Shown: one piece after another, positions 1 to 64,000 of the stretch | Position numbering within the stretch: the stretch's first letter is position 1 | Layout: each line of letters opens with the position of its first letter | From: an uncultured virus (IMG/VR IMGVR_UViG_3300035670_000050) | Lineage: Duplodnaviria; Heunggongvirae; Uroviricota; Caudoviricetes | Reading direction: 5' to 3' (one strand) | Length of the DNA: 64,000 nucleotides | IMG/VR virus record: IMGVR_UViG_3300035670_000050 | Span: 1-64,000 of that record | Translations under genes and position numbers: made by a program | Notes under the pieces: model-generated | Told to the model about the DNA's origin: nothing | What the model saw: the letters and a program-made list of their open reading frames with translations, nothing else | The model's database searches: none

Positions 1-34
1 TCTCTGTTGGTTTTCTGATTGTTGGAGGTATCTG

Positions 35-214
35 ATGGCTCGGATGTCTGAAATTTATATTGAAATCGAAGAATTGCTCATGGACGAAATGCCCGTAGAG
101 AAAATAGCAGAACAGGTTGGCGTACCTATGGCTTGGGTTTTGGATTTAAAATACACCCTAATCTCCGAGGCGAAGTTTAACGCCATCTCCGAGTCTACTG
201 CGGTTATCGGCTAA
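35..214 (+). CDS. small hypothetical protein (59 aa, MARMSEIYIE...)
   Basis: Manually translated ORF with GGAGG RBS at 24-28. Confidence 0.6.
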   Translation: MARMSEIYIEIEELLMDEMPVEKIAEQVGVPMAWVLDLKYTLISEAKFNAISESTAVIG

Positions 215-250
215 AGTAGAGTAGGGGGGTGGGGGCTGTAGTATTGGTTT

Positions 251-439
251 TAGAGTCTCATACCCACTGTATCTTAGAGTCTCATTAGAGTCTCATCGTC
301 TTTTCTATGGGTCCCAAAATAATCCCCATAGAGTCTCATATTTCCCTTTTAGAGTCTCATATAGAGTCTCATAAAAAATATTCGAATAGAGTCTCATATT
401 TGCCTCTCTCCCTGCTTGACAAATCCCCTAGAGTCTCAT
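251..439 (+). repeat. eight direct copies of TAGAGTCTCAT
   Basis: Copies start at 251, 275, 286, 329, 350, 362, 387 and 429; irregular spacing. Confidence 0.95.
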
Positions 440-444
440 ATAAT
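416..444 (+). promoter_or_regulatory. sigma70-type early promoter
   Basis: TTGACA-17 bp-TATAAT, perfect consensus. Confidence 0.85.
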
Positions 445-477
445 GTCTGTGTGCCCTATGAAGAAAAGGAATCTATA

Positions 478-660
478 ATGAAACCCAAAGAATTATTAAC
501 AGTAGCTGAAGATTACGCTACTATGAAAGGTGATACAAAATGGTTCTCTGAAACCTTTAGTACTTTTCGTGAATCTTACAATGTACGGAAGAGTGTAGAA
601 TTAACCCTTCTTTACATGTACGGTGAAGATACTTGTGAAATGCTTATAGGAGAAAAGTAA
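478..660 (+). CDS. hypothetical protein (MKPKELL...)
   Basis: AAGGA RBS upstream of ATG 478; downstream of the promoter. Confidence 0.7.
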   Translation: MKPKELLTVAEDYATMKGDTKWFSETFSTFRESYNVRKSVELTLLYMYGEDTCEMLIGEK

Positions 661-661
661 T

Positions 662-841
662 ATGAGTAAGACTAAAAAAGAAATGCAAGATGCAATGCTG
701 ATTGTTCTGAAGAATCTCAAGAAGTTTGAGGTTGAAAAAGCTGAGTTTGCTCGTAACCAGAAATTCTATGATGAGCAAAAAGAAAAGATTCAGAATATGG
801 CTTGTGAACTCTCTGGATTAATCAATGTCATGGTAAAGTAA
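662..841 (+). CDS. small hypothetical protein (MSKTKKEMQD...)
   Basis: Manually translated ORF; AGGAG RBS; abuts previous gene. Confidence 0.7.
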   Translation: MSKTKKEMQDAMLIVLKNLKKFEVEKAEFARNQKFYDEQKEKIQNMACELSGLINVMVK

Positions 842-846
842 AGAAT

Positions 847-972
847 ATGAATATTGGAAATGTCGAATGGGAAACAATATTCCCTAATACTACAAAGGTC
901 TATGTTGTCTGTGCAATTCTCTGTTCAATTTCACTAGCAATCATAGCGTTCTGTGCGTATAGTTTGGTATGA
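847..972 (+). CDS. small membrane protein
   Basis: 41-aa ORF with hydrophobic C-terminal half. Confidence 0.5.
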   Translation: MNIGNVEWETIFPNTTKVYVVCAILCSISLAIIAFCAYSLV

Positions 973-981
973 GTGTGAGCG

Positions 982-1137
982 ATGAGAGCCCTGATATATA
1001 GAAAAGACTTGTTTAAATTGCGAACTCTGGTGGATGTACAGGTACTTGCACACGGTTCACTTTGGTGTGAATGTCTGTTACCCAAGAACTGTTCAGAGGT
1101 ACTAAGGTATAATTCTGTGTGGCACGAGGTGTTATGA
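982..1137 (+). CDS. small hypothetical protein
   Basis: 51-aa ORF; ATGA overlap with next ORF. Confidence 0.45.
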   Translation: MRALIYRKDLFKLRTLVDVQVLAHGSLWCECLLPKNCSEVLRYNSVWHEVL

Positions 1138-1250
1138 TCGAGTGCTTTCTAATCGTATTCGGGGTCTTTATGGCTCTGAATACGATTCTTTCTTTGTTTC
1201 TAAGATTTAACGATTATCGAAAGGATAAAAATGAAGATCGTTATCAATAG
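1134..1250 (+). CDS. small membrane protein
   Basis: 38-aa hydrophobic ORF; GAGG RBS. Confidence 0.4.
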   Translation: MIECFLIVFGVFMALNTILSLFLRFNDYRKDKNEDRYQ

Positions 1251-1566
1251 TGATTATGGTGGGTTTGGAATGTCTGATGAAGCCATTCGTATGTACGCAG
1301 ACCTTGTAGGGTTTAAGCTCTACGAGCAAGTAGACGGTTCGTTTACTATGTTCTATCGTGATGCGGAATTGAAAGATTATTTCTTGGATTGTGATATTCC
1401 TCGGGATGACGAGAATCTGGTAAAGGTAGTGGAAGCGCTTGGGACGGCGGCAAACGGCAAGTACTCTGAACTGAAAATCGTAGAGATCCCTGATGATGTA
1501 AACTGGATGATCTGTGAAAACGATGGTCGTGAATGGGTAGCCGAGAGGCATCGCACATGGGAATGA
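1231..1566 (+). CDS. conserved phage hypothetical protein
   Basis: MKIVINxxYGGFGxS N-terminus common in phage proteins; AAGGA RBS. Confidence 0.8.
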   Translation: MKIVINSDYGGFGMSDEAIRMYADLVGFKLYEQVDGSFTMFYRDAELKDYFLDCDIPRDDENLVKVVEALGTAANGKYSELKIVEIPDDVNWMICENDGREWVAERHRTWE

Positions 1567-1793
1567 GAATCGATGGTCTGAATAGCCACCAACTGAGGAT
1601 GCTCAATACGATCTGGGCATGTCAGGATGAGGCTCAGTTTCTTTCTTGGTATATGGAACTGAGCCCGATGGAACAACTGGTTGCGGAGTCATTGATTCGC
1701 ATATTGCAGCAGGAATATCTAGAATCATATTTAATTGCGGATCCAAACTATACAGAGGCAAAAGAGATAATCGAGCGAATCAAAAGTAAGTAA
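1563..1793 (+). CDS. hypothetical protein
   Basis: ATGA-coupled start at 1563. Confidence 0.7.
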   Translation: MRIDGLNSHQLRMLNTIWACQDEAQFLSWYMELSPMEQLVAESLIRILQQEYLESYLIADPNYTEAKEIIERIKSK

Positions 1794-1864
1794 GTACTCA
1801 CTAATTTACGGTGTTGTTTTTGTGCAACAACGGGGTTGACAGATGCCTTTTTCTATGTTACAAT
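1790..1864 (+). promoter_or_regulatory. early promoter cassette with TGTTG-N8-CAACA palindrome
   Basis: GTAAGTACTCACTAAT box; palindrome 1812-1829; TTGACA 1836; TGnTACAAT ending 1864. Confidence 0.8.
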
Positions 1865-1872
1865 AGGACATA

Positions 1873-2130
1873 ATGAAAAAGGATATGAATATGTTTTCGA
1901 AGATTTACGAATTAGATAATGTTACATTAATTAAATGGGTTGCCACTTTTATTACAATATCAGGTGCAGCGTGTACGACATTATCACTTGACCCATTAAA
2001 TATTATATTATTAAATCTTGGGTCGTTTCTGTTTTTAATCTGGGGTTTTATGATTAAAGACAAAGCGATGATTGCTGTAAATAGTGGTCTTCTCTTTATT
2101 TACTTTGTCGGTATTATCGTTCGGTTATAA
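1873..2130 (+). CDS. membrane protein (3 TM)
   Basis: Three hydrophobic segments. Confidence 0.75.
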   Translation: MKKDMNMFSKIYELDNVTLIKWVATFITISGAACTTLSLDPLNIILLNLGSFLFLIWGFMIKDKAMIAVNSGLLFIYFVGIIVRL

Positions 2131-2132
2131 TC

Positions 2133-2270
2133 ATGAAAACATTTCTTCTTTTAATCACAGCGCCTTTGTGGGTTACATTTGCGGCTCTCATGGCGTTTAT
2201 TACTTTTGTTACCTATAAACTTATAATTCTATCAATATTTCTTTTTGCAGCATACATGTACATAAAATGA
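2133..2270 (+). CDS. small membrane protein
   Basis: 45-aa almost entirely hydrophobic ORF; ATGA overlap with next ORF. Confidence 0.55.
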   Translation: MKTFLLLITAPLWVTFAALMAFITFVTYKLIILSIFLFAAYMYIK

Positions 2271-2413
2271 GAATCAAAAATACCAAACCTCGTAATCTCG
2301 TAGCCAAAGATTTGCGCTCACCTAAATATCGTATGCGAGTAGCAGTAAGTGCTGTTCGTTATGATCGCAAGAAAAATAAAAAACAATTAGAAAAGGAAAT
2401 GTCTTATGGCTAA
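2267..2413 (+). CDS. small basic protein, ArfA-like
   Basis: MRIKNTKPRNLVAKDLRSPKYRMRVAVSAVRYDRKKNKKQLEKEMSYG. Confidence 0.6.
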   Translation: MRIKNTKPRNLVAKDLRSPKYRMRVAVSAVRYDRKKNKKQLEKEMSYG

Positions 2414-2786
2414 AGAAGACTACGATGGTTTTTATTTTCTACCAGGAGATGATGATGACGAATTGAATTTATCATATTTTAAATTCAAAGAAGAGTCGTT
2501 CAAAGGAAAGCCAGTGGGGTCTTCGACAGTCGGAGACATGTACCATGTGGCTTTTTTTAGCAAGGACGATCTAGGTAATCCAAAATTTGATGATACATTT
2601 GAAGCAATCTTTGCAGACCCATCGGTTTACATCAAAGGATTGGTTGGATCGAATATTTACGGTTGTATTTTACGAAAAACTGAAAAATCACAAGAATGGT
2701 TTGATGAATATCTGGAGCGTGCATTGACAAAATTGCATGCTGTAAGACTAATTGACAATTTAAAGGCGATAGCCGATTCAAAATGA
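2406..2786 (+). CDS. hypothetical protein
   Basis: ORF with AAGGA RBS. Confidence 0.75.
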   Translation: MAKEDYDGFYFLPGDDDDELNLSYFKFKEESFKGKPVGSSTVGDMYHVAFFSKDDLGNPKFDDTFEAIFADPSVYIKGLVGSNIYGCILRKTEKSQEWFDEYLERALTKLHAVRLIDNLKAIADSK

Positions 2787-2793
2787 GGAAAAA

Positions 2794-3084
2794 ATGGAAA
2801 AAGATTTGAAATTTTTGCCGTTTGAGACGAAAAAAGATAAAAAATGGTTCATTGGACTGCTCAAAGACGGTCCAGTGACGATTTCTTTTGTCAAAAAAGA
2901 TGGATCCGAACGAAAAATGACTTGTACTCTTGCAGAATCGAAAATTCCTGAAGAAAAATTGCCAAAAAACACAGGAAAAGTAAAATCCGATGATGCTCAG
3001 CCGGTTTTTGATCTCGAAAAACAAGAATGGCGGTCGTTTCGTTGGGACTCAATGACTGGATTTAAATTTTATCTAGGAGAATAG
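2794..3084 (+). CDS. WYL_2/SH3 beta-barrel (DUF2693-like) protein
   Basis: FxKKDGSERxMxCTL...VFDLEKxEWRSFRWD motif. Confidence 0.75.
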   Translation: MEKDLKFLPFETKKDKKWFIGLLKDGPVTISFVKKDGSERKMTCTLAESKIPEEKLPKNTGKVKSDDAQPVFDLEKQEWRSFRWDSMTGFKFYLGE

Positions 3085-3121
3085 ACTAAATAGAGTCAAA
3101 ATGGGAGATTTTTAACTTAGC

Positions 3122-6013
3122 ATGACAACACAAGACTTTAGAATACCAAACAGAGCCACTGGAGTAGGAATTGCCAACACAAATATCAGTTTTGCAGACA
3201 TACAAACTGAATTTGGTGGTGCAAATCCAATAGGTTTAACTGAGTACTATTCGGGAGGCCCCTATGTCCCTACAGGTGTGAGTGGATATAGGGGTAATGT
3301 GCCTTCTAGTGGCGCAATTTCAGCACTTGATTTAGCAAGAGTTGATTTGGTTGGTATTTTCACAAGAAAATGGACTAGTTCAGCATCATTAGATACACCT
3401 GTTGGTGCGATTAATGATAATGGATTATTTTTCTTTAGTTCTACAATGTATGATACCAGTTTACAAGCATGGATGATGCCAACTGCCGTATTTGATCGTG
3501 ATGGACAAGAGTTATGGTCAATTAAGACAAATCTTAGTGGCGGTGGGGCTGGTACTACAAAATATATTCATACAACTTCTTTTAGTACTTCTAGTAATAA
3601 TTTTGTTGTTGGTGGTTATGATGAAAAAGCAAATACGAGTGATCGTGCTAGAGCATATCTGTTAGAATATGATGCTGGTTTTACGGATGTTCTTCATCGC
3701 CGTATACAACACAACACACTCTCTTTTAACAATGTTCACTGGACCAAAGATAAAAATAATGACGATGTTTATATGATTGCTACGCATGATGCAAGTGTAA
3801 ACGAACTTATTATTGTTAAATTTAATGGTCCAATTTCCAGTATTACTAGTTCATCTTCTATAGCTTGGGCAAGAAGATATCCATATAAGAATATAACTGG
3901 AAGTGTATTTTATCCAATACAAATTACTAAAATTAGTAGTTTCATTCATGAACCAGTTAGAAATCGTATATATGTGTCCATGATAGCAAATAATAACCCA
4001 ATATCAACTGGAGCTTTAAATAAGACTAGTGTATTAGTGATGGGTATTAATGCTGGAACTGGTGTAATTGAAAAATATGGTTTTGAATATCGTGGTGGAA
4101 CTTATCCGTCAACCACTTCAACTACTATTGATTATTATGAGATGGTACTGACTACTTCAGATTCAGAAGGTGCTGTTTATGGTAGTCAAGTTGAATATTT
4201 CAATAATGTTGATTTTTACACTGAAGCTTCTTATCATTGTAAATTTATGATGAATGGTTCTGGAGATCCTAATTCTACTGTTCGTGATGGTTATGAGATG
4301 TCAGCTGGATGGGTAGATGACACCACTTCATATGCTCAAACTTCTGGTCCTTTTTGGAGTCCTGAACCAAATACTTGGGATACCTTTAGAATACCAAAAG
4401 CGGCTTTTATTGTTGATGAAAATAGTCCAATACGTTTTACTGATGTTATATACAGAGAACCTGGTGATAATGGTCAAGTTTTGAATTTATTTTCTCAGTT
4501 ATTACAACCAGAAAATGAAACTTTACCAGTTACTGGTGGAAGAATAATTGTTGCGGATCTTAATGCTAAAAATACCACAGTTGGTGACGGTTCTGGACTT
4601 GCTAGTTGGTATGCAAGGGACAATACCTATACTGAAACCAATATGTTTTTAGATTTATATAATTATTGCTCGGCATTTCAACAGAGAACTAATAAGAAAA
4701 GAATTGGATTAGCTGCAACTTCTAAAACAAAAACTGGCACTAAAAATGATTTGATATTGACTATTATGCCAACATTAACAGAGATCGATTATTATCTCAC
4801 AAATGTTTGGTACCAAAAAGTTGGAGACCCTCCAAGATGGCCTGATCCACAAGCAAGATATGGTGATCAAATTTATGGTAATGTGACATATAAGACAATA
4901 TCAAACTATATGTATGATAGTGCTATAGTTTTGTATACGCCAAGTGGACTTACACAAAGAGAAGTAGAACCAGTTTATATGGATCCAAATGAATTTTCTG
5001 TGACACCAAGAACATGGTTGGGATGGTCTACTTCACAGGGTAATCCAATTACTAAGACAGCATCATATCCAAATACGACATATACTACGGCTCCTTCTTC
5101 ATCTACAAGTGAATACTATACAATAACTACAAATCAACAAGAATTGAATTTGAGAAATTGGTTGTTGGCACAAGGTTGGAATGGAGTTAACCCTGTATAT
5201 GTGACAGTCAATTCTGGTGTTTACATTTGGAGTGATAACACCTCTGTTCCAGCATTAACTATTGATGGTAATTTTCCAAACGGATTAGTGATAGAAAACT
5301 ATGGGTATATAATGGGTAGAGGAGGTAATGCTGGAAATGCTGGAAATGCTGTTCCTAGTCTTCAGAATGTTGCTGGTCAAAATGGTGGGCCAGCAATACT
5401 AACATCAGTTGAATTAAACATTAATAGTTCAAATGGATATATTGGAGGCGGTGGTGGAGGAGGTGCATCATATATAAACGACGTAAATGGCTATACCGTT
5501 GGTGGAGGCGGTGGTCAAGGTGGTGGTATTGGCGGAGTTGGTTATTTTTCTGGCAATTTTGCACAAGGTGGTGCTGGTGGATCAATTGGTAATTCTGGTG
5601 CAAACGGAACTGCCGTTTCTGGTCCAGATTTCAATATATTTGGAGGTGGCGGTGGCGGTAGAGTATTTCCTGGAGTTGGAGCTCCAGCAGTAACTAACCA
5701 ACAAGGTGGTGGTATTGGTGGAACAGGTGGAGGATCTGGTGCTTGTTCTTTAGCTTTTAACGTAACTCCCAAATCAAGTGGAGCCGGAGGTTCTGCTGGT
5801 GTAGCTGGAGGTAGTCCTTTGGTATACAAAAATGTTTATCCACACGGTGGTGCTGGAGGTGGTGGATTTGGTGCTGCTGGTGGGGGAATCTCTTTTAACA
5901 ACAGTGAAACACCAGCAAGTTCTGGTGGGCCATCTATACAAACAATTAACGGCGTTACAGTAACTTGGATTGGGGGTTTCCCAACTAATCGTGTTTTTGG
6001 AGCAGTAGTATGA
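3122..6013 (+). CDS. tail fibre/adhesin with gp38-like glycine-rich C-terminus
   Basis: IMGRGGNAG and repeated GGGGGG motifs as in T-even gp38 adhesins; CTAAATA late motif at 3086. Confidence 0.7.
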   Translation: MTTQDFRIPNRATGVGIANTNISFADIQTEFGGANPIGLTEYYSGGPYVPTGVSGYRGNVPSSGAISALDLARVDLVGIFTRKWTSSASLDTPVGAINDNGLFFFSSTMYDTSLQAWMMPTAVFDRDGQELWSIKTNLSGGGAGTTKYIHTTSFSTSSNNFVVGGYDEKANTSDRARAYLLEYDAGFTDVLHRRIQHNTLSFNNVHWTKDKNNDDVYMIATHDASVNELIIVKFNGPISSITSSSSIAWARRYPYKNITGSVFYPIQITKISSFIHEPVRNRIYVSMIANNNPISTGALNKTSVLVMGINAGTGVIEKYGFEYRGGTYPSTTSTTIDYYEMVLTTSDSEGAVYGSQVEYFNNVDFYTEASYHCKFMMNGSGDPNSTVRDGYEMSAGWVDDTTSYAQTSGPFWSPEPNTWDTFRIPKAAFIVDENSPIRFTDVIYREPGDNGQVLNLFSQLLQPENETLPVTGGRIIVADLNAKNTTVGDGSGLASWYARDNTYTETNMFLDLYNYCSAFQQRTNKKRIGLAATSKTKTGTKNDLILTIMPTLTEIDYYLTNVWYQKVGDPPRWPDPQARYGDQIYGNVTYKTISNYMYDSAIVLYTPSGLTQREVEPVYMDPNEFSVTPRTWLGWSTSQGNPITKTASYPNTTYTTAPSSSTSEYYTITTNQQELNLRNWLLAQGWNGVNPVYVTVNSGVYIWSDNTSVPALTIDGNFPNGLVIENYGYIMGRGGNAGNAGNAVPSLQNVAGQNGGPAILTSVELNINSSNGYIGGGGGGGASYINDVNGYTVGGGGGQGGGIGGVGYFSGNFAQGGAGGSIGNSGANGTAVSGPDFNIFGGGGGGRVFPGVGAPAVTNQQGGGIGGTGGGSGACSLAFNVTPKSSGAGGSAGVAGGSPLVYKNVYPHGGAGGGGFGAAGGGISFNNSETPASSGGPSIQTINGVTVTWIGGFPTNRVFGAVV

Positions 6014-6474
6014 TACAGAGACTTTCTTTAGATTTCTTAAAAGATAATGGAGTTTGTGATGAAGCTTATGAATGGACTAAAAATACATTTCAACTTGATT
6101 TTGAATATAGTCCGTACATAGATTGGGATTATGGTAGAAATGTTTTATTAGAATATATAGAAGCTAATCCACAAAGTACAACTGGGTGGTTAGAATGGTT
6201 TGATAAACTTAAAAAAAGTAAAGAGTATGTTTATTACAATGGAGAGCAAGTAACGATGTTAGAAAAATATCAAGTTTTTAATCCTATTACTGGAATGTAT
6301 ACTACATATGAAACTGAAAGTGAAATGCGCCAAAGTATAGTTGATGTTGTTAAACAAACTTTGGAAACTATGCAACCAAGAGTTGCTAAAGAGATTCAAA
6401 ATGAGAATGGAGATTCTGCTTGGGTTCCATTAAATTTGTTGGATATAGTTCAGATAACTTCAGAAGATCAATAA
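6010..6474 (+). CDS. hypothetical protein (tail fibre associated)
   Basis: Translationally coupled to the adhesin gene. Confidence 0.65.
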   Translation: MIQRLSLDFLKDNGVCDEAYEWTKNTFQLDFEYSPYIDWDYGRNVLLEYIEANPQSTTGWLEWFDKLKKSKEYVYYNGEQVTMLEKYQVFNPITGMYTTYETESEMRQSIVDVVKQTLETMQPRVAKEIQNENGDSAWVPLNLLDIVQITSEDQ

Positions 6475-6483
6475 GGAAATTAT

Positions 6484-6969
6484 ATGAGATTTTTTGCTAA
6501 AATAGATTCTAATGATAATGTATTGGAGTATCCAGTACCTGAAGGAATCTTGATTAAAGAGTATCCAGAGATAGCTAAAGTAGATGAAAATTTAGATAAA
6601 TTTTATGATGAAACTAAACCTTTGCCTAGTGGATATGTTTTAGTTCATCATTTACAAATAGAATATGATTGGATTGAATACGAATATAGTGAGGGTGTTC
6701 CAACTAAAGGTGATGATGGCAAATGGTATAAGAATCATGTTCCCACTCCACGATCTCCAGAGAGTAGACAAGAAATGCTCGATTATAAATCAAGTGAAGT
6801 GAGGAAGAAGAGAGACGAATTATTGGCAAAATCAGATTGGACTGTTATGCCGGATTCTCCTATTCCAGATGCCATTAAACAACAATGGATTGAATACCGA
6901 AAATTTTTAAGAGAAATACCTCAACAATCGGAATTCCCAAAGATAGTGAATTGGCCTATTCAACCGTAA
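6484..6969 (+). CDS. phage tail fibre assembly chaperone
   Basis: C-terminal RxxRDxLLxxSDWT...WxxYRxxLRxIPQQxxFPxxVxWP. Confidence 0.85.
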   Translation: MRFFAKIDSNDNVLEYPVPEGILIKEYPEIAKVDENLDKFYDETKPLPSGYVLVHHLQIEYDWIEYEYSEGVPTKGDDGKWYKNHVPTPRSPESRQEMLDYKSSEVRKKRDELLAKSDWTVMPDSPIPDAIKQQWIEYRKFLREIPQQSEFPKIVNWPIQP

Positions 6970-6998
6970 TTATTTTTGGCAAACATGAAAAAAGACGC

Positions 6999-7027
6999 TT
7001 GACTTTTACTAAATACAGTGATACACT
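6999..7027 (+). promoter_or_regulatory. sigma70 promoter of the tRNA array with nested late motif
   Basis: TTGACT-17-TACACT with extended TG; CTAAATA in the spacer. Confidence 0.7.
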
Positions 7028-7036
7028 TATAAAACT

Positions 7037-7153
7037 ATGAAAACTTCCTTACATTTCACTACAATTACTCTCAAGGCCAGTGCAACAGGCACATGGCAGG
7101 CAGAGTATCGCTCACCAAATTGCAATTTTAGTGATATTGGGGGGTTTGCGTAA
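7037..7153 (+). CDS. putative attenuator leader peptide (38 aa)
   Basis: MKTSLHFTTITLKASATGTWQAEYRSPNCNFSDIGGFA*; 3' end overlaps the antiterminator strand. Confidence 0.6.
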   Translation: MKTSLHFTTITLKASATGTWQAEYRSPNCNFSDIGGFA

Positions 7154-7177
7154 AAATAGTTTTAATCGTTTTTCACA

Positions 7178-7216
7178 CAAACCCCCGAACCTAAAAAATT
7201 CGGGGGTTTTTGTTTT
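7178..7216 (+). terminator. intrinsic terminator (attenuator)
   Basis: AAACCCCCGAA/TTCGGGGGTTT stem followed by a T-tract. Confidence 0.85.
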
Positions 7217-7217
7217 C

Positions 7218-7243
7218 CGCTCTTTAAAAATTTGTGTTGTTTA
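7218..7243 (+). promoter_or_regulatory. boxA-like antitermination site
   Basis: CGCTCTTTAAAAATTT resembles rrn boxA; 23-mer repeated at 7841-7863. Confidence 0.65.
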
Positions 7244-7245
7244 TT

Positions 7246-7323
7246 AGGGGATTAGCCAAGCTGGTCTAAGGCATCGGATTTTGAATCCGACATTCACTGG
7301 TTCGAATCCAGTATCCCCCACCA
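7246..7323 (+). tRNA. tRNA-Gln(UUG)
   Basis: Cloverleaf, TTG anticodon, encoded CCA. Confidence 0.9.
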
Positions 7324-7325
7324 AT

Positions 7326-7420
7326 CCTTGGATAGTTTAATGGTAAAACTCCGAGCTTATACCTCGGCGATGCCTCTAGATGAGGGGATGATCTAGGTTC
7401 GAATCCTAGTCCAAGGACCA
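7326..7420 (+). tRNA. tRNA-Ile(UAU) with long variable arm
   Basis: CCGAG-CT TAT AC-CTCGG anticodon arm; ~25-nt variable region; CCA. Confidence 0.75.
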
Positions 7421-7493
7421 TATGAAAGCACATTGTAGGGGTTGCTCCCGCACAAGATACCATGGCTCTACTTGGCAATGTGTTTCCATATGG
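7418..7493 (+). ncRNA. inverted-repeat clamp element 1
   Basis: CCATATGAAAGCACATTG...CAATGTGTTTCCATATGG. Confidence 0.65.
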
Positions 7494-7583
7494 AAGTGTG
7501 GCAGAGTCCGGTTTATTGCAACAGTCTTGAAAACTGTCGGTCATGAAAGTGGCCCGTGAGTTCGAATCTCACCGCTTCCACCA
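7492..7583 (+). tRNA. tRNA-Ser(UGA)
   Basis: Class II cloverleaf, CCA. Confidence 0.92.
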
Positions 7584-7587
7584 ATTC

Positions 7588-7677
7588 GGAGAATGGGCAG
7601 GATGGTAATGCAGCGGATTGCTAATCCGTAGATTCTAGAAATAGGGTCACAGGGTTCGACTCCCTGATTCTCCACCA
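7588..7677 (+). tRNA. tRNA-Ser(GCU)
   Basis: Class II cloverleaf, CCA. Confidence 0.92.
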
Positions 7678-7682
7678 GTTAT

Positions 7683-7760
7683 AGTACGGTACCAGAGCGG
7701 TCTAATGGCGGAGCCTGCAAAACTCTTGATTCGTCGGTTCGAATCCGACCCGTACTTCCA
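7683..7760 (+). tRNA. tRNA-Cys(GCA)
   Basis: GCA anticodon, U73 discriminator, CCA. Confidence 0.88.
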
Positions 7761-7763
7761 CTC

Positions 7764-7816
7764 TGTTGTTTTTTTACAACAGTAGTAGTTGACAATTCGT
7801 AGGTTTAGTGTATAAT
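7764..7816 (+). promoter_or_regulatory. early promoter cassette driving the second tRNA block
   Basis: TGTTG-N8-CAACA; TTGACA-16-TATAAT. Confidence 0.8.
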
Positions 7817-7837
7817 GATCTACATGATGTGATGAAT

Positions 7838-7863
7838 TGTTCTTTAAAAATTTGTGTTGTTTA
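7838..7863 (+). promoter_or_regulatory. boxA-like antitermination site
   Basis: TGTTCTTTAAAAATTTGTGTTGTTTA. Confidence 0.65.
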
Positions 7864-7866
7864 CTT

Positions 7867-7943
7867 GCACCGTTCGTCTAGCGGCCTAGGACATCTCCCT
7901 TTCACGGAGAAGATCAGGGGTTCAAATCCCCTACGGTGTACCA
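7867..7943 (+). tRNA. tRNA-Glu(UUC)
   Basis: Cloverleaf, CCA. Confidence 0.92.
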
Positions 7944-7948
7944 AATAC

Positions 7949-8036
7949 GGGTGGTGCCCCGGTCAGCGGTCTGTAAAACCGTCGGCATAATAAGATCGGA
8001 AGTTGCCTCGTGGAGCGTTACCATCACCACCCACCA
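7949..8036 (+). tRNA. atypical tRNA-Tyr(GUA)-like RNA (8/4 fold, vestigial D arm)
   Basis: 8-bp acceptor GGGTGGTG/CACCACCC; GCGGT-CT GTA AA-ACCGT arm; long variable region; ACCA end. Confidence 0.6.
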
Positions 8037-8125
8037 TATTGAAGCGCATTGACGAGTCCGACTAGGCATCGGAAACAGCAGCGGGTGTCTTCCGTATCTG
8101 CTTCGACCAGTGTGTTTCAATATGG
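8034..8125 (+). ncRNA. inverted-repeat clamp element 2
   Basis: CCATATTGAAGCGCATTG...CAGTGTGTTTCAATATGG. Confidence 0.65.
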
Positions 8126-8245
8126 TAGTAGGGCAGGTATGAAGCCGGTCATTGGTCCTCTGAGAGATTGGTGACTCTAGAGCAAGCCAACTACAAGGCC
8201 TTAATCCCGGTGCTCTGCAGTGGATCGCAACCACTCCTGCTACCA
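8124..8245 (+). ncRNA. tRNA-like RNA (acceptor stem + T arm, large insert)
   Basis: GGTAGTAGG/CCTGCTACC stem; AGTGG-ATCGCAA-CCACT T-like arm. Confidence 0.5.
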
Positions 8246-8247
8246 TA

Positions 8248-8326
8248 CCATACTGAAGTGCATTTGGGTGAAGCTCTGAAAGGCTATGCTCGAGTAGGGT
8301 AGTAGTCTAAGTGCGCTTCAATATGG
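8248..8326 (+). ncRNA. inverted-repeat clamp element 3
   Basis: CCATACTGAAGTGCATTT...AAGTGCGCTTCAATATGG. Confidence 0.65.
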
Positions 8327-8338
8327 TAAAGTTTATTT

Positions 8339-8424
8339 GGGCTTCTGGTGTTTGCTGGGGGCACGACTCTGAGTAGAGCAATCGAAAAGAGAAAGCGTTG
8401 GTTCGATTCCAACGAAGCCCACCA
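8339..8424 (+). ncRNA. tRNA-like RNA with aberrant anticodon arm
   Basis: GGGCTTC/GAAGCCC acceptor, D arm, canonical GTTCGATTC T arm, ACCA; no 7-nt anticodon loop. Confidence 0.6.
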
Positions 8425-8528
8425 TATTCAAGCACATTCTTAGTCGCCCGGCCCAGCCATTGGGGCTGCCAGCGGGGACCCGTAAGGGATACTAACAGAA
8501 AGTCTACAACGAGTGTGCTTGAATATGG
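8422..8528 (+). ncRNA. inverted-repeat clamp element 4
   Basis: CCATATTCAAGCACATT...AGTGTGCTTGAATATGG. Confidence 0.65.
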
Positions 8529-8674
8529 GAGTAAGTGGGGACCGAAAAGTCCTCGGGCTGATCCCAGAACACGAATACCTGAAGCGTGTATAAAGGCGGC
8601 GAGCCTTTGACGAAGACACAGGCGTGATTCGAGCGACAATGACGATACGATTGTGCTGGAGTCGTAACCAGCAA

Positions 8675-8782
8675 CCATATTGAAGCACACTAAGGCTAGA
8701 TGGCGCCGGCCTTGGGAGTGGACCTAGCATCGTCTTTCGGCGGTGTGGGCAGTTTCGATACTGTCAGTGTGCTTCAATATGG
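8675..8782 (+). ncRNA. inverted-repeat clamp element 5
   Basis: Perfect 17-bp IR CCATATTGAAGCACACT/AGTGTGCTTCAATATGG. Confidence 0.7.
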
Positions 8783-8941
8783 TTTGCTGACTGCTAGTAG
8801 ATGAAACGCCTAATGGCAAAGTAATCTAAGTTAGATGGTGTGTCAAGATGTTTCCCATTGACTCTCGACGATGGGAATGGCTGAATAGGTAGAGAGCAAT
8901 AAAGCCCGACACATTGGCCCGACGGACGGGAACAAGCAACA

Positions 8942-9004
8942 CCATATTCGAACACATTACTAAGAGTCCAGGTTCAGAGCGTGGCATAGTGTGTTTCAAT
9001 ATGG
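8942..9004 (+). ncRNA. inverted-repeat clamp element 6
   Basis: CCATATTCGAACACATTA...TAGTGTGTTTCAATATGG. Confidence 0.65.
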
Positions 9005-9078
9005 GGAGTTAGTTCAGTTGGGAGAACGCCTGCTTTGCAAGCAGGAGGTCATCGGTTCGAACCCGATACTCTCCACCA
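9003..9078 (+). tRNA. tRNA-Ala(UGC)
   Basis: G3.U70 pair, TGC anticodon, CCA. Confidence 0.95.
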
Positions 9079-9191
9079 AGATGCACAGCGTCGCTTTACG
9101 CTGTGGCAGAATGTGCCTCTCGATCCTAGGAACGATGCCTCTCAAACTGCGACTAGAGTCCTATTGCAAGTAGGACATAGCACCAAATTTT

Positions 9192-9266
9192 GGGCGTATA
9201 GCTTAGGGGTTAAAGCAGTAGACTTTTAATCTATTGACCGGAGTTCGATTCTCCGTGCGCCTACCA
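9192..9266 (+). tRNA. tRNA-Lys(UUU)
   Basis: Cloverleaf, CCA. Confidence 0.92.
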
Positions 9267-9273
9267 GTTTTAT

Positions 9274-9348
9274 GGTTCCATAGTATATCGGCGAGTATAG
9301 CGCCCTGTCACGGCGCAGGAACGAGTTCGAATCTCGTTGGGACCGCCA
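9274..9348 (+). tRNA. tRNA-Asp(GUC)
   Basis: Cloverleaf, G73, CCA. Confidence 0.92.
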
Positions 9349-9353
9349 AGTTT

Positions 9354-9427
9354 TGCGGGTTAGAGAAATAGTATCTCGGTAGTCTCATAAGCTACAGTTA
9401 GTCGTGCAATTCGGCTACCCGCTACCA
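9354..9427 (+). tRNA. tRNA-Met(CAU), initiator-like, divergent
   Basis: CAT anticodon, 1x72 mismatch, atypical T loop. Confidence 0.7.
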
Positions 9428-9622
9428 AACGTGCCGTCTAATCAACGGCTAGTGTGGTCCGCATGTCGAGAAGTGGTGTGATACCCACAGGACCTTACCA
9501 TTTGGAGCAAATGGCGCTGGCAATGCGAGAATTCTCTTTGGTCGTGAAGTGGGTGGAAGGTGTCGTTGAAGGGTTCGAAACTGGAGACACTATAATTACC
9601 ACCGCAGAGAGGAAGCACCTGT

Positions 9623-9697
9623 TCCAGAGTAGATCAGCGGTAGATCAGCGGACTGTTAATCCGTGTGTCGTAGGTTCGATCCCTACCTCTGGAGCCA
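9623..9697 (+). tRNA. tRNA-Asn(GUU)
   Basis: Cloverleaf, CCA. Confidence 0.92.
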
Positions 9698-9866
9698 TTA
9701 GTGAGAGTCTGTAGAACGAAGTGCCTAACCAGCAGCCAGACTATCGTGGTAGTACTCATCTTTGCATGAATCCACGCCGTTGGTGCGAGACTTGTGGTGA
9801 GTCTAAGGGATGCAGAGAGGACTGAAAAGTGTCCTTAAACAGATATGATAGTACTCTCACTAATGG
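9695..9866 (+). ncRNA. unknown structured RNA closed by a 14-bp stem
   Basis: CCATTAGTGAGAGT...ACTCTCACTAATGG between two tRNAs. Confidence 0.55.
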
Positions 9867-9941
9867 CGATGTAGCATAGCGGTCAAATGCAGTTCCTTCA
9901 TACGGAAAAGATCGAAGGCTCGAATCCTTCCATCGCCACCA
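9865..9941 (+). tRNA. tRNA-Met(CAU), elongator
   Basis: Cloverleaf, CAT anticodon, CCA. Confidence 0.85.
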
Positions 9942-9946
9942 GTTTT

Positions 9947-10021
9947 GCCCCTGTAGCTCAGTGGTAGAGTTCTCGCCTTGTAAGCGAGCGGTCGGGAGTT
10001 CAAATCTCTCCGGGGGCACCA
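9947..10021 (+). tRNA. tRNA-Thr(UGU)
   Basis: Cloverleaf, CCA. Confidence 0.92.
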
Positions 10022-10030
10022 AAGTTTCGT

Positions 10031-10107
10031 CTGGGTATAGCACAGCCAGGTAGTGCGCCTGCTTTGGGAGCAGGAGGTCGGGAGTTCGATCCTCTCTACC
10101 CAGACCA
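10031..10107 (+). tRNA. tRNA-Pro(UGG)
   Basis: Cloverleaf, CCA. Confidence 0.92.
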
Positions 10108-10114
10108 TAATTAT

Positions 10115-10189
10115 ACCACCTTAGTGTACTGAATAGCACGCAATGCTACGGACATTGTAGAAAGGGTTTGATTCCTTTAGGTGGTGCCA
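10115..10189 (+). tRNA. tRNA-Arg(ACG)
   Basis: CAATG-CT ACG GA-CATTG arm, CCA. Confidence 0.85.
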
Positions 10190-10191
10190 AT

Positions 10192-10265
10192 CCTTCCTTA
10201 GCTCAATGGCAGAGCAAGCGGTTGATAACCGCTAGACGGTGGATCGTAACCATCAGGAAGGACCA
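10192..10265 (+). tRNA. tRNA-Ile(GAU)
   Basis: Cloverleaf, variant T loop ATCGTAA, CCA. Confidence 0.85.
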
Positions 10266-10282
10266 TTATAAGTAGTTTTAAT

Positions 10283-10356
10283 CTCGGTGTCGTATAAAGG
10301 CATTACGCTGGTCTCCAAAACCAGTCATGGCAGTTCGATTCTGTCCACCGAGGCCA
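10283..10356 (+). tRNA. tRNA-Trp(CCA)
   Basis: Cloverleaf, CCA. Confidence 0.9.
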
Positions 10357-10370
10357 ATTAAGGAGATATC

Positions 10371-10838
10371 ATGTTCAAGATAAATTTACAAGAAGTGAAA
10401 GATTACATCTCAAGACAATCGCCAGAAACAAAAATTTATCTTGGATGTGATTCTGAAAGATTAAGAGTGAATGAAGTGTGGCATGCTGACTATATAATTG
10501 CTATAGTTGTTCACAAAGATGGAAAACACGGTTGCAAACTTTTTGGTGAAGTTGTTCGTGAAAGAGACTATGACCAAAAAGAAGATCGTCCGAGATACCG
10601 TTTGATGAATGAAGTATACAAGGTATCTGAAATGTATTTAAAGTTGGCTGATGTTCTGGAAGGTCGTGATGTAGAAGTCCACCTTGATATCAACCCAAGT
10701 GAAATGCATGGTTCAAATTGCGTGATCAATGAAGCAATTGGTTATATTCGTGGAACTTGTAATGTAATTCCTATGGTAAAACCAAGAGCGTTTGCGGCAT
10801 CATACGCTGCAGATCGTTACAAAAGTTTAGCTGCTTAA
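10371..10838 (+). CDS. RNase H-like YkuK-family protein
   Basis: IYLGCDS...RLMNEV...EVHLDIN...A(S)YAAD motifs. Confidence 0.75.
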   Translation: MFKINLQEVKDYISRQSPETKIYLGCDSERLRVNEVWHADYIIAIVVHKDGKHGCKLFGEVVRERDYDQKEDRPRYRLMNEVYKVSEMYLKLADVLEGRDVEVHLDINPSEMHGSNCVINEAIGYIRGTCNVIPMVKPRAFAASYAADRYKSLAA

Positions 10839-10847
10839 GGAGAAAAT

Positions 10848-11156
10848 ATGATTAAGAAAATGTTACAAAAACTTGGCATGTCAGTAGAAGGTGATATGCT
10901 CGGATCAATCACAGAGTTTGCTGGAACTAGAGGTGTTCGTACTTGGGCACCTTGTAGTGGTCAAATCATGCAAGTAAAAGGAAACGAAGCACTCTTTTCC
11001 ATTATTGGTACAAAGTATGGCGGTGATGGTAGAACGACATTTGCGCTACCTGATCTAAGGCCTCTTGATAAGAATGGTAAAGTAATTGAATGGAGAGATT
11101 ATTCTGGTCCGATGAAAATGATTTGTATTCAAGGCGGTTATCCACCTTGGGATTAA
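10848..11156 (+). CDS. phage tail collar domain protein
   Basis: GSITEFAG...CSGQ...ALFSIIGTKYGGDGRTTFALPDLR. Confidence 0.85.
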   Translation: MIKKMLQKLGMSVEGDMLGSITEFAGTRGVRTWAPCSGQIMQVKGNEALFSIIGTKYGGDGRTTFALPDLRPLDKNGKVIEWRDYSGPMKMICIQGGYPPWD

Positions 11157-11161
11157 AATAA

Positions 11162-11235
11162 GCGGCTGTAGTTTAATGGTAAAACCACTGCCTTCCAAGC
11201 AGAAGTTAAGAGTTCGATTCTCTTTAGCCGCTCCA
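11162..11235 (+). tRNA. tRNA-Gly(UCC)
   Basis: Cloverleaf, U73, CCA. Confidence 0.92.
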
Positions 11236-11244
11236 AATGCTCTT

Positions 11245-11320
11245 GGTGTCCTTAGTGTAGTGGTCTGCACTTCTTGCTGTGAACGAGAGAGTATGAGTTC
11301 GATCCTCATAGGACACCCCA
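11245..11320 (+). tRNA. tRNA-His(GUG)
   Basis: G-1:C73 pair, GTG anticodon, CCA. Confidence 0.88.
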
Positions 11321-11321
11321 C

Positions 11322-11396
11322 GCATCGTTAGCTCAATAGTAGAGCGTCTGCCTTACAAGCAGAGGGTAGAGGGAGCGTAACCTTCACGGTGCACCA
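11322..11396 (+). tRNA. tRNA-Val(UAC)
   Basis: Cloverleaf, variant T loop AGCGTAA, CCA. Confidence 0.85.
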
Positions 11397-11397
11397 T

Positions 11398-11473
11398 GCG
11401 ACTTTAGCTGATGTGGTCATAGCAGTGGCCTGAAGAGCCATGGAAAGAGGTTCGATTCCTCTAGGTCGCACCA
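11398..11473 (+). tRNA. tRNA-Phe(GAA)
   Basis: Cloverleaf, CCA. Confidence 0.9.
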
Positions 11474-11475
11474 AT

Positions 11476-11552
11476 GCCTCGGTGATGAAATTGGTAAACA
11501 TGCTTGCCTTAGAAGCAAGATTCTGAGAGTTCGAATCTCTCCTGAGGCACCA
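11476..11552 (+). tRNA. tRNA-Leu(UAG) lacking the long variable arm
   Basis: Leu-type D arm, TAG anticodon, short variable loop. Confidence 0.85.
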
Positions 11553-11597
11553 ATATTACCTGTAAACAACACAAATTTATGTTATAATGTTTTTATT

Positions 11598-11680
11598 GCG
11601 AGTGTGGTGGAACGGTATACACAGCAGACTTAAAATTTGCCGCCTCTGGATTGAGGGTTCGAATCCCTCCACTCGCACCA
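11598..11680 (+). tRNA. tRNA-Leu(UAA)
   Basis: Class II cloverleaf, CCA; TGnTATAAT at 11580-11588 upstream. Confidence 0.92.
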
Positions 11681-11685
11681 AATAT

Positions 11686-11760
11686 ACCACTGTCGTTCAA
11701 CGGATAGGACATGGGTCTTCTAAACCTAGAATAGGGGTTCGATTCCTCTCAGTGGTGCCA
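11686..11760 (+). tRNA. tRNA-Arg(UCU)
   Basis: Cloverleaf, CCA. Confidence 0.9.
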
Positions 11761-11771
11761 TAAATACTTAT

Positions 11772-12164
11772 ATGAAGAAAATTATTGTAAACGGTACATT
11801 TGATATATTACATGTTGGTCATTTAGAGCTCCTAAACTTTGCGAGAAGTTTGGGAGATTTTCTTTTGGTTTGCATCGATACGGATCGTCGAGTGAAAGAA
11901 CTAAAGGGTTCTGAAAGACCAATAAATAATCAGTATGAAAGAAAAATGATGTTGGAAAACCTCAAGGCTGTAGATGAGGTAAGATTGTTTGATAGTAAAG
12001 AAGAATTGATTGACTTCATCAAAGAATGTGATATAATGGTGAAAGGTTCTGATTATAGAGGTAAGAGTATTACAGGTGAAAAATATTGTAAACAGGTGAT
12101 TTATTTTGATCGAATTGAAGAATATTCCACAACAAAAAAAATTCAAGATATTATTAGTCGGTGA
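11772..12164 (+). CDS. hldC: heptose-1-phosphate adenylyltransferase (RfaE domain II/HldC-like)
   Basis: NGTFDILHVGH (HxGH), KGxxRPIN, KGSDY, YSTT. Confidence 0.85.
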   Translation: MKKIIVNGTFDILHVGHLELLNFARSLGDFLLVCIDTDRRVKELKGSERPINNQYERKMMLENLKAVDEVRLFDSKEELIDFIKECDIMVKGSDYRGKSITGEKYCKQVIYFDRIEEYSTTKKIQDIISR

Positions 12165-12864
12165 TACTTGTATTGATATCTATCAGTACGGTAATGTCAC
12201 TAAACTAAGTCCTGAAGCTCCAGTACCAATTTTTGTTCCAGAAAAACAAGAATTAAAATTAGGTATGGCTTCTAATGTTGGCAATAATCTATTGGCATTG
12301 AATTGTGATGTCGATATGGTAGTTGGCGCACTTTCTAAGAAAACAAGACTCATTGATCTCAAAAGTAATCAGCACCTTTTACGCATAGATGAAGATGTTG
12401 AATCAAAAGAACTTACTTTAAACTTGAAAGATAAAAAATATGACGCCATTGTGTTTTCTGACTACAACAAGGGATGTGTTTCTTATGGACTTATCGAACA
12501 GACAAGACAAGAACAAACTTGCCCAATATTCATTGATACTAAAAAGACAGAACTTTCTAGATTCGAAGGCTGTTTTGTTAAAATCAACAGCAGAGAATAT
12601 CAACAGGCAAAGTCATATTGTTCTGACTTGATTGTTACTCTTGGTGACAAAGGTGCTACATATAAAAACAAATTCTTTAGTGCAAAGCCTGTAGAAGTGT
12701 CTGATGTATGTGGTGCAGGTGATACTTTTCTTGCAGCATTGGTATATAACTATCTGCTAACAAATCATGTAGGTTCTGCAATAGAGTTTGCAAACAAAGC
12801 ATCATCAATTACTGTTCAACATATGGGTGTGTATGCACCGACATTGGATGAGATATGCGATTAG
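12106..12864 (+). CDS. hldA: heptose-7-phosphate kinase (RfaE domain I/HldA-like, PfkB family)
   Basis: LSPEAPVP, SDYNKG, DVCGAGDTF. Confidence 0.88.
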   Translation: MIELKNIPQQKKFKILLVGDTCIDIYQYGNVTKLSPEAPVPIFVPEKQELKLGMASNVGNNLLALNCDVDMVVGALSKKTRLIDLKSNQHLLRIDEDVESKELTLNLKDKKYDAIVFSDYNKGCVSYGLIEQTRQEQTCPIFIDTKKTELSRFEGCFVKINSREYQQAKSYCSDLIVTLGDKGATYKNKFFSAKPVEVSDVCGAGDTFLAALVYNYLLTNHVGSAIEFANKASSITVQHMGVYAPTLDEICD

Positions 12865-13211
12865 AAGGTAAAGTAGAAAAAGGTTGGGGATTAGAAGAAA
12901 TTTGGGTTACTAACGACCACTATTGTAGTAAGTTTATGCATTTCAAGAAAGCTGCTAAATTCTCAATGCATTTTCATAAAGAAAAGATTGAGACTTGGTA
13001 TGTGATGAGTGGTGAATTTGTTGTTCGTTGGATCAATACTGAGAACGCAAAGGTTGAAGAAAAAGTTCTACAGAAAGGTGATGTATGGCATAACGATCCA
13101 CTTTTTCCACATCAAGTCGTTTGTTATAAAGAAGGAACAATTCTAGAAGTGTCTACTCCTGATTCCGTTGAAGATAACTATAGAGTTTTGCCAGGAGATT
13201 CACAGAAATGA
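12855..13211 (+). CDS. cupin (sugar isomerase-like)
   Basis: KGWG...SMHFHKEKxETWYV...EVSTPDSVED. Confidence 0.8.
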   Translation: MRLEGKVEKGWGLEEIWVTNDHYCSKFMHFKKAAKFSMHFHKEKIETWYVMSGEFVVRWINTENAKVEEKVLQKGDVWHNDPLFPHQVVCYKEGTILEVSTPDSVEDNYRVLPGDSQK

Positions 13212-13969
13212 AAATACTAATTACAGGACACAAAGGTTTTATTGGATCACACCTATTAAACAGACTTAAAGACAAGCATGATGTTGTTACTTATGAATGG
13301 GGAAGAGAATTTCCCGATATCACTAAGGTTGAATGGGTAATTCATGTTGGTGGTATTAGTTCTACTACTGAAAAAGATGTAGACAAGATATTCAGACAAA
13401 ATTACGATTTCTCAGTAGCACTTTATGATCTATGTAAGTTATCTGGTAAAAAATTTCAGTTTGCAAGCTCAGCATCTGTCTATGGGTTAAATACTGAGTT
13501 TACTGAAGAATCACCTGTTGATCCTAGAACACCTTATTCGTGGTCTAAATATATGTTTGAGCGTTATGTAAAAAATAATCCATCAAAGCATACCACACAA
13601 ATTTTTCGTTATTTTAATGTGTACGGTTCTAATGAAGAACACAAAGGTTCCCAAGCAAGTCCTTTTACACAATTTAAGATTCAGCATGAAAAGTTAGGCT
13701 ATGTGAAAGTATTTAAAGATAGTGAAAATTATAAAAGAGACTTTATTCATGTTGATCAAATTGTAGACTTCCATGAAAAATTTCTAGATGTACAAGAATC
13801 TGGTATATGGAATCTTGGCACTGGCACCACTATGAGTTTTTTGGATGTTGCTAAACTATACACAAATGATATACGAGAAATTGAAATGCCTGAAAATTTA
13901 AAATGTTCATATCAGAAATACACTTGTGCTGATATGACAAAAACTAATTTGACTTTGGAGAAACTTTGA
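13208..13969 (+). CDS. hldD: ADP-L-glycero-D-manno-heptose 6-epimerase-like SDR
   Basis: TGHKGFIG, SSTTE, ASSASVYG, YSWSK, RYFNVYGxxExHKGxQAS. Confidence 0.85.
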   Translation: MKILITGHKGFIGSHLLNRLKDKHDVVTYEWGREFPDITKVEWVIHVGGISSTTEKDVDKIFRQNYDFSVALYDLCKLSGKKFQFASSASVYGLNTEFTEESPVDPRTPYSWSKYMFERYVKNNPSKHTTQIFRYFNVYGSNEEHKGSQASPFTQFKIQHEKLGYVKVFKDSENYKRDFIHVDQIVDFHEKFLDVQESGIWNLGTGTTMSFLDVAKLYTNDIREIEMPENLKCSYQKYTCADMTKTNLTLEKL

Positions 13970-15177
13970 AATATTCCATAATTATTCCAACATATGACTA
14001 TTGTAATGAATTTTTAATTCCATGTGTTGAGTCTATTATTCGTCATACATCTGTAGAAAACATAGAACTTATTATTTCTGCTAATGGATGCAAAGATAAT
14101 ACTGAATTATTTCTACAAGACTTAAAAACATTCTTCACAGAAAGAAATTTGCCAAATAACTTTAAAACTGTTTGGTTCAATGAAGCAATTGGTTATCCTA
14201 AAGCTATAAATGAAGGGATAAAAATCTCGACTGGCGAAAAAATTATTTTATTGAATAATGATTGTGTACTTCTAGATCAAATCAAAGATTATTGGTTAAA
14301 GATGTTAGAACAACCATTTTTAGAAAATGAAAGAGTTGGCATTACTGGTCCTTTGCTGTTGACTGATAAGCACTTGAAGAAAGATTTACTTTTTTTCTTT
14401 TGTGTGATGATAGATAGAAAAGTCATTGATAAAATTGGTCTACTAGATGAAGTTTTTTCTCCAGGCAATTGTGAAGACATAGATTATTGTCTTCGAGCTT
14501 TAAATAGTGGGTTTGAATTAAAACAAGCTGGAAATTGGGAAAATACAAAAACTGGATATAATGGTACAGTTCCAATCTTTCACAAATCTAGTCAGACTTT
14601 TCTAACAAAAGTGCCAACTTACAAAGATGTGTTGAATCGTAATAAAATTATAATTTATGATCGTCATCTCAAAAATGCAAAATTAAATTTAGGTTCTGGT
14701 CCTCTTCCTTATGACAATTACTTGAATATTGACTTGTATGATGAAAGAGCTGATCTCAAAATGGATATAACAAAGTTAGATTTCAGTGACAATTATGCAG
14801 ATGAAATTTTAGCATCACATGTTTTTGAACATATCAGTCCATTTAAAATAATGAAAACACTTGTTGAGTGGAAAAGAGTATTAAAACCTAATGGCAAATT
14901 AATTATGGAGATGCCAAATATTGAAGAATTATGTAGGCAATTCATAAACACCAATGATAAGATGGTGCGTTACAGATTGTTGACTTCTATCTATGGTACA
15001 GTAAATACTAGACATTCAGGTGATCCTGAAGAGATCACTAGCCCACATCTTTTTGGATGGTATCCAGAAATAGTGTATGACCATTTAGCTGGTGCTGGTT
15101 TTAGAGAAATAAAGTTTATGCAAGAACAAATTCTTGGCCATGATGGACCTAATTTTAGGGTGGAAGCAATCAAATGA
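13966..15177 (+). CDS. GT2 glycosyltransferase fused to SAM methyltransferase
   Basis: N-terminal GT-A fold (SIIIPT, LLNND, EDIDY); C-terminal LNLGSG...ASHVFEH...RVLKPNG. Confidence 0.85.
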   Translation: MKYSIIIPTYDYCNEFLIPCVESIIRHTSVENIELIISANGCKDNTELFLQDLKTFFTERNLPNNFKTVWFNEAIGYPKAINEGIKISTGEKIILLNNDCVLLDQIKDYWLKMLEQPFLENERVGITGPLLLTDKHLKKDLLFFFCVMIDRKVIDKIGLLDEVFSPGNCEDIDYCLRALNSGFELKQAGNWENTKTGYNGTVPIFHKSSQTFLTKVPTYKDVLNRNKIIIYDRHLKNAKLNLGSGPLPYDNYLNIDLYDERADLKMDITKLDFSDNYADEILASHVFEHISPFKIMKTLVEWKRVLKPNGKLIMEMPNIEELCRQFINTNDKMVRYRLLTSIYGTVNTRHSGDPEEITSPHLFGWYPEIVYDHLAGAGFREIKFMQEQILGHDGPNFRVEAIK

Positions 15178-17111
15178 AATATTCTATAGTTATACCAACT
15201 TATAATCATTGTGATGATTTATTAAAGCCGTGTGTTGAATCAATTTTGAAGTATTCGACTATTGAAGATATTGAGTTGGTAATATCAGCCAACGGATGCA
15301 CAGATAACACTAAACAATATCTTGAGGAACTCAAAGAACATTTCATTAAAAATAATTTAAAAGATAATTTCAAATATTTTTGGCATGACAGTCCTTTAGG
15401 ATATCCAAAAGCAACAAATGAAGGTATTAAATTAACAACATGTGATAAAGTTGTGTTATTAAACAATGATTGCATATTACTTGATCAATCTAAAGATTTA
15501 TGGTTAAATATTCTGCATGATCCATTTACAAAAAACGTAAATTGTGGTATATCTTGTGTTGTTAAAGAATATTCTAATGTTGTGGTGAGAAACTTTGCTA
15601 TATTTTTCTGTGTGATGATAGACAGAAAAGTTTTCGATAAAATTGGATTACTCAATGAAGAGTATGGGGTTGGTTCTTGTGAAGATATTGAGTTTTGTAT
15701 CTTAGCGGAAGAAAATGGATTTACGATTGATGAATGTATACCAAAACTTCCAACTACTAAAAGCTTTCACACAGGACAATATCCAATATACCATTTAGCT
15801 GAAGGTACAGTCCATGATCAAAGTTTAGTGCAAAATTGGAGTTCCAATTTTTTAAAGAATTCCTTTAGAGTAGCATTGAAACATAATCCATATTGGAAGA
15901 AAAATATTATGCGTGAGAATACTATTGCTGTAATTACTCCTATTTACAATGACATATCTCATATTTTTAGATGTATCAACTCTGTCAAAATACAATCATA
16001 TAAAAATGTGACTCATTACATTTATGATGACAATTCTACCGATAACCTACAAGAAGCTATTTCCTTTTTAGTAGAAAACGATGACACTATCAAGTACTAC
16101 AGAGGGGACCAAAATAAAGGTCAAAGTTATGGAAGAAATTTTTTAATTGAACAAGCTATAAAAGATGGTTGTCAGTACATTGCATTTTTGGATTCTGATG
16201 ATTCTTGGATAGAAAACCACTTAGAAACTAGTTTGATATATTTAAATCAATATGATATAGTTTACACTAAGCCAACTGTCATTGATGAAAAATTTTCCAA
16301 AATGGACATTGTGAATATACCAGTTCCAAAAGAGTTTATTGGTAAACAGTTATTGTATAGGAATTTTATATGGATGTCTTCAGTTGTAGCTAAGAAAGAA
16401 TGTTTTGTCGAAAACAAATTCGATAGTGATCTCGATAGTGTAGAAGATTGGGATATGTGGATTCGTCTATGGAAAAGTAATTATAAATTTGTTGATAAGA
16501 AAATTCAAACTATCTTTTATTTGCATAGAAACACTTCTCAGGCTTCAATTGGTAAGTCTAAAATGCCTTTATTGAAGAATAAACACGAAATGCTAGATTC
16601 ACTCAAATTACATCTAGCATGTGGTCATGATTATACTGAAGGATATATAAACATAGACTTGTATGCACCCGATGATGCAGTTTGTGATGCTAGATTTGAT
16701 GTGCAAAAGTTGCCATATGACGATAACTCTGTAGATGAAATAAAGGCATTTCATATCATTGAGCATTTTCACTTCTTTGAGATTAAAGATGTATTGGAAG
16801 AATGGTTTCGTGTATTGAAGCCAGGTGGAAGATTATGGTTGGAAACTCCAGACTTTTTAGAGACCTGTCGGTCATTTGTTGAAGGTTCTCCAGTAATGAA
16901 TATTGAAGATTGGAGAGTTTTACTATATGGGCACTTTTTTGCACACCCCTGGGTTCCAGGACAAACACACAAATTTCTTTTTACTGAACAACAATTAAGA
17001 ACTAATTTAGGATGGGCAGGTTTTAAAAATATTACTAGAAAAGATCCAGCTTCAAAATATGTTATGCCACATACTGTTCACTTATTTTTAAATGTAGAGG
17101 CTTTTAAATGA
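15174..17111 (+). CDS. tandem GT2-GT2-methyltransferase fusion
   Basis: Two GT2 domains (LLNND; AFLDSDD/EDWDMW) plus LHLACG...RVLKPGG. Confidence 0.85.
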   Translation: MKYSIVIPTYNHCDDLLKPCVESILKYSTIEDIELVISANGCTDNTKQYLEELKEHFIKNNLKDNFKYFWHDSPLGYPKATNEGIKLTTCDKVVLLNNDCILLDQSKDLWLNILHDPFTKNVNCGISCVVKEYSNVVVRNFAIFFCVMIDRKVFDKIGLLNEEYGVGSCEDIEFCILAEENGFTIDECIPKLPTTKSFHTGQYPIYHLAEGTVHDQSLVQNWSSNFLKNSFRVALKHNPYWKKNIMRENTIAVITPIYNDISHIFRCINSVKIQSYKNVTHYIYDDNSTDNLQEAISFLVENDDTIKYYRGDQNKGQSYGRNFLIEQAIKDGCQYIAFLDSDDSWIENHLETSLIYLNQYDIVYTKPTVIDEKFSKMDIVNIPVPKEFIGKQLLYRNFIWMSSVVAKKECFVENKFDSDLDSVEDWDMWIRLWKSNYKFVDKKIQTIFYLHRNTSQASIGKSKMPLLKNKHEMLDSLKLHLACGHDYTEGYINIDLYAPDDAVCDARFDVQKLPYDDNSVDEIKAFHIIEHFHFFEIKDVLEEWFRVLKPGGRLWLETPDFLETCRSFVEGSPVMNIEDWRVLLYGHFFAHPWVPGQTHKFLFTEQQLRTNLGWAGFKNITRKDPASKYVMPHTVHLFLNVEAFK

Positions 17112-18085
17112 GAGTACTTTGTTCCATATCAACTAGAGGAAGGTATGATACTACTTTACCTATGGCAATACAATCTGTAATTGCACAAGAAAAATTACCA
17201 GATCATTTGGTCATTTTTGATGACAATGATGAACCAAAAGATATGCGAGAGATGCAACATTATGCGTATTTGTTTTCTATTTTGGAAGAAAAAAATATTG
17301 GTTGGCAAGTATTGTTTGGTCTTAAAAAAGGCCAACACTTTAATCATCAAATTGCAAATAAAATGGGTTATGATTTAGTTTGGAGGTTGGATGACGATAC
17401 TGTTGCAGAGCCTAATACTTTAAAGAATTTGTATTCTTATATCCAAAATCATGATGATGTTGGTGCTGTTGGTGGTTCAGTTTTAACACCTCCATTTGAA
17501 ACTATACGAATTGCTTGTACAGGAAAAATAGAAGATATTTGGCATGAACCCAACATGCAATGGGATCATGTTAGAGTTGTGAGAGAGGTCGATCATTTAC
17601 ATTGTTCATTTCTGTATCGTGCTGGAATATGTGATTACAATTTGGCATTGTCTAGAGCTGCACACAGAGAAGAGACATTATTCACTTATGCATTTAGGCA
17701 AAAGGGATATAGACTATTGGTTGTACCTGATGCTGTAGTTTGGCATCTAAAGAATCGTCAAGGTGGTATTAGAACTAGTACTCAAGAGATGTTTGCTCAC
17801 GATGAACAAATATTTAACAATATTTTAGGATTAAAAGAATATACACCAGTTGTTTTAGATTGTGGTTTAGGTGATCATATCGTATTCAAACGAGTATTGA
17901 AAGACATTCAGAATCCAATAGTGTTTTCTTGTTATCCAGAAATAATTCCTGGCAAAAGTATTGCTGAGGCAATTCAAAGATTTGGTGATATTAGTTCGTT
18001 TAATGTTTATACTAAAATGGATCAATGGAAATGGAAAGATAGTCTCGAAAATGCATTTAGAAAATTGTATGGAGTAGAAAAATGA
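17108..18085 (+). CDS. GT2 glycosyltransferase
   Basis: RLDDD DxD motif, HREET; C-terminal GLGD motif. Confidence 0.75.
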   Translation: MRVLCSISTRGRYDTTLPMAIQSVIAQEKLPDHLVIFDDNDEPKDMREMQHYAYLFSILEEKNIGWQVLFGLKKGQHFNHQIANKMGYDLVWRLDDDTVAEPNTLKNLYSYIQNHDDVGAVGGSVLTPPFETIRIACTGKIEDIWHEPNMQWDHVRVVREVDHLHCSFLYRAGICDYNLALSRAAHREETLFTYAFRQKGYRLLVVPDAVVWHLKNRQGGIRTSTQEMFAHDEQIFNNILGLKEYTPVVLDCGLGDHIVFKRVLKDIQNPIVFSCYPEIIPGKSIAEAIQRFGDISSFNVYTKMDQWKWKDSLENAFRKLYGVEK

Positions 18086-18555
18086 TTGTGATATCACCTT
18101 ATGCTAAAAAATTAAGAAACGATAAGAATAATCCCAAAAATTATCCTTGGTGGCCTGAACTAATATCTCTAATCAAAGAACCAATTGTTCAAGTTGGTAT
18201 TGAAGGTGAAGAACAATTGGTTGATGATTTTAGAAAAAACTTGACTGTGTTGGAACTGACTGCACTCATTGAAAATTGCAGAACTTGGATATCTGTAGAT
18301 AGTTTTATTCAACATTTAGCTTGGGATATTGGTAAACCAGGTATAGTTCTTTTTGGTCAATCTGACCCAACAATTTTTGGACATCCAGAAAACATAAATC
18401 TATTGAAAGATAGAAAATATCTTCGTGAGCAACAATTTTGGTGGTGGGAACAGTGTGATTATAATGAAGATGCTTTCGTTAAACCAGAAGAAGTGATTAA
18501 GTACCTTGATATAGACAAAAAACACCTTGAAAGTCTTCTTAAAATAGTTGTATAA
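18082..18555 (+). CDS. GT9 (heptosyltransferase-like) C-terminal domain protein
   Basis: KNYPxW...ISVDSFxQHLA...PGIVLFG. Confidence 0.7.
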   Translation: MIVISPYAKKLRNDKNNPKNYPWWPELISLIKEPIVQVGIEGEEQLVDDFRKNLTVLELTALIENCRTWISVDSFIQHLAWDIGKPGIVLFGQSDPTIFGHPENINLLKDRKYLREQQFWWWEQCDYNEDAFVKPEEVIKYLDIDKKHLESLLKIVV

Positions 18556-18565
18556 TACAAACATT

Positions 18566-18642
18566 GCGCCTGTAGCTCAATTGGTCAGAGCAGCGGACTC
18601 ATAATCCGTTGGTTGGGGGTTCAAGTCCCTCCGGGCGCACCA
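18566..18642 (+). tRNA. tRNA-Ile2(CAU) (lysidine type) or tRNA-Met
   Basis: Resembles enterobacterial ileX (GAGCAG..GACTCATAATC..TTGGT..GTTCAAGTCC); own promoter 18527-18556. Confidence 0.8.
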
Positions 18643-18725
18643 TCTTGACTAAATACCTAACTAAATACCTAAGTTTGACTGACTGATTTTTTTGTTCTTA
18701 TGATGAAACAAGAAAGGACAAAAAA

Positions 18726-19250
18726 ATGGATCCGATTACCATTATGGCTGCGGCTACCGCTGCCTTTAATGGAGTTAAAAAGGCAGTAGAACTTGGTAGA
18801 GAAGTATCTGATATCTATAGTCAATTGAGTACCTGGGCAGGACATGTTGGTGACTTCCATAGAACAGTTGCCGAAATGGAAATTAAGAAAAAGAAACCGG
18901 GTATTTTTGATAAGATATCGTTTGCGAAAAGTGACACAGCTGAAGCATTTGATATGTTTGCAGCAAAACAGAAATTGATAGAGATGGAAAAAGAAATCTA
19001 TCATATGTTTCTTTATGGTGAACTCAATCATCTTGGTAGAGATGGTTACGATGAGTTTAGAAGAATGAGAGAAGAGGTTCGCCAGAAAAGGAACAAGATG
19101 TTTATCGATCAGATGAAAGCGAGAAAAGATTTCTTTGAAACTATAAAGTTAGTTGTGATAGTATCTGTGATTGTTCTATCTGGTGCTTTAATTGGGTGGT
19201 TGATGATAGATTATGCTATAACAGCTGCTCAAGCAGTAGGTAACCTTTAA
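18726..19250 (+). CDS. hypothetical membrane protein
   Basis: C-terminal TM helix; two CTAAATA late motifs upstream. Confidence 0.75.
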   Translation: MDPITIMAAATAAFNGVKKAVELGREVSDIYSQLSTWAGHVGDFHRTVAEMEIKKKKPGIFDKISFAKSDTAEAFDMFAAKQKLIEMEKEIYHMFLYGELNHLGRDGYDEFRRMREEVRQKRNKMFIDQMKARKDFFETIKLVVIVSVIVLSGALIGWLMIDYAITAAQAVGNL

Positions 19251-19513
19251 TGTCAAAAGAAGAAATAGATGTTAATGATGATGGTATTGTGAACGAGAAA
19301 GAATTGGAGATATACGAACAACGAGCCAAGAATCGTAGGAGAATGGCTTGGGTTAGTTTGGCCGCAATGATATTTACGGCTGTTGCATTGATGTTCTTTG
19401 TGTCTGATGATAGACTTACAAAGTTGGACGGAGTTTTAGAATTATACTGGATTGCTTTGGGTGGTGTGGTTGGTGCGTATGTTGGTATTAGCGCATGGAC
19501 GAAAAGAGGTTAA
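19250..19513 (+). CDS. 2-TM membrane protein (holin-like)
   Basis: Two TM helices; EF-hand-like DVNDDGIVNEKE. Confidence 0.6.
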   Translation: MSKEEIDVNDDGIVNEKELEIYEQRAKNRRRMAWVSLAAMIFTAVALMFFVSDDRLTKLDGVLELYWIALGGVVGAYVGISAWTKRG

Positions 19514-19535
19514 ACATCACTACAAAGGAACTATC

Positions 19536-19802
19536 ATGGATGAAAAATATTCTATGATGAAGTGGAAGTATATGATGGGTTGGATGTATCTTTCTGTTTG
19601 CTTGTTTGATTTTGTTGTTGCACCAGTTGGTTGGTCAATCATTCAATTTTGGGAAGTACAACCAGAAAATGATGCCTTTAGACAATGGGCACCATTGACA
19701 CTTCAAGGCGCAGGATTCTTTCACATGGCCATGGGTGCAGTTTTAGGTATATCTGCATTTAAAGGCAATGAAGATAAGAAGAATGAGGAAGAACCAAAAT
19801 AA
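19536..19802 (+). CDS. 3TM holin (GTA-type)
   Basis: MGWMYxxVCLFDF...WAPLTLQGAGFFHMAMGAVLG. Confidence 0.7.
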   Translation: MDEKYSMMKWKYMMGWMYLSVCLFDFVVAPVGWSIIQFWEVQPENDAFRQWAPLTLQGAGFFHMAMGAVLGISAFKGNEDKKNEEEPK

Positions 19803-19879
19803 TGTTTTTCGTATTTGACCTGTGGGTATATACCGCTATTCAAATGTGGTATATGCCTTACAGGTTAATCAATCCAGAC

Positions 19880-19933
19880 TGTTGTAAATAAACAACACAC
19901 CTGCTTGACAATTCCCATATAATCATATATAAT
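19880..19933 (+). promoter_or_regulatory. early promoter cassette
   Basis: TGTTG-N8-CAACA; TTGACA-17-TATAAT. Confidence 0.85.
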
Positions 19934-19964
19934 GTAAGTTAATTGATAATAATGGAGATTTATA

Positions 19965-21038
19965 ATGGCTCGTATTCTTGATGCGAACGAAAAATTTGTC
20001 GGTAGTGAACCTAAGGTTGCAAAAGAAATTTCCAATTCTGAATTGGGCAGCATGTTGTCATGGTATTCTCAAAACAAATCCAAAAAAGACGCAACAAAAT
20101 ATGCCGTCGATTATTTCAAGAAAAAATTTAAACTTAGTGCCGAATCTGTAGTCAAAGCCAAAACATCTACATTTGGTTTTATTTGTCGTATTGTAACCAA
20201 TGGTTCTATTCTTTCAGAAAAAGACAAAGAATGGTTTGATGCTGAAATTGAAACTATCAAAACAGAATTGGCAGAAAAGAAAGAGGAAACTGTTGTTGTA
20301 AAAACAGGACCTAATATTCAAGATCGTATTCGTGAAAAAGCAAACGCTTGTATTGGTGAACTAGAAGGTCAAATTGATGAACTGATTGACACCTCATTCA
20401 AAGCCAATGTTTCACCTTATTCTGTCATGCACACTCTTGAGGTAAAAGGTGTACATGTAAAACAAATTCTTGATTGGGTGAAACTGAAACGAGCAGAGTT
20501 TGATTATGTGTTGAATACTGATGAAGAAGACCTAAAAGAAGGTTATTCCAATTTCAAGAAAACAGAACTTAAGAAAATTGTAGCATATTGTGATCAAGTA
20601 ATTATTGATGCTGGCAAATTTGCCGAGATTGCAACACAGTCTCGTAAACCTCGCAAGAAGAAACAAAAGTCACCAGAACAATTAGTTGCCAAAGTAAAAT
20701 ATTGCCGAGAGTTTAAAGAACTCGGCTTGACTTCTGTTGACATTAAGAGTATAATTGGTGTTAGTCAGTTATGGGTATACAATACCAAGTTGCGTAAACT
20801 CGGTATGTATCAGGCTTCTGATGCTGGTGGTCTAAGTGTCAAAGGATCGTCAATTGTGAATTTTAGTGAAGAAAAGTCTATACAGAAAAAGTTGCGTAAG
20901 CCTGAAGTGACTTTGCCAGAAGTATTGTCTGGTGGTAAAGTCTACTTGCGTAATGCATTGAGTAATATTCGTGCCGTAGAATCGGCTTTGAGTGGTCGTT
21001 TAAATGATGATACAATCCTTTTAAGGGTAGTGAAGTGA
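19965..21038 (+). CDS. conserved phage hypothetical protein
   Basis: 357-aa ORF with GGAG RBS. Confidence 0.8.
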   Translation: MARILDANEKFVGSEPKVAKEISNSELGSMLSWYSQNKSKKDATKYAVDYFKKKFKLSAESVVKAKTSTFGFICRIVTNGSILSEKDKEWFDAEIETIKTELAEKKEETVVVKTGPNIQDRIREKANACIGELEGQIDELIDTSFKANVSPYSVMHTLEVKGVHVKQILDWVKLKRAEFDYVLNTDEEDLKEGYSNFKKTELKKIVAYCDQVIIDAGKFAEIATQSRKPRKKKQKSPEQLVAKVKYCREFKELGLTSVDIKSIIGVSQLWVYNTKLRKLGMYQASDAGGLSVKGSSIVNFSEEKSIQKKLRKPEVTLPEVLSGGKVYLRNALSNIRAVESALSGRLNDDTILLRVVK

Positions 21039-21535
21039 AGATCAATAAAATATACTTAGATATGGATGGAGTCCTTGCAGACTTCGACAAACGGTACAAA
21101 GAATTGTTTGGTACAGGTGCTGCTGGTGAAGATCGTGATCGTAAAAACTTTTCAAAGAATTGGAAAGAGTTTATTCGTACTGAACAGTTTGCCACACTCG
21201 ATAGGTTTCCTGGTTTTTCAGAACTGATCGATTATGTTGGCATGTTACCTGTTCGTATTGAAATTCTATCGTCAACAGGCGGTATTCCATTCCATAGTGA
21301 GGTAAGTCAACAAAAGCGTTTGTGGTTATATAATCAAGGAATTGAAGTACCTGAAAATTTTGTTCCAGGCCGCAAAGTGAAGAAATACTATGCATTTCCT
21401 GGCAACTTACTGATTGACGATACCCCAGATGTTGTTGATGCGTTCAATGAAGCTGGTGGAATTGCGATACTGCACAAAGATGTGAATGAAACTATTTCTA
21501 AACTAAAAGAGATAATGAATGAAAACAATGACTAG
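21035..21535 (+). CDS. HAD 5'(3')-deoxyribonucleotidase
   Basis: YLDMDGVLADF and LIDD motifs. Confidence 0.85.
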   Translation: MKINKIYLDMDGVLADFDKRYKELFGTGAAGEDRDRKNFSKNWKEFIRTEQFATLDRFPGFSELIDYVGMLPVRIEILSSTGGIPFHSEVSQQKRLWLYNQGIEVPENFVPGRKVKKYYAFPGNLLIDDTPDVVDAFNEAGGIAILHKDVNETISKLKEIMNENND

Positions 21536-21737
21536 AACTGTAAGAGTGTGTGACCCTCCTGCTGGTTGGAAGTATGGGTTTCCAAAACCAATGCCAAAAG
21601 ATAATCTTTCATATCAAGAGTTTAACGATTGGCTTGTTGCAGAAGGTTATCCGCAAAAAGAAATAGATAGTTATGGAGACCATTTCTATTGCAGATATTG
21701 GGAAGAAGAAGTTGATCTTCCTCCACATACAGACTAA
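21519..21737 (+). CDS. hypothetical protein
   Basis: DPPxGWKYGFPK motif; operonic position. Confidence 0.7.
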   Translation: MKTMTRTVRVCDPPAGWKYGFPKPMPKDNLSYQEFNDWLVAEGYPQKEIDSYGDHFYCRYWEEEVDLPPHTD

Positions 21738-21749
21738 TGAAAGTATAAA

Positions 21750-22595
21750 ATGATTATTTTTGATTATCAACAAATAGCAATTTCAAATCTTATGGAACAG
21801 ATTGGTTCATCTAAGACTTCTGTAGATGAAAACCTAGTTCGTCATATGATATTGAATACTATTCGTACCTATGTGAAGAAGTTTAAATCGTCTCATGGCC
21901 CAGAAGTTGTAATTGCCTGTGATAACAAGCATTATTGGCGTCGAGAGATTTATCCTCATTACAAAGCAGGTCGTAAGAAGGCCAGAGATGCTTCTGGGCA
22001 TGACTGGTCTTCTATCTTTGAATCATTGAATAAAATTCGTGAAGAGTTGAAAGAGTATTCGCCATACAAAGTAATTGATGTTGAAGGTGCAGAAGCCGAT
22101 GATATCATTGGTACTCTTGCACAAAAGTTTTCTTCTGAAAAGGTTATGATTCTTTCCTCTGATAAAGACTTTGCACAATTGCAGAAGTTTGCAAATGTAG
22201 AACAGTATTCGCCAATTCTTAAAAAGTTTATAAAAGAACCATTTCCTTCTGTTCAGTTGAAACAGATGGTAATTCGTGGTGACAAAGGTGATGGTATTCC
22301 CAACATTCTTTCGAGTGATGATGTATTCGTTTCAGGCGGCCGCCAAAAACCAATTACTGAAGCCAAGATCATCAAGTGGTTGAATCAAGAACCAAAAGAC
22401 TTCTGTAACGATGAAATGATGCGAAATTATGTTCGTAATGAAACTCTAATTGATCTGACTAAGATTCCAAATACAATCAGAGAAACCATTTTGAATAAAT
22501 ACGAAAGTACAGAGTCTAAGACAAAACAAGACTTTATGAACTATATGATTGCCAACCGGCTCAAAAACTTAATTGAAGTACTGGATGATTTCTAA
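21750..22595 (+). CDS. rnh: T4-type RNase H (5'-3' exonuclease)
   Basis: WRRxIYPxYK, EADDIIG, SSDKDF, GDKGDGIPN. Confidence 0.92.
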   Translation: MIIFDYQQIAISNLMEQIGSSKTSVDENLVRHMILNTIRTYVKKFKSSHGPEVVIACDNKHYWRREIYPHYKAGRKKARDASGHDWSSIFESLNKIREELKEYSPYKVIDVEGAEADDIIGTLAQKFSSEKVMILSSDKDFAQLQKFANVEQYSPILKKFIKEPFPSVQLKQMVIRGDKGDGIPNILSSDDVFVSGGRQKPITEAKIIKWLNQEPKDFCNDEMMRNYVRNETLIDLTKIPNTIRETILNKYESTESKTKQDFMNYMIANRLKNLIEVLDDF

Positions 22596-23017
22596 TGATT
22601 AAAGAAAAGTTGATGACTGAAATTCTTGATGAGTTTCAACAAGCACAAAACAAGCAAGAACGAATTGCAGTTTTGAAAAAATATGATCATGTAAACTTTC
22701 GTGAATTTCTATGGTATGCATTAGAACCATCTGTTGAATTTGATGTTGAAGTGCCAAGTTACAGGCCTGCTGTTGAACCAGCAGGACTGAACTTTTCATA
22801 TCTAAGTATCGAAGTGAAAAAAATGTATCGTTTTATTAAAGATCATAAGTTAAGGCCAGCAGGTCTTACTCCACAAAAACAGAAACAATTACTTGTAGTT
22901 GTCTTGGAATCTCTTCATAAAGACGAAGCTGAACTACTAGTAAAAGTTTTGCAGAAAAAATTCAAAATTCCTAACCTAACAATTAAGCTCGTACAAGAAG
23001 CATATCCTGGAATGTAA
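22595..23017 (+). CDS. conserved T4-like hypothetical protein
   Basis: LESLHxDEAELL motif; follows rnh. Confidence 0.75.
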   Translation: MIKEKLMTEILDEFQQAQNKQERIAVLKKYDHVNFREFLWYALEPSVEFDVEVPSYRPAVEPAGLNFSYLSIEVKKMYRFIKDHKLRPAGLTPQKQKQLLVVVLESLHKDEAELLVKVLQKKFKIPNLTIKLVQEAYPGM

Positions 23018-23020
23018 AAA

Positions 23021-23779
23021 ATGAAAGTTGCTGTAGTGACGCCTACAATAGGCACCAAATATTTGAAACAAAATTTAGATTCTGTATCTAAACAGACATA
23101 TAAAAATATTAAGAGTGTTATAGTTTGTGATGGCCCAGAATACGAAACTAAAGTTCGTGATATCATAAAAGATTTTAATGTCACACCTATGTTTTTACCT
23201 GAAAATACTGGCGCAGGTAATTACAATGGTCACAGAATATATGCCACCATTCCTTACTTGATTGATGCTGATTATTTTATTTTTTTAGATGAAGATAATT
23301 GGCTAGATGAAGAACATGTTGAATCTTTAGTTAAGACGGTAGAGGGCAATGATTGGGCATTTACTTTTAGGAAAATTGTAGATGGTGATGGTAAATATAT
23401 TTGCAATGATGATTGTGAGAGCCTAGGACTTTGGCCTTCTTGTTTGAGTGATCAAGAATATTTTGTAGATGTTAATTGTTACTTTTTACCTAAAATGATG
23501 GCAGTACATACTTCTCCAATTTGGTATAGAAGAACACGATTGGATCAACCAGAAGTTGATAGACTTTTGATTAGTGTTTTGCGCCAAAACAAAACTAGAT
23601 ATAAATCCACAAAACAATACACATTGAATTATAGAGTTGGAAATAGAAGTGATTCTGTTAAGGCTGATTTCTTCATTAATGGGAATAAATTTATGGAACA
23701 GAAATATAAAGGGCAATTGCCGTGGAAAACTGAAGATAATGGACTTGTTTTAACTTTAAATACTAATGATAACCTGTAA
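23021..23779 (+). CDS. GT2 glycosyltransferase
   Basis: VVTPT, VCDG, FLDEDN. Confidence 0.8.
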   Translation: MKVAVVTPTIGTKYLKQNLDSVSKQTYKNIKSVIVCDGPEYETKVRDIIKDFNVTPMFLPENTGAGNYNGHRIYATIPYLIDADYFIFLDEDNWLDEEHVESLVKTVEGNDWAFTFRKIVDGDGKYICNDDCESLGLWPSCLSDQEYFVDVNCYFLPKMMAVHTSPIWYRRTRLDQPEVDRLLISVLRQNKTRYKSTKQYTLNYRVGNRSDSVKADFFINGNKFMEQKYKGQLPWKTEDNGLVLTLNTNDNL

Positions 23780-24354
23780 TGGTAAAGAAAATGACCGAAA
23801 AACTTGAGAATGTAATTGCTATGAATGAGGGCATAGATTCTGTTATGCTCAATAATCGTATTCATTTTTTAACTGGAGATATTAACGAAGAAAACACATT
23901 GGCTGCAATTCGTTGGATCATCTATGAGAACTTGAAAGATGACCAAGGTGAGTTGACGATGTATATCAATTCTGATGGCGGCAATTTGCAAGATGCATTT
24001 GCTCTGATTGAAGTGATGAAGAAATCTCGCAAAGTGATTCGCACTATTGCTATTGGTTCTGTATGTTCATCTGCATTTATGGTGTTCACAGCTGGCACCA
24101 AAGGACATCGGTTCGTTTCTGAGACAGCAAGCATTATGTGCCATCAATTTAGTTATACTAACAATGGTAAGTACCATGATATGCGGTCTACAATGAAAGA
24201 GACTGAACTTATCAATGATAGAATGGTGACACTACTCAAAGAATTTACGGGTCTAGAATCTCGTACAATCAAAACCAAATTTCTCCCGCCAAGTGATGTT
24301 TGGTTTACGGCTGAAGAAGCAATCGAACTTGGCATTGCCGATCAAATCTTTTAA
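23779..24354 (+). CDS. clpP: ClpP-family protease subunit
   Basis: YINSDGG, catalytic Ser (VCSSAF), His (MCHQ), DVWFTAEEAIELGIAD. Confidence 0.9.
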   Translation: MVKKMTEKLENVIAMNEGIDSVMLNNRIHFLTGDINEENTLAAIRWIIYENLKDDQGELTMYINSDGGNLQDAFALIEVMKKSRKVIRTIAIGSVCSSAFMVFTAGTKGHRFVSETASIMCHQFSYTNNGKYHDMRSTMKETELINDRMVTLLKEFTGLESRTIKTKFLPPSDVWFTAEEAIELGIADQIF

Positions 24355-24373
24355 AGGAGGTTAGTTTTCTAAC

Positions 24374-24526
24374 ATGATTTCAGGCGGTCAAAAAATTCAA
24401 AAGACTCACAAAACAAAATTCCGTAAAAACAAAGACAAAGAGTCTATTAAGTTTGAAAAAAAGAAACATCACGACAAATCATTTTATCGCTTAGCGAGAG
24501 AAGAGAAAACCGAGTATGTCACATAA
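24374..24526 (+). CDS. small basic hypothetical protein
   Basis: 50-aa Lys-rich ORF; AAGGAGG upstream. Confidence 0.55.
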   Translation: MISGGQKIQKTHKTKFRKNKDKESIKFEKKKHHDKSFYRLAREEKTEYVT

Positions 24527-24683
24527 AGATGAATTGAAAAGACAGATTCGTGAACTTGAGGAAAAGATTGCAAGAGATGAGGGTGCGAAATTGCAATTAC
24601 AAACCGAACTCAATCGGCTCAAGGTTGCTGAATTTGAAGAAGACCTTAGAGAATCAGACAATAGGCAACTATTGAAAGGTTAA
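24516..24683 (+). CDS. small coiled-coil protein
   Basis: 55-aa ORF MSHKDELKRQ... Confidence 0.6.
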   Translation: MSHKDELKRQIRELEEKIARDEGAKLQLQTELNRLKVAEFEEDLRESDNRQLLKG

Positions 24684-24720
24684 TGTTGCTTTAACACTAC
24701 TAAAGCAACATTAATGTTGC

Positions 24721-24773
24721 TGTTGTTTTAATACAACATTGCCTATTGACAATTCCATAGGTTCTGTTATAAT
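24721..24773 (+). promoter_or_regulatory. early promoter cassette
   Basis: TGTTG-N8-CAACA; TTGACA-16-TATAAT; hairpin at 24682-24712 upstream. Confidence 0.8.
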
Positions 24774-24782
24774 ACAAGAACT

Positions 24783-25202
24783 ATGGAAATTCTTAAAGAA
24801 ATCACACAATGGGATGTCGATTATCGGCAACCTAATCACACCTACTTGGTCAATAAAAAAGGCCAAGTTATCGCATACGCCAAATGGCACTCAAATGAGA
24901 TTCAGATATTCAAATCTCGCCAAACTCTAGATAAACGATACCGTAAATTCGTGGTAGATAATCACAAAGGATTATCTAAATTAATACCGCAATTTATTTC
25001 TGAAGATGATTATCAAAAGAAAAAAACGGTAATAACCAAATCTAAAAATATCCGCCAGTTTAAAGTAACATCAAAAGGCAAAAATTATATTGTAGAATTT
25101 AATATAATAGGTAAATATATTACTTGCCCATGTATCGGTTTCGGTTATCGCCGCAAATGCAAGCACTCAGACGCTGTTGCAAAAAAACTACAGTCTGCTT
25201 GA
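24783..25202 (+). CDS. SWIM zinc-finger protein
   Basis: CPC...FGYRRKCKH. Confidence 0.75.
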   Translation: MEILKEITQWDVDYRQPNHTYLVNKKGQVIAYAKWHSNEIQIFKSRQTLDKRYRKFVVDNHKGLSKLIPQFISEDDYQKKKTVITKSKNIRQFKVTSKGKNYIVEFNIIGKYITCPCIGFGYRRKCKHSDAVAKKLQSA

Positions 25203-25227
25203 CAATTCGGCAATATACTGATATAAT
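25175..25227 (+). promoter_or_regulatory. early promoter cassette
   Basis: TGTTG-N8-CTACA; TTGACA-17-TATAAT. Confidence 0.8.
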
Positions 25228-25256
25228 GTTTACATAATGATTGATAAGGAAATCAA

Positions 25257-25586
25257 ATGAAAGTATCTCGCTTTGCTGTTCTTCAAATTGATAATGACGA
25301 TATTCTCCGTAACACCGATATTATGTTTCGGCCAACAAAAGAATTGGTTGAATCTCTTTCAATGGAATATAGTATCGTTGCTATAATCGATGGCACCTCA
25401 TTAGATAATGTTTTTATGATTGGTAATGTTGGTGAATATGAATCTCTTATTGAACGATTACAAGATATGCGTAGTATCTCGGTTGGTGATGTAATTCATA
25501 ATCTAGAAACTGATGAAATGTTTTGTGTTGATAGAATCGGTTTCTTTCCAGTCGAATTAAAAGAAGATATTACGGAGAATGTATAA
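25257..25586 (+). CDS. YodL-like hypothetical protein
   Basis: RSISVGDVI motif. Confidence 0.6.
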   Translation: MKVSRFAVLQIDNDDILRNTDIMFRPTKELVESLSMEYSIVAIIDGTSLDNVFMIGNVGEYESLIERLQDMRSISVGDVIHNLETDEMFCVDRIGFFPVELKEDITENV

Positions 25587-25771
25587 TGAATATGAACGCT
25601 TTTAAAGTTATTCAAGCTGCAAGTATGATTAATCAAATGACTAATAATGAGATACAATTACTTGCTGAATGTATTATTGATGGTAATGGTGAGAAACTTG
25701 CTGATTATATTAGTATGGTTGCTCGTGATCGTGATTATATGAATATCGAGGTGCAAGAACCAGTATGTTAA
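25586..25771 (+). CDS. hypothetical protein
   Basis: Coupled ORF with GGAG RBS. Confidence 0.65.
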   Translation: MNMNAFKVIQAASMINQMTNNEIQLLAECIIDGNGEKLADYISMVARDRDYMNIEVQEPVC

Positions 25772-26094
25772 TATTTACAAATCAAAAATCTAAAAAACGC
25801 AAAGTCAATACAAAACAAAAACAATTAATAACAGAATGGCAAGAATTAGTTAATCGTACTAAATTAATTAAGCCTGTTTCTGGTGTAACAAAATATAAAC
25901 CAACACCCACAGTATTTAAACGAGAAACACCATATATTCCTTCTAAAGATACTGGTTATTATAATACTTACAAACGGCCAGACCAATATTATACTGGTGA
26001 TAATATGAAAGGTATTGGTACATTACATAAATCAAATGCTGTTCCAATATTTACGGATGAAGAGGCAAGAGATCAAGCCGCAATGAGGCGTTAG
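25765..26094 (+). CDS. conserved phage hypothetical protein
   Basis: YTG..GIGTLHKSNAVPI motif. Confidence 0.75.
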   Translation: MLIFTNQKSKKRKVNTKQKQLITEWQELVNRTKLIKPVSGVTKYKPTPTVFKRETPYIPSKDTGYYNTYKRPDQYYTGDNMKGIGTLHKSNAVPIFTDEEARDQAAMRR

Positions 26095-26167
26095 TTAGTA
26101 CTCACTAACTTAGTGTTGTTTTTTGGCAACAGTAGTGCTTGACAATTCGGCAGATTATTGTTATAAT
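26094..26167 (+). promoter_or_regulatory. early promoter cassette with two palindromes
   Basis: GTTAGT-N4-ACTAAC; TGTTG-N8-CAACA; TTGACA-17-TATAAT. Confidence 0.85.
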
Positions 26168-26199
26168 GTTTACATGATGATTGATAAGGACATTCTGTA

Positions 26200-26937
26200 A
26201 TGAAACTGCTTTCTATTGGAAACCCCAAAATTCTCAAAGGCATGAAGCAAGGTTATATGACTTACATTTTGCACCTTGCACCTGCTGATGTTTCTGGGTA
26301 CAATACTTGCGCTAAGGCGACTGTAGGTTGCAAAAAGGCATGTCTGAATACCGCAGGCCGTGGCGGAATGTTCAAAAAAGGCGAAACGACAAATGTAATT
26401 CAACAGGCTCGTATTCGCAAAACAAAATTATTTTTCGAGAATCGTGCTGAGTTTATGACGCTTCTAGTAAAAGACATTCAATTGGCAATCAAGCAGTCTG
26501 CCAAGAAAAATCTAATCCCAGTTTTTCGTTTGAATGGTACGAGTGACCTTGCATGGGAAAAATATGATGTTATCGATAACAAAAACATTTTTGAGGTATT
26601 TCCAAATGTACAATTCTATGACTACACTAAAATTCTTGGCCGTAAAGTACGGGACATTCCTAATTACCACCTTACATTCAGTGCAGCCGATGGTAATGAT
26701 GCTGACGTCCTTTCGGCTATAAAACAAAAATACAATGTCGCAACAGTGTTCGGTATTAAGAAATCGCAACCGATGCCTGAGACTTACGAAGGCATGCCAG
26801 TTTTCAATGGTGATGAATCTGACCTGCGTTTTCTTGATCCGAAAGGTGTTGTAGTTGGTCTGTATGCCAAAGGTAAAGCGAAAAAAGATACCTCTGGTTT
26901 TGTTAAGTTTCCCACTTTTATGATGAAAGTTGCTTAA
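26200..26937 (+). CDS. Gp88-like protein
   Basis: CxxxxxGCxxxCL, RLNGTSD, FYDYTK, GDESDLRFLD. Confidence 0.75.
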   Translation: MKLLSIGNPKILKGMKQGYMTYILHLAPADVSGYNTCAKATVGCKKACLNTAGRGGMFKKGETTNVIQQARIRKTKLFFENRAEFMTLLVKDIQLAIKQSAKKNLIPVFRLNGTSDLAWEKYDVIDNKNIFEVFPNVQFYDYTKILGRKVRDIPNYHLTFSAADGNDADVLSAIKQKYNVATVFGIKKSQPMPETYEGMPVFNGDESDLRFLDPKGVVVGLYAKGKAKKDTSGFVKFPTFMMKVA

Positions 26938-26941
26938 TATA

Positions 26942-27082
26942 ATGGATAATTTTCTGCTTAGTGTTGAAAAAGATGAATATGGTTTTTATCGTGCAATCTT
27001 TTCTGATGGTACGGTGATTGATTTAGAAACTGATAATTATGCCGATGCTGTTTGTGCGGCTGACCAATTGGAGATTGTATAA
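26942..27082 (+). CDS. small acidic hypothetical protein
   Basis: 46-aa ORF; TAATG coupling to next gene. Confidence 0.55.
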   Translation: MDNFLLSVEKDEYGFYRAIFSDGTVIDLETDNYADAVCAADQLEIV

Positions 27083-27468
27083 TGGGTACTCGTTCGCTTA
27101 CATATGTTTTTGATAATGAAACTCCTGTAGTTTGCATGTATCGTCAGTTTGATGGTTATCCGTCAGCGCACGGTGCAGAACTTGCTGGGTTTCTTGATGG
27201 TTTTGAAGTCGTAAATGGTTATGATGAGAAGAAACCTAAACTTGCAAATGGTATGGGTTGTCTTGCAGCACAGATGATCGCATTTTTCAAAGTCGGTGTC
27301 GGTGGGTTTTATCTTGAACCTGTCGAACTTGGACAAGATGTTTGCCAAGATTATGAATATCATGTTTACCGTGATAAAGTCAAAATTCTTGACGGCGATC
27401 AAAGTGAACTTTTTTCTGGTTCTTGGCAAGAATTCTATGACCACTGTACCGTGAAAGAAGCGGCATAA
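27082..27468 (+). CDS. conserved phage hypothetical protein
   Basis: MGTRS...YRQFDGYP. Confidence 0.75.
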   Translation: MGTRSLTYVFDNETPVVCMYRQFDGYPSAHGAELAGFLDGFEVVNGYDEKKPKLANGMGCLAAQMIAFFKVGVGGFYLEPVELGQDVCQDYEYHVYRDKVKILDGDQSELFSGSWQEFYDHCTVKEAA

Positions 27469-27483
27469 ATGCTCAGGCAACGC

Positions 27484-27512
27484 TTGACTTTTGTGCCTAC
27501 CTCTGTTACAAT
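27484..27512 (+). promoter_or_regulatory. sigma70 promoter
   Basis: TTGACT-17-TACAAT with extended TG. Confidence 0.7.
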
Positions 27513-27546
27513 GTAGTCTGTTCAATCAAATAAGGAAATTTATATC

Positions 27547-28065
27547 ATGCGTGTTGCGAAAAAATCTAGTCTTCTTCAGTGGGAAAAAATTCTCAAAGTA
27601 ATGCTTACAGGCAAATCTGTAAGTCGTGAATCTCTTGAGGCTATGCCTGAAATGAAAGATGTACCTCTGTATCGTCTTTCCACTTTCATCTGGCGTATCA
27701 AGAAGACTGGCGGTGTAGTGAGTCTGACCAAAGATGGTCGCAAAGTCGAAGGCTATGTTCTGAAGAATATTGCTGAGATGCAAGAGTACCTAGACAATAG
27801 GGAAAAAACTTTCGGTGCCAAGAAAACTGCCAAGGCACCCAAGGCAACAAAAACTCCTAAGGCTCCGAAGGCTCCGAAAACGCCTAAGACTCCTAAGAAG
27901 AAAGTTGCCAAGACTCAAGTTGTAGAAACTCTTGACGATCTTGATGCTAAACCTTTGAAGAATAAACTTGTCGAAGAAATTTCTGTCGAAGAAATTGTAG
28001 ATGAATTTGATTCTGAAATTGATGATATCGTCAATGACATCCGTGACAATGTTGCTCCGTTTTAA
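27547..28065 (+). CDS. putative DNA-binding protein with (K-A/T-P)n repeat and acidic tail
   Basis: KAPKATKTPKAPKAPKTPKTPKK; D/E-rich C-terminus. Confidence 0.65.
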   Translation: MRVAKKSSLLQWEKILKVMLTGKSVSRESLEAMPEMKDVPLYRLSTFIWRIKKTGGVVSLTKDGRKVEGYVLKNIAEMQEYLDNREKTFGAKKTAKAPKATKTPKAPKAPKTPKTPKKKVAKTQVVETLDDLDAKPLKNKLVEEISVEEIVDEFDSEIDDIVNDIRDNVAPF

Positions 28066-28191
28066 TTGAATTGATTTGGAAGGGGGAGTGAGCGGCATAC
28101 CAGTGTATGCGCCTTACTCTTAAATGACAGCAGACTCGCCGAGAGGCGCTCGGTTGTGCCCCGTTGCATCTTATATACAAAGGAATTTATT

Positions 28192-28473
28192 ATGATTAGC
28201 GATAAACGAGAAGTGATTGATGTAAAAGAAAACAGTAATTTTTCTACTTTCTTTGCACTCTTTGGTACTGTTAGTTTTGTTGTGGCTGTTGCACTTGCTT
28301 ATCTGAGTTATGGAACTTATCAAAATGCTTTTACTCTAAGTAAGAGTCAATTTGTTTGCACCAAAATTGAACAGTTAGGTAAAAATATGGATGACGTAAC
28401 TTGTGTTCAATATACTTCACAAAAATTCTATAAGGAAGCAGTCGTTCTGAATCGTACTGCTATGAATCAATAA
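28192..28473 (+). CDS. membrane-anchored hypothetical protein
   Basis: Single TM helix; AAGGA RBS. Confidence 0.7.
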   Translation: MISDKREVIDVKENSNFSTFFALFGTVSFVVAVALAYLSYGTYQNAFTLSKSQFVCTKIEQLGKNMDDVTCVQYTSQKFYKEAVVLNRTAMNQ

Positions 28474-28760
28474 TGAATAGTACACAAAAAGAAATAATGT
28501 TAATTGCACAAGAAGAATGTGCAGAAGTTGTACAGGCAATTAGCAAATGTTTTCGTTTTGGGTTTAACGAAAAACACCCAAATGAAGAAATGACTAATCA
28601 ACAAAGGCTTGAAGAAGAAGTTGGTGATCTTCTTTGTATGATTAATCTGATGATGGATAATCGAATCATCGACAAACTTGCTGTAGACTTTGCCATTGAT
28701 GCGAAGTCTGAAAAAATTCGTAGATGGTCTAATATTTTTGGTGTAAAAAATGCTGCCTGA
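28473..28760 (+). CDS. MazG-like NTP pyrophosphohydrolase
   Basis: QEECAEV...EEEVGD. Confidence 0.8.
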   Translation: MNSTQKEIMLIAQEECAEVVQAISKCFRFGFNEKHPNEEMTNQQRLEEEVGDLLCMINLMMDNRIIDKLAVDFAIDAKSEKIRRWSNIFGVKNAA

Positions 28761-28950
28761 AAGTAAATTTAAAACTGCCTTTAATTACTTGCGTTATAGT
28801 GGTGCTTCTGTTAGCATCACTATAAATCCTTTTCATTGGAATATCATACCTAAATATTTTGCATCAAACGAATGGCCTAATGAAAAGACAAAGGCAGTTT
28901 CATGGTTATTTTTAACAATCCGTTTTTGGATAGATGATGGGAGTTGGTAA
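28750..28950 (+). CDS. hypothetical protein
   Basis: Operonic ORF. Confidence 0.65.
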   Translation: MLPESKFKTAFNYLRYSGASVSITINPFHWNIIPKYFASNEWPNEKTKAVSWLFLTIRFWIDDGSW

Positions 28951-29222
28951 TGAATAGTGTTGGTAATATTTTTGATGTTGAACAATCAATCATGCAATGT
29001 TGGGGTGTTGTTGATGATCTTAAACTGCTTACTGAGCAAGTGTATGATCGTCCACAACCACTTACAGAAGATGAATTAGGAAACATTCTGATTGGTATGC
29101 AATCATTGTATCAATTAAAGTTTGAAAAGTGTTTTAATGAGTTTGAAGAACTCTGTAAGAATTACCACAAATATCGCAAAGTATATGAGGCAGTCGAACG
29201 AGCAAAGGACGATGGCAAGTGA
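28950..29222 (+). CDS. hypothetical protein
   Basis: FDxEQxIMxCWxVVDD motif; TAATG coupling. Confidence 0.7.
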   Translation: MNSVGNIFDVEQSIMQCWGVVDDLKLLTEQVYDRPQPLTEDELGNILIGMQSLYQLKFEKCFNEFEELCKNYHKYRKVYEAVERAKDDGK

Positions 29223-29761
29223 ACATTTTTTATTTGAATCCAGACCCCCAAAAATGTGCTGAGATGCATTGCGACCGGCATGTTTTGAAGATGATCATTG
29301 AATATTCACAGCTCATGTCTACTGCACATCGTATTCTTGACGGCAAAGAGTATATTGATGTTACTGCAAATGGTCGCAAGATCAAACGCTGGCGCATGGA
29401 AGATTCGAAGTATGAATCTGGTTTGATGAAGGCATCACATATCAATCACCCATCTGCCGTATGGACTCGTAAAACAAAACAGAATTACATATGGCTTAAT
29501 CGCATGTGGAATTATCTGTTGCTTGAATATACACATCGTTACGGCAAACGCCATGCTTGTGCGAACTATATGGAATTGTTGTATATGTGGCCAGAAAATA
29601 TTTCCGATGGGCCATTTACTCCGCCAACACCTGCAATGCCTGATGAATGTAAAGTACCAAATGATTCGTTAGCATCGTATCATAAATATTACATCGAACG
29701 AAAAAATCATTTTGCTCGATGGAAAAATCGTGAAACTCCAAACTGGTACATAACAACATGA
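29219..29761 (+). CDS. pyrimidine-dimer DNA glycosylase (DenV-like family)
   Basis: MNIFYL...HCDxHVxKMIxEYxQ...HxNHPSAVW. Confidence 0.75.
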   Translation: MNIFYLNPDPQKCAEMHCDRHVLKMIIEYSQLMSTAHRILDGKEYIDVTANGRKIKRWRMEDSKYESGLMKASHINHPSAVWTRKTKQNYIWLNRMWNYLLLEYTHRYGKRHACANYMELLYMWPENISDGPFTPPTPAMPDECKVPNDSLASYHKYYIERKNHFARWKNRETPNWYITT

Positions 29762-30312
29762 CTATATTAGCTAAAGCAACATATGATAAACACAGAGAAG
29801 TAGAAAATCTTCCACTCATACAGAAAATAATGACTGGCAAAGTAACAAAGCCAGAATATGTTTTTTATCTGTATGAGTTGTATCACATTTATGGTGTTCT
29901 AGAAGACCTTGCTGAAAAGGAAGGTCTTCTTTTTGGTTTGACAGATGTAAAACGCCAAGCAAAAATTAAACAAGACTTAGATGAATTAGATCCTGGTTAT
30001 GAGCGTGATATTTTTGAGTCTACATCAAACTATATTCAATATCTGAAAGACCTTGTAGCTGATCCAACTAGAAAACATTTGTTGTTTGCACACATTTATG
30101 TTAGGCACATGGGCGATCTATATGGTGGAAAATTAATGGCAAGAGTGATACCTGGTTCTGGGTATTCATATCAATTTGAAGATCGACCAAAATTAATTAA
30201 AGAGTTTAGTGAGAGATTGAGTATGGGTCTTGCAGATGAAGCAAATAAAGCTTTCGATTTCTTTGTGGGAATATTTACTGAGATGGGAAATCATTTAGAT
30301 GCCAACATTTAA
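29758..30312 (+). CDS. heme oxygenase
   Basis: TxxxHxxxE proximal His; AHIYVRHMGDLYGG. Confidence 0.88.
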   Translation: MTILAKATYDKHREVENLPLIQKIMTGKVTKPEYVFYLYELYHIYGVLEDLAEKEGLLFGLTDVKRQAKIKQDLDELDPGYERDIFESTSNYIQYLKDLVADPTRKHLLFAHIYVRHMGDLYGGKLMARVIPGSGYSYQFEDRPKLIKEFSERLSMGLADEANKAFDFFVGIFTEMGNHLDANI

Positions 30313-30607
30313 ATTTTTAAATACAGAGACAAGTGAAGAATTCGAAGACTTTCTAACCAATTCAAGAAAAGAAGAATTGCTTCAAAAGAATCCACACATA
30401 CAACAGATGCCAACAAGTTTTGGTATCACAAGTATGAGTGGTAGTTTCGATTCAAAGACAGACGATACATGGAAAGAAGTATTATCTAAAGTTGCAGAGG
30501 CTCATCCCGAATCTCCTGTTGGTGAACGATACGGTAAAAAATCAATCAAAGATGTTCGCACAAGAAATATTGTAGATACACACTTCCGAAAATGGAAGAA
30601 CACTTAA
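30299..30607 (+). CDS. FmdB-like conserved T4-like protein
   Basis: MPTFxFxNxETxEEFE...WKEVLSKVAEAHP. Confidence 0.65.
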   Translation: MPTFKFLNTETSEEFEDFLTNSRKEELLQKNPHIQQMPTSFGITSMSGSFDSKTDDTWKEVLSKVAEAHPESPVGERYGKKSIKDVRTRNIVDTHFRKWKNT

Positions 30608-31272
30608 TGACATTTAATCATATCAAATTAAAAGAGTTGGATTTTGATCTAGTATCAGAAACAACCGAATCTGGAAGAAAGTATAAAACACCTGACGGTA
30701 AACTTTATCCTTCTATTACTACTGTTTTGTCATCGTACAATAAACAAGCAATCATGGAATGGCGACAAAGAGTTGGTGAAGAAGAAGCCAATAAGATATC
30801 AAGGCAGGCAGCAGGTCGTGGTACTAAGTTACACAATACAGTAGAGAATTATCTACTCAATGAAATGTCTGACATGAAAATGCAGACTATGATGCCAGAT
30901 ACCAAAGAATTGTTCATGTCTGTTAAACCATTTATCGATTCGCATATTGGTGATATCTATGGTATTGAACAGGCACTTTACAGTCACAAATTAAGACTTG
31001 CAGGTCGGTGTGATTGTATTGCAGAATGGGATGGTAGACTGTCTATTGTTGACTGGAAAACAGCATCAAAGAAGAAAGATGCTGAACATATACAGAATTA
31101 CTTTATGCAGGCTACCGCATATGGAGAAATGTTTGGTGAACTCACTGGCAAGTCAATCAACCAGATCGTTGTGGCGATTGCTGTGCAAAGTGAATTTCCT
31201 CAAATTTTTATTGAAGAAAAGACTAAATATCTTGCACCACTCAACCAGTTCATAGAAAGGTACTGGAAATGA
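30607..31272 (+). CDS. PD-(D/E)XK exonuclease (Cas4-like)
   Basis: YPSITTVL, RGTxxH, AGRCDCIA, VDWKT, QxxAY. Confidence 0.88.
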   Translation: MTFNHIKLKELDFDLVSETTESGRKYKTPDGKLYPSITTVLSSYNKQAIMEWRQRVGEEEANKISRQAAGRGTKLHNTVENYLLNEMSDMKMQTMMPDTKELFMSVKPFIDSHIGDIYGIEQALYSHKLRLAGRCDCIAEWDGRLSIVDWKTASKKKDAEHIQNYFMQATAYGEMFGELTGKSINQIVVAIAVQSEFPQIFIEEKTKYLAPLNQFIERYWK

Positions 31273-31586
31273 AATCACTAATCGCAGCTTTAATGATGTT
31301 TCCTTTGGCTGCATTTTCTCAAAACTATCAAATCCCAATCGATTGTGGTGATGAAGAACAGATGAGAGAAATGCTTAGAGTATACAAAGAAGTACCAGCA
31401 TTTCAAATGGCAACAATAAGAGAAAGTGTTACTACTAGTCAACCAATGAAGATTCACACTACTCTTTATATTAATTTTGAGACTAAATCTTGGACTCTTG
31501 TAGAATATTTTCCTGGCGACAAAACATACTGTATTATCAGTTCAGGCGAAGAAATTAAACCGGCAAATAACGGTAAACCTGCTTGA
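31269..31586 (+). CDS. exported hypothetical protein
   Basis: N-terminal signal-peptide-like sequence. Confidence 0.7.
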   Translation: MKSLIAALMMFPLAAFSQNYQIPIDCGDEEQMREMLRVYKEVPAFQMATIRESVTTSQPMKIHTTLYINFETKSWTLVEYFPGDKTYCIISSGEEIKPANNGKPA

Positions 31587-31611
31587 CAAAATAAATAGTT
31601 TCTGTTATAGT
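31583..31611 (+). promoter_or_regulatory. tmRNA promoter
   Basis: TTGACA-17-TATAGT; ATAAATA in spacer. Confidence 0.75.
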
Positions 31612-31617
31612 AGTAAT

Positions 31618-31950
31618 ATGATCGTATGAAGTTAATTGAAAGGTGTTCTGGACGAGGGTTCGATTCCCTCCAGGTCCACCAGAAAGCATACTATGAAGAT
31701 CGGTCAAGGACTGCCGGTAGGCTGCATAATAGCAGATAGCCCCGACTGAAAAAGTGCAGATTTAGTATGCTTCCTAATGGGCCTGACCTGGTTTCGACAG
31801 GGCAAAGAGTAGAAAGATGGACGATCCGACACAGAGAGTCGTAAAAAGTAAATAAAATAAACGCAAACGATGAGCGTTTCGCTTTAGCTGCCTAAGGCAT
31901 GCTGAGCTGAGGTTTCGCCGACTGTACCTTATCACCCAATCAGTCGGCAC
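31618..31950 (+). ncRNA. ssrA: circularly permuted (two-piece) tmRNA, tag ANDERFALAA
   Basis: 3' tRNA-like part GGACGAGGGTTCGATTCCCTCCAGGTCCACCA ends 31681 and precedes 5' part GGGCCTGACCTGGTTTCGAC at 31779; G3.U70; tag 31863-31895. Confidence 0.92.
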
Positions 31951-31973
31951 TTATTTTTTTATGGGAAAACATT

Positions 31974-32678
31974 GTGAAAGTATACATCAGCAAATATCGT
32001 AATCATTGGTTGTCTCCATATACAATTTTGACCAAAATTTGTTTTTGGGAAAAAGACAAAGACATCATCTATAATCTTGATGACGATCCAAAAAACAAGT
32101 ACGAGAAGTTTGTCAATCTTCTGAATCCTGTTTGTGTTGGGTTTCAGAAGTTTCTTGATTTTGTTCATCCAAGAATTGAGTATGTCAAGATTGACAAGTA
32201 CGACACTTGGAACATGGATACAACATTGTCTCCAATCATCCTGCCAATGCTCAAGCAGTTGAAAAAGACTAAGCATGGTTCTCCTATGGTAGACTTAGAG
32301 GATGTACCAGAACATCTTCGTTGCATCACACATGAAGAATATGATGCACAAGAAACTTTTGATTTCTATAAGCAAGACGAACCAAAAGAAAGTCATTGTG
32401 ATATTCATGCACGATGGGAATGGGTTCTTGATGAAATGATTTGGGCATTTGAACAGTTATGTAACGATGACTATGATGCACAATTCCATACTGGTGTACA
32501 TGATATGAAGTCTGTACCTTGCGAGTGGGATGAGAATGGTAAACCAACTCTTTATACTTTTGAGAGGGGACCAAATCACACCGCAGAGTTTGATCGTGAA
32601 GGTTACGAAAAGTACAATGAACGAATCAATAACGGTACAAGACTGTTTGGTAAGTACTACAGAAATCTGTGGGACTAA
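31974..32678 (+). CDS. conserved phage hypothetical protein
   Basis: DTWNMDxTL...RWEWVLDEMIWAFE...LFGKYYRNLWD. Confidence 0.8.
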   Translation: MKVYISKYRNHWLSPYTILTKICFWEKDKDIIYNLDDDPKNKYEKFVNLLNPVCVGFQKFLDFVHPRIEYVKIDKYDTWNMDTTLSPIILPMLKQLKKTKHGSPMVDLEDVPEHLRCITHEEYDAQETFDFYKQDEPKESHCDIHARWEWVLDEMIWAFEQLCNDDYDAQFHTGVHDMKSVPCEWDENGKPTLYTFERGPNHTAEFDREGYEKYNERINNGTRLFGKYYRNLWD

Positions 32679-32727
32679 ATAGCTAACCAGTTAATCTGGT
32701 ACACACATAACACACAAGGAGAAAACT

Positions 32728-32994
32728 ATGTCTAATATGACACCATTTGAGATACGCTTAGAATTGTTAAAACTTGCAAAAGATATGCTTGAACAAGACT
32801 ATTTTGCAAAGCGAGAAGTGTCTCACAATAACTGGCAAGTTTCAACTGAAAACGCCAGACTGGCAGGAACATCTGTTCCTAATCAGCCAGAACTTCCACC
32901 ATACCCATCAGAACAAGAAGTGATACTCAAAGCACAATCTTTGAATACCTTCGTCTCTAATATCTCAGTAGAGAAATCAACCAAAAAATCCTGA
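32728..32994 (+). CDS. conserved phage hypothetical protein
   Basis: PFEIRLELLKLAKDML; AGGAG RBS; CTAAATA upstream. Confidence 0.8.
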   Translation: MSNMTPFEIRLELLKLAKDMLEQDYFAKREVSHNNWQVSTENARLAGTSVPNQPELPPYPSEQEVILKAQSLNTFVSNISVEKSTKKS

Positions 32995-33000
32995 TGGACT

Positions 33001-33024
33001 AGAGAGGCTTAGGCCTCTCTTTTA
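33001..33024 (+). terminator. hairpin/terminator
   Basis: AGAGAGGC-TTAG-GCCTCTCT followed by TTT. Confidence 0.6.
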
Positions 33025-33039
33025 ACAAGGAGAATTCAA

Positions 33040-33585
33040 ATGTATCGTTTACTTCTGAGTCTTTTCGGACTTATGTTTGCAACCATATTTTTTATTGAGA
33101 CTCTAAGACCATTAAGACACCAACAGATAGAAATTGCAACAGACTTCAATAATCTATCACGGTTTGCACAAAAAGAAGTTCAATGTCTTGCCAAGAATAT
33201 TTACTTTGAGGCAAGAAGCGAACCAAAAGAAGGGCAAGTTGCTGTAGCCTTTGTAACATTAAATCGTGTTTTTTCTAAAGACTTTCCAAATACAATCTGT
33301 GAAGTCGTAGAACAAAGAAATTCACGCCTTTGTCAATTTTCTTGGTATTGTGAGGCAAGACCTAATTACTTGTACCGTAATAATATATTGACAATTACTA
33401 ACAACAAAGAGTATAATGAGATTCGTGATTTAGCAGTTTACATTTATGCTAATTTTGAAATGATGAAAGACCCATCAAGAGGTTCTTTGTATTACCATGC
33501 CGACTATGTGAACCCTAATTGGCGACATTTAGAAAGAGTTGTTACAATTGGTAGACACATTTTTTATAACGAAAGGAACACCTGA
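33040..33585 (+). CDS. SleB-like cell wall hydrolase
   Basis: CLAKNIYFEARSE...NRV...CQFSW...YHADYV.P.W...IGRHIFY. Confidence 0.9.
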   Translation: MYRLLLSLFGLMFATIFFIETLRPLRHQQIEIATDFNNLSRFAQKEVQCLAKNIYFEARSEPKEGQVAVAFVTLNRVFSKDFPNTICEVVEQRNSRLCQFSWYCEARPNYLYRNNILTITNNKEYNEIRDLAVYIYANFEMMKDPSRGSLYYHADYVNPNWRHLERVVTIGRHIFYNERNT

Positions 33586-33821
33586 TGGCTGATAATTTAT
33601 TTTTAATTTGTATTACAACAATGATTGTTGTTTTCATATTGTCAATTACAACATATTACATCAATCAAAATGTTTTAATGTCTGCAAACATTGAAAAAGC
33701 AGTTGCAAAAGGCGTTGATCCACTTTCAGTTCGTTGTGCATATGCTGTATCGCAAGATATTCTTTGTATAACTTATACGGCAAGTTCAAAACAAATTGTA
33801 GTAGAATCAACTAAAAAATAA
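33585..33821 (+). CDS. small membrane protein
   Basis: N-terminal TM; GVDPLSVRC. Confidence 0.7.
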   Translation: MADNLFLICITTMIVVFILSITTYYINQNVLMSANIEKAVAKGVDPLSVRCAYAVSQDILCITYTASSKQIVVESTKK

Positions 33822-33837
33822 TCAAAGGAAATATAAA

Positions 33838-34389
33838 ATGGCAAAATTTACATTTAAATGTGAGAATGAAGATAACGATACTGTGAATACGATTGAATTT
33901 ACAGCTTATTCTATTCATCAAGTTTTAACAAAAATAGAACAGTTTATTCAAGGCACCTCTGAATTTGAAATTGATGGTTATCTTGATATTGTACAACCAC
34001 AATATGAAGCAGATGATGAGGAAGAGGATGAGGAAGATGAAGAATATAAACCTTCTTCCTCTAGTGTTTTTAAATCAATGGCAGATAATTTAATTAAGAA
34101 CCCTCCGTCTATGTTCGATGACACTATTCAGATTAGTTTAAATGATATTAAATTTGATAACATGTCTAATATGACAGGCGCCCATCAAGACGATATCATT
34201 ACAGCGTTCCAAGACATCAAAATTGAACCTTTTGATTTTAGTCTGCCAGGTAACACAATGATTACTGGTATAGACAGTTTGAATAATTGTCCTCTTTGTA
34301 ATCTTCCCAAAAGTGTTATGGAAACAAACAAGTGCTGGGATGAAAAATGCCCATTTGGTTTTGAAGAGATAAAGATTAGTCAACGATAA
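33838..34389 (+). CDS. acidic hypothetical protein with C-terminal Cys cluster
   Basis: AAGGA RBS; CPLC...C....C. Confidence 0.7.
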   Translation: MAKFTFKCENEDNDTVNTIEFTAYSIHQVLTKIEQFIQGTSEFEIDGYLDIVQPQYEADDEEEDEEDEEYKPSSSSVFKSMADNLIKNPPSMFDDTIQISLNDIKFDNMSNMTGAHQDDIITAFQDIKIEPFDFSLPGNTMITGIDSLNNCPLCNLPKSVMETNKCWDEKCPFGFEEIKISQR

Positions 34390-34613
34390 TGCCTACAAAA
34401 GAAGAACAGAAAAAATTTGCCTTTGCAATTGATAGTATGGTGTCAAACACCGACTATAATTACATTGAAGCAATAGTCGAGTATTGTAAAGAGACTGGTT
34501 TAGAAATTGAAGTTGCTGCATCGTTAGTAAATAGTCATCTTAAAAAGAAGATTGAAAATGATGCACAAGAACAAAACTTACTTAAAGAGAAAACACCTAG
34601 ATTGCCAATATGA
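34389..34613 (+). CDS. 33: late transcription coactivator gp33
   Basis: YIEAIVEYC...IEVAASLV...LKKKIE; synteny with 59 and 32. Confidence 0.85.
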   Translation: MPTKEEQKKFAFAIDSMVSNTDYNYIEAIVEYCKETGLEIEVAASLVNSHLKKKIENDAQEQNLLKEKTPRLPI

Positions 34614-35227
34614 TAACTGGATATGAAGCTTTTTGTTTATATCAATCGATGAAATTGCATTTCACGCAAGAGTCTTATGACTTTTTAAAGTATGGTGGTA
34701 AAAGTAAAGTTTCTGTAGATAGTTTTGAAAATAGAAAAGATAAATTCTTTTTCTATAAGCTTTCTCGACGATTGCAGAGTAAAGATGAACTCATAAATTT
34801 TCTTGTTGCCAATTTTGTCAATGATGAAAATTGTTGGGTAGGTAATTTACTTGAAGGTCAGTCTGAAACTGTTTACAGAGAAAGGCAAAAAGTCATTCAG
34901 AGTTTGTCCTATACCTTTGAGAACGATTGCAATAAATTGTTTGATATGGTAGACAACCCGAATGACATTTTGCAAAGTGAAGATGGCGAGTATCCATTAC
35001 TATTAGTGAAGACTTTACAGAATGTTACACAAATTGAGACTTTCTGTATAATGAACTCACTAATGAATTTTTTGCCGATGTGGGATAAGAAGATAAATGA
35101 TACGATTCGTTGGCCTGTCTTTAAAAGAAAGGCAATGAAATATACACCGTTTATACAATTTGATAAAACTCGGTACAAATTAATACTCAAGAAATTAATT
35201 GATGGAAAAGTGCTTGTAAACCACTAA
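34610..35227 (+). CDS. 59: helicase loader gp59
   Basis: Y..MKLHFT...YDF.KY.GK; position before gene 32. Confidence 0.88.
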   Translation: MITGYEAFCLYQSMKLHFTQESYDFLKYGGKSKVSVDSFENRKDKFFFYKLSRRLQSKDELINFLVANFVNDENCWVGNLLEGQSETVYRERQKVIQSLSYTFENDCNKLFDMVDNPNDILQSEDGEYPLLLVKTLQNVTQIETFCIMNSLMNFLPMWDKKINDTIRWPVFKRKAMKYTPFIQFDKTRYKLILKKLIDGKVLVNH

Positions 35228-35242
35228 ATATTAGTATATAAT
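35214..35242 (+). promoter_or_regulatory. gene 32 promoter (sigma70-like with nested late motif)
   Basis: TTGTAA-17-TATAAT; CTAAATA in spacer. Confidence 0.65.
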
Positions 35243-35302
35243 GTTTATGTGGATAAGTCGTTAATATACCGTTTATACTCCGTTTATACGAAAGGAAATA
35301 CT

Positions 35303-36193
35303 ATGTCTAGTTTTGCAAATCTCAAACGAAATAAAAACTCTTTTGAGAAACTCACAAAGGCTATCGAAGCCACAACCCAATCAACAGAAAACTCCAAAGA
35401 CGATACAAGGTTCTGGGCACCAGAAGTAGATAAATCTGGTAACGGAATGGCTATCATTCGTTTTCTCCCCGCACCCGCAGCAGATGGTGATGATGCTCTA
35501 CCCTGGGTACGAATCTTCAATCACGGGTTTCAAGGACCTGGTGGTTGGTTGATTGATAACTGTCTCACAACAATCAATGAAAAATGTCCTGTTTGCGAAC
35601 ACAATTCCGTTCTATGGAATTCTGGTATTGAAGCAAACAAAGATATTGCTCGTAAACAGAAACGCAAACTAAGTTATATTGCAAATATTCTTGTTGTTTC
35701 TGATCCCAAGAATCCAGAAAACGAAGGTCAAGTTAAACTGTTTAAGTTTGGCAAGAAGATTTTCGATAAACTTTCTGAGGCAATGAACCCAGAATTCGAA
35801 GATGAGAAGCCAATCAATCCGTTTGACTTCTGGGAAGGTGCAAACTTCAAACTCAAGATTCGTAATGTAGAAGGTTATCGCAATTACGATAAATCAGAAT
35901 TTGATAGTGCAGAGGCACTCTTCAATGGTGATGACGAGAAGCTTGAGAAACTTTGGAAATCAGAATTCTCTCTCAAAGAGTTTACTGAGAAGAAACAATT
36001 CAAGTCTTATGATCAACTCAAAGGTCGTTTAGACAAAGTTCTTGGTTTTGAAGGTGGTGCTGCACCAATCAAATCTAAGGCTGACGATGAGATTGTTACA
36101 AAGTTTGATGATGAGGAAATTCTGAATAAGAAAACATCTATTGCAGATGATGAAGATTTGGATTACTTCAAGTCCCTTGCCGAGTCTGATTAA
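35303..36193 (+). CDS. 32: single-stranded DNA-binding protein gp32
   Basis: IRFLP, HGFQGPGGW, CPVC, FGKKIFDK, NYDKSEF, acidic tail. Confidence 0.95.
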   Translation: MSSFANLKRNKNSFEKLTKAIEATTQSTENSKDDTRFWAPEVDKSGNGMAIIRFLPAPAADGDDALPWVRIFNHGFQGPGGWLIDNCLTTINEKCPVCEHNSVLWNSGIEANKDIARKQKRKLSYIANILVVSDPKNPENEGQVKLFKFGKKIFDKLSEAMNPEFEDEKPINPFDFWEGANFKLKIRNVEGYRNYDKSEFDSAEALFNGDDEKLEKLWKSEFSLKEFTEKKQFKSYDQLKGRLDKVLGFEGGAAPIKSKADDEIVTKFDDEEILNKKTSIADDEDLDYFKSLAESD

Positions 36194-36211
36194 ACAGATT
36201 CGTTCCCATGC

Positions 36212-36240
36212 AACCCCGCTTCGGCGGGGTTTTTTATTTT
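36212..36240 (+). terminator. intrinsic terminator between convergent genes
   Basis: AACCCCGC-TTCG-GCGGGGTT followed by T-run. Confidence 0.9.
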
Positions 36241-38062
36241 AAATTACTGCTCTTTCGAAAAGAAGTCTAGCAAATTCTTCATCTAGTACACTTGCAGTAA
36301 TAATATTACTTGAACCAGATTGAGCCATGTTGTTTACTGTTTGTGGTGAATTGATAACAACAGGTGGCATAGATGAAGCCATTTTACCATCAGCAACAGC
36401 GACAGATGATGCTGCAATTGTAGAACCAGGAGTTCTTGTGAAAATACTAGCAATACTTGCTTTGTTATTTCCCTTTCCATCATAATATGAACTGCCGGTA
36501 TGTGGATTGGCTATTGAAGCAAATTCTTTAGACAATTCTAATTGTTGTTGTATTGGATCAGACCCAGCTCTATTCAATCGTCTTTGTATTAGTTCATTTG
36601 CAAGTTTGTCTTGTGTAGCAGAATCAAATTTATCTTCAATCTTAACGATACCACTATCAACTAATCCTTTTAGTGTTGTAGGTATTATTTGATATTTACC
36701 AGCAGCAAATACTTTTTTGTCTTTCTGAAGTTGCATTACTTGTCCAACAGTCATGTTTGATAACCCAGGCAAACCTTCTGGGGTATCACCTGCTTTGCCT
36801 TTATTGATGGCATCATACCCCATGGCACCACCTTCAGCTTTTCCAATCATTTCTAAAAGTTCATTATTACTAACTCTTGAAGGTTTATAATTGCTCAATC
36901 TATTTTGTTCTGCTTTAGCTCCACTTGGATCAACATAGTTTGGTACATTTGGTAATCCCTTTATCTTATCTGTATCAACAGGACCGCCGTCAGCAGTAAA
37001 CCCTTGTTCTGGTGTCCAACCACCATCAACACCCTCCTCTACATCTGCCTGACTTGGCGTTTCATGTGAATCACTCTCAATCAATTTATATAACATATAT
37101 GCTTCACCAACAAGAAGACCAAGGGCGCCCATTCTTGCAAAATTAGTAGCGTTCATTGCGCCTCTAGCTTTACTTGCAAGTTCTTTTGCTTTATCTAAAT
37201 TGCCTTTTGGTCTATCTTGTATAGTCCCATATTTGGATTTTCCTTTACCCTTTGCTTTATCTTTATCAACATCTGGAACATCACCTGGTGTTGGTACTGG
37301 AGCTCCAGGACCAAATATTTTAGTACCAAGTCGAGTCATCATTCCTTTCATAAATGTATCAAAAGCCATAAATGTTAATTTCAATACTGCTAAAGCTCCA
37401 ATAGCAGCAGTAACACCAGTTACTAAATCAGAAAAAGTTGTTTCTCCAAAAACAGACTTGACTAAACCACCAATTAAGTTATCGACTTTCTCTTTAAATT
37501 CTGAACTCGTAAAATAAGCACCAAGAACACCTAAAAATACTGTTGCCATTAATGCAAGATTACCCATAGAACTTGTCTTAACTTCTCCACCAACTTTTGT
37601 TGGTGCTGTAGACCCCTTTTTCGATTTTAATGTATTCTCATACAGTTTTTCTTGTTCAGCAGAAGTCTTAAAGAATTTATCAGCACTATCTTTTTGTTCC
37701 CCACCTTGTAACTTAACTAATTTAATCATACTCTGACGCATGACATTAATGTCACGCATCATTATTGGTAATGACATTGTATTTTTGCCAATAAAATCTA
37801 ACTTCTCATTCATGGCATTTAGAGTGTCATTATTTACAGAAACTAAACTTGGACCAGTAGCTATTCTCCTACTACTTCTTTCTACTTGTTTAGTCTTATA
37901 ACTTTTTAGACCTGGAAACAGAGCAGTCAGAACACCTTTTTGATCCAATAGATTTCTTGGATCCATTTTTTCTTTTAGTGATTCTGTTGCTGCACTAGAG
38001 AGAGAACCAAAGACTCCCTTTCCACCACTTCTCTGTTTTCTAATAACGTCTGCAAATGCCAT
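36239..38062 (-). CDS. tape-measure/baseplate hub-like protein with lysozyme-like domain
   Basis: Helical and TM-like segments; AEGG..YDA...AAGKYQIIPTTL muramidase-like motif; follows 26/51. Confidence 0.6.
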   Translation of the reverse strand: MAFADVIRKQRSGGKGVFGSLSSAATESLKEKMDPRNLLDQKGVLTALFPGLKSYKTKQVERSSRRIATGPSLVSVNNDTLNAMNEKLDFIGKNTMSLPIMMRDINVMRQSMIKLVKLQGGEQKDSADKFFKTSAEQEKLYENTLKSKKGSTAPTKVGGEVKTSSMGNLALMATVFLGVLGAYFTSSEFKEKVDNLIGGLVKSVFGETTFSDLVTGVTAAIGALAVLKLTFMAFDTFMKGMMTRLGTKIFGPGAPVPTPGDVPDVDKDKAKGKGKSKYGTIQDRPKGNLDKAKELASKARGAMNATNFARMGALGLLVGEAYMLYKLIESDSHETPSQADVEEGVDGGWTPEQGFTADGGPVDTDKIKGLPNVPNYVDPSGAKAEQNRLSNYKPSRVSNNELLEMIGKAEGGAMGYDAINKGKAGDTPEGLPGLSNMTVGQVMQLQKDKKVFAAGKYQIIPTTLKGLVDSGIVKIEDKFDSATQDKLANELIQRRLNRAGSDPIQQQLELSKEFASIANPHTGSSYYDGKGNNKASIASIFTRTPGSTIAASSVAVADGKMASSMPPVVINSPQTVNNMAQSGSSNIITASVLDEEFARLLFERAVI

Positions 38063-38065
38063 TTA

Positions 38066-38206
38066 TTATCTCTTTTTATTAGCGTTTAGTTGTTTGATCT
38101 TTTCATTTTCTTCTTCAATGTGATTCATCAGTAGTGTTATATAAATTGATTTTTCCCACGGCAGCAAATTATCCAATTCTGCCAAACTATACTTGTGATG
38201 TTGCAT
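38066..38206 (-). CDS. 51: baseplate hub assembly protein gp51-like (possible frameshift extension of gp26)
   Basis: MQHHKYSLAELDNLLPWEKSIY; open frame extends upstream to the gp26 stop. Confidence 0.75.
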   Translation of the reverse strand: MQHHKYSLAELDNLLPWEKSIYITLLMNHIEEENEKIKQLNANKKR

Positions 38207-38256
38207 GAGTGCGAAGTTAGTTTCATAGTGGTTTTTTAAATTATCATGACAAAAAG

Positions 38257-38976
38257 TTATTCGAAAAAATTTTGTATACCTTCTACGAGAACAGTATCTT
38301 CATACCCACATTTATTACATTTGAAGCTTAAATTCTTTTTCATCTTGGGAACAGACTCAAAAAACTTCTGTATCTTTACAAATTGTTGTTGCGTTAGTCC
38401 CTCAACGAAATCTTTTAATTCTTCTTCACTCACATCTTTAGTATAATACATTGAGTTCTTATCATAGATTGCATCTATACATTTCAAAATAATTTCCATG
38501 AGTCTATCTACTTCATTTTCAGATTTTATGTTTTGAATAACTTTTAAACTTGGATACTTCATAATTAAACCAAGTTCATCTGTTATTTGTATTTTCGTAC
38601 TATGGTCTTTTTGAAACTCTGGTTTTATTTCTAATATGTTTACTTTAACTTTTACAATGTTACCACAATCTTGTTCTTTAATTTTGTTGTTGCACTTATA
38701 TTGTAAATCAACAACTTCACTAACCGATCTAGCTCTTAGATGTAAAAAGAAATATTCTAAATCTGTTATTGGCAAATCATCAACATCTAATTCATCTAAC
38801 GAACAGTTATTTACTATTTGTTTTATTGAATCAAAAATTGTATTCTCATCTTGCGATTCCATTGCCATAAGAAGAATCTTTTCTTCTTTTACTAAAAACG
38901 GACGATAACGAATTTTCTTTTTAGTTAAAGGTAAATCTATCGTATGAATTGGCACATCAATTTTAGGTAAAGCCAT
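38257..38976 (-). CDS. 26: baseplate hub subunit gp26-like
   Basis: MALPKI...YRPFLVKEEKILLMA...LRARSV.E...EGIQNFF. Confidence 0.85.
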   Translation of the reverse strand: MALPKIDVPIHTIDLPLTKKKIRYRPFLVKEEKILLMAMESQDENTIFDSIKQIVNNCSLDELDVDDLPITDLEYFFLHLRARSVSEVVDLQYKCNNKIKEQDCGNIVKVKVNILEIKPEFQKDHSTKIQITDELGLIMKYPSLKVIQNIKSENEVDRLMEIILKCIDAIYDKNSMYYTKDVSEEELKDFVEGLTQQQFVKIQKFFESVPKMKKNLSFKCNKCGYEDTVLVEGIQNFFE

Positions 38977-38991
38977 CTTATATCTCCATTG

Positions 38992-39765
38992 TTATGTTAC
39001 TAAGTCAAATATTGATCCCACAGGTTTTGAAATTGCAGAAGAAAATTTTTCAGTAAACGATGTTAATTTTGAACCAAATAAACTTGTTGCAGCTTGAACT
39101 AGATCATAATTACCAGCATACACAACACGGTATTTTTGATATGCAAATTGTACAGTCAGTCTATGAAAGTTATCATCACTCCAAGACAAAGCTTGATTGC
39201 CTATAGAAATAGGAAATGCATCTAGCAATTCAACAATGTATATTTGACGAATGAATTCATCATACTGTATGATCTTTATATTTGTTAGATATCTTGTATC
39301 GTTTCCTTTTGCATATCTGAGATTATTTGTGTCAGTTGGCATGATAGATTCAGTCCACTTTTCAAATAATTTTCTTTCATAGAATTCATTTGTGCAAAGG
39401 AATGTTAAACTTGTATCTTGATATTGTGTCTGATATGGAACTTTAAAAGTTGGGCCATATATTTTGACATCTTGTGTGATTAAACTTTTTCCTGGTAACT
39501 CTGCTGCTTCACATTGCAAAGATAAGTAACGAGTCATTGAAGGATTGTCACTTCTTGACTGTTGATCTGTAGATGTTCTTCTTATAATATCAGTAACATC
39601 TGCTATAATTGTATTTGGTAAATTTAATATTTTTTCGATGAACGAATTGCCAATAAAGTTATTGATGTACTGTGGTATTGGCAAAATAACTTCAAAACGA
39701 TTTGGTTTTGCCAAACCGTCTTTTGCATTTAAGTTAGATAAAAATAAATTTGGTGAAAATGACAT
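38992..39765 (-). CDS. 54: tail tube initiator gp54-like
   Basis: GLAKPNRFEV...CEAAELPG...AFP....LSW...LTVQFAY. Confidence 0.7.
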   Translation of the reverse strand: MSFSPNLFLSNLNAKDGLAKPNRFEVILPIPQYINNFIGNSFIEKILNLPNTIIADVTDIIRRTSTDQQSRSDNPSMTRYLSLQCEAAELPGKSLITQDVKIYGPTFKVPYQTQYQDTSLTFLCTNEFYERKLFEKWTESIMPTDTNNLRYAKGNDTRYLTNIKIIQYDEFIRQIYIVELLDAFPISIGNQALSWSDDNFHRLTVQFAYQKYRVVYAGNYDLVQAATSLFGSKLTSFTEKFSSAISKPVGSIFDLVT

Positions 39766-40344
39766 TTAAAATTTCTTTCTGGAATCGTACCATACTTTAC
39801 TTGTTTTATGTTTTTCAAAAAGTTCTAATGGTAACAAAGCTGCGATGTCCCACTCATCTGGACTAATGCGAATAAATCTAGACTCAATATGTGAGTACAG
39901 ATATCTCTTCAGACATGGTTTCGATTCATATATTCTTGATGCATTTTTTAAAATACTGTAATTGATTTTAAATTTAGTACTTTCGTCATATTTACTATTG
40001 TTCAAAAACTCACTCAATTTATCTAAAAGGATAATTCGTTGCTTTGGGTGAATGTAATGTAAATTCAACCCTAGTATACCGTCTGAGTATCGTTCTATTG
40101 GTAAGACCAATGGGAACCTGTCGTAATATGGCAACGAATCCTTTAGTTTTGGTTCATAATAAAAAAAGTACATTTCTCCAATCAAACTTCTATCTCTCAG
40201 TCGAATCTTATCTCTAGTTACCGATTGTTGTCTTGGGTTCAACTCTTTTAATTTAGCTTTAATCCAATCTCTAGATTTATTTGTCCTTGATTGTATTCCC
40301 TCTTTTGCGAGAGAGAGTTTAATTTTTTCTATTAGATATGCCAT
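39766..40344 (-). CDS. 2: DNA end protector gp2
   Basis: Y.PK.KD.LPYYDRFPLV...GLNLHY...C.KRYL. Confidence 0.9.
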   Translation of the reverse strand: MAYLIEKIKLSLAKEGIQSRTNKSRDWIKAKLKELNPRQQSVTRDKIRLRDRSLIGEMYFFYYEPKLKDSLPYYDRFPLVLPIERYSDGILGLNLHYIHPKQRIILLDKLSEFLNNSKYDESTKFKINYSILKNASRIYESKPCLKRYLYSHIESRFIRISPDEWDIAALLPLELFEKHKTSKVWYDSRKKF

Positions 40345-40410
40345 GTCATTATTTATTTACTATTTTAGTTAAAATCTCAATAAAAGCATTATAAGTACAG
40401 GTGTCCGCTT

Positions 40411-40845
40411 TCAAGTAATACCTATGTCCTTCTCTGTAAGTATCATGAATTCCCAACCATGATCTTTACAAAACTCTGTTGCAGCTTTCCATTTAGACTG
40501 ATTGATTATGTATGTTACTGATTCGTTAATGAATTTCTGTGTTTGTCTTTTCTTAACTGGTTGTTTAGTCTGATATTCTGGTTTCACTTCAATCACATAA
40601 GTCTTAACAGAGTTATCTTTCTTTCTCATCTTTACAATAAAATCTGGAAAGTATCTATGGATCTTATTGTCAATAGGATTGAAATAGCGTATAGGTAGTT
40701 CTTCAGAAGACCACCATAGTACACTTTCAGATAAATCCAACCATTTCATAACCCTTGCTTCCCAAGTTGATCTCCATATGATGTTATTTGGGTCTCCTTT
40801 GTATTTTGCCGGGTTTTTTGGTGTATAAATTCCTTTGTAGCTCAT
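40411..40845 (-). CDS. 4: head completion nuclease gp4
   Basis: YKG...PKNPAKYKGD...RS.WE...HRYFPDF...EVKP...NQ.KW.AA. Confidence 0.92.
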   Translation of the reverse strand: MSYKGIYTPKNPAKYKGDPNNIIWRSTWEARVMKWLDLSESVLWWSSEELPIRYFNPIDNKIHRYFPDFIVKMRKKDNSVKTYVIEVKPEYQTKQPVKKRQTQKFINESVTYIINQSKWKAATEFCKDHGWEFMILTEKDIGIT

Positions 40846-40861
40846 ATAAATACTATTTATT
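40845..40861. promoter_or_regulatory. overlapping divergent late promoters
   Basis: TATAAATA on + at 40845-40852 and AATAAATA on - at 40854-40861. Confidence 0.7.
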
Positions 40862-40877
40862 CTCTTCAAGGAAAAAT

Positions 40878-42005
40878 ATGGCACTCTTCTCTTTTGCCGA
40901 TATATCTTTTAAAAACACAAAAAGAACTGGATTTGGAACTAATGGATTGGCTTTAGAAAGTCAGTACAGTTATGATATTTACAGATATCCTCAAGACTTA
41001 GGTTCTGCTGATAAAGGTCACTATATCGTTTTCCATATAAATCAACAAAAGAAAACGAATTTTAAAGGGCAAACTACTGGAGATCAACCAACGATCATAA
41101 AAGATAGAGTTGAAGGTAGATCATATTCTCCTGGTCAATCATTATCGGATTTGACAAATTTAGCCTCAACTAAATTTGAAAATGTATTTGGAAGTTCTGA
41201 AACCGTTCAAAATATAACTAAAGCAACAACTGATGTTACTTTAAATTTCACACGAACGATTGAGAGAGTGCGAGATACTGTCGCACTATACATGCCAGAT
41301 ACTCTAAGTTATATTCACAATCAAGGGTATTCTGGTTTAGAAATTGGTAATGATCCAATTGCAAGAGGTCTTGATGCAACATCAACTCTTGTAGATACTA
41401 TACGAAAAAGTAGTGAATTTAAACAAGGAGCAATCGATGTATTTAAAAACTTAAGTCCATTTATTGCAAATGAAGTAGCCAAAGGTAGTGCATTTTTAAC
41501 TTCTGGATTTGCAGCAATATTTGGTGTAGTTCAAAATCCAAAATTAGAATTGATATACAGTACTCCTTCTTTTAGAACATTTAGATTTGATTTTGTTTTT
41601 TATCCTCGTAGTGAATCGGAAGCAACAGAAGTTCAGAAAATAATTACACGTTTAAAATTTCATCAGGCTCCAGAAATTTCAACTGAAGGTAAAGGATTCT
41701 TTTTAGTTCCACCATCAGAATTTGATGTTCAATTTTATTACAACGGAAAAATAAATCCAAACATTCCTAGAATAACAACATGTGTCTTGGAGAGTATAGA
41801 TTTAGATTATGCACCAAATGGTTTTACTGCTTATGAAGTTCCAAACGAACCTAAACCTAGTATTGGTAGAACAGGTATGCCTGTTGCTATTAGAATGAGT
41901 TTGCAATTTAAAGAAACAGACATTGTTACAAAATCATTTTTTGGTGCAGATCGTTTTACTGCACAATCAACACAATATGATGATTATAATTTTCCTACTT
42001 CTTAA
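40878..42005 (+). CDS. 48: baseplate tail-tube cap gp48-like
   Basis: LYMP...NP.LEL.Y..P.FR.F.F.F.F.PRS..E...L.FKE. Confidence 0.8.
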   Translation: MALFSFADISFKNTKRTGFGTNGLALESQYSYDIYRYPQDLGSADKGHYIVFHINQQKKTNFKGQTTGDQPTIIKDRVEGRSYSPGQSLSDLTNLASTKFENVFGSSETVQNITKATTDVTLNFTRTIERVRDTVALYMPDTLSYIHNQGYSGLEIGNDPIARGLDATSTLVDTIRKSSEFKQGAIDVFKNLSPFIANEVAKGSAFLTSGFAAIFGVVQNPKLELIYSTPSFRTFRFDFVFYPRSESEATEVQKIITRLKFHQAPEISTEGKGFFLVPPSEFDVQFYYNGKINPNIPRITTCVLESIDLDYAPNGFTAYEVPNEPKPSIGRTGMPVAIRMSLQFKETDIVTKSFFGADRFTAQSTQYDDYNFPTS

Positions 42006-42011
42006 AATAAA

Positions 42012-42683
42012 ATGAAATATCTAAAACTTTTACCAAAAATTTATTATGATGTAGCTGACAATTCTAATTTCAATTATGTTACCAATTTAAGTTCTTCTGC
42101 GTCAATTGAAAATAAATTTTTAGAAAATACTGCTGTATATTACACCTATGATATTCGTGATGGTGATACCCCAGATAATTTAGCTGCAAAATTTTATAAT
42201 TCATCCGAAAGATATTGGATCATTTTAATGATGAATAACATTGTTGATCCACAATACGATTGGCCTTTGCAGTACGATCAATTCAACGAATATGTTGATT
42301 ACAAATATTCTCAATCAGAATATGCAAATACGAACGAGAAGGGTGAAGGTATAAGATGGGCAAAAAATACAGTAGCCAATGTTGATAACTATCATTCTTT
42401 CTATAAAGTAATTACAAAGACTGTTGAAGGTGTAACAACTGTTACTAAACTTCCTGTTGACGCAAACACATACTACAGTAATGAAGAATATATGCAAAAT
42501 GGTGTCAATGGTGAAATTTTATTGCATAGTGGTTCTTTTCTCACATATTCTTATAGTAAAGAAATTAAAACGTATTATGATTACGAATATGAATTGAACG
42601 AATCTAAGAGAGAGATAAAAATATTAAAGCAAGATTTTGTTTCTGTCTTAGAAAATGAAATAAAAGAGTTATATCAACAATGA
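42012..42683 (+). CDS. 53: baseplate wedge gp53
   Basis: Y.IRDGDTPD.LA..Y......WII...N...DPQYDWP...NESKR.IKIL. Confidence 0.88.
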   Translation: MKYLKLLPKIYYDVADNSNFNYVTNLSSSASIENKFLENTAVYYTYDIRDGDTPDNLAAKFYNSSERYWIILMMNNIVDPQYDWPLQYDQFNEYVDYKYSQSEYANTNEKGEGIRWAKNTVANVDNYHSFYKVITKTVEGVTTVTKLPVDANTYYSNEEYMQNGVNGEILLHSGSFLTYSYSKEIKTYYDYEYELNESKREIKILKQDFVSVLENEIKELYQQ

Positions 42684-43993
42684 GTTCAGTTTTAACGCAA
42701 TCTATACAATTTAAAGTCAACGAATTATTTTTGTCTACGAGTTCAGGACAAAATATTGATTTGACCAATATATTTGTAGAGTTAAATTTATTTGACAATA
42801 TTTTTACACCATGTAGATCAGGCAACATTTTAATTGAAGACTCAATAAATCTTTTTGAAAAATTAGACATTAGTGGAAATGAAACACTAAAAATAAACAT
42901 AGAAAAAATGGATGATAATCCTAGTGGATTTATCTTTGAGAAAAAATTTAAGATTTACAAAGTAACAAATAGAAACAACAAAAATTTAACTACACAGACT
43001 TACATTTTACATTTTGTAAACGAAGACTTCATTTATTCTAATCAAAAAAAGATTTCTCAAAGCTATACGGGAACATATTCAAATACTGTATTGAAAATTC
43101 TTACAGATCATTTAAAAGTTCCAAATGCAGCTGTTTCTAGAGGAAATTCTGGTATTGGTACAATCTTTCCAACAGATACCAAAAAAGATTTTATCATTCC
43201 AAATCTAACTCCTTTTGATGCGATAAATTGGATAACAAAGAAATCAATTTCTAACGAATATAAAATACCAGACTATGTTTTCTATGAGTCTGCGGCTGGA
43301 TATAATTTTGTTCCAGTATCTTTTCTTTGGTCTTTAGATTCATTGTTCAACATAAATGTTATTCCTAAAAACTTAGGTAAAGATGTTACGAATAATGAGA
43401 ATGAATTTTATGGTGCCAGAGATGTAAAAGTTTTATCTCAATTTAGTATGATCGATAATATTAAAAATGGTTCTTATGCTGGAAAATTTGTTGGGTTTGA
43501 CACTTTTACTAAAACACAAGTTATTCGTCGAGTGAATAATGCTTTCGAGTTGCAGACTAATGCCAAACATGGCAATAAATATGATAATCTAACTGACTCT
43601 AAAACGAAAGACAACAAAGATTTTAGAGACATGTATGATTCAAGAGTTGTTACATATCCTTTTGCTTTACCAAGAGTTCAGACTGCTTACATAAGAGAAA
43701 ATAATCCAACAGCCTCTACTGTAATTGATGATACTCACAATTATGTGTTTCAAAGAAAATCTTATTTTGCAAATATGATGCAGAAGAGATTGCAAGTCAC
43801 AATGCCTGGTAATTTTGGTTATAATCCTGGGTTTTTAGTGAATCTAGATTATCCTAAATTTTCAACCAAGGAAGAAGAAGTCTTAGATGATACATTGAGT
43901 GGTAGATATATAATTACTGGAGTTAGACATATTATTCGTTATAACAGACACGAAACATTGTTAGAAATTTGTACAGATTCAAGTAAAATATGA
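42680..43993 (+). CDS. baseplate hub protein (gp27-like)
   Basis: Position between 53 and 5; LSGRYIITGVRH C-terminus. Confidence 0.6.
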   Translation: MSSVLTQSIQFKVNELFLSTSSGQNIDLTNIFVELNLFDNIFTPCRSGNILIEDSINLFEKLDISGNETLKINIEKMDDNPSGFIFEKKFKIYKVTNRNNKNLTTQTYILHFVNEDFIYSNQKKISQSYTGTYSNTVLKILTDHLKVPNAAVSRGNSGIGTIFPTDTKKDFIIPNLTPFDAINWITKKSISNEYKIPDYVFYESAAGYNFVPVSFLWSLDSLFNINVIPKNLGKDVTNNENEFYGARDVKVLSQFSMIDNIKNGSYAGKFVGFDTFTKTQVIRRVNNAFELQTNAKHGNKYDNLTDSKTKDNKDFRDMYDSRVVTYPFALPRVQTAYIRENNPTASTVIDDTHNYVFQRKSYFANMMQKRLQVTMPGNFGYNPGFLVNLDYPKFSTKEEEVLDDTLSGRYIITGVRHIIRYNRHETLLEICTDSSKI

Positions 43994-45090
43994 TACCTCA
44001 AGATTTTTACGGAAAACGACCTTTTATTTGGTGGATTGGCATCGTAGAAGATGTCTTAGATCCATTAAAACTTGGCTCGGTTAGAGTCAGGATTATTGGT
44101 CTTCATTCTGAAGATAAAAAACTTGTTCCAACAAACACTTTACCTTGGGCTCAAGTAGCACTATCAACAAATGCGCCAAATACATACGCTACTCCCAGAG
44201 AGGGAGATTGGGTTCTTGGATTTTTTCAAGATGGTGAGTTTGCTCAAATTCCTGTTGTTCTAAATGTACTACCTGGAGTTGAAAGTTCTCAATCTAGTAT
44301 AGTTTATCAAGAAGCAATTCGAAGAGAAGGTTCCGCATCTAAACCAAGATCATCACAAGTTGACAGAGTTATTGGAGAACCAACTCAAGTTAGAATTACA
44401 AGAGGTGTCATGGATGGCACTTTAACAAATGCTATAAATCAAGAAAGAAAGTCTGTCTGTGATATATCACCAGAAGTAAACAAAGCAGTAGCATATGTTA
44501 GAGCCAAATTTGGTATAATTATTGAAGAGATACGAAAGGCAATTCGTGCTGCATTGAAAGCATTAGGTTTTTCTGACACAAATGGCGAAGTCTCTAAAGT
44601 TATTCAATTTGCAAAAGCAATTGCTAGAGAGATAAAATATATAACAAGTATAATTAGTGAGTTGAATGATTTAGCTCAAATACTAATTCTCTTTGCAATG
44701 AAAATAAGAGCATTGATTGATTACATACTGAGTTTGCCAGAAAAAGCAAGAAGATTTTTACAAGAATGTTTAGATAAGGCATATGCAGCACTCGCAAAAG
44801 GATTTGCAGACTTATTGACACCACCAGAAGGAGGTAGTACAATAGGAGATATTGCAGCCCTTCAAGCAGAGTTCAATAACATAGTACAGGCAAGTAGAGA
44901 TTTGTTGGCAGAGGCAGCAGAAACATTAGCCATACCAGGACAAGTTGTAGAGGCATTGGCAAACCCAGCATCACCAGAAGCTGTAAATCAAGTTGGTCAA
45001 GAAGTAGAAACATTTTTACTGAATACATTACCATCAAAAGATGATGTATTATCAGACAATACTTTTGTAATCGAATTTAAACAACACTAA
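43990..45090 (+). CDS. 5: gp5 N-terminal OB-fold protein
   Basis: WWIGIVED..DPLKLG.VRVRIIG.H...LPWA...WVLGFF.DG..AQ.P. Confidence 0.85.
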   Translation: MIPQDFYGKRPFIWWIGIVEDVLDPLKLGSVRVRIIGLHSEDKKLVPTNTLPWAQVALSTNAPNTYATPREGDWVLGFFQDGEFAQIPVVLNVLPGVESSQSSIVYQEAIRREGSASKPRSSQVDRVIGEPTQVRITRGVMDGTLTNAINQERKSVCDISPEVNKAVAYVRAKFGIIIEEIRKAIRAALKALGFSDTNGEVSKVIQFAKAIAREIKYITSIISELNDLAQILILFAMKIRALIDYILSLPEKARRFLQECLDKAYAALAKGFADLLTPPEGGSTIGDIAALQAEFNNIVQASRDLLAEAAETLAIPGQVVEALANPASPEAVNQVGQEVETFLLNTLPSKDDVLSDNTFVIEFKQH

Positions 45091-45094
45091 AATT

Positions 45095-45916
45095 ATGGCA
45101 GAGAGACCAGCAGACGATCATGGGTGGTTAGAACCAGAGTCACCAGCAAACGACGAAACACCACCACAGTATCCATATAATAACTGTACACAAACTAGGT
45201 CTGGTCATTCATTTGAAATGGATGATACACCAAATAGAGAACGAATTCGTCTACAGCATAGAACTGGTACATTTATCGAAATGCATCCAAATGGTGATGA
45301 AGTACATAAAGTTTATGGTGACGGTTATGAAATCACAATTAAAAACAAAAATGTATTGATCGAAGGACATTGTAACATAACCATTAATGGAGATTCTATA
45401 CTTCATGTTCGTGGTGACAGAATTGAAAAAGTAGATGGTGACTATAAATTAGAAGTTCTTGGTGATATGTCAACTTATGTACACAAGAAAACAACTCTTG
45501 CATCAAATGAAGATACAACTATTGCTGCAGGTTCTGCTGTTGGATTAGGTTCTATTCGACTTACTAGTGGAGACAATGTTTATGTTTCTGGTGATCTTTC
45601 TGTTGGGGGAGATATGACAGCAGACATGATCACTTCTTTGACTAGAATTGATGCTGGAACTGGAGTTAGTGCAGGCCCATTAGGATTCACATCTGTTCTT
45701 GGTGGATTGGCAATAGGGTTACCTGCAGCTGTTCCTGGTAATGTCATATGCGTTGGATTAGTAAATGCTGGTGTTTCTGTAAACTCACCTTTAGGAAATT
45801 TTGGAGTAATGAGAGCAGGTTTGATGACAGACAATGTAAACTCTAAAATTTATAGTAGACACTTCCACATAGCTCCAAAAGGAAGAACAGGACCACCAAT
45901 TGTTGGTATGGTATAA
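45095..45916 (+). CDS. gp5 C-terminal beta-helix/spike protein
   Basis: YPYN....SGH.FEMDDTP..ERI...HRTGTF.E..P.G; HxH near C-terminus. Confidence 0.8.
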   Translation: MAERPADDHGWLEPESPANDETPPQYPYNNCTQTRSGHSFEMDDTPNRERIRLQHRTGTFIEMHPNGDEVHKVYGDGYEITIKNKNVLIEGHCNITINGDSILHVRGDRIEKVDGDYKLEVLGDMSTYVHKKTTLASNEDTTIAAGSAVGLGSIRLTSGDNVYVSGDLSVGGDMTADMITSLTRIDAGTGVSAGPLGFTSVLGGLAIGLPAAVPGNVICVGLVNAGVSVNSPLGNFGVMRAGLMTDNVNSKIYSRHFHIAPKGRTGPPIVGMV

Positions 45917-45925
45917 GGAATAAAA

Positions 45926-46762
45926 ATGCCCAGTATATTTGATAGTTTAGGATACAATTACACACCTTCTGCAAACGAAGTCAGTGACTTTTCACCAGAA
46001 GTTATTAAGAGTTTAGATAGTCTGCCACCACTTTTAGAAGATTGGCAATATGAAGATTTAAAAAACAATGACATAGCAACAACAAACTATCTTGTAAATC
46101 CAGTTAAAATAGTTACTGAATCTATAAGAAGTAAATGTTTATCTATAATTGCAGCTTGTTCAGACCCAGATGATCCTGCAAATTCTGTTGGGAATTTAGT
46201 TGGTGTAAGCACTGCTGCAAATACTGTATATTCTGTTTCAGGGCCTAATTTTATAGCTCATACTGATAGAATAAGTGGTCTTGTAGAGCCAAACGAAAAT
46301 ACTTCTGATTTACCACATTATGATCTTGCAATTGGAATGGCAAAAACAGTCATGATGATTGTTTACCAGGCAGACGGAATACAGAATAATGCTCCAATGA
46401 TAGGATCTTTTACTAGTCTTTTTATTGAAGAAGAGTTGCAAGATAAGTTACAGACGATAAATAATTATCCAGAATTAATAGAAACTAGTATTGAAGAGTT
46501 TACAGAAATGGATGGTGATAATGTTATTACCTATTATGCAAGTACTTTAACTACAGAAGAGATACAAGATATAGCAAACGATATCAGTTCGATCACAACA
46601 TTATTCAATACTAGAAGAACTCATGATGAAAATTTCTATGCCAACACAACTATACTTCTAGAAAAATTTGAAGAGATGAAGAGATATAAAGATTTAGGTG
46701 AAACTGAGAATAATTTAATTAATGACTTTATAGGTACAGATAGACTAAAAGCAAACACATAA
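45926..46762 (+). CDS. hypothetical virion protein
   Basis: ORF within baseplate operon. Confidence 0.7.
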   Translation: MPSIFDSLGYNYTPSANEVSDFSPEVIKSLDSLPPLLEDWQYEDLKNNDIATTNYLVNPVKIVTESIRSKCLSIIAACSDPDDPANSVGNLVGVSTAANTVYSVSGPNFIAHTDRISGLVEPNENTSDLPHYDLAIGMAKTVMMIVYQADGIQNNAPMIGSFTSLFIEEELQDKLQTINNYPELIETSIEEFTEMDGDNVITYYASTLTTEEIQDIANDISSITTLFNTRRTHDENFYANTTILLEKFEEMKRYKDLGETENNLINDFIGTDRLKANT

Positions 46763-46769
46763 ATAATAA

Positions 46770-47174
46770 ATGGCAACAATAACTCAACTAAAAACAAGAA
46801 ATTATAGTGATTTAGACTTAAATTTCACTATTCATCCAATACGAAAAGATGTAAACAAGCATGTTGGTGAAATGGCAGTTATTAATGCTTTGAAAAATTT
46901 ACTTTTGACAAATCACTATGAGAAGCCTTTTATGCCAGAATATGGCAGTAATGTCAGAAAATTATTGTTTGAGAATCTAGACATTATTACAGCTGCAGCT
47001 TTAGAGAAAGAAATCACACAGACTATTCAAAATTTTGAACCTAGAGTTGAAGTAATAAATTTAAGTGTAACACCAAAATTTGATGAGAATTCTTTTCAAG
47101 TAGAATTGCTTTTTAATATACTCAACAGAACAGAACCAGTTTCAATAAGTTTTTTATTGGAAAGAACAAGATAG
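46770..47174 (+). CDS. 25: baseplate wedge gp25
   Basis: YSDLDL.F..HP...E.PF.P.YG...LFE...FEPRV. Confidence 0.92.
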   Translation: MATITQLKTRNYSDLDLNFTIHPIRKDVNKHVGEMAVINALKNLLLTNHYEKPFMPEYGSNVRKLLFENLDIITAAALEKEITQTIQNFEPRVEVINLSVTPKFDENSFQVELLFNILNRTEPVSISFLLERTR

Positions 47175-49232
47175 ATGGCAAATTCTAATTTAAATGTAAC
47201 AGAATTAGATTTTTCTACAATAAAGGAAAATCTTAAAAATTATCTAAAATCACAATCAGAATTTCAAGATTACGATTTTGAAGCTTCAGGGTTAAATGTT
47301 CTTTTAGATGTTTTAGCATATAATACACATTACAATGCATACTATCTAAACATGGCATTAAAAGAGTCTTTCTTAGACTCAGCACTGCTTAGAAATTCAA
47401 TTGTTTCTCATGCAAAGAGTTTAGGTTATACTCCAAAATCTAAGAAAGCATCTTTTGCTGTAATAAATTTAGAGTTTCAAGCAACAAATAACGAACCATC
47501 TAGTTTAACATTACCTAGAGGTTTTTCTTTTTCCTCAAATCAAATTGACGATGTTTCTTATGAATTTTTATTGTTAGATGATGTTACTGCAACAAAAGCT
47601 GATGGAACTTTTGTTTTTGAAAATTTAAAAATTTATGAAGGCGTTATTGGAAATTACCAATATACTTATAACATACAGACTAATCCAAAACAAATATTTA
47701 CGATTTCAGATTCTAATGTTGATACTGATACTATCAAAGTGTATGTTACAGAATCTAGTACAAACCCAACAACAACAGTTTATAATTTAGCAGAAGATAT
47801 TTTAGACATAGATTCTAATTCTCCTGTGTATTTTTTACAAGAATCCAAAGAAGGTAATTATCAAATCTTTTTTGGAAATGGCTCACTTGGTAAAGCTTTA
47901 ACAGATGGTAATATAGTTACTATCAGTTATCTTTCAACTAATTCTTCTTTAGCAAATAAAGCAAATGACTTTGTTGTAAGTGCAACTTCTGTTAGAGATA
48001 GTAGAAATGATGAGTTAATAAGATCGACAATTACAGTAGTTCAATCTTCCACTGGTGGTCTAGAAAGAGAATCTATTGATTCTATTAAATTTTATGCACC
48101 ATTACATTATGCTTCACAGAACAGATTAATAACAAATAAAGATTATGAAAAATATTTGATGCAAAATTATCCAGGTTTAGAGGCTGTATCTGTTTGGGGT
48201 GGCAATGAAGAAAGTCCACCAATTTTTGGAAAAATATTTATTTCGTTGAAAACTAAAGATAATTATTATATTTCTGAAACCGAAAAAAGAAGAATTGTAG
48301 AAGAGATACTTAAACCAAAATCTGTAATTTCTATAGAGAGTATAATTAGAGATCCTGAATTTGTTTTTGTTAAAATATTTAATACAATAAAGTATGATCC
48401 ACAAAAAAATCTTTTAACTACAGAAACATTTAAAAACAATGTTAGAACATTAGTGTTAAACTTTTTTGAAAGTAATGTGAATAATTTTAATAAGACATTT
48501 GTTCTATCTAAACTACAAGAAGAGATGAACAAGATTGATCCATCTATAATTGGTGTAGACTCTGTTCTAAGATTAGAAAAAAGATTTTTACCACAATTAA
48601 ATGTTTCTACAAATTATAAAATACAATTTAATCAATCTTTATTGCAAGGTAACATTTTAAATAGACTTATTTCGGATGAGTTTGATGTATTTGATAGTTT
48701 TGGTATTAGACGAACAGTTCAGATTGAAGAAGTTTTAGATTCTTTCTCTGGAATCTATAATATTCTTGTTTTAAATCCTGGTTCAGGTTATGTAACAGAA
48801 CCAACAGTCACAATTACTGGTGATGGTAGTGGTGCTACTGCTAGAGCCAAAATAGTAAATGGTAGAATTGAGTCTATAAGAATAACAAGTCCTGGTGAAA
48901 ATTATACAAAGGCCACAGTTACAATTAGTGGTGGTGGTGGATTTGGTGCTTCTGCTGTATCTATAATTAACAATAAATTTGGCATTTTGCGTTTAATATA
49001 TTTTAATGAAAATACAGAAAGACAGATTGTTGACCCAGAAGTAGGTACTATAGATTATGATACTGGAGAAATAAATTTATTTAATTTAAATATTTTGTCT
49101 ACATACTCTACAGATAATTTTATAAAACTAGATGTTGGAGCTGGAAATACTATAATTGAATCCAATAAAAATACTATTATAACCATAGACCCAAATGACC
49201 CTTCTTCTATTTCTACTACATTAGTAACATAA
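47175..49232 (+). CDS. 6: baseplate wedge gp6
   Basis: LDF..IK.NLK..LK.Q.EF.DYDFE.S.L..LLDVLAYNTHY. Confidence 0.93.
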   Translation: MANSNLNVTELDFSTIKENLKNYLKSQSEFQDYDFEASGLNVLLDVLAYNTHYNAYYLNMALKESFLDSALLRNSIVSHAKSLGYTPKSKKASFAVINLEFQATNNEPSSLTLPRGFSFSSNQIDDVSYEFLLLDDVTATKADGTFVFENLKIYEGVIGNYQYTYNIQTNPKQIFTISDSNVDTDTIKVYVTESSTNPTTTVYNLAEDILDIDSNSPVYFLQESKEGNYQIFFGNGSLGKALTDGNIVTISYLSTNSSLANKANDFVVSATSVRDSRNDELIRSTITVVQSSTGGLERESIDSIKFYAPLHYASQNRLITNKDYEKYLMQNYPGLEAVSVWGGNEESPPIFGKIFISLKTKDNYYISETEKRRIVEEILKPKSVISIESIIRDPEFVFVKIFNTIKYDPQKNLLTTETFKNNVRTLVLNFFESNVNNFNKTFVLSKLQEEMNKIDPSIIGVDSVLRLEKRFLPQLNVSTNYKIQFNQSLLQGNILNRLISDEFDVFDSFGIRRTVQIEEVLDSFSGIYNILVLNPGSGYVTEPTVTITGDGSGATARAKIVNGRIESIRITSPGENYTKATVTISGGGGFGASAVSIINNKFGILRLIYFNENTERQIVDPEVGTIDYDTGEINLFNLNILSTYSTDNFIKLDVGAGNTIIESNKNTIITIDPNDPSSISTTLVT

Positions 49233-49233
49233 A

Positions 49234-51645
49234 ATGGATTTGAGAACATCATTATTAGTCAATAGACAAGTACCAGAATTTGTAAGAGAGGATTATCCTC
49301 TTTTCATTTCATTTTTAGAAGCATACTATGAGTTCTTAGAGAAAGAACAATTTTATTCTAATTCTATTAGTCAAAAAAATAATTTAATAGAAGAAGCAAA
49401 AAATATTAAAAATGCTTTTGATTTAGACGAATCTTTAGAAAAATTTGAAGAAAACTTTTTTAATACATTTGCTTCATTGATTCCTAGTGAGAGTGTGTTT
49501 GATAAATCTTTTTTTATGAAGAATCTTTTACCTTTGTATAGATCGAAAGGTACACTCAAATCATTTGAATTATTGTTTAGATTACTTTTTAAAGAAGAAA
49601 TTAAAGTAGAATATCCAAGAAACAATATTCTTAGAGCATCTGATGGTAAATGGACAATTGAAAATATACTGAGAACTGAGCCTATAGTAACTAGTGTTTA
49701 CGATGCTGATCCAAATATATTAACATATTATTTACCATATGAATTAACTGAAAATCAAATAGAAGTTAGATTTGATGGCATTTTAACAAATCAATATTCA
49801 TTAAGAAAAGAATTAAAAAAAATTACATTATTAGTTCCTCCGATATTTATTGATAAAATTGAAATAAGATATTTGATAAATTTTGATTTAGATATTTTTA
49901 ATAACAGACAATTAGTTGGACAAAAATCTGGTGCTAAAGCTTTAGTTGAAAATGTTGGAAGACGAAGAATTGCTGGAGAAGATTTTTTTCAATTTTTTAT
50001 AGAAGAAAAAACTAAAGTTGGTAATTTTATAAATGGTGAAATTATAGATTGTACTGTTATTGTTGGTGAACAATTAATACCATTTAGTTTTCAAACTTTA
50101 TCTGAAGTTCAAGATATACAAATAGTAAATCCTGGAAGTAATTATGTCGTTGGTGATACAGTTAATTTTTTAGGAAAAAGTGCCAGAAAAGCAACAGGTT
50201 TTGTATCAGAAGTTAGTTCTGGAAAAATTGAAAAACTATTTGTGAAAATTGATAAAACTGGCCAAGGTTACAAAACAGGTTTAGAAATTGATGCCAATAA
50301 TTACACATCAGCTGAATTTGTAGCTGTAGTTAGTAGTGTAGACGATACCTCTTTAAGTGGACCAAATTTTATTCGTTATAACATTGATGTCATTGATGAC
50401 TATTCATCTATTAATATAAGTTCTGTTGATTTTGGTATTAAAGAACAAGAAACTATAAATTTAAATTCTATTATTTCTGATGGTTTAAATTTATTCACTA
50501 TGGATGGTTTAGGGCCTCTCTTAGATACTTTTATAGTAACTAGTCAAATACCAAATACACCAAATATTACTTTTACAATTAATGATGTAGTTTTATATAC
50601 TAATCCAGCAACCAATGATGAAGTAACAATACGAGATATTGGTTCTATAGCTTCAGTCAAAATAAACAACGGAGGCCAAGGCTATAGCGTAGGTGATGAG
50701 GTTTTGTTTGTACATAAAAGTCATTATTTTGGAAGAGGAGCCAGAGCAGAAGTCAATGCTGTAAGTTCAAATGGATCAATAACAAGTGTTAGAGTTTTAG
50801 ATGGAGGTATAAATTACAACAAAGATTATCTTCCAACAATAGTAGTTGATAGTGAAGGTACTGGTGCAAATCTGCAAGTTGATTTATTCATGTATGAAGG
50901 AGCGGAGTTTGAGTATGATGTAGATGATGGAGTGGTTGGAAAAGTATTGAAAGTGGAAATAGTCGATAAAGGAAGTGGTTATGAATCAAGTCCACTTCCA
51001 GATTTGACATTTAGTGGTAACGGTGATGCTCAATTAACATCGACAATATCTTCTTCGTATGTTTCTTTACCTGGAAAATGGACAAGTGCAGATGGCCTTC
51101 TGTCATCAGATGAGATGAGAATACAGGGAGAAAATTATTACATTGATTTTTCTTATGTTATAACTTCAAAAATAGAGTTTAATCGTTATAGAAAATTAGC
51201 AAATGATCTTTTAAATCCAACTGGTTTCATAAATTATGCTAGATATAATTTTGAAGATAATGTTGAAGTTTTAACTACAGAATCAGTATATGAAAATGTA
51301 TCAAAAGAACTTGCTGGAACTGGTTCTGTTAATGTTACTGCTGGTTCTTACACAATTACTGGAACCAACACTTATTTTGTTTTGGCAAATACTTTAGGAT
51401 TAATTGGAGAAGGAACTTACATAGTAGTTAATTCTGAAATAAGAATTGTAAATACTATTATAAATAATACAACGATAACTGTTTCTGAACCTTTTGAATT
51501 CACATCAACTAATGTTGGTTTGACGATTTATGTGCCATATCCATACTACAGAGGTGTTGTCACTGAGTATTGGAGAGAATTGGCTGCGACTACTCAGAAT
51601 AACAAACCTAATGTAATATCAACAGAGGATTCAAATGCCTATTAA
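49234..51645 (+). CDS. 7: baseplate wedge initiator gp7-like
   Basis: Q.PEFVR.DYP.F..FL.AYYEFLE...LY.SKGT..S...LFR.LF; YY..FSYVI.S. Confidence 0.75.
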   Translation: MDLRTSLLVNRQVPEFVREDYPLFISFLEAYYEFLEKEQFYSNSISQKNNLIEEAKNIKNAFDLDESLEKFEENFFNTFASLIPSESVFDKSFFMKNLLPLYRSKGTLKSFELLFRLLFKEEIKVEYPRNNILRASDGKWTIENILRTEPIVTSVYDADPNILTYYLPYELTENQIEVRFDGILTNQYSLRKELKKITLLVPPIFIDKIEIRYLINFDLDIFNNRQLVGQKSGAKALVENVGRRRIAGEDFFQFFIEEKTKVGNFINGEIIDCTVIVGEQLIPFSFQTLSEVQDIQIVNPGSNYVVGDTVNFLGKSARKATGFVSEVSSGKIEKLFVKIDKTGQGYKTGLEIDANNYTSAEFVAVVSSVDDTSLSGPNFIRYNIDVIDDYSSINISSVDFGIKEQETINLNSIISDGLNLFTMDGLGPLLDTFIVTSQIPNTPNITFTINDVVLYTNPATNDEVTIRDIGSIASVKINNGGQGYSVGDEVLFVHKSHYFGRGARAEVNAVSSNGSITSVRVLDGGINYNKDYLPTIVVDSEGTGANLQVDLFMYEGAEFEYDVDDGVVGKVLKVEIVDKGSGYESSPLPDLTFSGNGDAQLTSTISSSYVSLPGKWTSADGLLSSDEMRIQGENYYIDFSYVITSKIEFNRYRKLANDLLNPTGFINYARYNFEDNVEVLTTESVYENVSKELAGTGSVNVTAGSYTITGTNTYFVLANTLGLIGEGTYIVVNSEIRIVNTIINNTTITVSEPFEFTSTNVGLTIYVPYPYYRGVVTEYWRELAATTQNNKPNVISTEDSNAY

Positions 51646-53299
51646 AATTACGCAACTGCCAGAACTACAAACAGTAAGTTCTAATACTGCGAATAATCTT
51701 TTAGTGATGGTTGATCTTGAAGAAGAAGACGATTACTTAAAAACAAAAAAGATAACACTAGAAAACTTTCTTAAAGACTTAAGAGAGTATGGTCAAGCAC
51801 CAAATGTTTTTTATGTTTCACCATATGGTAATGATAATTTTGACGGCAAATCTTGGGACAGAGCATTTCAAACGATTGAAAAGGCTTTAGAAGTTGTAGA
51901 AGAATTAGAGATGTTGACCCTTATTGAATTAGGAGCTGGAGTATATTTAACTGAAGGTCATTTAGATGTTCCAGATGATACGATTATAAGAGCTGCACAT
52001 AGAAGTGCTGTCTTTCGTCCAAAACCAGGATTTGAAGAAAGAAATGTGTTTCGTTTAGGTTCTGGTTGTTTCTTAGAGGGGCCAATATTTGAAGATTGGC
52101 GTTTAGATGATATGGATAATCCAACTGAAGGATTTGCTGTTTCATTTAGGCCTGGTGCGGTAATACGAAGAGTGCCATATGCACACAAGATAGCAGTTAG
52201 AACTACACCAACATGGTCATTTGTAGCTCCTCCTCTAGATAGAGACCCAGAAGAAGGTGAACCAAATCCTTATGTTGGTAGGGGTGCTGGAGTTGCATTA
52301 GCGGATGGTTCTGTTTGTTCTCCTTATAGTATATTTCCTAATATTATGACATGGGGTGCTACTCCAGTTTCACATAACGGTATTGGATATTGTGCAAAAA
52401 ATGGTGGTTTAATTAACGCTGTTAATGCTGTTTGTTTATGGTCACATAGACACTTTTATGCTCTTAGTGGTGGTCAAATAATCCTATCGAGCTGTAGTAC
52501 GCAATTTGGTGATTACACAATGGTTGCCAAAGGTGTTCGTCAAATGATTGATCCCTATAAAATAGGCACGATTTCCATAACTGAAGCACAAGGAGCAGAA
52601 GCAGATCAATTAATAGATGAATATACTGAAGCTTTAATTGACAGTCTGTGGAACTCTTTAGTGTCAGAAGGATATACTGCAACTTGGAACGCCGAAGATG
52701 AAGAATTTACGAGAAGAGATGCTGCAACATTCCTACAATCTCTTAGATGGGTATTATTGACTAAAAATGAACAACCAATATTAGATTTTACTAAATCATT
52801 ATTTACAACAGAAGCTGATCCAAGTGATCCTACACCTTGGGATGCAAATACAAAACCAGTTTTTACACAAGATAAGCAAGCAGCATTTGAATATTCTTTT
52901 GAGTACTTAAGAGACGAAATAAATGCTTTGCCTGGTATAAGTGGAAATGCACAAACTATAGTTATCGATGCTGTAGACGCAATAAATAGTACATTACAAA
53001 ATCCAAAAAGAATACTTGAACCTTCTACTATAACTGCTATAGGTCATACTTGGAGTGGAGTAATGGCAGGTGTTGCATTAACTAAGATACCTCCTGCCAA
53101 AAACTCTGCTAAAATACAAGATAGCATACTTGAATTAGAAAGAGGATTAGTTATAGCAAGTGGACAAGACGATCAAGGTTCTGCAATATTTGTTGGGGGA
53201 TTAGAAATTAACGCTGACACTGGTGAACTTTCTGGACCACCATTTATTTCTGCGGTAAATAGAATCGCAACAAAAACAGTCATATCAAGGAGTTTTTAA
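51635..53299 (+). CDS. virion protein with beta-helix-like domain
   Basis: IKITQLPEL N-terminus; FYVSPYGND.FDG.SW..AF.TI.KA. Confidence 0.65.
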   Translation: MPIKITQLPELQTVSSNTANNLLVMVDLEEEDDYLKTKKITLENFLKDLREYGQAPNVFYVSPYGNDNFDGKSWDRAFQTIEKALEVVEELEMLTLIELGAGVYLTEGHLDVPDDTIIRAAHRSAVFRPKPGFEERNVFRLGSGCFLEGPIFEDWRLDDMDNPTEGFAVSFRPGAVIRRVPYAHKIAVRTTPTWSFVAPPLDRDPEEGEPNPYVGRGAGVALADGSVCSPYSIFPNIMTWGATPVSHNGIGYCAKNGGLINAVNAVCLWSHRHFYALSGGQIILSSCSTQFGDYTMVAKGVRQMIDPYKIGTISITEAQGAEADQLIDEYTEALIDSLWNSLVSEGYTATWNAEDEEFTRRDAATFLQSLRWVLLTKNEQPILDFTKSLFTTEADPSDPTPWDANTKPVFTQDKQAAFEYSFEYLRDEINALPGISGNAQTIVIDAVDAINSTLQNPKRILEPSTITAIGHTWSGVMAGVALTKIPPAKNSAKIQDSILELERGLVIASGQDDQGSAIFVGGLEINADTGELSGPPFISAVNRIATKTVISRSF

Positions 53300-53301
53300 T
53301 A

Positions 53302-53772
53302 ATGTCTAGAATAACATGCCGTACACCTTCAACAGGTAAACCACTAAACGCAATATATGAGAATGTTCCAACTACATTTACGCCTTTAATTGAAGCCCCA
53401 GATTTTTCTGTTCCAGATCCTTCTAATTCTTTACCAAATAGAGACCCATTAGATGATTCTAGAGCAATAAGACCTGGTGAAGTTTTCTTACTGACACCAA
53501 TGTATGCTAAAAATAAACATGCTTCAAATACAGTAAGTTTAGAGGTCACATTTCAATCTGAAGAGGGCGCTAATATAGAAATTACTTTAGTGAATATTCC
53601 TAAAGGCGAAACAACTTTAGTTCCATTACAAGGAAGAAGTTTACTTAAAAGAGATCCTGATTCTGCAAATGGAGACATGATCTTAATTAAAGCACAAGAA
53701 TCAAATTCAATAGATGTTTGGGTTTCTGCTGAAGAGAAATTATCCAGTGAACACATTGGAGTGGAGTCATAA
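53302..53772 (+). CDS. hypothetical virion protein
   Basis: Operonic ORF. Confidence 0.7.
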   Translation: MSRITCRTPSTGKPLNAIYENVPTTFTPLIEAPDFSVPDPSNSLPNRDPLDDSRAIRPGEVFLLTPMYAKNKHASNTVSLEVTFQSEEGANIEITLVNIPKGETTLVPLQGRSLLKRDPDSANGDMILIKAQESNSIDVWVSAEEKLSSEHIGVES

Positions 53773-53775
53773 CTA

Positions 53776-55971
53776 ATGAATAAGCTTATATCTGGAAAAG
53801 AGCAAACACTTGGCCAAGGAATAGTAGTTCCTGTTCCTATACAACTAGACCCAGAACCATATATTGGTTCACTAGTTTATGGTAGTGATGGAGAATTGTG
53901 GTATTCAGATGGTACTGCATGGTTATTAATTAGGGGACTATCTGGTTACTCAGGATTCTCTGGTCCATCAGGTTACTCTGGTTATTCAGGTATATCTGGT
54001 TATTCAGGTTACTCTGGTTCAGGTGTATCAGGTTATTCTGGATTTTCTGGCACTTCTGGTTATTCTGGATGGTCTGGAATTTCTGGATGGTCTGGTGAAT
54101 CTGGTACTTCTGGTTTTTCTGGATTTTCTGGTGAGTCTGGGTTTTCTGGCGAATCTGGATACTCAGGACTTTCTGGGTATTCTGGTTACTCTGGTCAATC
54201 AGGTTATTCTGGTTACTCTGGTTCTGGTATATCCGGTTATTCAGGATACTCTGGTTATCCAGGACCAGGATTAGAACTTGCTGGTGTAGTTGATCTCTAT
54301 ACAGATTTAGCATCAGAAACACCTAATACTGGTGATGTATATTATGTACTAGACACTAATCTATTATATTTTTGGGATGGTTCAAATTGGATAGAACTTG
54401 GTGATTTTGCTGGAGTTTCTGGAGTATCAGGTTACTCAGGTTATTCTGGCATCTCCGGTTATTCAGGTTTCTCTGGATATTCTGGAGATTCTGGTTATTC
54501 TGGTTACTCAGGTATTTCTGGTTATTCTGGAGATTTACCTGGCACATCTGGTTATTCAGGTCTTTCTGGTTACTCAGGGTATTCCGGCCTTTCTGGTTAT
54601 TCTGGACATTCTGGTAAATCTGGTTTCTCTGGAGTTTCTGGTTGGTCTGGCCCATCTGGCTATTCTGGATACTCTGGTATTTCTGGATGGTCTGGAGAAA
54701 ATCCTGGTGCATCTGGTTATTCTGGTCTATCAGGTTATTCTGGAATTTCTGGTTACTCTGGCTATTCTGCAATCAATGGTGTACCAAGTGGTCTGTATAT
54801 ACTCTCAAGTTTACTCGATACCAATGGTGGAACACCACTTGGAAGTGCAGATTTTTCAACAAACAATTTAGGGTTTGTTGGAACAACAACAATTAAATTA
54901 GATAATTTAGATCACTCTTCACTTTTTGACTATAACAATTTATTACAATATTATGTTGGTAAAACAACAAATATAATAGTATACGAAACAACAGAGTCTA
55001 ATGAAAGATATAGTGCAATCTATTCGAATTATGTATTATATGAAGTAACAAACATGACCAACGAAGGAGGTTATTTTGAGCTGACAGTTAATATGCTTGC
55101 AAAATCTCCAACTTTAGGAACGAATTGGTCTGGAACAATATATGGATTTTCTTTTGCAACAATAGGAACATCTGGTTATTCTGGCACTTCAGGATTCTCT
55201 GGATATTCTGCTGTTTCTCCTGGGCCATCAGGTTATTCTGGAATCTCTGGTTATTCTGGCATATCAGGATACTCTGGTTATTCTGGTAGATCAGGATGGT
55301 CTGGCGTCTCGGGACTTTCTGGTTACTCTGGTTATTCTGGCACATCTGGTTACTCTGGTAATTTACCAGGTCCTTCAGGTTATTCTGGAACTTCTGGTTA
55401 TTCTGGTAAATCTGGAACATCTGGATTTTCTGGATGGTCTGGATCAGGAGCTGAAGGCACATCAGGGTACTCGGGGTACTCTGGTTACTCTAGTTTTTCT
55501 GGCTACTCTGGCATTTCTGGATGGTCTGGTGCTTCTGGCACATCAGTTGATCTAAGAACTGCTAGTGATACATTATCTGGTGCATTTAGATATAATGGTT
55601 CAACAAAACAAAATGGTGCTTTATACAATGGAACAGCAGCTCCATCAAATTCAACTCGTCTAAATTATGATGGCAATTTACATGCCACTGAGTTTCATGC
55701 TTTAAATTTTAATAGTTTATCTGATGTTAGTTTGAAGTACAATTTCAATAATATAGATAATGCTTTAGATGTCTTAGATAAAATAAATCCATTTAGTTTT
55801 AATTGGAAAACAAACGATGAGAAATCTTTTGGATTTATAGCACAACAAATAGAAGAAGTGTTACCCGAAATTGTTAAAACATCTGGAGATTTGAAATCAG
55901 TATCTTATGTGCAATTAATCCCAATCTTAGTTCAGGCAATAAAAGAACTGAAAAAAGAAATTAAAAAATGA
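53776..55971 (+). CDS. collagen-like (Ser-Gly-X)n fibre with C-terminal intramolecular chaperone (peptidase S74-like)
   Basis: Three long SGY/SGF/SGW triplet blocks; SD..LK.N...F.WK...GFIAQ..E..LPE.V. Confidence 0.8.
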   Translation: MNKLISGKEQTLGQGIVVPVPIQLDPEPYIGSLVYGSDGELWYSDGTAWLLIRGLSGYSGFSGPSGYSGYSGISGYSGYSGSGVSGYSGFSGTSGYSGWSGISGWSGESGTSGFSGFSGESGFSGESGYSGLSGYSGYSGQSGYSGYSGSGISGYSGYSGYPGPGLELAGVVDLYTDLASETPNTGDVYYVLDTNLLYFWDGSNWIELGDFAGVSGVSGYSGYSGISGYSGFSGYSGDSGYSGYSGISGYSGDLPGTSGYSGLSGYSGYSGLSGYSGHSGKSGFSGVSGWSGPSGYSGYSGISGWSGENPGASGYSGLSGYSGISGYSGYSAINGVPSGLYILSSLLDTNGGTPLGSADFSTNNLGFVGTTTIKLDNLDHSSLFDYNNLLQYYVGKTTNIIVYETTESNERYSAIYSNYVLYEVTNMTNEGGYFELTVNMLAKSPTLGTNWSGTIYGFSFATIGTSGYSGTSGFSGYSAVSPGPSGYSGISGYSGISGYSGYSGRSGWSGVSGLSGYSGYSGTSGYSGNLPGPSGYSGTSGYSGKSGTSGFSGWSGSGAEGTSGYSGYSGYSSFSGYSGISGWSGASGTSVDLRTASDTLSGAFRYNGSTKQNGALYNGTAAPSNSTRLNYDGNLHATEFHALNFNSLSDVSLKYNFNNIDNALDVLDKINPFSFNWKTNDEKSFGFIAQQIEEVLPEIVKTSGDLKSVSYVQLIPILVQAIKELKKEIKK

Positions 55972-57575
55972 CAACAAGTTACACTTCATATAAAACAAAA
56001 GTATTAACAGCTAAAGCATTTAGAGACTCTTTCAAAGAGTCTGCTTTAAAATCTATTGGTTATATGTACATTGGAAAGACTACAGAATTTACAAACAATG
56101 ATACACCTGTTGATATGGTAGATTTACCACCAGATGAAAGAAACAACTGGCAAAATATGGTTGGGGCCAAAAGAGTATCTCCAAAAGATATAGAATTTGT
56201 AATACCAAGAGTTCTTTGGCAACCAAATACTAGATATAAACAATATGATGACACTCTTCCATTGGAAGATTTAACAAGTATCTCTATCATTGACGGTGAA
56301 ACTGTTTATCCAATGTATGCTATGACATCTGAAGGTAATGTCTACAAGTGTCTTTGTAATAATGTTTCTACTTTATCTCAAGTAGAACCTACTGGCAACT
56401 ATGTAGAAAATTCTGGTTTCATACAAACAGAATTTAGTGACGAAAATGGTTATCTTTGGAAGTACATGTATAACATAAAATTTTCAAATAAATTTTTGAC
56501 TCCAGATTGGATGCCAGTTCCATATATTCAACCAAGTACAAACTACACAGATTATAATTACAACACTCAAAATTTACTAGACGGAACTTTAAACAAAATA
56601 GTTGTAGAAAACGGTGGGTTAGATTATTATCATCCAACAGTAAATGTTGCACCATTTGTGGCTGGAGTTAAAGAGTTAGATATTACAGATGATATAGATG
56701 TTTCTACTAGCCCGTTCATAGCAGTTAATATGGCGGTTTCTGGAAATGGAATTTTTGCAAATGATACACATATAACTACTATTAGTTCTTCTCAACCCAA
56801 AAAGTTGTATCTTTCAAGACCAACAATAGGTTCAGGTGGTGGAAATGTAGTAGGAAATATAATTACATTATCAACAAGAGTTGTTGTTGACGGTGATGGA
56901 ACTAATACAATAACTTCTGTTCGTTTAAATAATCAAAATGAAATTAATAAAATAGATATTATAAATGCTGGAATAAATTATACTAGAGCTAATGTTACGA
57001 TATATGGTTGTGGTACTGGTGCTGAAGCAAGAGCAATCTTACCACCAAAATATGGTCATGGTCATAACCCTGCTATGGAACTTGGTGCAACAAACATTAT
57101 GATCATAAGTAGGGTTGGAGAAATAGATTCTACAGAAAGTGGTAAAATACCAGATGATATATTTTTTAGGCAATATGGTCTTCTTATAAATCCCCATAAA
57201 TATGGTGAAGTAGATAGAGTAACAGAATTGACAGCTCCAAACTCAGTAAGTTTGACTTTAAATTTAGAATTGTTGGGAACTTCTAATTTTGTAGTTGGTG
57301 AGATGGTGTATCAAGGAAATATAAATGATCCAACATTTGTTGGTTATGTTGTTTCTCAAGAAATAAATGTAGTTAGATTAAATAATGTATATAAAACTCC
57401 AGACACAAATGCATTGTTGAGAGGCTTAGAATCTGGTAGACAATATAGAATTTTAGAAGTTATAAATCCTGATTTACAACCTTTTTCTGGACATATTTTA
57501 TATGCTAGAAATTTTAATAAGATTCAGAGATCGCAGGCACAAGCAGAAGAAGTCAAATTAGTATTTCAATTTTAA
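55968..57575 (+). CDS. 8: baseplate wedge gp8
   Basis: VIPR..W.....Y..YDD...VYKCL.N...P.......GY.WKYMY; PKYGHG.N...ELGA. Confidence 0.85.
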   Translation: MTTSYTSYKTKVLTAKAFRDSFKESALKSIGYMYIGKTTEFTNNDTPVDMVDLPPDERNNWQNMVGAKRVSPKDIEFVIPRVLWQPNTRYKQYDDTLPLEDLTSISIIDGETVYPMYAMTSEGNVYKCLCNNVSTLSQVEPTGNYVENSGFIQTEFSDENGYLWKYMYNIKFSNKFLTPDWMPVPYIQPSTNYTDYNYNTQNLLDGTLNKIVVENGGLDYYHPTVNVAPFVAGVKELDITDDIDVSTSPFIAVNMAVSGNGIFANDTHITTISSSQPKKLYLSRPTIGSGGGNVVGNIITLSTRVVVDGDGTNTITSVRLNNQNEINKIDIINAGINYTRANVTIYGCGTGAEARAILPPKYGHGHNPAMELGATNIMIISRVGEIDSTESGKIPDDIFFRQYGLLINPHKYGEVDRVTELTAPNSVSLTLNLELLGTSNFVVGEMVYQGNINDPTFVGYVVSQEINVVRLNNVYKTPDTNALLRGLESGRQYRILEVINPDLQPFSGHILYARNFNKIQRSQAQAEEVKLVFQF

Positions 57576-57584
57576 GGTTAATAA

Positions 57585-60500
57585 ATGTTAGACAAATATA
57601 ATATAAATCCATATTTTGACGATTACAATGAAGATAAAAACTTCTATCGTATGTTGTTTAAACCATCTTTTGCTGTTCAGGCAAGAGAATTAACTCAAAT
57701 ACAATCCATATTACAAAAACAAGTTGAAAGATTTGGTAATCATGTTTTCAAAAATGGTTCACTTGTTACTGGCGGTCAAACATTTTTCCAAGATGCAACA
57801 TCATTAAAAATTAATTCTGAGTATTCTGGTGCCACAGTTATTGTTGACAATTTTGTTGGCAAAACTATTACTTCTTTAGACGCTACAAAAAGAGCAGAAG
57901 TTATTAGAGTATATGAAGCAGATCAGGGTACTGGTGATCCAAAAACTTTTATTATAAAACAAATTTATGGTGAACCATTTACTAATGAAGAAGTTGTAAA
58001 AACAACAGATGCTAGTCCATACTTTGCACAAATATTTGCTACTGGTGGTATAAACGAAGCTAAAATATTTTCTGTTAATGAAGGTGTTTTTTATTATGAG
58101 GGTTTGTTTGTTAAAACATTACCACAAACTATAGCATTATCAAAGTATACTTCTGCTAATGTTTCTCTTCGTGTAGGATTTGATGTTGTAGAGAGTGTTG
58201 TTTCTTCAAGCTCTGATACATCATTATTAGACCCTGCTTTAGGTTCTTCTAATTATCAAGCACCAGGTGCAGATAGAGTAAAAGTAGATTTAATACTAAA
58301 CACCAGATCAATTGATTCTGAAGACGATGAGTTGTTTATTGAATTAGTTCGTATTGAAGAATCCGACATTACAAAAGAATACAAATATCCAATTTATTCT
58401 GTATTAGAAGAATCATTAGCCAGAAGAACATTCGATGAGTCTGGTAACTATACAGTAAAACAGTTTCAAATATCTTTAGACAATAATGAAGCAAATTCTG
58501 CACAATTAGATATTACATTGTCTCCAGGTAAAGCATATGTTTATGGCTATGAATTTGAAACAAATTCTCCAACTACTTTAACAGTTGACAAGCCAAGAAT
58601 CACAAGTAACACACAAAATAGAAGAATTTCTGCTGAATATGGTAATTTTATTTACACAACAGAACACTATGGTTCATTTCCAATTTATAATTTAGATACT
58701 GTAGATGTGCATTGTGTTCCTTTAGCAAATATTAAAACATCAAGTACTGCAACCATAGCAAACACTAAAATTGGAACTGTAAGAGTTAAATCTGTAGAGT
58801 TTGATTCTTCTACTGATATCTCAGATTCTTCAACATATACATATAGAACTTTTGTTTTTGATGTAAAAATTAACAATCGTATTTCTGGAAATGTGAATCT
58901 TGATAATGTTAGTACTAGTACCGAACTTGGATTGGGAGCCAGTGGTTCAAATTATTCAGATTACAGTGGTGCATATGTTGGCGCTAAATTCAGAATTATT
59001 ACTGGTCCAGGAAGTGGTGAACCAGTAAAAACCATTGTTGATTATAATGGTGCTACTAAAGTGGTAACTTTAAATCAACCTTTCATTAATACACCAACAT
59101 CATCTTCTGTTTGGAATATTGAATTTGAAATTAAAGATATTGGTTCTTTTGCTTCATTTTCTAGTACCACATTAGAACACGGTGCTAATATTAGTAATTT
59201 TTCAAAAGACTTTGCTGAAAATGTTTTTATTTCTGAAGCTGAAAATGAACCATTAATTTATCCATTAGGTCAAAGTTATATAACGCCAAGTACTTTCTCT
59301 GACATGTCTTATTCATATAAGAGAATGTATTTGAATCAGAGTTTTTCTGCAAACACATCTTCTGCTATATCTTTAGGTGCAGGTGAAAGTATACCTTCTG
59401 CGACAACATCAAATAGAAGATCAGAAAATTATTATATAACGGTAAAACAACCCAATGATTCAACGTATGCTGTTGGTCAAGTCATTCCATCAGATAAATT
59501 TACAGTAGATCCAACAACAAGAAGAATTACTGTTGAAGATGCTTTTAATATGGAAGCTGATATCACAGTAACAATAAATGTATCTAATCCAACACGAAAA
59601 GCAAAAGAGTATGTTGAGACAAATGTGAATACAATTGGCACTACAAGTCCTGTAAATGTATTTGGTTCTTCAAATACTATAGTTCAAGTTTTTACAGATT
59701 TAGGTCAGACACATATTCAACAAGATTATCTAATTAAAAATCCAAATGAATCTCAATCTTTGTTTGTGTCAGATGTTTTAGAAATAGTAGAGATTAGAGA
59801 TTTTCTTGGGCAATCTATTAGTCAAGCTAATTTGGCATCGTCAGTTGATGTAACTACAAAATACACATTAGACAATGGTCAAAGAGATTCTTATTATGAT
59901 CATGCTTCTATTCGTTTAAAACCTTCAGCACGACCACCAGTTGGGCCAATAGTTGTTTTCTATAATAGATTTAAATCTTCTGGTTCTGGTTTCTTTACTG
60001 TAGACTCTTACAATGAAATTGATTATGGTAGAATACCTTCTTATGTATCTCCAAGAACAAATAATGCATTTCTATTAAGAGACTGTTTAGACTTTAGACC
60101 TGTTCGTTTTGATGCAATTACTGGTTCTGGTAATAATGTGTTTTTTGATGTTGAACCAAGTTCTACTGGTCCAAAAATTCCATTCACAAACGATGATTTC
60201 ATAGTAGACTATTCATACTTTTTACCAAGAATAGACAGAGTTGTTTTAGATAAAAACAAAAAATTTGAAGTGATACAAGGTGTTTCATCTCTTTCTCCAG
60301 CTGTACCAAATGATACTGATACATCAATGACTTTGTATATTTTGAGATATCAACCTTATGTTTCTAATCCATCACAAGTACAAGTTCAATATGTAAATAA
60401 TAAACGATATACTATGCGTGATATTGGTTCTCTAGAAAAACGAATAGAGAATTTAGAGTATTATACTTCATTGTCATTATTAGAACAAGAAACTGTAACA

Positions 60501-63500
60501 AAACAAGACTTAACAATTATTGATTCTGAAAATATTCCTAGATTTAAAAATGGTATATTAGTTGACCCATTTACTGGCTCTTCTGTTGCTGATGTTACAG
60601 ATATAGATTATAAAGCATCTATTGATGGTAGAAATAAAGAATTAAGACCATCTTTCAAAATTTATAATTACTCTTTAAAATTTGATACTGCTAATTCTAC
60701 TGGTTATTTACAAAATGGTGCTTTAGTTACATCTCAAGCTTCAAGTGTAATATTAATAGACCAACCTAAAGCTTCTAGATTCATTAATGTCAATCCATTC
60801 AACATTACTAATTTCTTAGGTAAAATTACTTTAAATCCTTCTAGTGACATTTGGTATGATATAAATCAAAAAGCAGATGTATTAGTCAATTTGACTGGTG
60901 ACAGAGATGCTTGGGAATTACTTGCTGCATCTGCAAACGAACTTCTTGCTTCAGAAGCAGATTGGGGTAGTTGGCAAGTTATTGGTACTGGTGAAGCAAG
61001 AAATGGTAGTTTTGATGTACAAAATAATAGATCAGCAGATTGGCAAAATCTAAATGCTGGTGTTGGTGGAGCAAACGATATTGTTCGTCATACTACTCAA
61101 ACAGTAGATCAGAGCCAACGCAGATTTGGTACAGCAAATCAAATTATCCCAGAGACAATAACTCAATCTTTAGGTAATAGAATTGTAGATTCTACGATCA
61201 TACCTTACATGAGAAGTAAAAATATTCTTTTCATTGGAACAGATTTTAAACCAAATTCTACAGTTTATCCATTCTTTGATAATATTTCAGTTAGAGAAAA
61301 TGTTGGTAATCGTACTAATAAATTTTTCTTGAATACCAATAATGTTGAATTGAGAGTAAACTTAGATGACCCAGAAACAATAACAATTAAAGATGGCTCT
61401 ACAGTAGTTGGTACTGCTTTTGTTGTACATGCATCTAATAATATAATTTATGTAACTAATGTTGTTCCAACACAATCATTTACCAACTCTAGCACATCAT
61501 TCACAATTGAAGGTCAAAGCACTGGTAAAATTTATCAAGTTACTGGTTACGAACATAACGGAGCTGCATCTCAAGGTGCTACATCTAATTCTATTACACT
61601 TAGACAAGATGCTGCTGGAGCTATTAATTCTAGTACATTTGTTGGTAAAGAAATACGAATTGTACAAGGAACTGGAGTAGGACAAGTACGAACAATAACA
61701 AATTATAACTCAACCACTAGAGTTGCAACAGTAAATTCAAATTGGACAACTTTACCATATAACTCTGATCCTAATAATCCATCAATTTATTCTATTGGTG
61801 ATATGAAAGTTGACGCTTATGGTTCTGTTGCCGGAATATTTACAATTCCAGAAGGTAAATTTAGAACTGGTGAGAAACTGTTCAGATTAATGGATAGTCC
61901 AAGTGGTGATTTGTCATCATCTTCTACAAGTGGAGATGCATCATTTTTTGCTCAAGGTCAATTAAATACTGTAGAAGAAACGATTGTTTCTACTAGAGTA
62001 CCACAAATTCAAAGAACTAATGTACAAGATGATAGAGTTGTGCCAGTAACAACAACTACTAGTCGTGCAGTTGTATGGACAGACCCATTAGCACAAACTT
62101 TCTTAGTGAGTCCAGTTCAATTTCCACAGGGAATTTTCTTGAATAAAATTCGTGTTTGCTTTAAATCAAAAGATGATAGTATCCCAGTAACATTACAAAT
62201 AAGACCTGCTGTAAATGGATATCCATCAAGCTCTGTTATATATCCATTTGGAACAGTAACATTGACTCCAGATAAAGTTAAAGTTACTGACACACCAAGT
62301 TTAGATGATCCAACAAAATACACAGATTTTATTTTCAATTCACCACTATACATGCAACCTGGTGAACACTGCTTTGTTCTTTTGGCAAATTCTAACAAGT
62401 ATGAAATTTATAGTGCTGAGATTGGTAAAACAGATTTAACAACAAATCGTTTAATATCTGAACAACCATATGGTGGTTCACTATTCTTATCTCAGAATGG
62501 TTCAACATGGACAGCAGATCAAAACTCTGATATGATGTTTAGACTGTTTAGATATACTTTCTCTACAAGTCCAGTAAACGCACAATTCTTAGTAGATTTT
62601 CCAGAAACATCAGCCGTTCCTTACGATCTCACGCATTTGATTACCGCAGATGTCACAATGGGTAATACAGCATTAAAGTATGAGTTTAACTCCGAAACAT
62701 TAACTGGTGATTATGTTGGCTACAAAGCAATCAATCCATTCAGTGATTATGATATGAATGATGGTGGTGGAACTAGACAATTATCTGTAGAAAAAGGTGA
62801 TGCATCATTTATATTAAGTGCTCAATTACAATCATCAAACCCAGACATTTCTCCTTTTATTGATATTTCTAGAATGGGTTTCTTGGCAGTACACAATCAA
62901 ATTAATGATTTAGGGCTGTCAAATAATAACATCGTCATATTAAATGGTGGTACTGGCATAGTTGGTCCTGAAGATGTTACTATAACAATTAGTGGTGGAA
63001 ATGGTAGTGGTGCAACCGCTGAAGCAAATGTTGTTAATGGTTCAATAGATGCAATTAATATTGTTGATGCTGGTTCTGGTTACACTACAACACCAACGAT
63101 AAACATATCTTTGGCCAGTGGTTCTGGTGCTCAAGCAATAATTTTAGGTGAAACAAGTAAACGAGGTGGGCCAGCAAAAGCAAGATACATAACTAGAAGA
63201 GTCACACTAAACGATGGATTTGATTCCAGTGACTTGCGTGTTTATCTCAATGTGTATAAACCGGCACAGTCTGAAGTATATGTTTATGCTAAAATGTTGT
63301 CTGCATCTGACCCAAGTATTTTTGAAGATGTAGAATGGCAATTAATGACCCCAATTACAAGTACAAACTTTGTATCAACTAATAAGAATGATTTTAGAGA
63401 AATGATTTATGCTCCAGGTACAAATGGTGTTGCAAGTAATTCAATAACATACACTTCAAACAACATTACATACAATACATTTAAAACTTTTGCAATTAAG

Positions 63501-63578
63501 ATTGTTATGGCAAGTAATGATTCTGTAAATGTGCCAAGAATTAAAGAACTTCGTGCAATCGCATTACCTGGAGGTTAA
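57585..63578 (+). CDS. VrlC-like/DUF4815 large virion protein
   Basis: PYFDDY..DKNFYR.LF.P..AVQARELTQ.Q; RYTMRDIG.LE.RI.NLEYYT; DPLAQTF. Confidence 0.85.
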   Translation: MLDKYNINPYFDDYNEDKNFYRMLFKPSFAVQARELTQIQSILQKQVERFGNHVFKNGSLVTGGQTFFQDATSLKINSEYSGATVIVDNFVGKTITSLDATKRAEVIRVYEADQGTGDPKTFIIKQIYGEPFTNEEVVKTTDASPYFAQIFATGGINEAKIFSVNEGVFYYEGLFVKTLPQTIALSKYTSANVSLRVGFDVVESVVSSSSDTSLLDPALGSSNYQAPGADRVKVDLILNTRSIDSEDDELFIELVRIEESDITKEYKYPIYSVLEESLARRTFDESGNYTVKQFQISLDNNEANSAQLDITLSPGKAYVYGYEFETNSPTTLTVDKPRITSNTQNRRISAEYGNFIYTTEHYGSFPIYNLDTVDVHCVPLANIKTSSTATIANTKIGTVRVKSVEFDSSTDISDSSTYTYRTFVFDVKINNRISGNVNLDNVSTSTELGLGASGSNYSDYSGAYVGAKFRIITGPGSGEPVKTIVDYNGATKVVTLNQPFINTPTSSSVWNIEFEIKDIGSFASFSSTTLEHGANISNFSKDFAENVFISEAENEPLIYPLGQSYITPSTFSDMSYSYKRMYLNQSFSANTSSAISLGAGESIPSATTSNRRSENYYITVKQPNDSTYAVGQVIPSDKFTVDPTTRRITVEDAFNMEADITVTINVSNPTRKAKEYVETNVNTIGTTSPVNVFGSSNTIVQVFTDLGQTHIQQDYLIKNPNESQSLFVSDVLEIVEIRDFLGQSISQANLASSVDVTTKYTLDNGQRDSYYDHASIRLKPSARPPVGPIVVFYNRFKSSGSGFFTVDSYNEIDYGRIPSYVSPRTNNAFLLRDCLDFRPVRFDAITGSGNNVFFDVEPSSTGPKIPFTNDDFIVDYSYFLPRIDRVVLDKNKKFEVIQGVSSLSPAVPNDTDTSMTLYILRYQPYVSNPSQVQVQYVNNKRYTMRDIGSLEKRIENLEYYTSLSLLEQETVTKQDLTIIDSENIPRFKNGILVDPFTGSSVADVTDIDYKASIDGRNKELRPSFKIYNYSLKFDTANSTGYLQNGALVTSQASSVILIDQPKASRFINVNPFNITNFLGKITLNPSSDIWYDINQKADVLVNLTGDRDAWELLAASANELLASEADWGSWQVIGTGEARNGSFDVQNNRSADWQNLNAGVGGANDIVRHTTQTVDQSQRRFGTANQIIPETITQSLGNRIVDSTIIPYMRSKNILFIGTDFKPNSTVYPFFDNISVRENVGNRTNKFFLNTNNVELRVNLDDPETITIKDGSTVVGTAFVVHASNNIIYVTNVVPTQSFTNSSTSFTIEGQSTGKIYQVTGYEHNGAASQGATSNSITLRQDAAGAINSSTFVGKEIRIVQGTGVGQVRTITNYNSTTRVATVNSNWTTLPYNSDPNNPSIYSIGDMKVDAYGSVAGIFTIPEGKFRTGEKLFRLMDSPSGDLSSSSTSGDASFFAQGQLNTVEETIVSTRVPQIQRTNVQDDRVVPVTTTTSRAVVWTDPLAQTFLVSPVQFPQGIFLNKIRVCFKSKDDSIPVTLQIRPAVNGYPSSSVIYPFGTVTLTPDKVKVTDTPSLDDPTKYTDFIFNSPLYMQPGEHCFVLLANSNKYEIYSAEIGKTDLTTNRLISEQPYGGSLFLSQNGSTWTADQNSDMMFRLFRYTFSTSPVNAQFLVDFPETSAVPYDLTHLITADVTMGNTALKYEFNSETLTGDYVGYKAINPFSDYDMNDGGGTRQLSVEKGDASFILSAQLQSSNPDISPFIDISRMGFLAVHNQINDLGLSNNNIVILNGGTGIVGPEDVTITISGGNGSGATAEANVVNGSIDAINIVDAGSGYTTTPTINISLASGSGAQAIILGETSKRGGPAKARYITRRVTLNDGFDSSDLRVYLNVYKPAQSEVYVYAKMLSASDPSIFEDVEWQLMTPITSTNFVSTNKNDFREMIYAPGTNGVASNSITYTSNNITYNTFKTFAIKIVMASNDSVNVPRIKELRAIALPGG

Positions 63579-63580
63579 TC

Positions 63581-63823
63581 ATGTCAACTTTAGTGAAGAT
63601 AAAGGATAACAGAGGTTTAGTCAGAGATATTCATTCTAAGGCTGTTTTGAGTACAGATAAAAATGGGTTAAATGAATATCTTATGAAGAAAGAATTAAGT
63701 AGAAAACAAAACGAAGAAAAAGAAGAAATGAAATTAAGAATGGAACAGATGGAAAAAGATATGCAGATAATCAAATCTTTGTTATTAGATATCGCAGAGG
63801 TAAAAAATAATGCCAATAGTTAA
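63581..63823 (+). CDS. conserved hypothetical protein
   Basis: LVRD..S.A.L..D motif; coiled coil. Confidence 0.75.
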   Translation: MSTLVKIKDNRGLVRDIHSKAVLSTDKNGLNEYLMKKELSRKQNEEKEEMKLRMEQMEKDMQIIKSLLLDIAEVKNNANS

Positions 63824-64000
63824 TCAGATAAATACATCAAATACTTTTTTAGATTGGTTGACAACCACACAATCATTAGTAGACCTTGCGAACAATACTA
63901 TTTTTTATGTAGATACTGCTCCTACTAGTCCTGTTGGTACAACTGGAGATATTAAAGGTTCAGTTTATTTGGCAAATAATTATCTATATTATTGTTCAGA
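63810..64000 (+). CDS. virion/fibre protein, 5' part (truncated by window end)
   Basis: MPIVNQINTSNTFLDW... open to the end of the window. Confidence 0.6.
   Translation, partial: MPIVNQINTSNTFLDWLTTTQSLVDLANNTIFYVDTAPTSPVGTTGDIKGSVYLANNYLYYCS

What the first reader, a model, noticed from the sequence alone, without database searches (positions are those of the whole stretch)
6999..7245. Leader-peptide attenuator gating a phage tRNA array: a possible sensor of general tRNA depletion
Seen: a promoter (6999-7027) is followed by a 38-codon ORF (7037-7153, MKTSLHFTTITLKASATGTWQAEYRSPNCNFSDIGGFA) that uses 19 of 20 amino acids (only Val missing; 6 Thr). Its last codons GGGGGTTTG (7140-7148) are complementary to CAAACCCCC (7178-7186). 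That second strand is also the 5' arm of an 11-bp intrinsic terminator (7179-7209 plus T-tract) directly before the first tRNA. Established: this mutually exclusive 2:3/3:4 layout is how trp/his/thr-type ribosome-coupled attenuators work, though those use runs of one amino acid. Inference: a ribosome reaching the stop codon masks 7140-7153 and the terminator forms. Stalling at almost any codon (starvation, or host anticodon nucleases such as PrrC or PARIS) frees the antiterminator and turns on phage tRNA supply. I do not know of a described phage tRNA attenuator of this kind.
Basis: partly seen in the sequence, partly recalled or inferred. Interest (0 to 1): 0.9.

Follow-up and report, generated by a model that had tools for sequence, protein, structure and literature searches.

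The report
All-amino-acid leader switch before phage tRNAs
An uncultured phage places a tiny translated test gene that uses 19 of the 20 amino acids, joined to a switchable transcription stop, directly in front of its tRNA genes, so it probably makes more tRNA when ribosomes read slowly.

Summary

It is not a chance layout. I found 80 distinct copies of the same module in uncultured phage contigs, each placed ahead of tRNA genes. All 61 terminators with a tRNA within 150 nt have the ORF-end/terminator-arm pairing (-14.9 kcal/mol or better). None of the 15 without a tRNA does.

The terminator and the alternative pairing both covary. In 14 of 14 sequences with the changed base in the shared strand, both partners changed with it.

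The ORF looks translated. It starts leaderless (34 of 60 distinct ORFs) or behind a Shine-Dalgarno sequence. pN/pS is 0.45 in frame against 1.06 and 1.26 out of frame.

35 of 57 distinct peptides hold all 20 amino acids. Random ORFs do so in 0 to 0.5% of cases.

Best reading: a ribosome-mediated attenuator that senses general decoding speed.

Limits:
- There are no expression data.
- 30 of 46 relatives have a second promoter after the terminator.
- The last codons cannot be sensed.

Four literature searches found no such control of tRNA genes. This scan has noted the class before on other DNA.

The parts
6999..7027 (+). Promoter P1: -35 TTGACT, 17-nt spacer, extended -10 (TG, then TACACT)
   Evidence: scores it 9/12 with TG. 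The same -35, spacing and -10 are kept in relatives at 9-12 of 12.
7037..7153 (+). Leader ORF of 38 codons, with 19 of 20 amino acids (no Val). It has no Shine-Dalgarno sequence. The ATG lies 9 nt after the -10, so the mRNA is leaderless or nearly so.
   Evidence: Relatives: 34 of 60 distinct ORFs start at an ATG 3-9 nt after the -10 (27 of them at 6 nt), and 26 start behind an SD-like motif. Pooled pN/pS is 0.45 in frame against 1.06 and 1.26 in the shifted frames.
7056..7136 (+). Structured middle of the leader. It holds predicted hairpins, including arms 7104-7110 and 7130-7136. It may be a pause or timing element.
   Evidence: Predicted folds. Covariation in a common register is inconclusive: 62.6% of cells paired against 59.4% with partners slid by 3.
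7139..7150 (+). Strand A, the 5' strand of the antiterminator. It is the last four codons of the ORF and abuts the stop codon 7151-7153.
   Evidence: in the nascent RNA up to 7198, 7140-7148 pairs with 7178-7186 and 7150 pairs with 7176; z -4.45.
7151..7175 (+). Stop codon and spacer. The spacer forms the apical part of the antiterminator hairpin.
   Evidence: The local A..B hairpin 7128-7198 has -21.2 kcal/mol.
7176..7189 (+). Strand B. It is shared between the antiterminator (with A) and the terminator (with C).
   Evidence: All 14 of 14 sequences with C at the shared column have G in both partner columns.
7179..7216 (+). Intrinsic terminator: an 11-bp stem, a 9-nt A-rich loop and a T-tract
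   Evidence: One search gives -16.4 kcal/mol. Across 66 distinct cores, 99.3% of cells pair and 7 of 9 pairs show compensatory changes; 0 of 500 shuffles reach the observed scores.
7219..7234 (+). boxA-like box. GCTCTTTA at 7219-7226 equals positions 2-9 of E. coli rrn boxA. The box recurs at 7839-7854, before tRNA-Glu.
   Evidence: 7 matches in the window against 1.6 expected, and the two best lie before the two tRNA blocks. The box is kept in nearly all relatives. The boxA core was derived from passages of PMC3177189.
7246..7760 (+). The first five tRNA genes (Gln, Ile, Ser, Ser, Cys). These are the ones with no promoter of their own after the terminator.
   Evidence: Within the 34-nt gap the best promoter match is 5 of 12.
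7789..7816 (+). Promoter P2 (TTGACA, 16 nt, TATAAT) restarting transcription before tRNA-Glu and the rest of the array
   Evidence: scores it 12 of 12. The same type of promoter follows the terminator in 30 of 46 distinct relatives.

Best explanation
This is a ribosome-mediated transcription attenuator placed at the head of the phage's tRNA operon.

Proposed mechanism:
- RNA polymerase starts at P1, and a ribosome begins on the first AUG of the nearly leaderless transcript.
- The last codons of the 38-codon ORF (strand A, 7139-7150) can pair with strand B (7176-7189). Strand B is also the 5' arm of a strong intrinsic terminator (B:C, 7179-7209).
- If the ribosome keeps pace and sits on the last codons or the stop codon when B emerges, A is masked. 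B then pairs with C and transcription ends at about 7216.
- If the ribosome is held up earlier in the ORF, or never loads, A is free. It pairs with B first and the terminator cannot form.
- The polymerase then runs over a boxA-like site into tRNA-Gln, Ile, Ser, Ser and Cys, and onward.

The ORF carries one or a few codons of nearly every amino acid rather than a run of one. It therefore reports general decoding speed, not the supply of one amino acid. The loop is self-limiting: slow decoding gives more phage tRNA, which gives faster decoding and more termination.

Shown here: the anatomy, its conservation, the covariation, the coding signature, the amino-acid completeness and the link to tRNA genes.
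Inferred: translation itself, the timing, the direction of the response and the natural stimulus.
For: Anatomy and folding in the window:
- The elements sit as described.
- The nascent RNA without strand C folds into A:B. The local hairpin is -21.2 kcal/mol, against -19.1 for the terminator alone.
- Masking 7125-7166, as a ribosome at the stop codon would, gives the terminator.

Conservation:
- The module was found in 80 distinct elements with 66 distinct cores.
- They came from relatives fetched through a neighbouring gene and through two terminator-loop patterns.

Link to tRNA genes:
- 44 of 48 distinct loci from the exact-pattern scan have a same-strand tRNA within 94 nt. The other 4 contigs end within 153 nt.
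- All 61 of 61 terminators with a tRNA within 150 nt have A:B of -14.9 kcal/mol or better (median -20.2).
- All 15 of 15 terminators with the same loop but no tRNA have only -1.4 to -13.2.

Covariation:
- B:C has 99.3% of cells paired and 7 of 9 pairs compensatory; 0 of 500 shuffles reach the observed scores.
- A:B has 83% paired, against 28-66% when partners are slid, and 24 double-change cells; 0 of 500 shuffles reach the covariation score.
- There is three-way covariation in 14 of 14 sequences, drawn from several peptide clusters.

Translation:
- Of 60 distinct ORFs, 34 have a leaderless ATG (27 exactly 6 nt after the -10). The other 26 start at ATG, GTG or TTG behind an SD-like motif.
- pN/pS is 0.45 in frame against 1.06 and 1.26 out of frame. 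It is below the shifted frames in 7 of 7 informative groups.

Amino-acid completeness:
- 35 of 57 distinct peptides have 20 of 20 amino acids, and 47 have at least 19.
- 8 of 16 clusters hold a complete member.
- Random ORFs in the same DNA reach 20 of 20 in 0 of 1370 cases (31-35 aa), 3 of 1037 (36-40 aa) and 5 of 1049 (41-47 aa).
- With the C-terminal tail held fixed, P is 0.0003-0.1 per cluster representative.

Other:
- The upstream gene is not conserved.
- In 16 of 46 distinct gaps no promoter was found between terminator and tRNA: 6 are under 29 nt, down to 2 nt, and 10 longer ones have no match of 9 of 12 or better.
Against: - There is no expression or ribosome data. No RNA run holding the stretch was listed, so translation and readthrough remain untested.
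- In 30 of 46 distinct relatives a strong promoter (10 of 12 or better) lies between the terminator and the first tRNA. In the window a 12-of-12 promoter restarts after five tRNAs. The switch therefore adds to tRNA transcription rather than being its only gate.
- Some amino acids occur only in or within about 13 nt of strand A, where a stalled ribosome would mask A: Val in 40 of 60 ORFs, Trp in 32, Ala in 18 and Gly in 11. Whole-ORF completeness overstates what can be sensed.
- The window's ATG is 9 nt from the -10, not 6. A 2-3 nt 5' UTR without an SD may translate poorly.
- The pairing of the 5' end with A, seen in the window's full-length fold, is not conserved. Median z is -1.3, and 11 of 58 have z below -2.
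- The mid-ORF hairpin shows no clear covariation.
- Leader codons fit the phage's own tRNAs no better than ordinary genes do: 30 of 38 against 74%.
- One subfamily has 30-codon leaders with only 17-18 amino-acid kinds.
- The peptide clusters share descent, so the statistics are not fully independent.
Confidence: 0.7

Rival explanations
1. The module is an autonomous small transcription unit: promoter, micro-protein gene or small RNA, and its own terminator. It merely sits next to the tRNA array, which is transcribed from its own promoter. The terminated RNA of about 180 nt, or the peptide, would act in trans.
For: - 30 of 46 distinct relatives have a strong promoter after the terminator, and the window has one after five tRNAs.
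- The RNA is strongly folded, z -4.52.
- The terminator loop is A-rich and conserved while its stem covaries. That could be a binding site.
- pN/pS of 0.45 would also fit a functional peptide.
Against: - It does not explain why the ORF's end is kept complementary to the terminator's 5' arm through compensatory changes.
- It does not explain why that pairing separates tRNA-linked terminators from others, 61 of 61 against 0 of 15.
- In 16 of 46 distinct gaps no promoter was found; six of them are 2-27 nt long.
- The peptide sequence is not conserved between clusters, while its amino-acid completeness is.
- No protein family matches it.
- An attenuator-derived small RNA could coexist with attenuation.
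Confidence: 0.12
2. It is a peptide-specific arrest sensor. The nascent peptide stalls the ribosome in response to a ligand or state, as TnaC or SecM do, through the conserved Glu-Tyr-Arg and Ser-Trp stretches. Codon supply would not be what is read.
For: The codons for Glu-Tyr-Arg are nearly invariant in the window and in the two largest peptide clusters. That is more conserved than a mere need for those amino acids would require.
Against: - The motif is absent from other clusters that keep the full architecture, for example the leaders in L075, L023, L105 and L188.
- The conserved codons coincide with the arms of a predicted RNA hairpin, which could explain their conservation at the nucleotide level.
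- This reading does not explain the amino-acid completeness.
Confidence: 0.08
3. It is the terminator of the upstream tail-fibre operon plus a chance ORF.
For: The module lies 30 nt after the stop of a tail-fibre assembly gene. No other terminator separates them.
Against: - A conserved promoter lies between the gene and the terminator.
- The upstream gene has no relative next to any other copy. The upstream ORFs of 12 relatives fall into at least five unrelated groups, none like the window's.
- The ORF and the A:B pairing are conserved.
Confidence: 0.02
4. It is a direct RNA sensor, T-box-like or a riboswitch. The leader RNA would bind a tRNA or a metabolite, and translation would play no part.
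For: The leader is structured and it controls RNA genes.
Against: - No Rfam family reaches threshold. There is no T-box hit, and the best leader match is Thr_leader at 26.9 bits against a gathering score of 55, covering only the terminator part.
- The coding signature and the conserved start signals argue for translation.
Confidence: 0.03

Closest known systems
Leader-peptide transcription attenuators of enterobacterial amino-acid operons (trpL, hisL, leuL, pheL; the multivalent thrL and ilvGMEDA leaders). Recalled textbook knowledge.
   Same: - A promoter-proximal short ORF.
- An intrinsic terminator before the regulated genes.
- An antiterminator that shares a strand with the terminator.
- A ribosome at the end of the ORF favours termination, and a ribosome stalled earlier favours readthrough.
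   Different: - There is no run of one amino acid's codons. Instead 19-20 different amino acids occur about once each.
- The regulated genes are tRNA genes of a phage, not biosynthetic genes.
- Many members are leaderless.
- The 1:2 anti-antiterminator is not conserved, so the default state without translation is probably readthrough.
Leaderless polycysteine short ORFs acting as cysteine-responsive attenuators in mycobacteria (bioRxiv 10.1101/834739; I saw only the title and the start of the abstract in the listing).
   Same: A leaderless short ORF at the 5' end of a transcript controls the genes downstream through its own translation.
   Different: It is specific for one amino acid and regulates cellular protein-coding operons. 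I did not read its mechanism.
uORF attenuators that sense general ribosome stalling by antibiotics (Term-seq ribo-regulators of resistance genes, bmrCD, topAI/toiL). Recalled, not looked up.
   Same: Any slowing of the ribosome on a short leader ORF switches an RNA fold or Rho access and turns on the downstream genes.
   Different: Those respond to drugs and control resistance or stress genes. They are not selected to contain all amino acids, and none controls tRNA genes.
rrn operon leaders with tandem promoters and boxA (NusB/NusE antitermination). PMC3177189, abstract from the listing and passages read.
   Same: - An 8-nt boxA core sits just before the stable-RNA genes.
- A second promoter sits close by.
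- The downstream region is long, untranslated and structured RNA.
   Different: rrn leaders hold no translated ORF and no attenuator. Here boxA lies after the terminator, so the stop-or-go decision comes first.

Membership tests
Ribosome-mediated leader-peptide transcription attenuator | A short ORF with translation start signals close to the promoter | tested here: met
   In the window the ATG lies 9 nt after the -10. Of 60 distinct ORFs, 34 are leaderless and 26 are SD-led.
Ribosome-mediated leader-peptide transcription attenuator | An intrinsic terminator between the leader ORF and the regulated genes | tested here: met
   -16.4 kcal/mol, 11 bp plus a T-tract. 99.3% of cells pair across 66 cores.
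Ribosome-mediated leader-peptide transcription attenuator | An alternative antiterminator helix that shares a strand with the terminator | tested here: met
   Window z is -4.45. 83% of cells pair, with 24 double changes. Three-way covariation holds in 14 of 14. The split by tRNA context is 61 of 61 against 0 of 15.
Ribosome-mediated leader-peptide transcription attenuator | The stop codon is placed so that a terminating ribosome masks the antiterminator's 5' strand | tested here: met
   The stop ends -11 to +19 nt (median +5) from the end of strand A and 23-31 nt before the terminator stem, in 60 ORFs. This is geometry only.
Ribosome-mediated leader-peptide transcription attenuator | A run or cluster of codons for the amino acid being sensed | tested here: not met
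   There is no run. The leader has 19 kinds of residue in 38 codons, and relatives have 20 of 20 in 35 of 57 peptides.
Ribosome-mediated leader-peptide transcription attenuator | A 1:2 pause or anti-antiterminator hairpin upstream | tested here: inconclusive
   The pairing of the 5' end with A is predicted in the window but is not conserved. The mid-ORF hairpin is predicted in most relatives without clear covariation.
Ribosome-mediated leader-peptide transcription attenuator | Readthrough depends on translation of the leader | not testable with these tools
   No RNA run holding the stretch was listed. No cultured relative carries the module.
Rfam Thr_leader (RF00506) | A score at or above the gathering threshold of 55 bits | tested here: not met
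   26.9 bits, E 0.073, covering only 7162-7214, which is the terminator part.
T-box or other curated RNA leader in Rfam | Any Rfam cis-regulatory family matching 6999-7245 | tested here: not met
   One search scanned 6000-12500 at E up to 1. The only matches over 6999-7245 are Thr_leader at 26.9 bits (threshold 55) and a microRNA family at 22.3 bits (threshold 53); neither reaches its threshold.
rrn-type boxA (NusB/NusE site) | An 8-9 nt single-stranded core matching the boxA consensus just upstream of stable-RNA genes | tested here: met
   7219-7226 equals E. coli positions 2-9 as derived from PMC3177189. A second copy with one mismatch lies at 7839-7846. Binding of the Nus factors cannot be tested here.

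The most novel reading that the evidence does not exclude
Large phages run their tRNA operons as a closed feedback loop on decoding capacity.

- A test ORF is kept by selection to contain every amino acid. It measures how fast ribosomes can read any codon in the infected cell.
- It opens a terminator in front of the phage's tRNA genes whenever any one aminoacyl-tRNA runs short. Causes could be host tRNA decay after takeover, or anticodon nucleases and other tRNA-cutting defences.
- A boxA site then makes the polymerase processive through the array.

This would be the first attenuator known to control tRNA genes. It would also be a built-in, inducible counter-measure to tRNA-targeting immunity.
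Probability: 0.4. Interest if true: 0.92.

Novelty: new variant of a known kind. Interest (0 to 1): 0.85.

Why it matters
Why phages carry tRNA genes has been argued for fifty years. The proposals include codon compensation, replacement of degraded host tRNA, and escape from anticodon nucleases. How those genes are regulated is hardly known.

A switch that reads general decoding speed and feeds back on tRNA synthesis would show that the phage treats tRNA supply as a regulated quantity. It would also say what the phage measures. The defence-escape idea becomes testable with a simple reporter: does cutting one tRNA species open the switch?

It also extends the classic attenuation mechanism in three ways:
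- from one amino acid to all of them
- from protein-coding operons to stable-RNA genes
- to leaderless mRNAs.

The element is compact, about 220 nt. It could serve as a genetically encoded sensor of translation stress.

Tried and rejected
Searches that found nothing:
- **RNA evidence:** no RNA holder listed. One run search returned 20 rows, 19 of them DNA guesses and one guessed-RNA row with a 0.05 share, which I did not lay. I did not use read laying, because DNA contigs cannot show RNA ends.
- **Cultured relatives:** blastn of the window's module and of a common relative's module against 50,697 phage records gave only short chance matches. tblastn with two leader peptides gave one weak hit (E 0.2) and nothing.
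- **The two closest isolates:** by a neighbouring protein these are Stenotrophomonas phage DLP_6 and Synechococcus phage BUCT-ZZ01. Neither holds the module in the 18.5-kb stretch fetched around that protein's gene (no profile hit at E up to 10; terminator scan).
- **Own record:** the 120-kb record holds a single copy and no tRNA beyond the window.
- **Protein families:** the peptides match no NCBIfam family, and no Pfam family above 12 bits.

Ideas tested and dropped or left open:
- **Codon matching between leader and phage tRNAs:** no excess in the window.
- **Small-array subfamily:** 30-codon leaders lacking Ala, Gly and Ile head arrays of 11-14 tRNAs that lack Ala and Ile but hold Gly. By my hand calculation the overlap is not significant (hypergeometric P about 0.2).
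- **Substitutions at once-only residues:** columns holding an amino acid that occurs once change less than others, 0.29 against 0.49 events per column, P = 0.02. RNA constraints confound this, so I give it little weight.
- **Whole-length RNAalifold:** it found only the terminator.

Rows dropped from counts:
- made no start call for 7 of 80 elements: L081b, L032, L085, L089, L095, L121 and L212.
- One search gave implausible calls of 1-18 codons for L031, L034 and L158. Under the looser rule these ten have 9-46 codons and 8-20 kinds of residue.
- L230, a terminator after a 110-aa gene followed by a promoter and tRNA-Glu, was left out of the family.

See steps_to_tell.
Full report
**1. What is in the window**

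The window is the first 64 kb of a 120,163-base virus record estimated 68% complete. Genes 3122-6969 encode a tail fibre, an unknown protein and a tail-fibre assembly protein. Thirty bases after that operon's last stop codon lies the region of the finding.

In order, it holds:
- a sigma-70-type promoter, TTGACT at 6999-7004, a 17-nt spacer and an extended -10 (TG, then TACACT at 7022-7027), scored 9 of 12
- an ATG at 7037 opening a 38-codon ORF that ends at TAA 7151-7153
- an intrinsic terminator with 11-bp arms at 7179-7189 and 7199-7209, a 9-nt A-rich loop and a T-tract to 7216, at -16.4 kcal/mol
- 34 nt further on, tRNA-Gln at 7246, the first of 24 tRNA genes that run to 11760.

**2. Is it more than chance in this one sequence?**

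- The duplex between the 81 nt upstream and the terminator's 5' side is -22.7 kcal/mol. Dinucleotide shuffles give -11.5, sd 2.5, so z is -4.45, and 0 of 100 shuffles are as good.
- The whole leader folds with z -4.52.
- 19 kinds of residue in 38 has P = 0.025 under the phage's own protein composition. That is suggestive only.

**3. Folding states**

- RNA 7034-7198 (strand C not yet made): A pairs with B, 7140-7148 with 7178-7186, extended through 7150:7176 and a spacer stem.
- Local energies: the A..B hairpin is -21.2 kcal/mol, the terminator alone is -19.1, and the minimum for 7128-7216 is the antiterminator form at -24.0.
- With 7125-7166 made unavailable, as under a ribosome at the stop codon, B pairs with C and the terminator forms.
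- In the full-length RNA without any ribosome, the 5' end (7038-7049) pairs with A and the terminator forms.

The last state would be a trp-like "1:2" state. It is not conserved (section 7).

**4. Relatives**

No cultured phage has similar DNA here.

Through a 155-aa protein encoded inside the array I fetched 80 loci from uncultured viral contigs, out of 519 relatives found. Many carry the same module before their first tRNA.

Two scans of viral contigs with the terminator's loop added more:
- The exact pattern gave 75 stretches, 48 of them distinct.
- The degenerate pattern gave 116 stretches, with flanking DNA fetched for 80 loci.

The degenerate scan also returned unrelated terminators behind ordinary genes. 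These served as controls.

In all I had 98 distinct terminator regions. Eighty were filed as family elements, with 66 distinct cores.

**5. The link with tRNA genes**

- Of the 48 distinct loci from the exact pattern, 44 have a same-strand tRNA 3-94 nt after the T-tract. The other 4 contigs end within 153 nt.
- I then sorted all terminators by context alone. The 61 with a tRNA within 150 nt all have an A:B duplex of -14.9 kcal/mol or better (median -20.2).
- The 15 with at least 230 nt of downstream DNA and no tRNA have -1.4 to -13.2.
- The remaining 22 had too little downstream DNA in the excerpt used. Most of those are followed by tRNAs.

The upstream gene is not part of the module.
- The window's tail-fibre assembly protein has no relative next to any other copy.
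- The upstream ORFs of 12 relatives fall into at least five unrelated groups.

This removes the reading that the hairpin is just the tail operon's terminator.

**6. Covariation**

I used a MAFFT alignment of the 66 distinct cores.
- Terminator: 99.3% of cells paired, 7 of 9 pairs with compensatory changes, and 0 of 500 shuffles reaching the observed scores.
- A:B helix in one fixed register: 83.0% paired against 28-66% when the partner is slid; 4 of 11 pairs and 24 cells changed on both sides; 0 of 500 shuffles reaching its covariation score or paired fraction.
- The measures that count pairs or pair types do not exceed the shuffles. Indels shift the register in divergent members.
- Most telling is the shared strand. 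All 14 sequences with C instead of A at its column 87 have G in the partner column of A and also in the partner column of C. They come from several peptide clusters, the window among them.

**7. Other RNA elements**

- A hairpin in the middle of the ORF is predicted in most relatives. On a whole-length alignment its pairs are no better than slid controls, 62.6% against 59.4%. I leave it open; it may be a pause hairpin.
- Pairing of the transcript's 5' end with A has a median z of -1.3, and 11 of 58 have z below -2. I do not count it as conserved.
- Without a conserved anti-antiterminator, the default state without a ribosome is probably readthrough.

**8. Is the ORF translated?**

Of 60 distinct ORFs:
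- 34 start at an ATG 3-9 nt after the -10 hexamer, 27 of them at exactly 6 nt. That places the transcription start on the A of the AUG, giving a leaderless mRNA.
- 26 start at ATG, GTG or TTG behind an SD-like motif, after a 5' UTR of about 20-40 nt.

The same ORF kept under two different start mechanisms is hard to explain unless it is read.

Pooled pN/pS is 0.45 in the ORF's frame against 1.06 and 1.26 in the two shifted frames. The in-frame value is the lowest in 7 of 7 informative groups. Pairs within a group are not independent, and I ran no significance test.

The window's own ATG is 9 nt from the -10, so its transcript may carry 2-3 extra bases. That is a weakness.

**9. Amino-acid completeness**

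I used a start rule fixed in advance: a leaderless ATG, or an SD-led start. It made a call for 73 of 80 elements, giving 57 distinct peptides.
- 35 peptides contain all 20 amino acids and 47 contain at least 19.
- Single linkage at 45% identity gives 16 clusters. Eight hold a complete member and four more reach 19.
- One cluster of 30-codon leaders has 17-18 kinds.
- Three clusters are rule failures, L031, L034 and L158.

Random ORFs of the same lengths in the same DNA are complete in:
- 0 of 1370 cases at 31-35 aa
- 3 of 1037 cases at 36-40 aa
- 5 of 1049 cases at 41-47 aa.

The ORF's tail is dictated by strand A, which supplies Gly, Phe, Cys and Val for free. I therefore repeated the test with the tail fixed. 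P stays between 0.0003 and 0.1 for the 13 cluster representatives. I chose the most complete member of each cluster, which favours the result.

The part of the ORF that can signal also holds more kinds than expected in all 13 representatives, though at P of 0.05 or better in only 7.

Between clusters the peptides are barely alignable, yet the full set is kept.

**10. A correction to "any codon"**

A ribosome waiting at a codon covers about 12-13 nt downstream. Codons inside A, or closer to it than that, therefore cannot free A. By this geometry some residues occur only in the blind zone:
- Val in 40 of 60 ORFs
- Trp in 32
- Ala in 18
- Gly in 11.

In the window the sensing part is codons 1-29 and holds 18 kinds. 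Asp is blind and Val is absent. So the element samples most amino acids, not all.

**11. How much does it gate?**

- In the window the gap between the T-tract and tRNA-Gln holds no promoter; the best match is 5 of 12. The first five tRNAs depend on readthrough, or on transcription arriving from upstream.
- After them a 12-of-12 promoter (7789-7816) restarts before tRNA-Glu.
- Among 46 distinct gaps in relatives, 30 hold such a promoter about 35 nt before the first tRNA. Ten hold none, and six are too short for one, down to 2 nt.

The attenuator is therefore one of two inputs, much like the tandem promoters of rRNA operons.

**12. boxA**

Between the terminator and tRNA-Gln lies a conserved box.
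- There are 7 matches in the window against 1.6 expected, and the two best sit before the two tRNA blocks.
- Its core, 7219-7226, equals positions 2-9 of E. coli rrn boxA. I derived that from PMC3177189, which gives the Aquifex 12-mer and states that E. coli differs at positions 1, 6 and 9 (passages).
- The full 13-letter E. coli consensus I know only from memory.

The box probably loads the Nus factors, so that polymerase that has passed the switch reads through the long untranslated array. That is inference.

**13. Leader composition and tRNA set**

- In the window, leader codons are no better served by the phage's own tRNAs than ordinary genes are: 30 of 38 against 74% under strict wobble, and 37 of 38 against 95% under relaxed wobble.
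- The 30-codon leaders lack Ala, Gly and Ile. They head small arrays of 11-14 tRNAs that lack Ala, Ile, Leu, Val, Phe and Lys but include Gly. The trend fits but is not significant.
- In L081 a 24-codon leader with five Leu codons precedes two tRNA-Leu genes, and a complete leader follows.

**14. Mechanism and odds**

I put 0.7 on a ribosome-mediated attenuator that lowers P1-driven tRNA transcription when translation is fast and raises it when decoding is slow or ribosomes are lacking. The rivals are an autonomous small gene or small RNA (0.12), a peptide-specific arrest sensor (0.08), a direct RNA sensor (0.03) and a mere upstream terminator (0.02).

**15. Known or new**

Four full-text searches found no paper on attenuation or leader peptides controlling phage or cellular tRNA genes. 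One search combining 'leader peptide', 'all 20 amino acids' and 'attenuator' returned nothing.

The nearest published relatives I saw are:
- the classic amino-acid operon leaders (recalled)
- leaderless polycysteine ORF attenuators of mycobacteria (listing only).

The library lacks most subscription journals, so absence from it is not proof.

This scan has noted the same class on other DNA in at least 66 genomes, and boxA at the head of phage tRNA arrays as well. It has no note on this genome. I reached the completeness and boxA observations before reading those notes and tested them here on my own data.

I file the element as a new variant of a known kind.

Noticed in passing
window 7419-7492, 8033-8126, 8255-8330, 8422-8528, 8673-8784, 8940-9005: Between the tRNA genes lie at least six units of one design. 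Arms of 15-23 nt form an inverted repeat that begins right after a CCA-like end, and they enclose G+C-rich inserts of 56-74 nt. This may be a family of structured RNAs embedded in the array. No Rfam match at E up to 1 names them. The three clearest pairs are 84-100% complementary.
   Followed up: partly
window 7219-7234 and 7839-7854: A boxA-like box lies just before each tRNA block. Its core is identical to E. coli rrn boxA positions 2-9 at the first site and has one mismatch at the second. It suggests that the array recruits the host's rRNA antitermination factors.
   Followed up: partly
window 7754-7816; relatives, e.g. L090 gap after the terminator: A short A+T-rich inverted repeat sits immediately upstream of the -35 of the second promoter. 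It occurs in the window and in most relatives. It may be a regulator binding site.
   Followed up: no
window 8339-8421: A tRNA-like stretch scores 31.9 bits with the Rfam tRNA model but is not called by ARAGORN. The array otherwise lacks a tRNA-Tyr, which relatives have.
   Followed up: no
window 31589-31986: ARAGORN calls a tmRNA-like gene, marked with an asterisk, with the tag peptide ANDERFALAA. It lies far from the tRNA array.
   Followed up: no
window 7190-7198 and the same loop in relatives: The 9-nt A-rich loop of the terminator is nearly invariant across relatives while the stem beneath it covaries. The loop itself seems to be under selection. It could be a protein or Hfq-type binding site, or a kinetic feature.
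   Followed up: no
L282 (Stenotrophomonas phage DLP_6, record 103134-113834): In this cultured relative, eight annotated small ORFs of 56-253 codons each end 6-12 nt before a tRNA gene. This is a different arrangement from the module studied here, and it has no terminator.
   Followed up: no
L081 2810-2956 and 3276-3481: One relative carries two modules in tandem. A 24-codon leader with five Leu codons sits before two tRNA-Leu genes, and a complete 47-codon leader follows before the main array.
   Followed up: partly

What the first reader, a model, noticed from the sequence alone, without database searches (positions are those of the whole stretch)
7418..9004. Family of 17-bp inverted-repeat clamps carrying unrelated cargo RNAs between tRNAs
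Seen: six elements (7418-7493, 8034-8125, 8248-8326, 8422-8528, 8675-8782, 8942-9004) share CCATATTGAAGCACAYT at the left and its reverse complement at the right. There are G.U pairs and a compensatory change (TTCAAG/CTTGAA in element 4). Interiors are ~27-75 nt, GC-rich and mutually unrelated. Each element starts with CCA, often the CCA end of the upstream tRNA or tRNA-like RNA, and ends in TGG, often the 5' GG of the next one. Inference: tRNA maturation enzymes would release small RNAs with a common stem and variable loops. This would be a modular small-RNA array whose constant stem is a protein-binding or RNase III-type handle. The cargos could be decoys or antitoxin mimics against RNA-sensing defences, or guides. 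Alternatively the repeats pair around the tRNA-like units as processing stalks.
Basis: partly seen in the sequence, partly recalled or inferred. Interest (0 to 1): 0.85.

Follow-up and report, generated by a model that had tools for sequence, protein, structure and literature searches.

The report
Conserved hairpin modules in phage tRNA arrays
A phage's cluster of tRNA genes is punctuated by copies of one conserved RNA hairpin stem that encloses very different inner sequences; the same stem recurs in many uncultured phages and one cultured one, matches no described RNA family, and its job is still unknown.

Summary
Six elements sit at the stated coordinates (12 arm matches plus one stray, against 0.39 expected). 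All lie on the tRNA strand.

The family is widespread. 65 of 123 sources examined hold paired arms, and 55 of the 56 sources with tRNAs do. A variant occurs in the cultured Synechococcus phage BUCT-ZZ01. It is almost absent from about 185,000 prokaryote genomes.

It is an RNA helix. On the tRNA strand there are 153 G.U pairs against 12 A.C mismatches. 13 of 18 pairs show changes on both sides. The arms pair around the cargo, not around the tRNA-like units.

The stem starts at the ACCA end of the upstream tRNA or tRNA-like RNA. Cargos are very diverse (82 clusters among 100), and 8 of 100 match tRNA T-arm regions.

Population contigs show modules gained or lost at the arms.

There is no Rfam match, and no phage Ro, RNase III, Nop or integrase gene. 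The DUF458/YkuK gene is optional.

Best reading, at about 0.45: a processing hairpin cut by host nucleases, which also shuffles cassettes. This is a new RNA motif whose function is untested.

The parts
7418..7493 (+). Clamp element 1: variant arms CCATATGAAAGCACATT / AATGTGTTTCCATATGG with a 42-nt interior. It lies between tRNA-Ile(UAU) and tRNA-Ser(UGA).
   Evidence: 50.1 bits on +, 38.0 on -
8034..8125 (+). Clamp element 2: 58-nt interior, three G.U pairs. It follows the tRNA-Tyr-like unit.
   Evidence: 56.9 bits
8248..8326 (+). Clamp element 3: 45-nt interior.
   Evidence: 50.4 bits
8422..8528 (+). Clamp element 4: 73-nt interior, with the compensated G8>C / C>G change.
   Evidence: 54.7 bits
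8675..8782 (+). Clamp element 5: perfect consensus arms and a 74-nt interior. The same cargo is the only clamp between the Tyr-like unit and tRNA-Ala in relative L035.
   Evidence: 56.0 bits
8942..9004 (+). Clamp element 6: 29-nt interior. This cargo type is also found in L033. The last GG is the 5' end of tRNA-Ala.
   Evidence: 52.9 bits
7949..8036 (+). Unit U1: a tRNA-Tyr-derived, non-canonical unit. It has the GUA anticodon arm, no normal D-arm, and ends ACCA, which runs into clamp 2.
   Evidence: alignment with phage tRNA-Tyr genes. Not called by ARAGORN or Rfam. Tyr is the only amino acid missing from the ARAGORN list.
8126..8247 (+). Unit U2: a non-tRNA or tRNA-like unit between clamps 2 and 3, with a terminal stem and a T-arm-like hairpin.
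   Evidence: fold; no Rfam match
8339..8424 (+). Unit U3: a weak tRNA-like gene whose CCA is the start of clamp 4.
   Evidence: RF00005, 31.9 bits, 8339-8421
8529..8674 (+). Unit U4: a conserved non-tRNA RNA unit ending GCAA-CCA. It recurs in five other loci with compensatory changes.
8783..8941 (+). Unit U5: a non-tRNA unit between clamps 5 and 6. It is absent, together with clamp 6's left arm and cargo, in a population variant.
   Evidence: joint 8772>8995
7789..7816 (+). Consensus sigma-70-type promoter (TTGACA, 16 nt, TATAAT; 12 of 12) upstream of tRNA-Glu, U1 and clamps 2-6.
7246..11760 (+). The tRNA array (24 ARAGORN tRNAs) in which the clamps lie.
10371..10838 (+). DUF458/YkuK-like (Pfam RNaseH_like) gene embedded in the array. 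It is a frequent neighbour but not an obligatory one.

Best explanation
The clamp is a transcribed RNA hairpin module that belongs to phage tRNA arrays.

Shown:
- An 18-bp helix forms on the tRNA strand. It is the discriminator A plus CCAUAUUGAAGCACAYU, paired with AGUGUGYUUCAAUAUGG plus U.
- The helix uses the ACCA 3' end of the upstream tRNA or tRNA-like RNA as its first four pairs.
- It encloses a 25-130-nt GC-rich interior.
- Elements evolve by compensatory change, and modules are exchanged at the arms.

Inferred:
- In the polycistronic precursor the helix is a punctuation and processing site for host endonucleases. No phage nuclease is shared by the clamp-bearing genomes.
- A dsRNA cut by RNase III near the middle of the roughly 20-bp helix would split it. 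One part is an A/U-rich outer 10-bp half that can melt, freeing the CCA trailer of the upstream RNA and the 5' leader of the downstream RNA for RNase E, exonucleases and RNase P. The other part is an inner 7-9-bp half that stays on the cargo as a stem-capped small RNA.
- A cut just after CCA is an alternative. E. coli RNase E does this when it removes the hairpin behind the proline tRNAs.
- In the few cargos that carry a T-arm exactly 5 nt before the right arm, the inner 7 bp lie where an acceptor stem would. RNase P and RNase Z could then cut at the same outer/inner boundary.

As a DNA-level by-product, or a second function, the near-identical arms are portable homology. Through them, tRNA and small-RNA cassettes are gained, lost and moved between unrelated phages.
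For: 1. RNA-level helix on the tRNA strand.
- 100 unique elements were oriented by neighbouring tRNAs. They give 1522 Watson-Crick pairs, 153 G.U pairs, 12 A.C and 13 other mismatches.
- 97.3% of cells are paired and 13 of 18 pairs change on both sides. 0 of 500 shuffles reach this. Controls with the partner slid by 1-3 columns give 29-49% paired.
- The covariance model scores the tRNA strand higher at every copy.

2. The arms pair around the cargo. Mismatch is 1.5%, against 6.5% for the neighbouring-arm alternative.

3. Link to tRNA ends.
- 35 of 100 left arms share their CCA with an ARAGORN tRNA, of 13 isoacceptor types.
- The base before the left arm is A in 78 of 100. The base after the right arm is T in 87 of 100.
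- 8 of 100 right arms give their GG to the next tRNA.

4. Helix span has a median of 20 bp (range 17-25), and 54 of 100 reach 20 bp or more. Duplex energy is -10.7 kcal/mol for the outer 10 bp and -9.5 for the inner 7 bp.

5. The segment is transcribed from a consensus sigma-70 promoter.

6. No shared phage factor was found.
- Four very different clamp-bearing genomes (GC 0.34-0.45, 98-400 kb) were compared. Only 5 open reading frames of the window's record have matches in all three other genomes. Two of the five were put to Pfam: a FEN/RNase H-type exonuclease and a cell-wall hydrolase. The other three were not annotated.
- Those four genomes and BUCT-ZZ01 all lack RNase III, tyrosine-integrase and Nop genes.
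- No TROVE/Ro gene was found in 6 records: the window's own record, G001, G002, G004, G018 and BUCT-ZZ01.

7. Precedent: E. coli RNase E removes a whole hairpin by cutting just after CCA (PMC5291269, abstract read).

8. Module exchange.
- Relative L035 has one clamp, with the cargo of element 5, where the window has five clamps and four units.
- Population contigs join left arm 2 to left arm 3 (8045>8260, side 45) and right arm 5 to right arm 6 (8772>8995, side 84).
- 11 of 13 multi-member cargo clusters sit in different flanks.
Against: No RNA ends were seen. No RNA run holds the region, so cleavage and release are inference only.

RNase III needs shape, not sequence. Yet positions 3-6, 10, 15 and 17 are almost invariant. 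ACCA/UGGU explains only part of that. Sequence-specific recognition or gene conversion is therefore also needed.

46 of 100 helices span under 20 bp.

A helix that hides the CCA end could hinder 3' maturation rather than help it.

Cargos alone are not more structured than shuffles. The median z is -0.36, and only 9 of 100 fall below -2. This suits filler loops as well as functional small RNAs.

In 59 of 100 elements neither side directly abuts an ARAGORN-called tRNA, although many of these flanks look tRNA-like.
Confidence: 0.45

Rival explanations
1. The stem is a handle for a sequence-specific RNA-binding protein. The constant stem would be bound by a host or phage protein that stabilises, presents or loads the variable cargos. 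This is a scaffold for a fast-changing repertoire of small RNAs, including tRNA mimics that could act as decoys for tRNA-targeting defences.
For: - Stem sequence is near invariant while cargos are unrelated: 82 clusters among 100.
- G.U pairs recur at fixed positions: position 11 in 45 of 100 and position 16 in 74 of 100.
- 11 of 100 cargos carry a T-loop-like motif and 8 of 100 match tRNA T-arm regions, against 0 for reversed controls. Some of these cargos fold like a cloverleaf.
- One cargo family shows a compensated stem change, GCUG/CAGC to GCCG/CGGC.
- The same cargo recurs in different phages.
Against: - No candidate protein is shared by clamp-bearing genomes.
- No Ro/TROVE and no Nop.
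- DUF458 is absent from two complete clamp-bearing genomes.
- Cargos alone show no excess structure.
- No cargo has an antisense match of 12 nt or more in the phage record.
Confidence: 0.2
2. It is mainly a DNA-level module. The arms would be portable homology or a selfish miniature element that spreads between phage tRNA arrays. The RNA hairpin would only be tolerated, kept pairable so that it does not disturb tRNA processing.
For: - Deletion and insertion joints in natural populations lie in the arms.
- L035 against the window differs by whole modules.
- Identical cargo occurs with different flanks, for example L010_2914 and L039_3001.
- Near-identical arms occur in four unrelated genome types.
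- The flanking A...T extends the inverted repeat.
Against: - The strand asymmetry, 153 G.U against 12 A.C on the tRNA strand, and the compensatory changes show selection on one strand's fold.
- No transposase-like or integrase gene is shared.
- Interiors are unrelated, unlike copies of one miniature inverted-repeat transposable element (MITE).
- There is no clear target-site duplication, since the A/T flank is itself palindromic.
Confidence: 0.2
3. The arms are processing stalks around the tRNA-like units. The right arm of one element would pair with the left arm of the next, enclosing the unit between them, as in rRNA processing stalks.
For: Neighbouring arms are still 93.5% complementary, so this fold is possible as an alternative conformer.
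Against: - Own-arm pairing has fewer mismatches in 33 of 51 comparisons, equal in 17 and more in 1.
- Variant positions are compensated within an element, not between neighbours.
- Many elements are single in their array: L035 has one and BUCT-ZZ01's copies are dispersed.
Confidence: 0.05

Closest known systems
Hairpin directly behind the CCA of E. coli proK/proL/proM tRNAs, removed in one step by RNase E (PMC5291269, abstract read)
   Same: A stem-loop sits directly 3' of an encoded CCA. An endonuclease cut at the CCA releases the mature tRNA end and a hairpin fragment.
   Different: Those hairpins are Rho-independent terminators at the end of a transcript. They have no shared sequence. The clamps lack a U-tract, are internal to arrays, include the ACCA itself in the helix, and share a conserved stem with variable interiors.
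RNase III processing stalks and excised intervening sequences of bacterial rRNA operons (recalled, not looked up)
   Same: A double-stranded helix of about 20 bp in a stable-RNA precursor, with a variable distal part and sporadic distribution. It would be cut without re-ligation.
   Different: Those helices are not conserved in sequence across hosts and are not tied to the CCA ends of tRNAs. Cleavage of the clamps is untested.
T4 stable RNAs species 1 and 2 (rnaC, rnaD) in the T4 tRNA cluster
   Same: They are non-tRNA small RNAs co-encoded at a T4-type tRNA cluster. rnaC carries a tRNA-type T-arm, as do some clamp cargos and units. Their function is also unknown.
   Different: There is no clamp stem. 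The covariance model finds nothing in the T4 tRNA region. T4 has two fixed RNAs, not a repeated module.
Bacterial Y RNAs (YrlA) bound by Ro/Rsr (Rfam RF02553; architecture recalled)
   Same: A terminal stem made by the 5' and 3' ends carries a variable or tRNA-like domain.
   Different: YrlA gave no match on the clamps at E up to 1 or 0.5. Its only listed match, at E 0.27 in L010, lies over ordinary tRNAs. No TROVE/Ro gene was found in 6 records. Only about one cargo in ten is tRNA-like.
Integron attC sites
   Same: An imperfect inverted repeat of 59-164 bp with a variable centre follows each cassette in an array. The fold is strand-specific.
   Different: No tyrosine recombinase was found in 5 genomes. 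The arms end in ATATGG, not the GTTRRRY box, as read from the sequence. Joints occur in left arms as well as right arms.
TIGR-Tas stem-loop arrays (PMC12045711; passages read)
   Same: Phage-borne arrays of hairpin-flanked small RNA units processed by an unknown host RNase.
   Different: In TIGR arrays the stems vary and the inner box C/D motifs and short spacers are regular. Here the stem is constant and the interiors are irregular. No Nop-domain protein was found in 5 genomes.

Membership tests
Any Rfam 15 family | Covariance-model match over the element | tested here: not met
   window 6500-12500, E up to 1; 7 loci, E up to 0.5. Only tRNAs and chance-level hits were found, none on a clamp.
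Y RNA / YrlA with Ro (Rsr) | Match to RF02553 or RF00019 | tested here: not met
   The only YrlA hit has E 0.27 and lies over ordinary tRNAs in L010.
Y RNA / YrlA with Ro (Rsr) | Ro/TROVE protein gene in the same genome | tested here: not met
   It is found in 0 of 6 records (G000, G001, G002, G004, G018, BUCT-ZZ01). A host Rsr cannot be excluded.
Y RNA / YrlA with Ro (Rsr) | Terminal stem plus a tRNA-like domain | tested here: inconclusive
   The stem is always present. A T-arm or tRNA-like interior occurs in only 8-11 of 100.
RNase III processing helix | Uninterrupted dsRNA of about two turns (20 bp or more) | tested here: inconclusive
   The median is 20 bp. 54 of 100 reach 20 bp or more and 46 of 100 are 17-19 bp.
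RNase III processing helix | Staggered cleavage by RNase III in vivo or in vitro | not testable with these tools
   No RNA run holds the region.
Integron attC | IntI-type tyrosine recombinase | tested here: not met
   It is found in 0 of 5 genomes, while the control rings in 14 of 14 cellular genomes.
Integron attC | Imperfect inverted repeat with a variable centre after each cassette | tested here: met
CRISPR or TIGR array | Regularly spaced repeats with uniform short spacers | tested here: not met
   Arms alternate in orientation. Interiors are 25-130 nt and the units between clamps in the window are about 95-160 nt.
CRISPR or TIGR array | Associated Tas (Nop-domain) protein | tested here: not met
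   It is found in 0 of 5 genomes. Divergent Tas proteins could escape the Pfam model.
Miniature inverted-repeat transposable element (MITE) | Terminal inverted repeats | tested here: met
Miniature inverted-repeat transposable element (MITE) | Copies share a related interior, and arm mismatches are strand-neutral | tested here: not met
   There are 82 cargo clusters among 100 elements. There are 153 G.U against 12 A.C on the tRNA strand.
Intrinsic terminator | G+C-rich stem followed by a U-tract | tested here: not met
   One search finds no terminator-like site at any clamp. The right arm is followed by U and then mixed bases.
T4 species 1/2 RNA | Sequence or structure likeness to rnaC or rnaD | tested here: not met
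   Model R1 finds nothing in the T4 tRNA region L224. Only the location and a T-arm are shared.

The most novel reading that the evidence does not exclude
Phage tRNA arrays would carry a horizontally shuffled RNA cassette system. One conserved clamp stem would serve as a universal processing and stabilising handle. Through it, unrelated phages would express and exchange a fast-evolving repertoire of small RNAs. These would include acceptor-extended tRNA mimics that act as decoys or inhibitors of host tRNA-targeting defences or tRNA-modifying toxins.
Probability: 0.15. Interest if true: 0.9.

Novelty: new variant of a known kind. Interest (0 to 1): 0.7.

Why it matters
Phage tRNA arrays are usually annotated as tRNAs plus junk spacers. 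Here the spacers hold a strongly supported RNA motif. It is shared by at least 65 of the sources examined (IMG/VR loci and the window). The records include T4-like phages, two jumbo phages and a 98-kb phage. One cultured cyanophage also carries a variant. The motif lies beside other conserved non-tRNA units.

If the stem is a processing handle, it shows how long mixed tRNA and small-RNA precursors are punctuated in phages. It would also be a natural counterpart of engineered tRNA-flanked RNA arrays.

If the cargos are active RNAs, this is a large untapped pool of phage small RNAs.

The arms also mark the breakpoints by which tRNA cassettes move between phages. That bears on how phages tune their tRNA sets.

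BUCT-ZZ01 on Synechococcus elongatus PCC 7942 makes all of this testable at the bench.

Tried and rejected
- RNA evidence. No RNA holder was listed for window 7200-9300, so expression and RNA ends could not be examined.
- Exact-arm BLAST of two arm variants against 50,697 GenBank phage records gave only chance hits of 16-17 nt inside coding genes. The BUCT-ZZ01 variant was found only through the DUF458 neighbour and a repeat scan.
- BLAST of the BUCT-ZZ01 clamp found no other cultured phage with it. The other hits cover only the tmRNA part.
- Prokaryote genomes. 47 pattern hits is about the chance level. Only L131 has full arms (1 mismatch each). L134 and L151 have more divergent arms (5/3 and 3/4 mismatches). 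L131 and L134 are short contigs dense in tRNA genes binned into metagenome-assembled genomes, and L151 has no tRNA.
- Guide or antisense idea. No cargo matches 12 nt or more elsewhere in the 120-kb record. The non-tRNA units reach at most 13-17 nt at E 0.06 or above, which is chance level.
- Candidate partners were sought and not found: TROVE/Ro, RNase III, Nop/Tas and tyrosine recombinase. DUF458 is only facultative.
- Hammerhead-like and kink-turn-like readings of the GCCGAAC...GAUGAGU cargo family were considered by eye and dropped. The motif order and spacing do not fit and Rfam gives no hit.
- Terminator reading: no U-tract.
- Literature. A full-text search for the arm sequences gave three unrelated primer hits. 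Word searches gave nothing that describes this motif. BUCT-ZZ01 appears in one review only (listing seen).
Full report
**Setting**

The window is the first 64 kb of a 120-kb IMG/VR virus record with estimated completeness 68%. Its genes are of the T4 type: gp32, the gp59 loader, T4 RNase H, a gp38-type adhesin and a tail-fibre chaperone. The nearest gp32 proteins are about 55% identical. They belong to Pelagibacter phage HTVC008M and marine or freshwater cyanomyoviruses, so there is no close cultured relative. DNA runs that hold the stretch are labelled freshwater, lake and subsurface metagenomes.

On the + strand, 7246-11760 is a tRNA array of 24 genes. One more tRNA and a permuted tmRNA lie further on. 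A consensus sigma-70-type promoter (12 of 12) lies at 7789-7816, just upstream of the segment with clamps 2-6.

- The 17-mer occurs 13 times at 3 mismatches or fewer, against 0.39 expected. Twelve are the six left and six right arms at the stated coordinates.
- There are none elsewhere in the record.
- Each pair closes a hairpin, with z from -2.9 to -5.9.
- Interiors are 29-74 nt with GC 0.49-0.60, against a record GC of 0.344. They are unrelated to each other.

**It is a widespread family, specific to phages**

I examined 123 sources: those loci plus the first 14 kb of the window.

- 65 hold a left arm followed by a right arm.
- 55 of the 56 sources that have tRNAs hold one.
- 57 sources have neither arms nor tRNAs; these are the chance hits.

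Removing identical sequences left 100 unique elements in tRNA-bearing loci, and all later counts use these. Ten further loci with an element but no called tRNA were left out because they could not be oriented. Most of them hold only about 600 bases.

The bearers are diverse. The window's record has GC 0.34. The others compared are two complete jumbo genomes (343 kb at GC 0.45 and 400 kb at GC 0.37) and a complete 98-kb genome (GC 0.40). Only 5 open reading frames of the window's record have matches in all three other genomes.

In one genome per 185,579 prokaryote species, a paired-arm pattern gave 47 hits, about the chance number. Only L131 has full arms, and L134 and L151 have more divergent ones. 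L131 and L134 are short contigs packed with tRNA genes that were binned into metagenome-assembled genomes, and L151 has no tRNA.

Exact arms are absent from 50,697 GenBank phage records. However, the cultured freshwater Synechococcus phage BUCT-ZZ01 has variant clamps. One has 21-bp perfect arms, AACCATATTAAAGCATGCTTG. It lies just upstream of the acceptor piece of its permuted tmRNA. Another has both arms changed alike and lies just upstream of tRNA-Ile. The model finds two more. T4 and Stenotrophomonas phage DLP6 have none.

**It is an RNA helix around the interior**

- Oriented by the neighbouring tRNAs, the 1700 arm pairs are 1522 Watson-Crick, 153 G.U, 12 A.C and 13 other. The opposite strand would carry the 153 as mismatches.
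- G.U recurs at fixed places: position 11 in 45 of 100 and position 16 in 74 of 100.
- Positions 7, 8, 9, 11-14 and 16 covary.
- A 46-sequence alignment was taken from 46 of the 82 cargo clusters, choosing interiors of 74 nt or less. On it, 97.3% of cells pair and 13 of 18 pairs change on both sides. No shuffle in 500 reaches any of the five measures, and slid controls pair at 29-49%.
It is better in only 1 of 51 comparisons.
- A covariance model built from the alignment scores the tRNA strand higher at every copy. It finds exactly six copies in the window.

**Anatomy**

- The base before the left arm is A in 78 of 100, and the base after the right arm is T in 87 of 100. That adds an 18th pair.
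- In 35 of 100 the left arm's CCA is the CCA of an ARAGORN tRNA, of 13 isoacceptor types. Many other upstream flanks look like tRNA 3' ends by eye.
- 8 of 100 right arms give their GG to the next tRNA.
- The helix therefore hides the ACCA end of the upstream RNA.
- The whole helix spans 17-25 bp with a median of 20.
- The outer ten pairs are almost invariant. ACCA/UGGU accounts for four of the eleven pairs counting the flanking A-U. The inner seven pairs vary and covary.

Cargos fall into 82 clusters, of which 69 are singletons. Their GC has a median of 0.51 against 0.41 for their loci. Taken alone they fold no better than shuffles, with a median z of -0.36.

11 cargos carry a T-loop-like motif. 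In five elements (four distinct cargos) it lies exactly 5 nt before the right arm, so the inner seven pairs sit where an acceptor stem would (my index there is one too low, corrected by reading the sequences). 8 of 100 match tRNA T-arm regions, against 0 for reversed controls. Several fold like a cloverleaf on a long stem.

**Modules move**

- Relative L035 has the same tRNA-Tyr-like unit, then one clamp with the cargo of element 5 (one change), then tRNA-Ala. The window has five clamps and four units in that place.
- 11 of 13 multi-member cargo clusters have members with different flanks.
- Contigs from four DNA runs of four studies show three joints: 8045>8260 (left arm 2 to left arm 3, side 45, two runs), 8772>8995 (right arm 5 to right arm 6, side 84) and 8331>8674 (side 57, two runs). 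Joints with sides of about 20 nt are probably other phages' clamps and were not used.

**What it is not**

- No Rfam family matches.
- It is not a terminator.
- Ro/TROVE, RNase III, Nop and tyrosine-recombinase genes are absent from the genomes tested.
- The embedded DUF458/YkuK gene is frequent, in 14 of 28 records and within 3 kb of the clamp in 10 loci. It is missing from both complete jumbo genomes. It is present in the clamp-free array of DLP6.
- No cargo has an antisense match of 12 nt or more in the record.

**Mechanism**

These points are shown:
- the fold;
- its strand;
- its tie to ACCA ends;
- its covariation;
- its modular exchange.

The role is inferred. I take it to be a punctuation and processing hairpin read by host nucleases. 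RNase III in mid-helix fits the span of about 20 bp. It also fits the split into an A/U-rich outer half and a more variable inner half. A cut just after CCA has a precedent in E. coli RNase E (PMC5291269, abstract). I recall an RNase E preference that the CCA-UAUU context would fit, but I did not check it. RNase P or RNase Z could serve the tRNA-like cargos.

The invariant stem positions are not explained by RNase III alone. That keeps a sequence-specific binder and a DNA-level recombination role alive as rivals.

**Novelty**

No described family or paper was found. The evidence is the Rfam, the sequence-term search, and the word searches, for which I saw listings only. I file it as a new variant of a known kind: a processing hairpin or stem-capped small RNA. 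The cassette-system reading is the boldest one not excluded.

Noticed in passing
window 7326-7420: tRNA-Ile(UAU) of 95 nt with a long variable arm. The same odd form occurs in L036 3828-3922 and L013 255-349. A 92-nt tRNA-Ile-TAT is annotated in Stenotrophomonas phage DLP6.
   Followed up: no
window 8529-8674 (unit U4): A conserved non-tRNA RNA unit ending GCAA-CCA recurs in L056, L019, L024, L026 and L052. It comes in two subtypes with compensated stem changes, for example GCCGG/CCGGC against GCTGG/CCAGC. No Rfam match.
   Followed up: partly
window 31589-31986; L179 about 5100-5483: Both the window's phage and BUCT-ZZ01 encode a permuted (two-piece) tmRNA, with tags ANDERFALAA and ANDETFSMALAA. 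In BUCT-ZZ01 a clamp lies directly upstream of the acceptor piece.
   Followed up: partly
window 7219-7245 and 7841-7866: A leader of about 24 nt (tctttaaaaatttgtgttgttta) is repeated just before the first tRNA of each of two transcription units. The second repeat follows the consensus promoter at 7789-7816.
   Followed up: no
window 10371-10838: A DUF458/YkuK (Pfam RNaseH_like) gene lies inside the tRNA array. Homologues also lie inside tRNA arrays of other phages, DLP6 for example. They occur in 76 GenBank phage records.
   Followed up: partly
window 7949-8036: A tRNA-Tyr-derived unit keeps the GUA anticodon arm and ACCA end but has no normal D-arm and an odd T-arm. It is identical in L035. 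Tyr is the only amino acid without a canonical tRNA in this array.
   Followed up: partly
L037 1-180; L033 4555-4748: There is a partial GOLLD RNA match (71.7 bits, cut by the locus end). There is also a group I intron match (53.4 bits) beside clamp-bearing tRNA arrays.
   Followed up: no
L036 4215-4289; L179 3943-4018: ARAGORN calls a tRNA with a four-base anticodon (acca) in L036. In BUCT-ZZ01 it calls a tRNA with anticodon CUA, of amber-suppressor type. DLP6 is annotated with tRNA-Sup-CTA.
   Followed up: no
window 9079-9191, 9428-9622, 9698-9864: Further gaps of 110-195 nt between tRNAs hold no clamp and have no Rfam match above chance. A hit to Ocean-VII at 9798-9840 has E 0.22. They may hold other small RNAs.
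   Followed up: no
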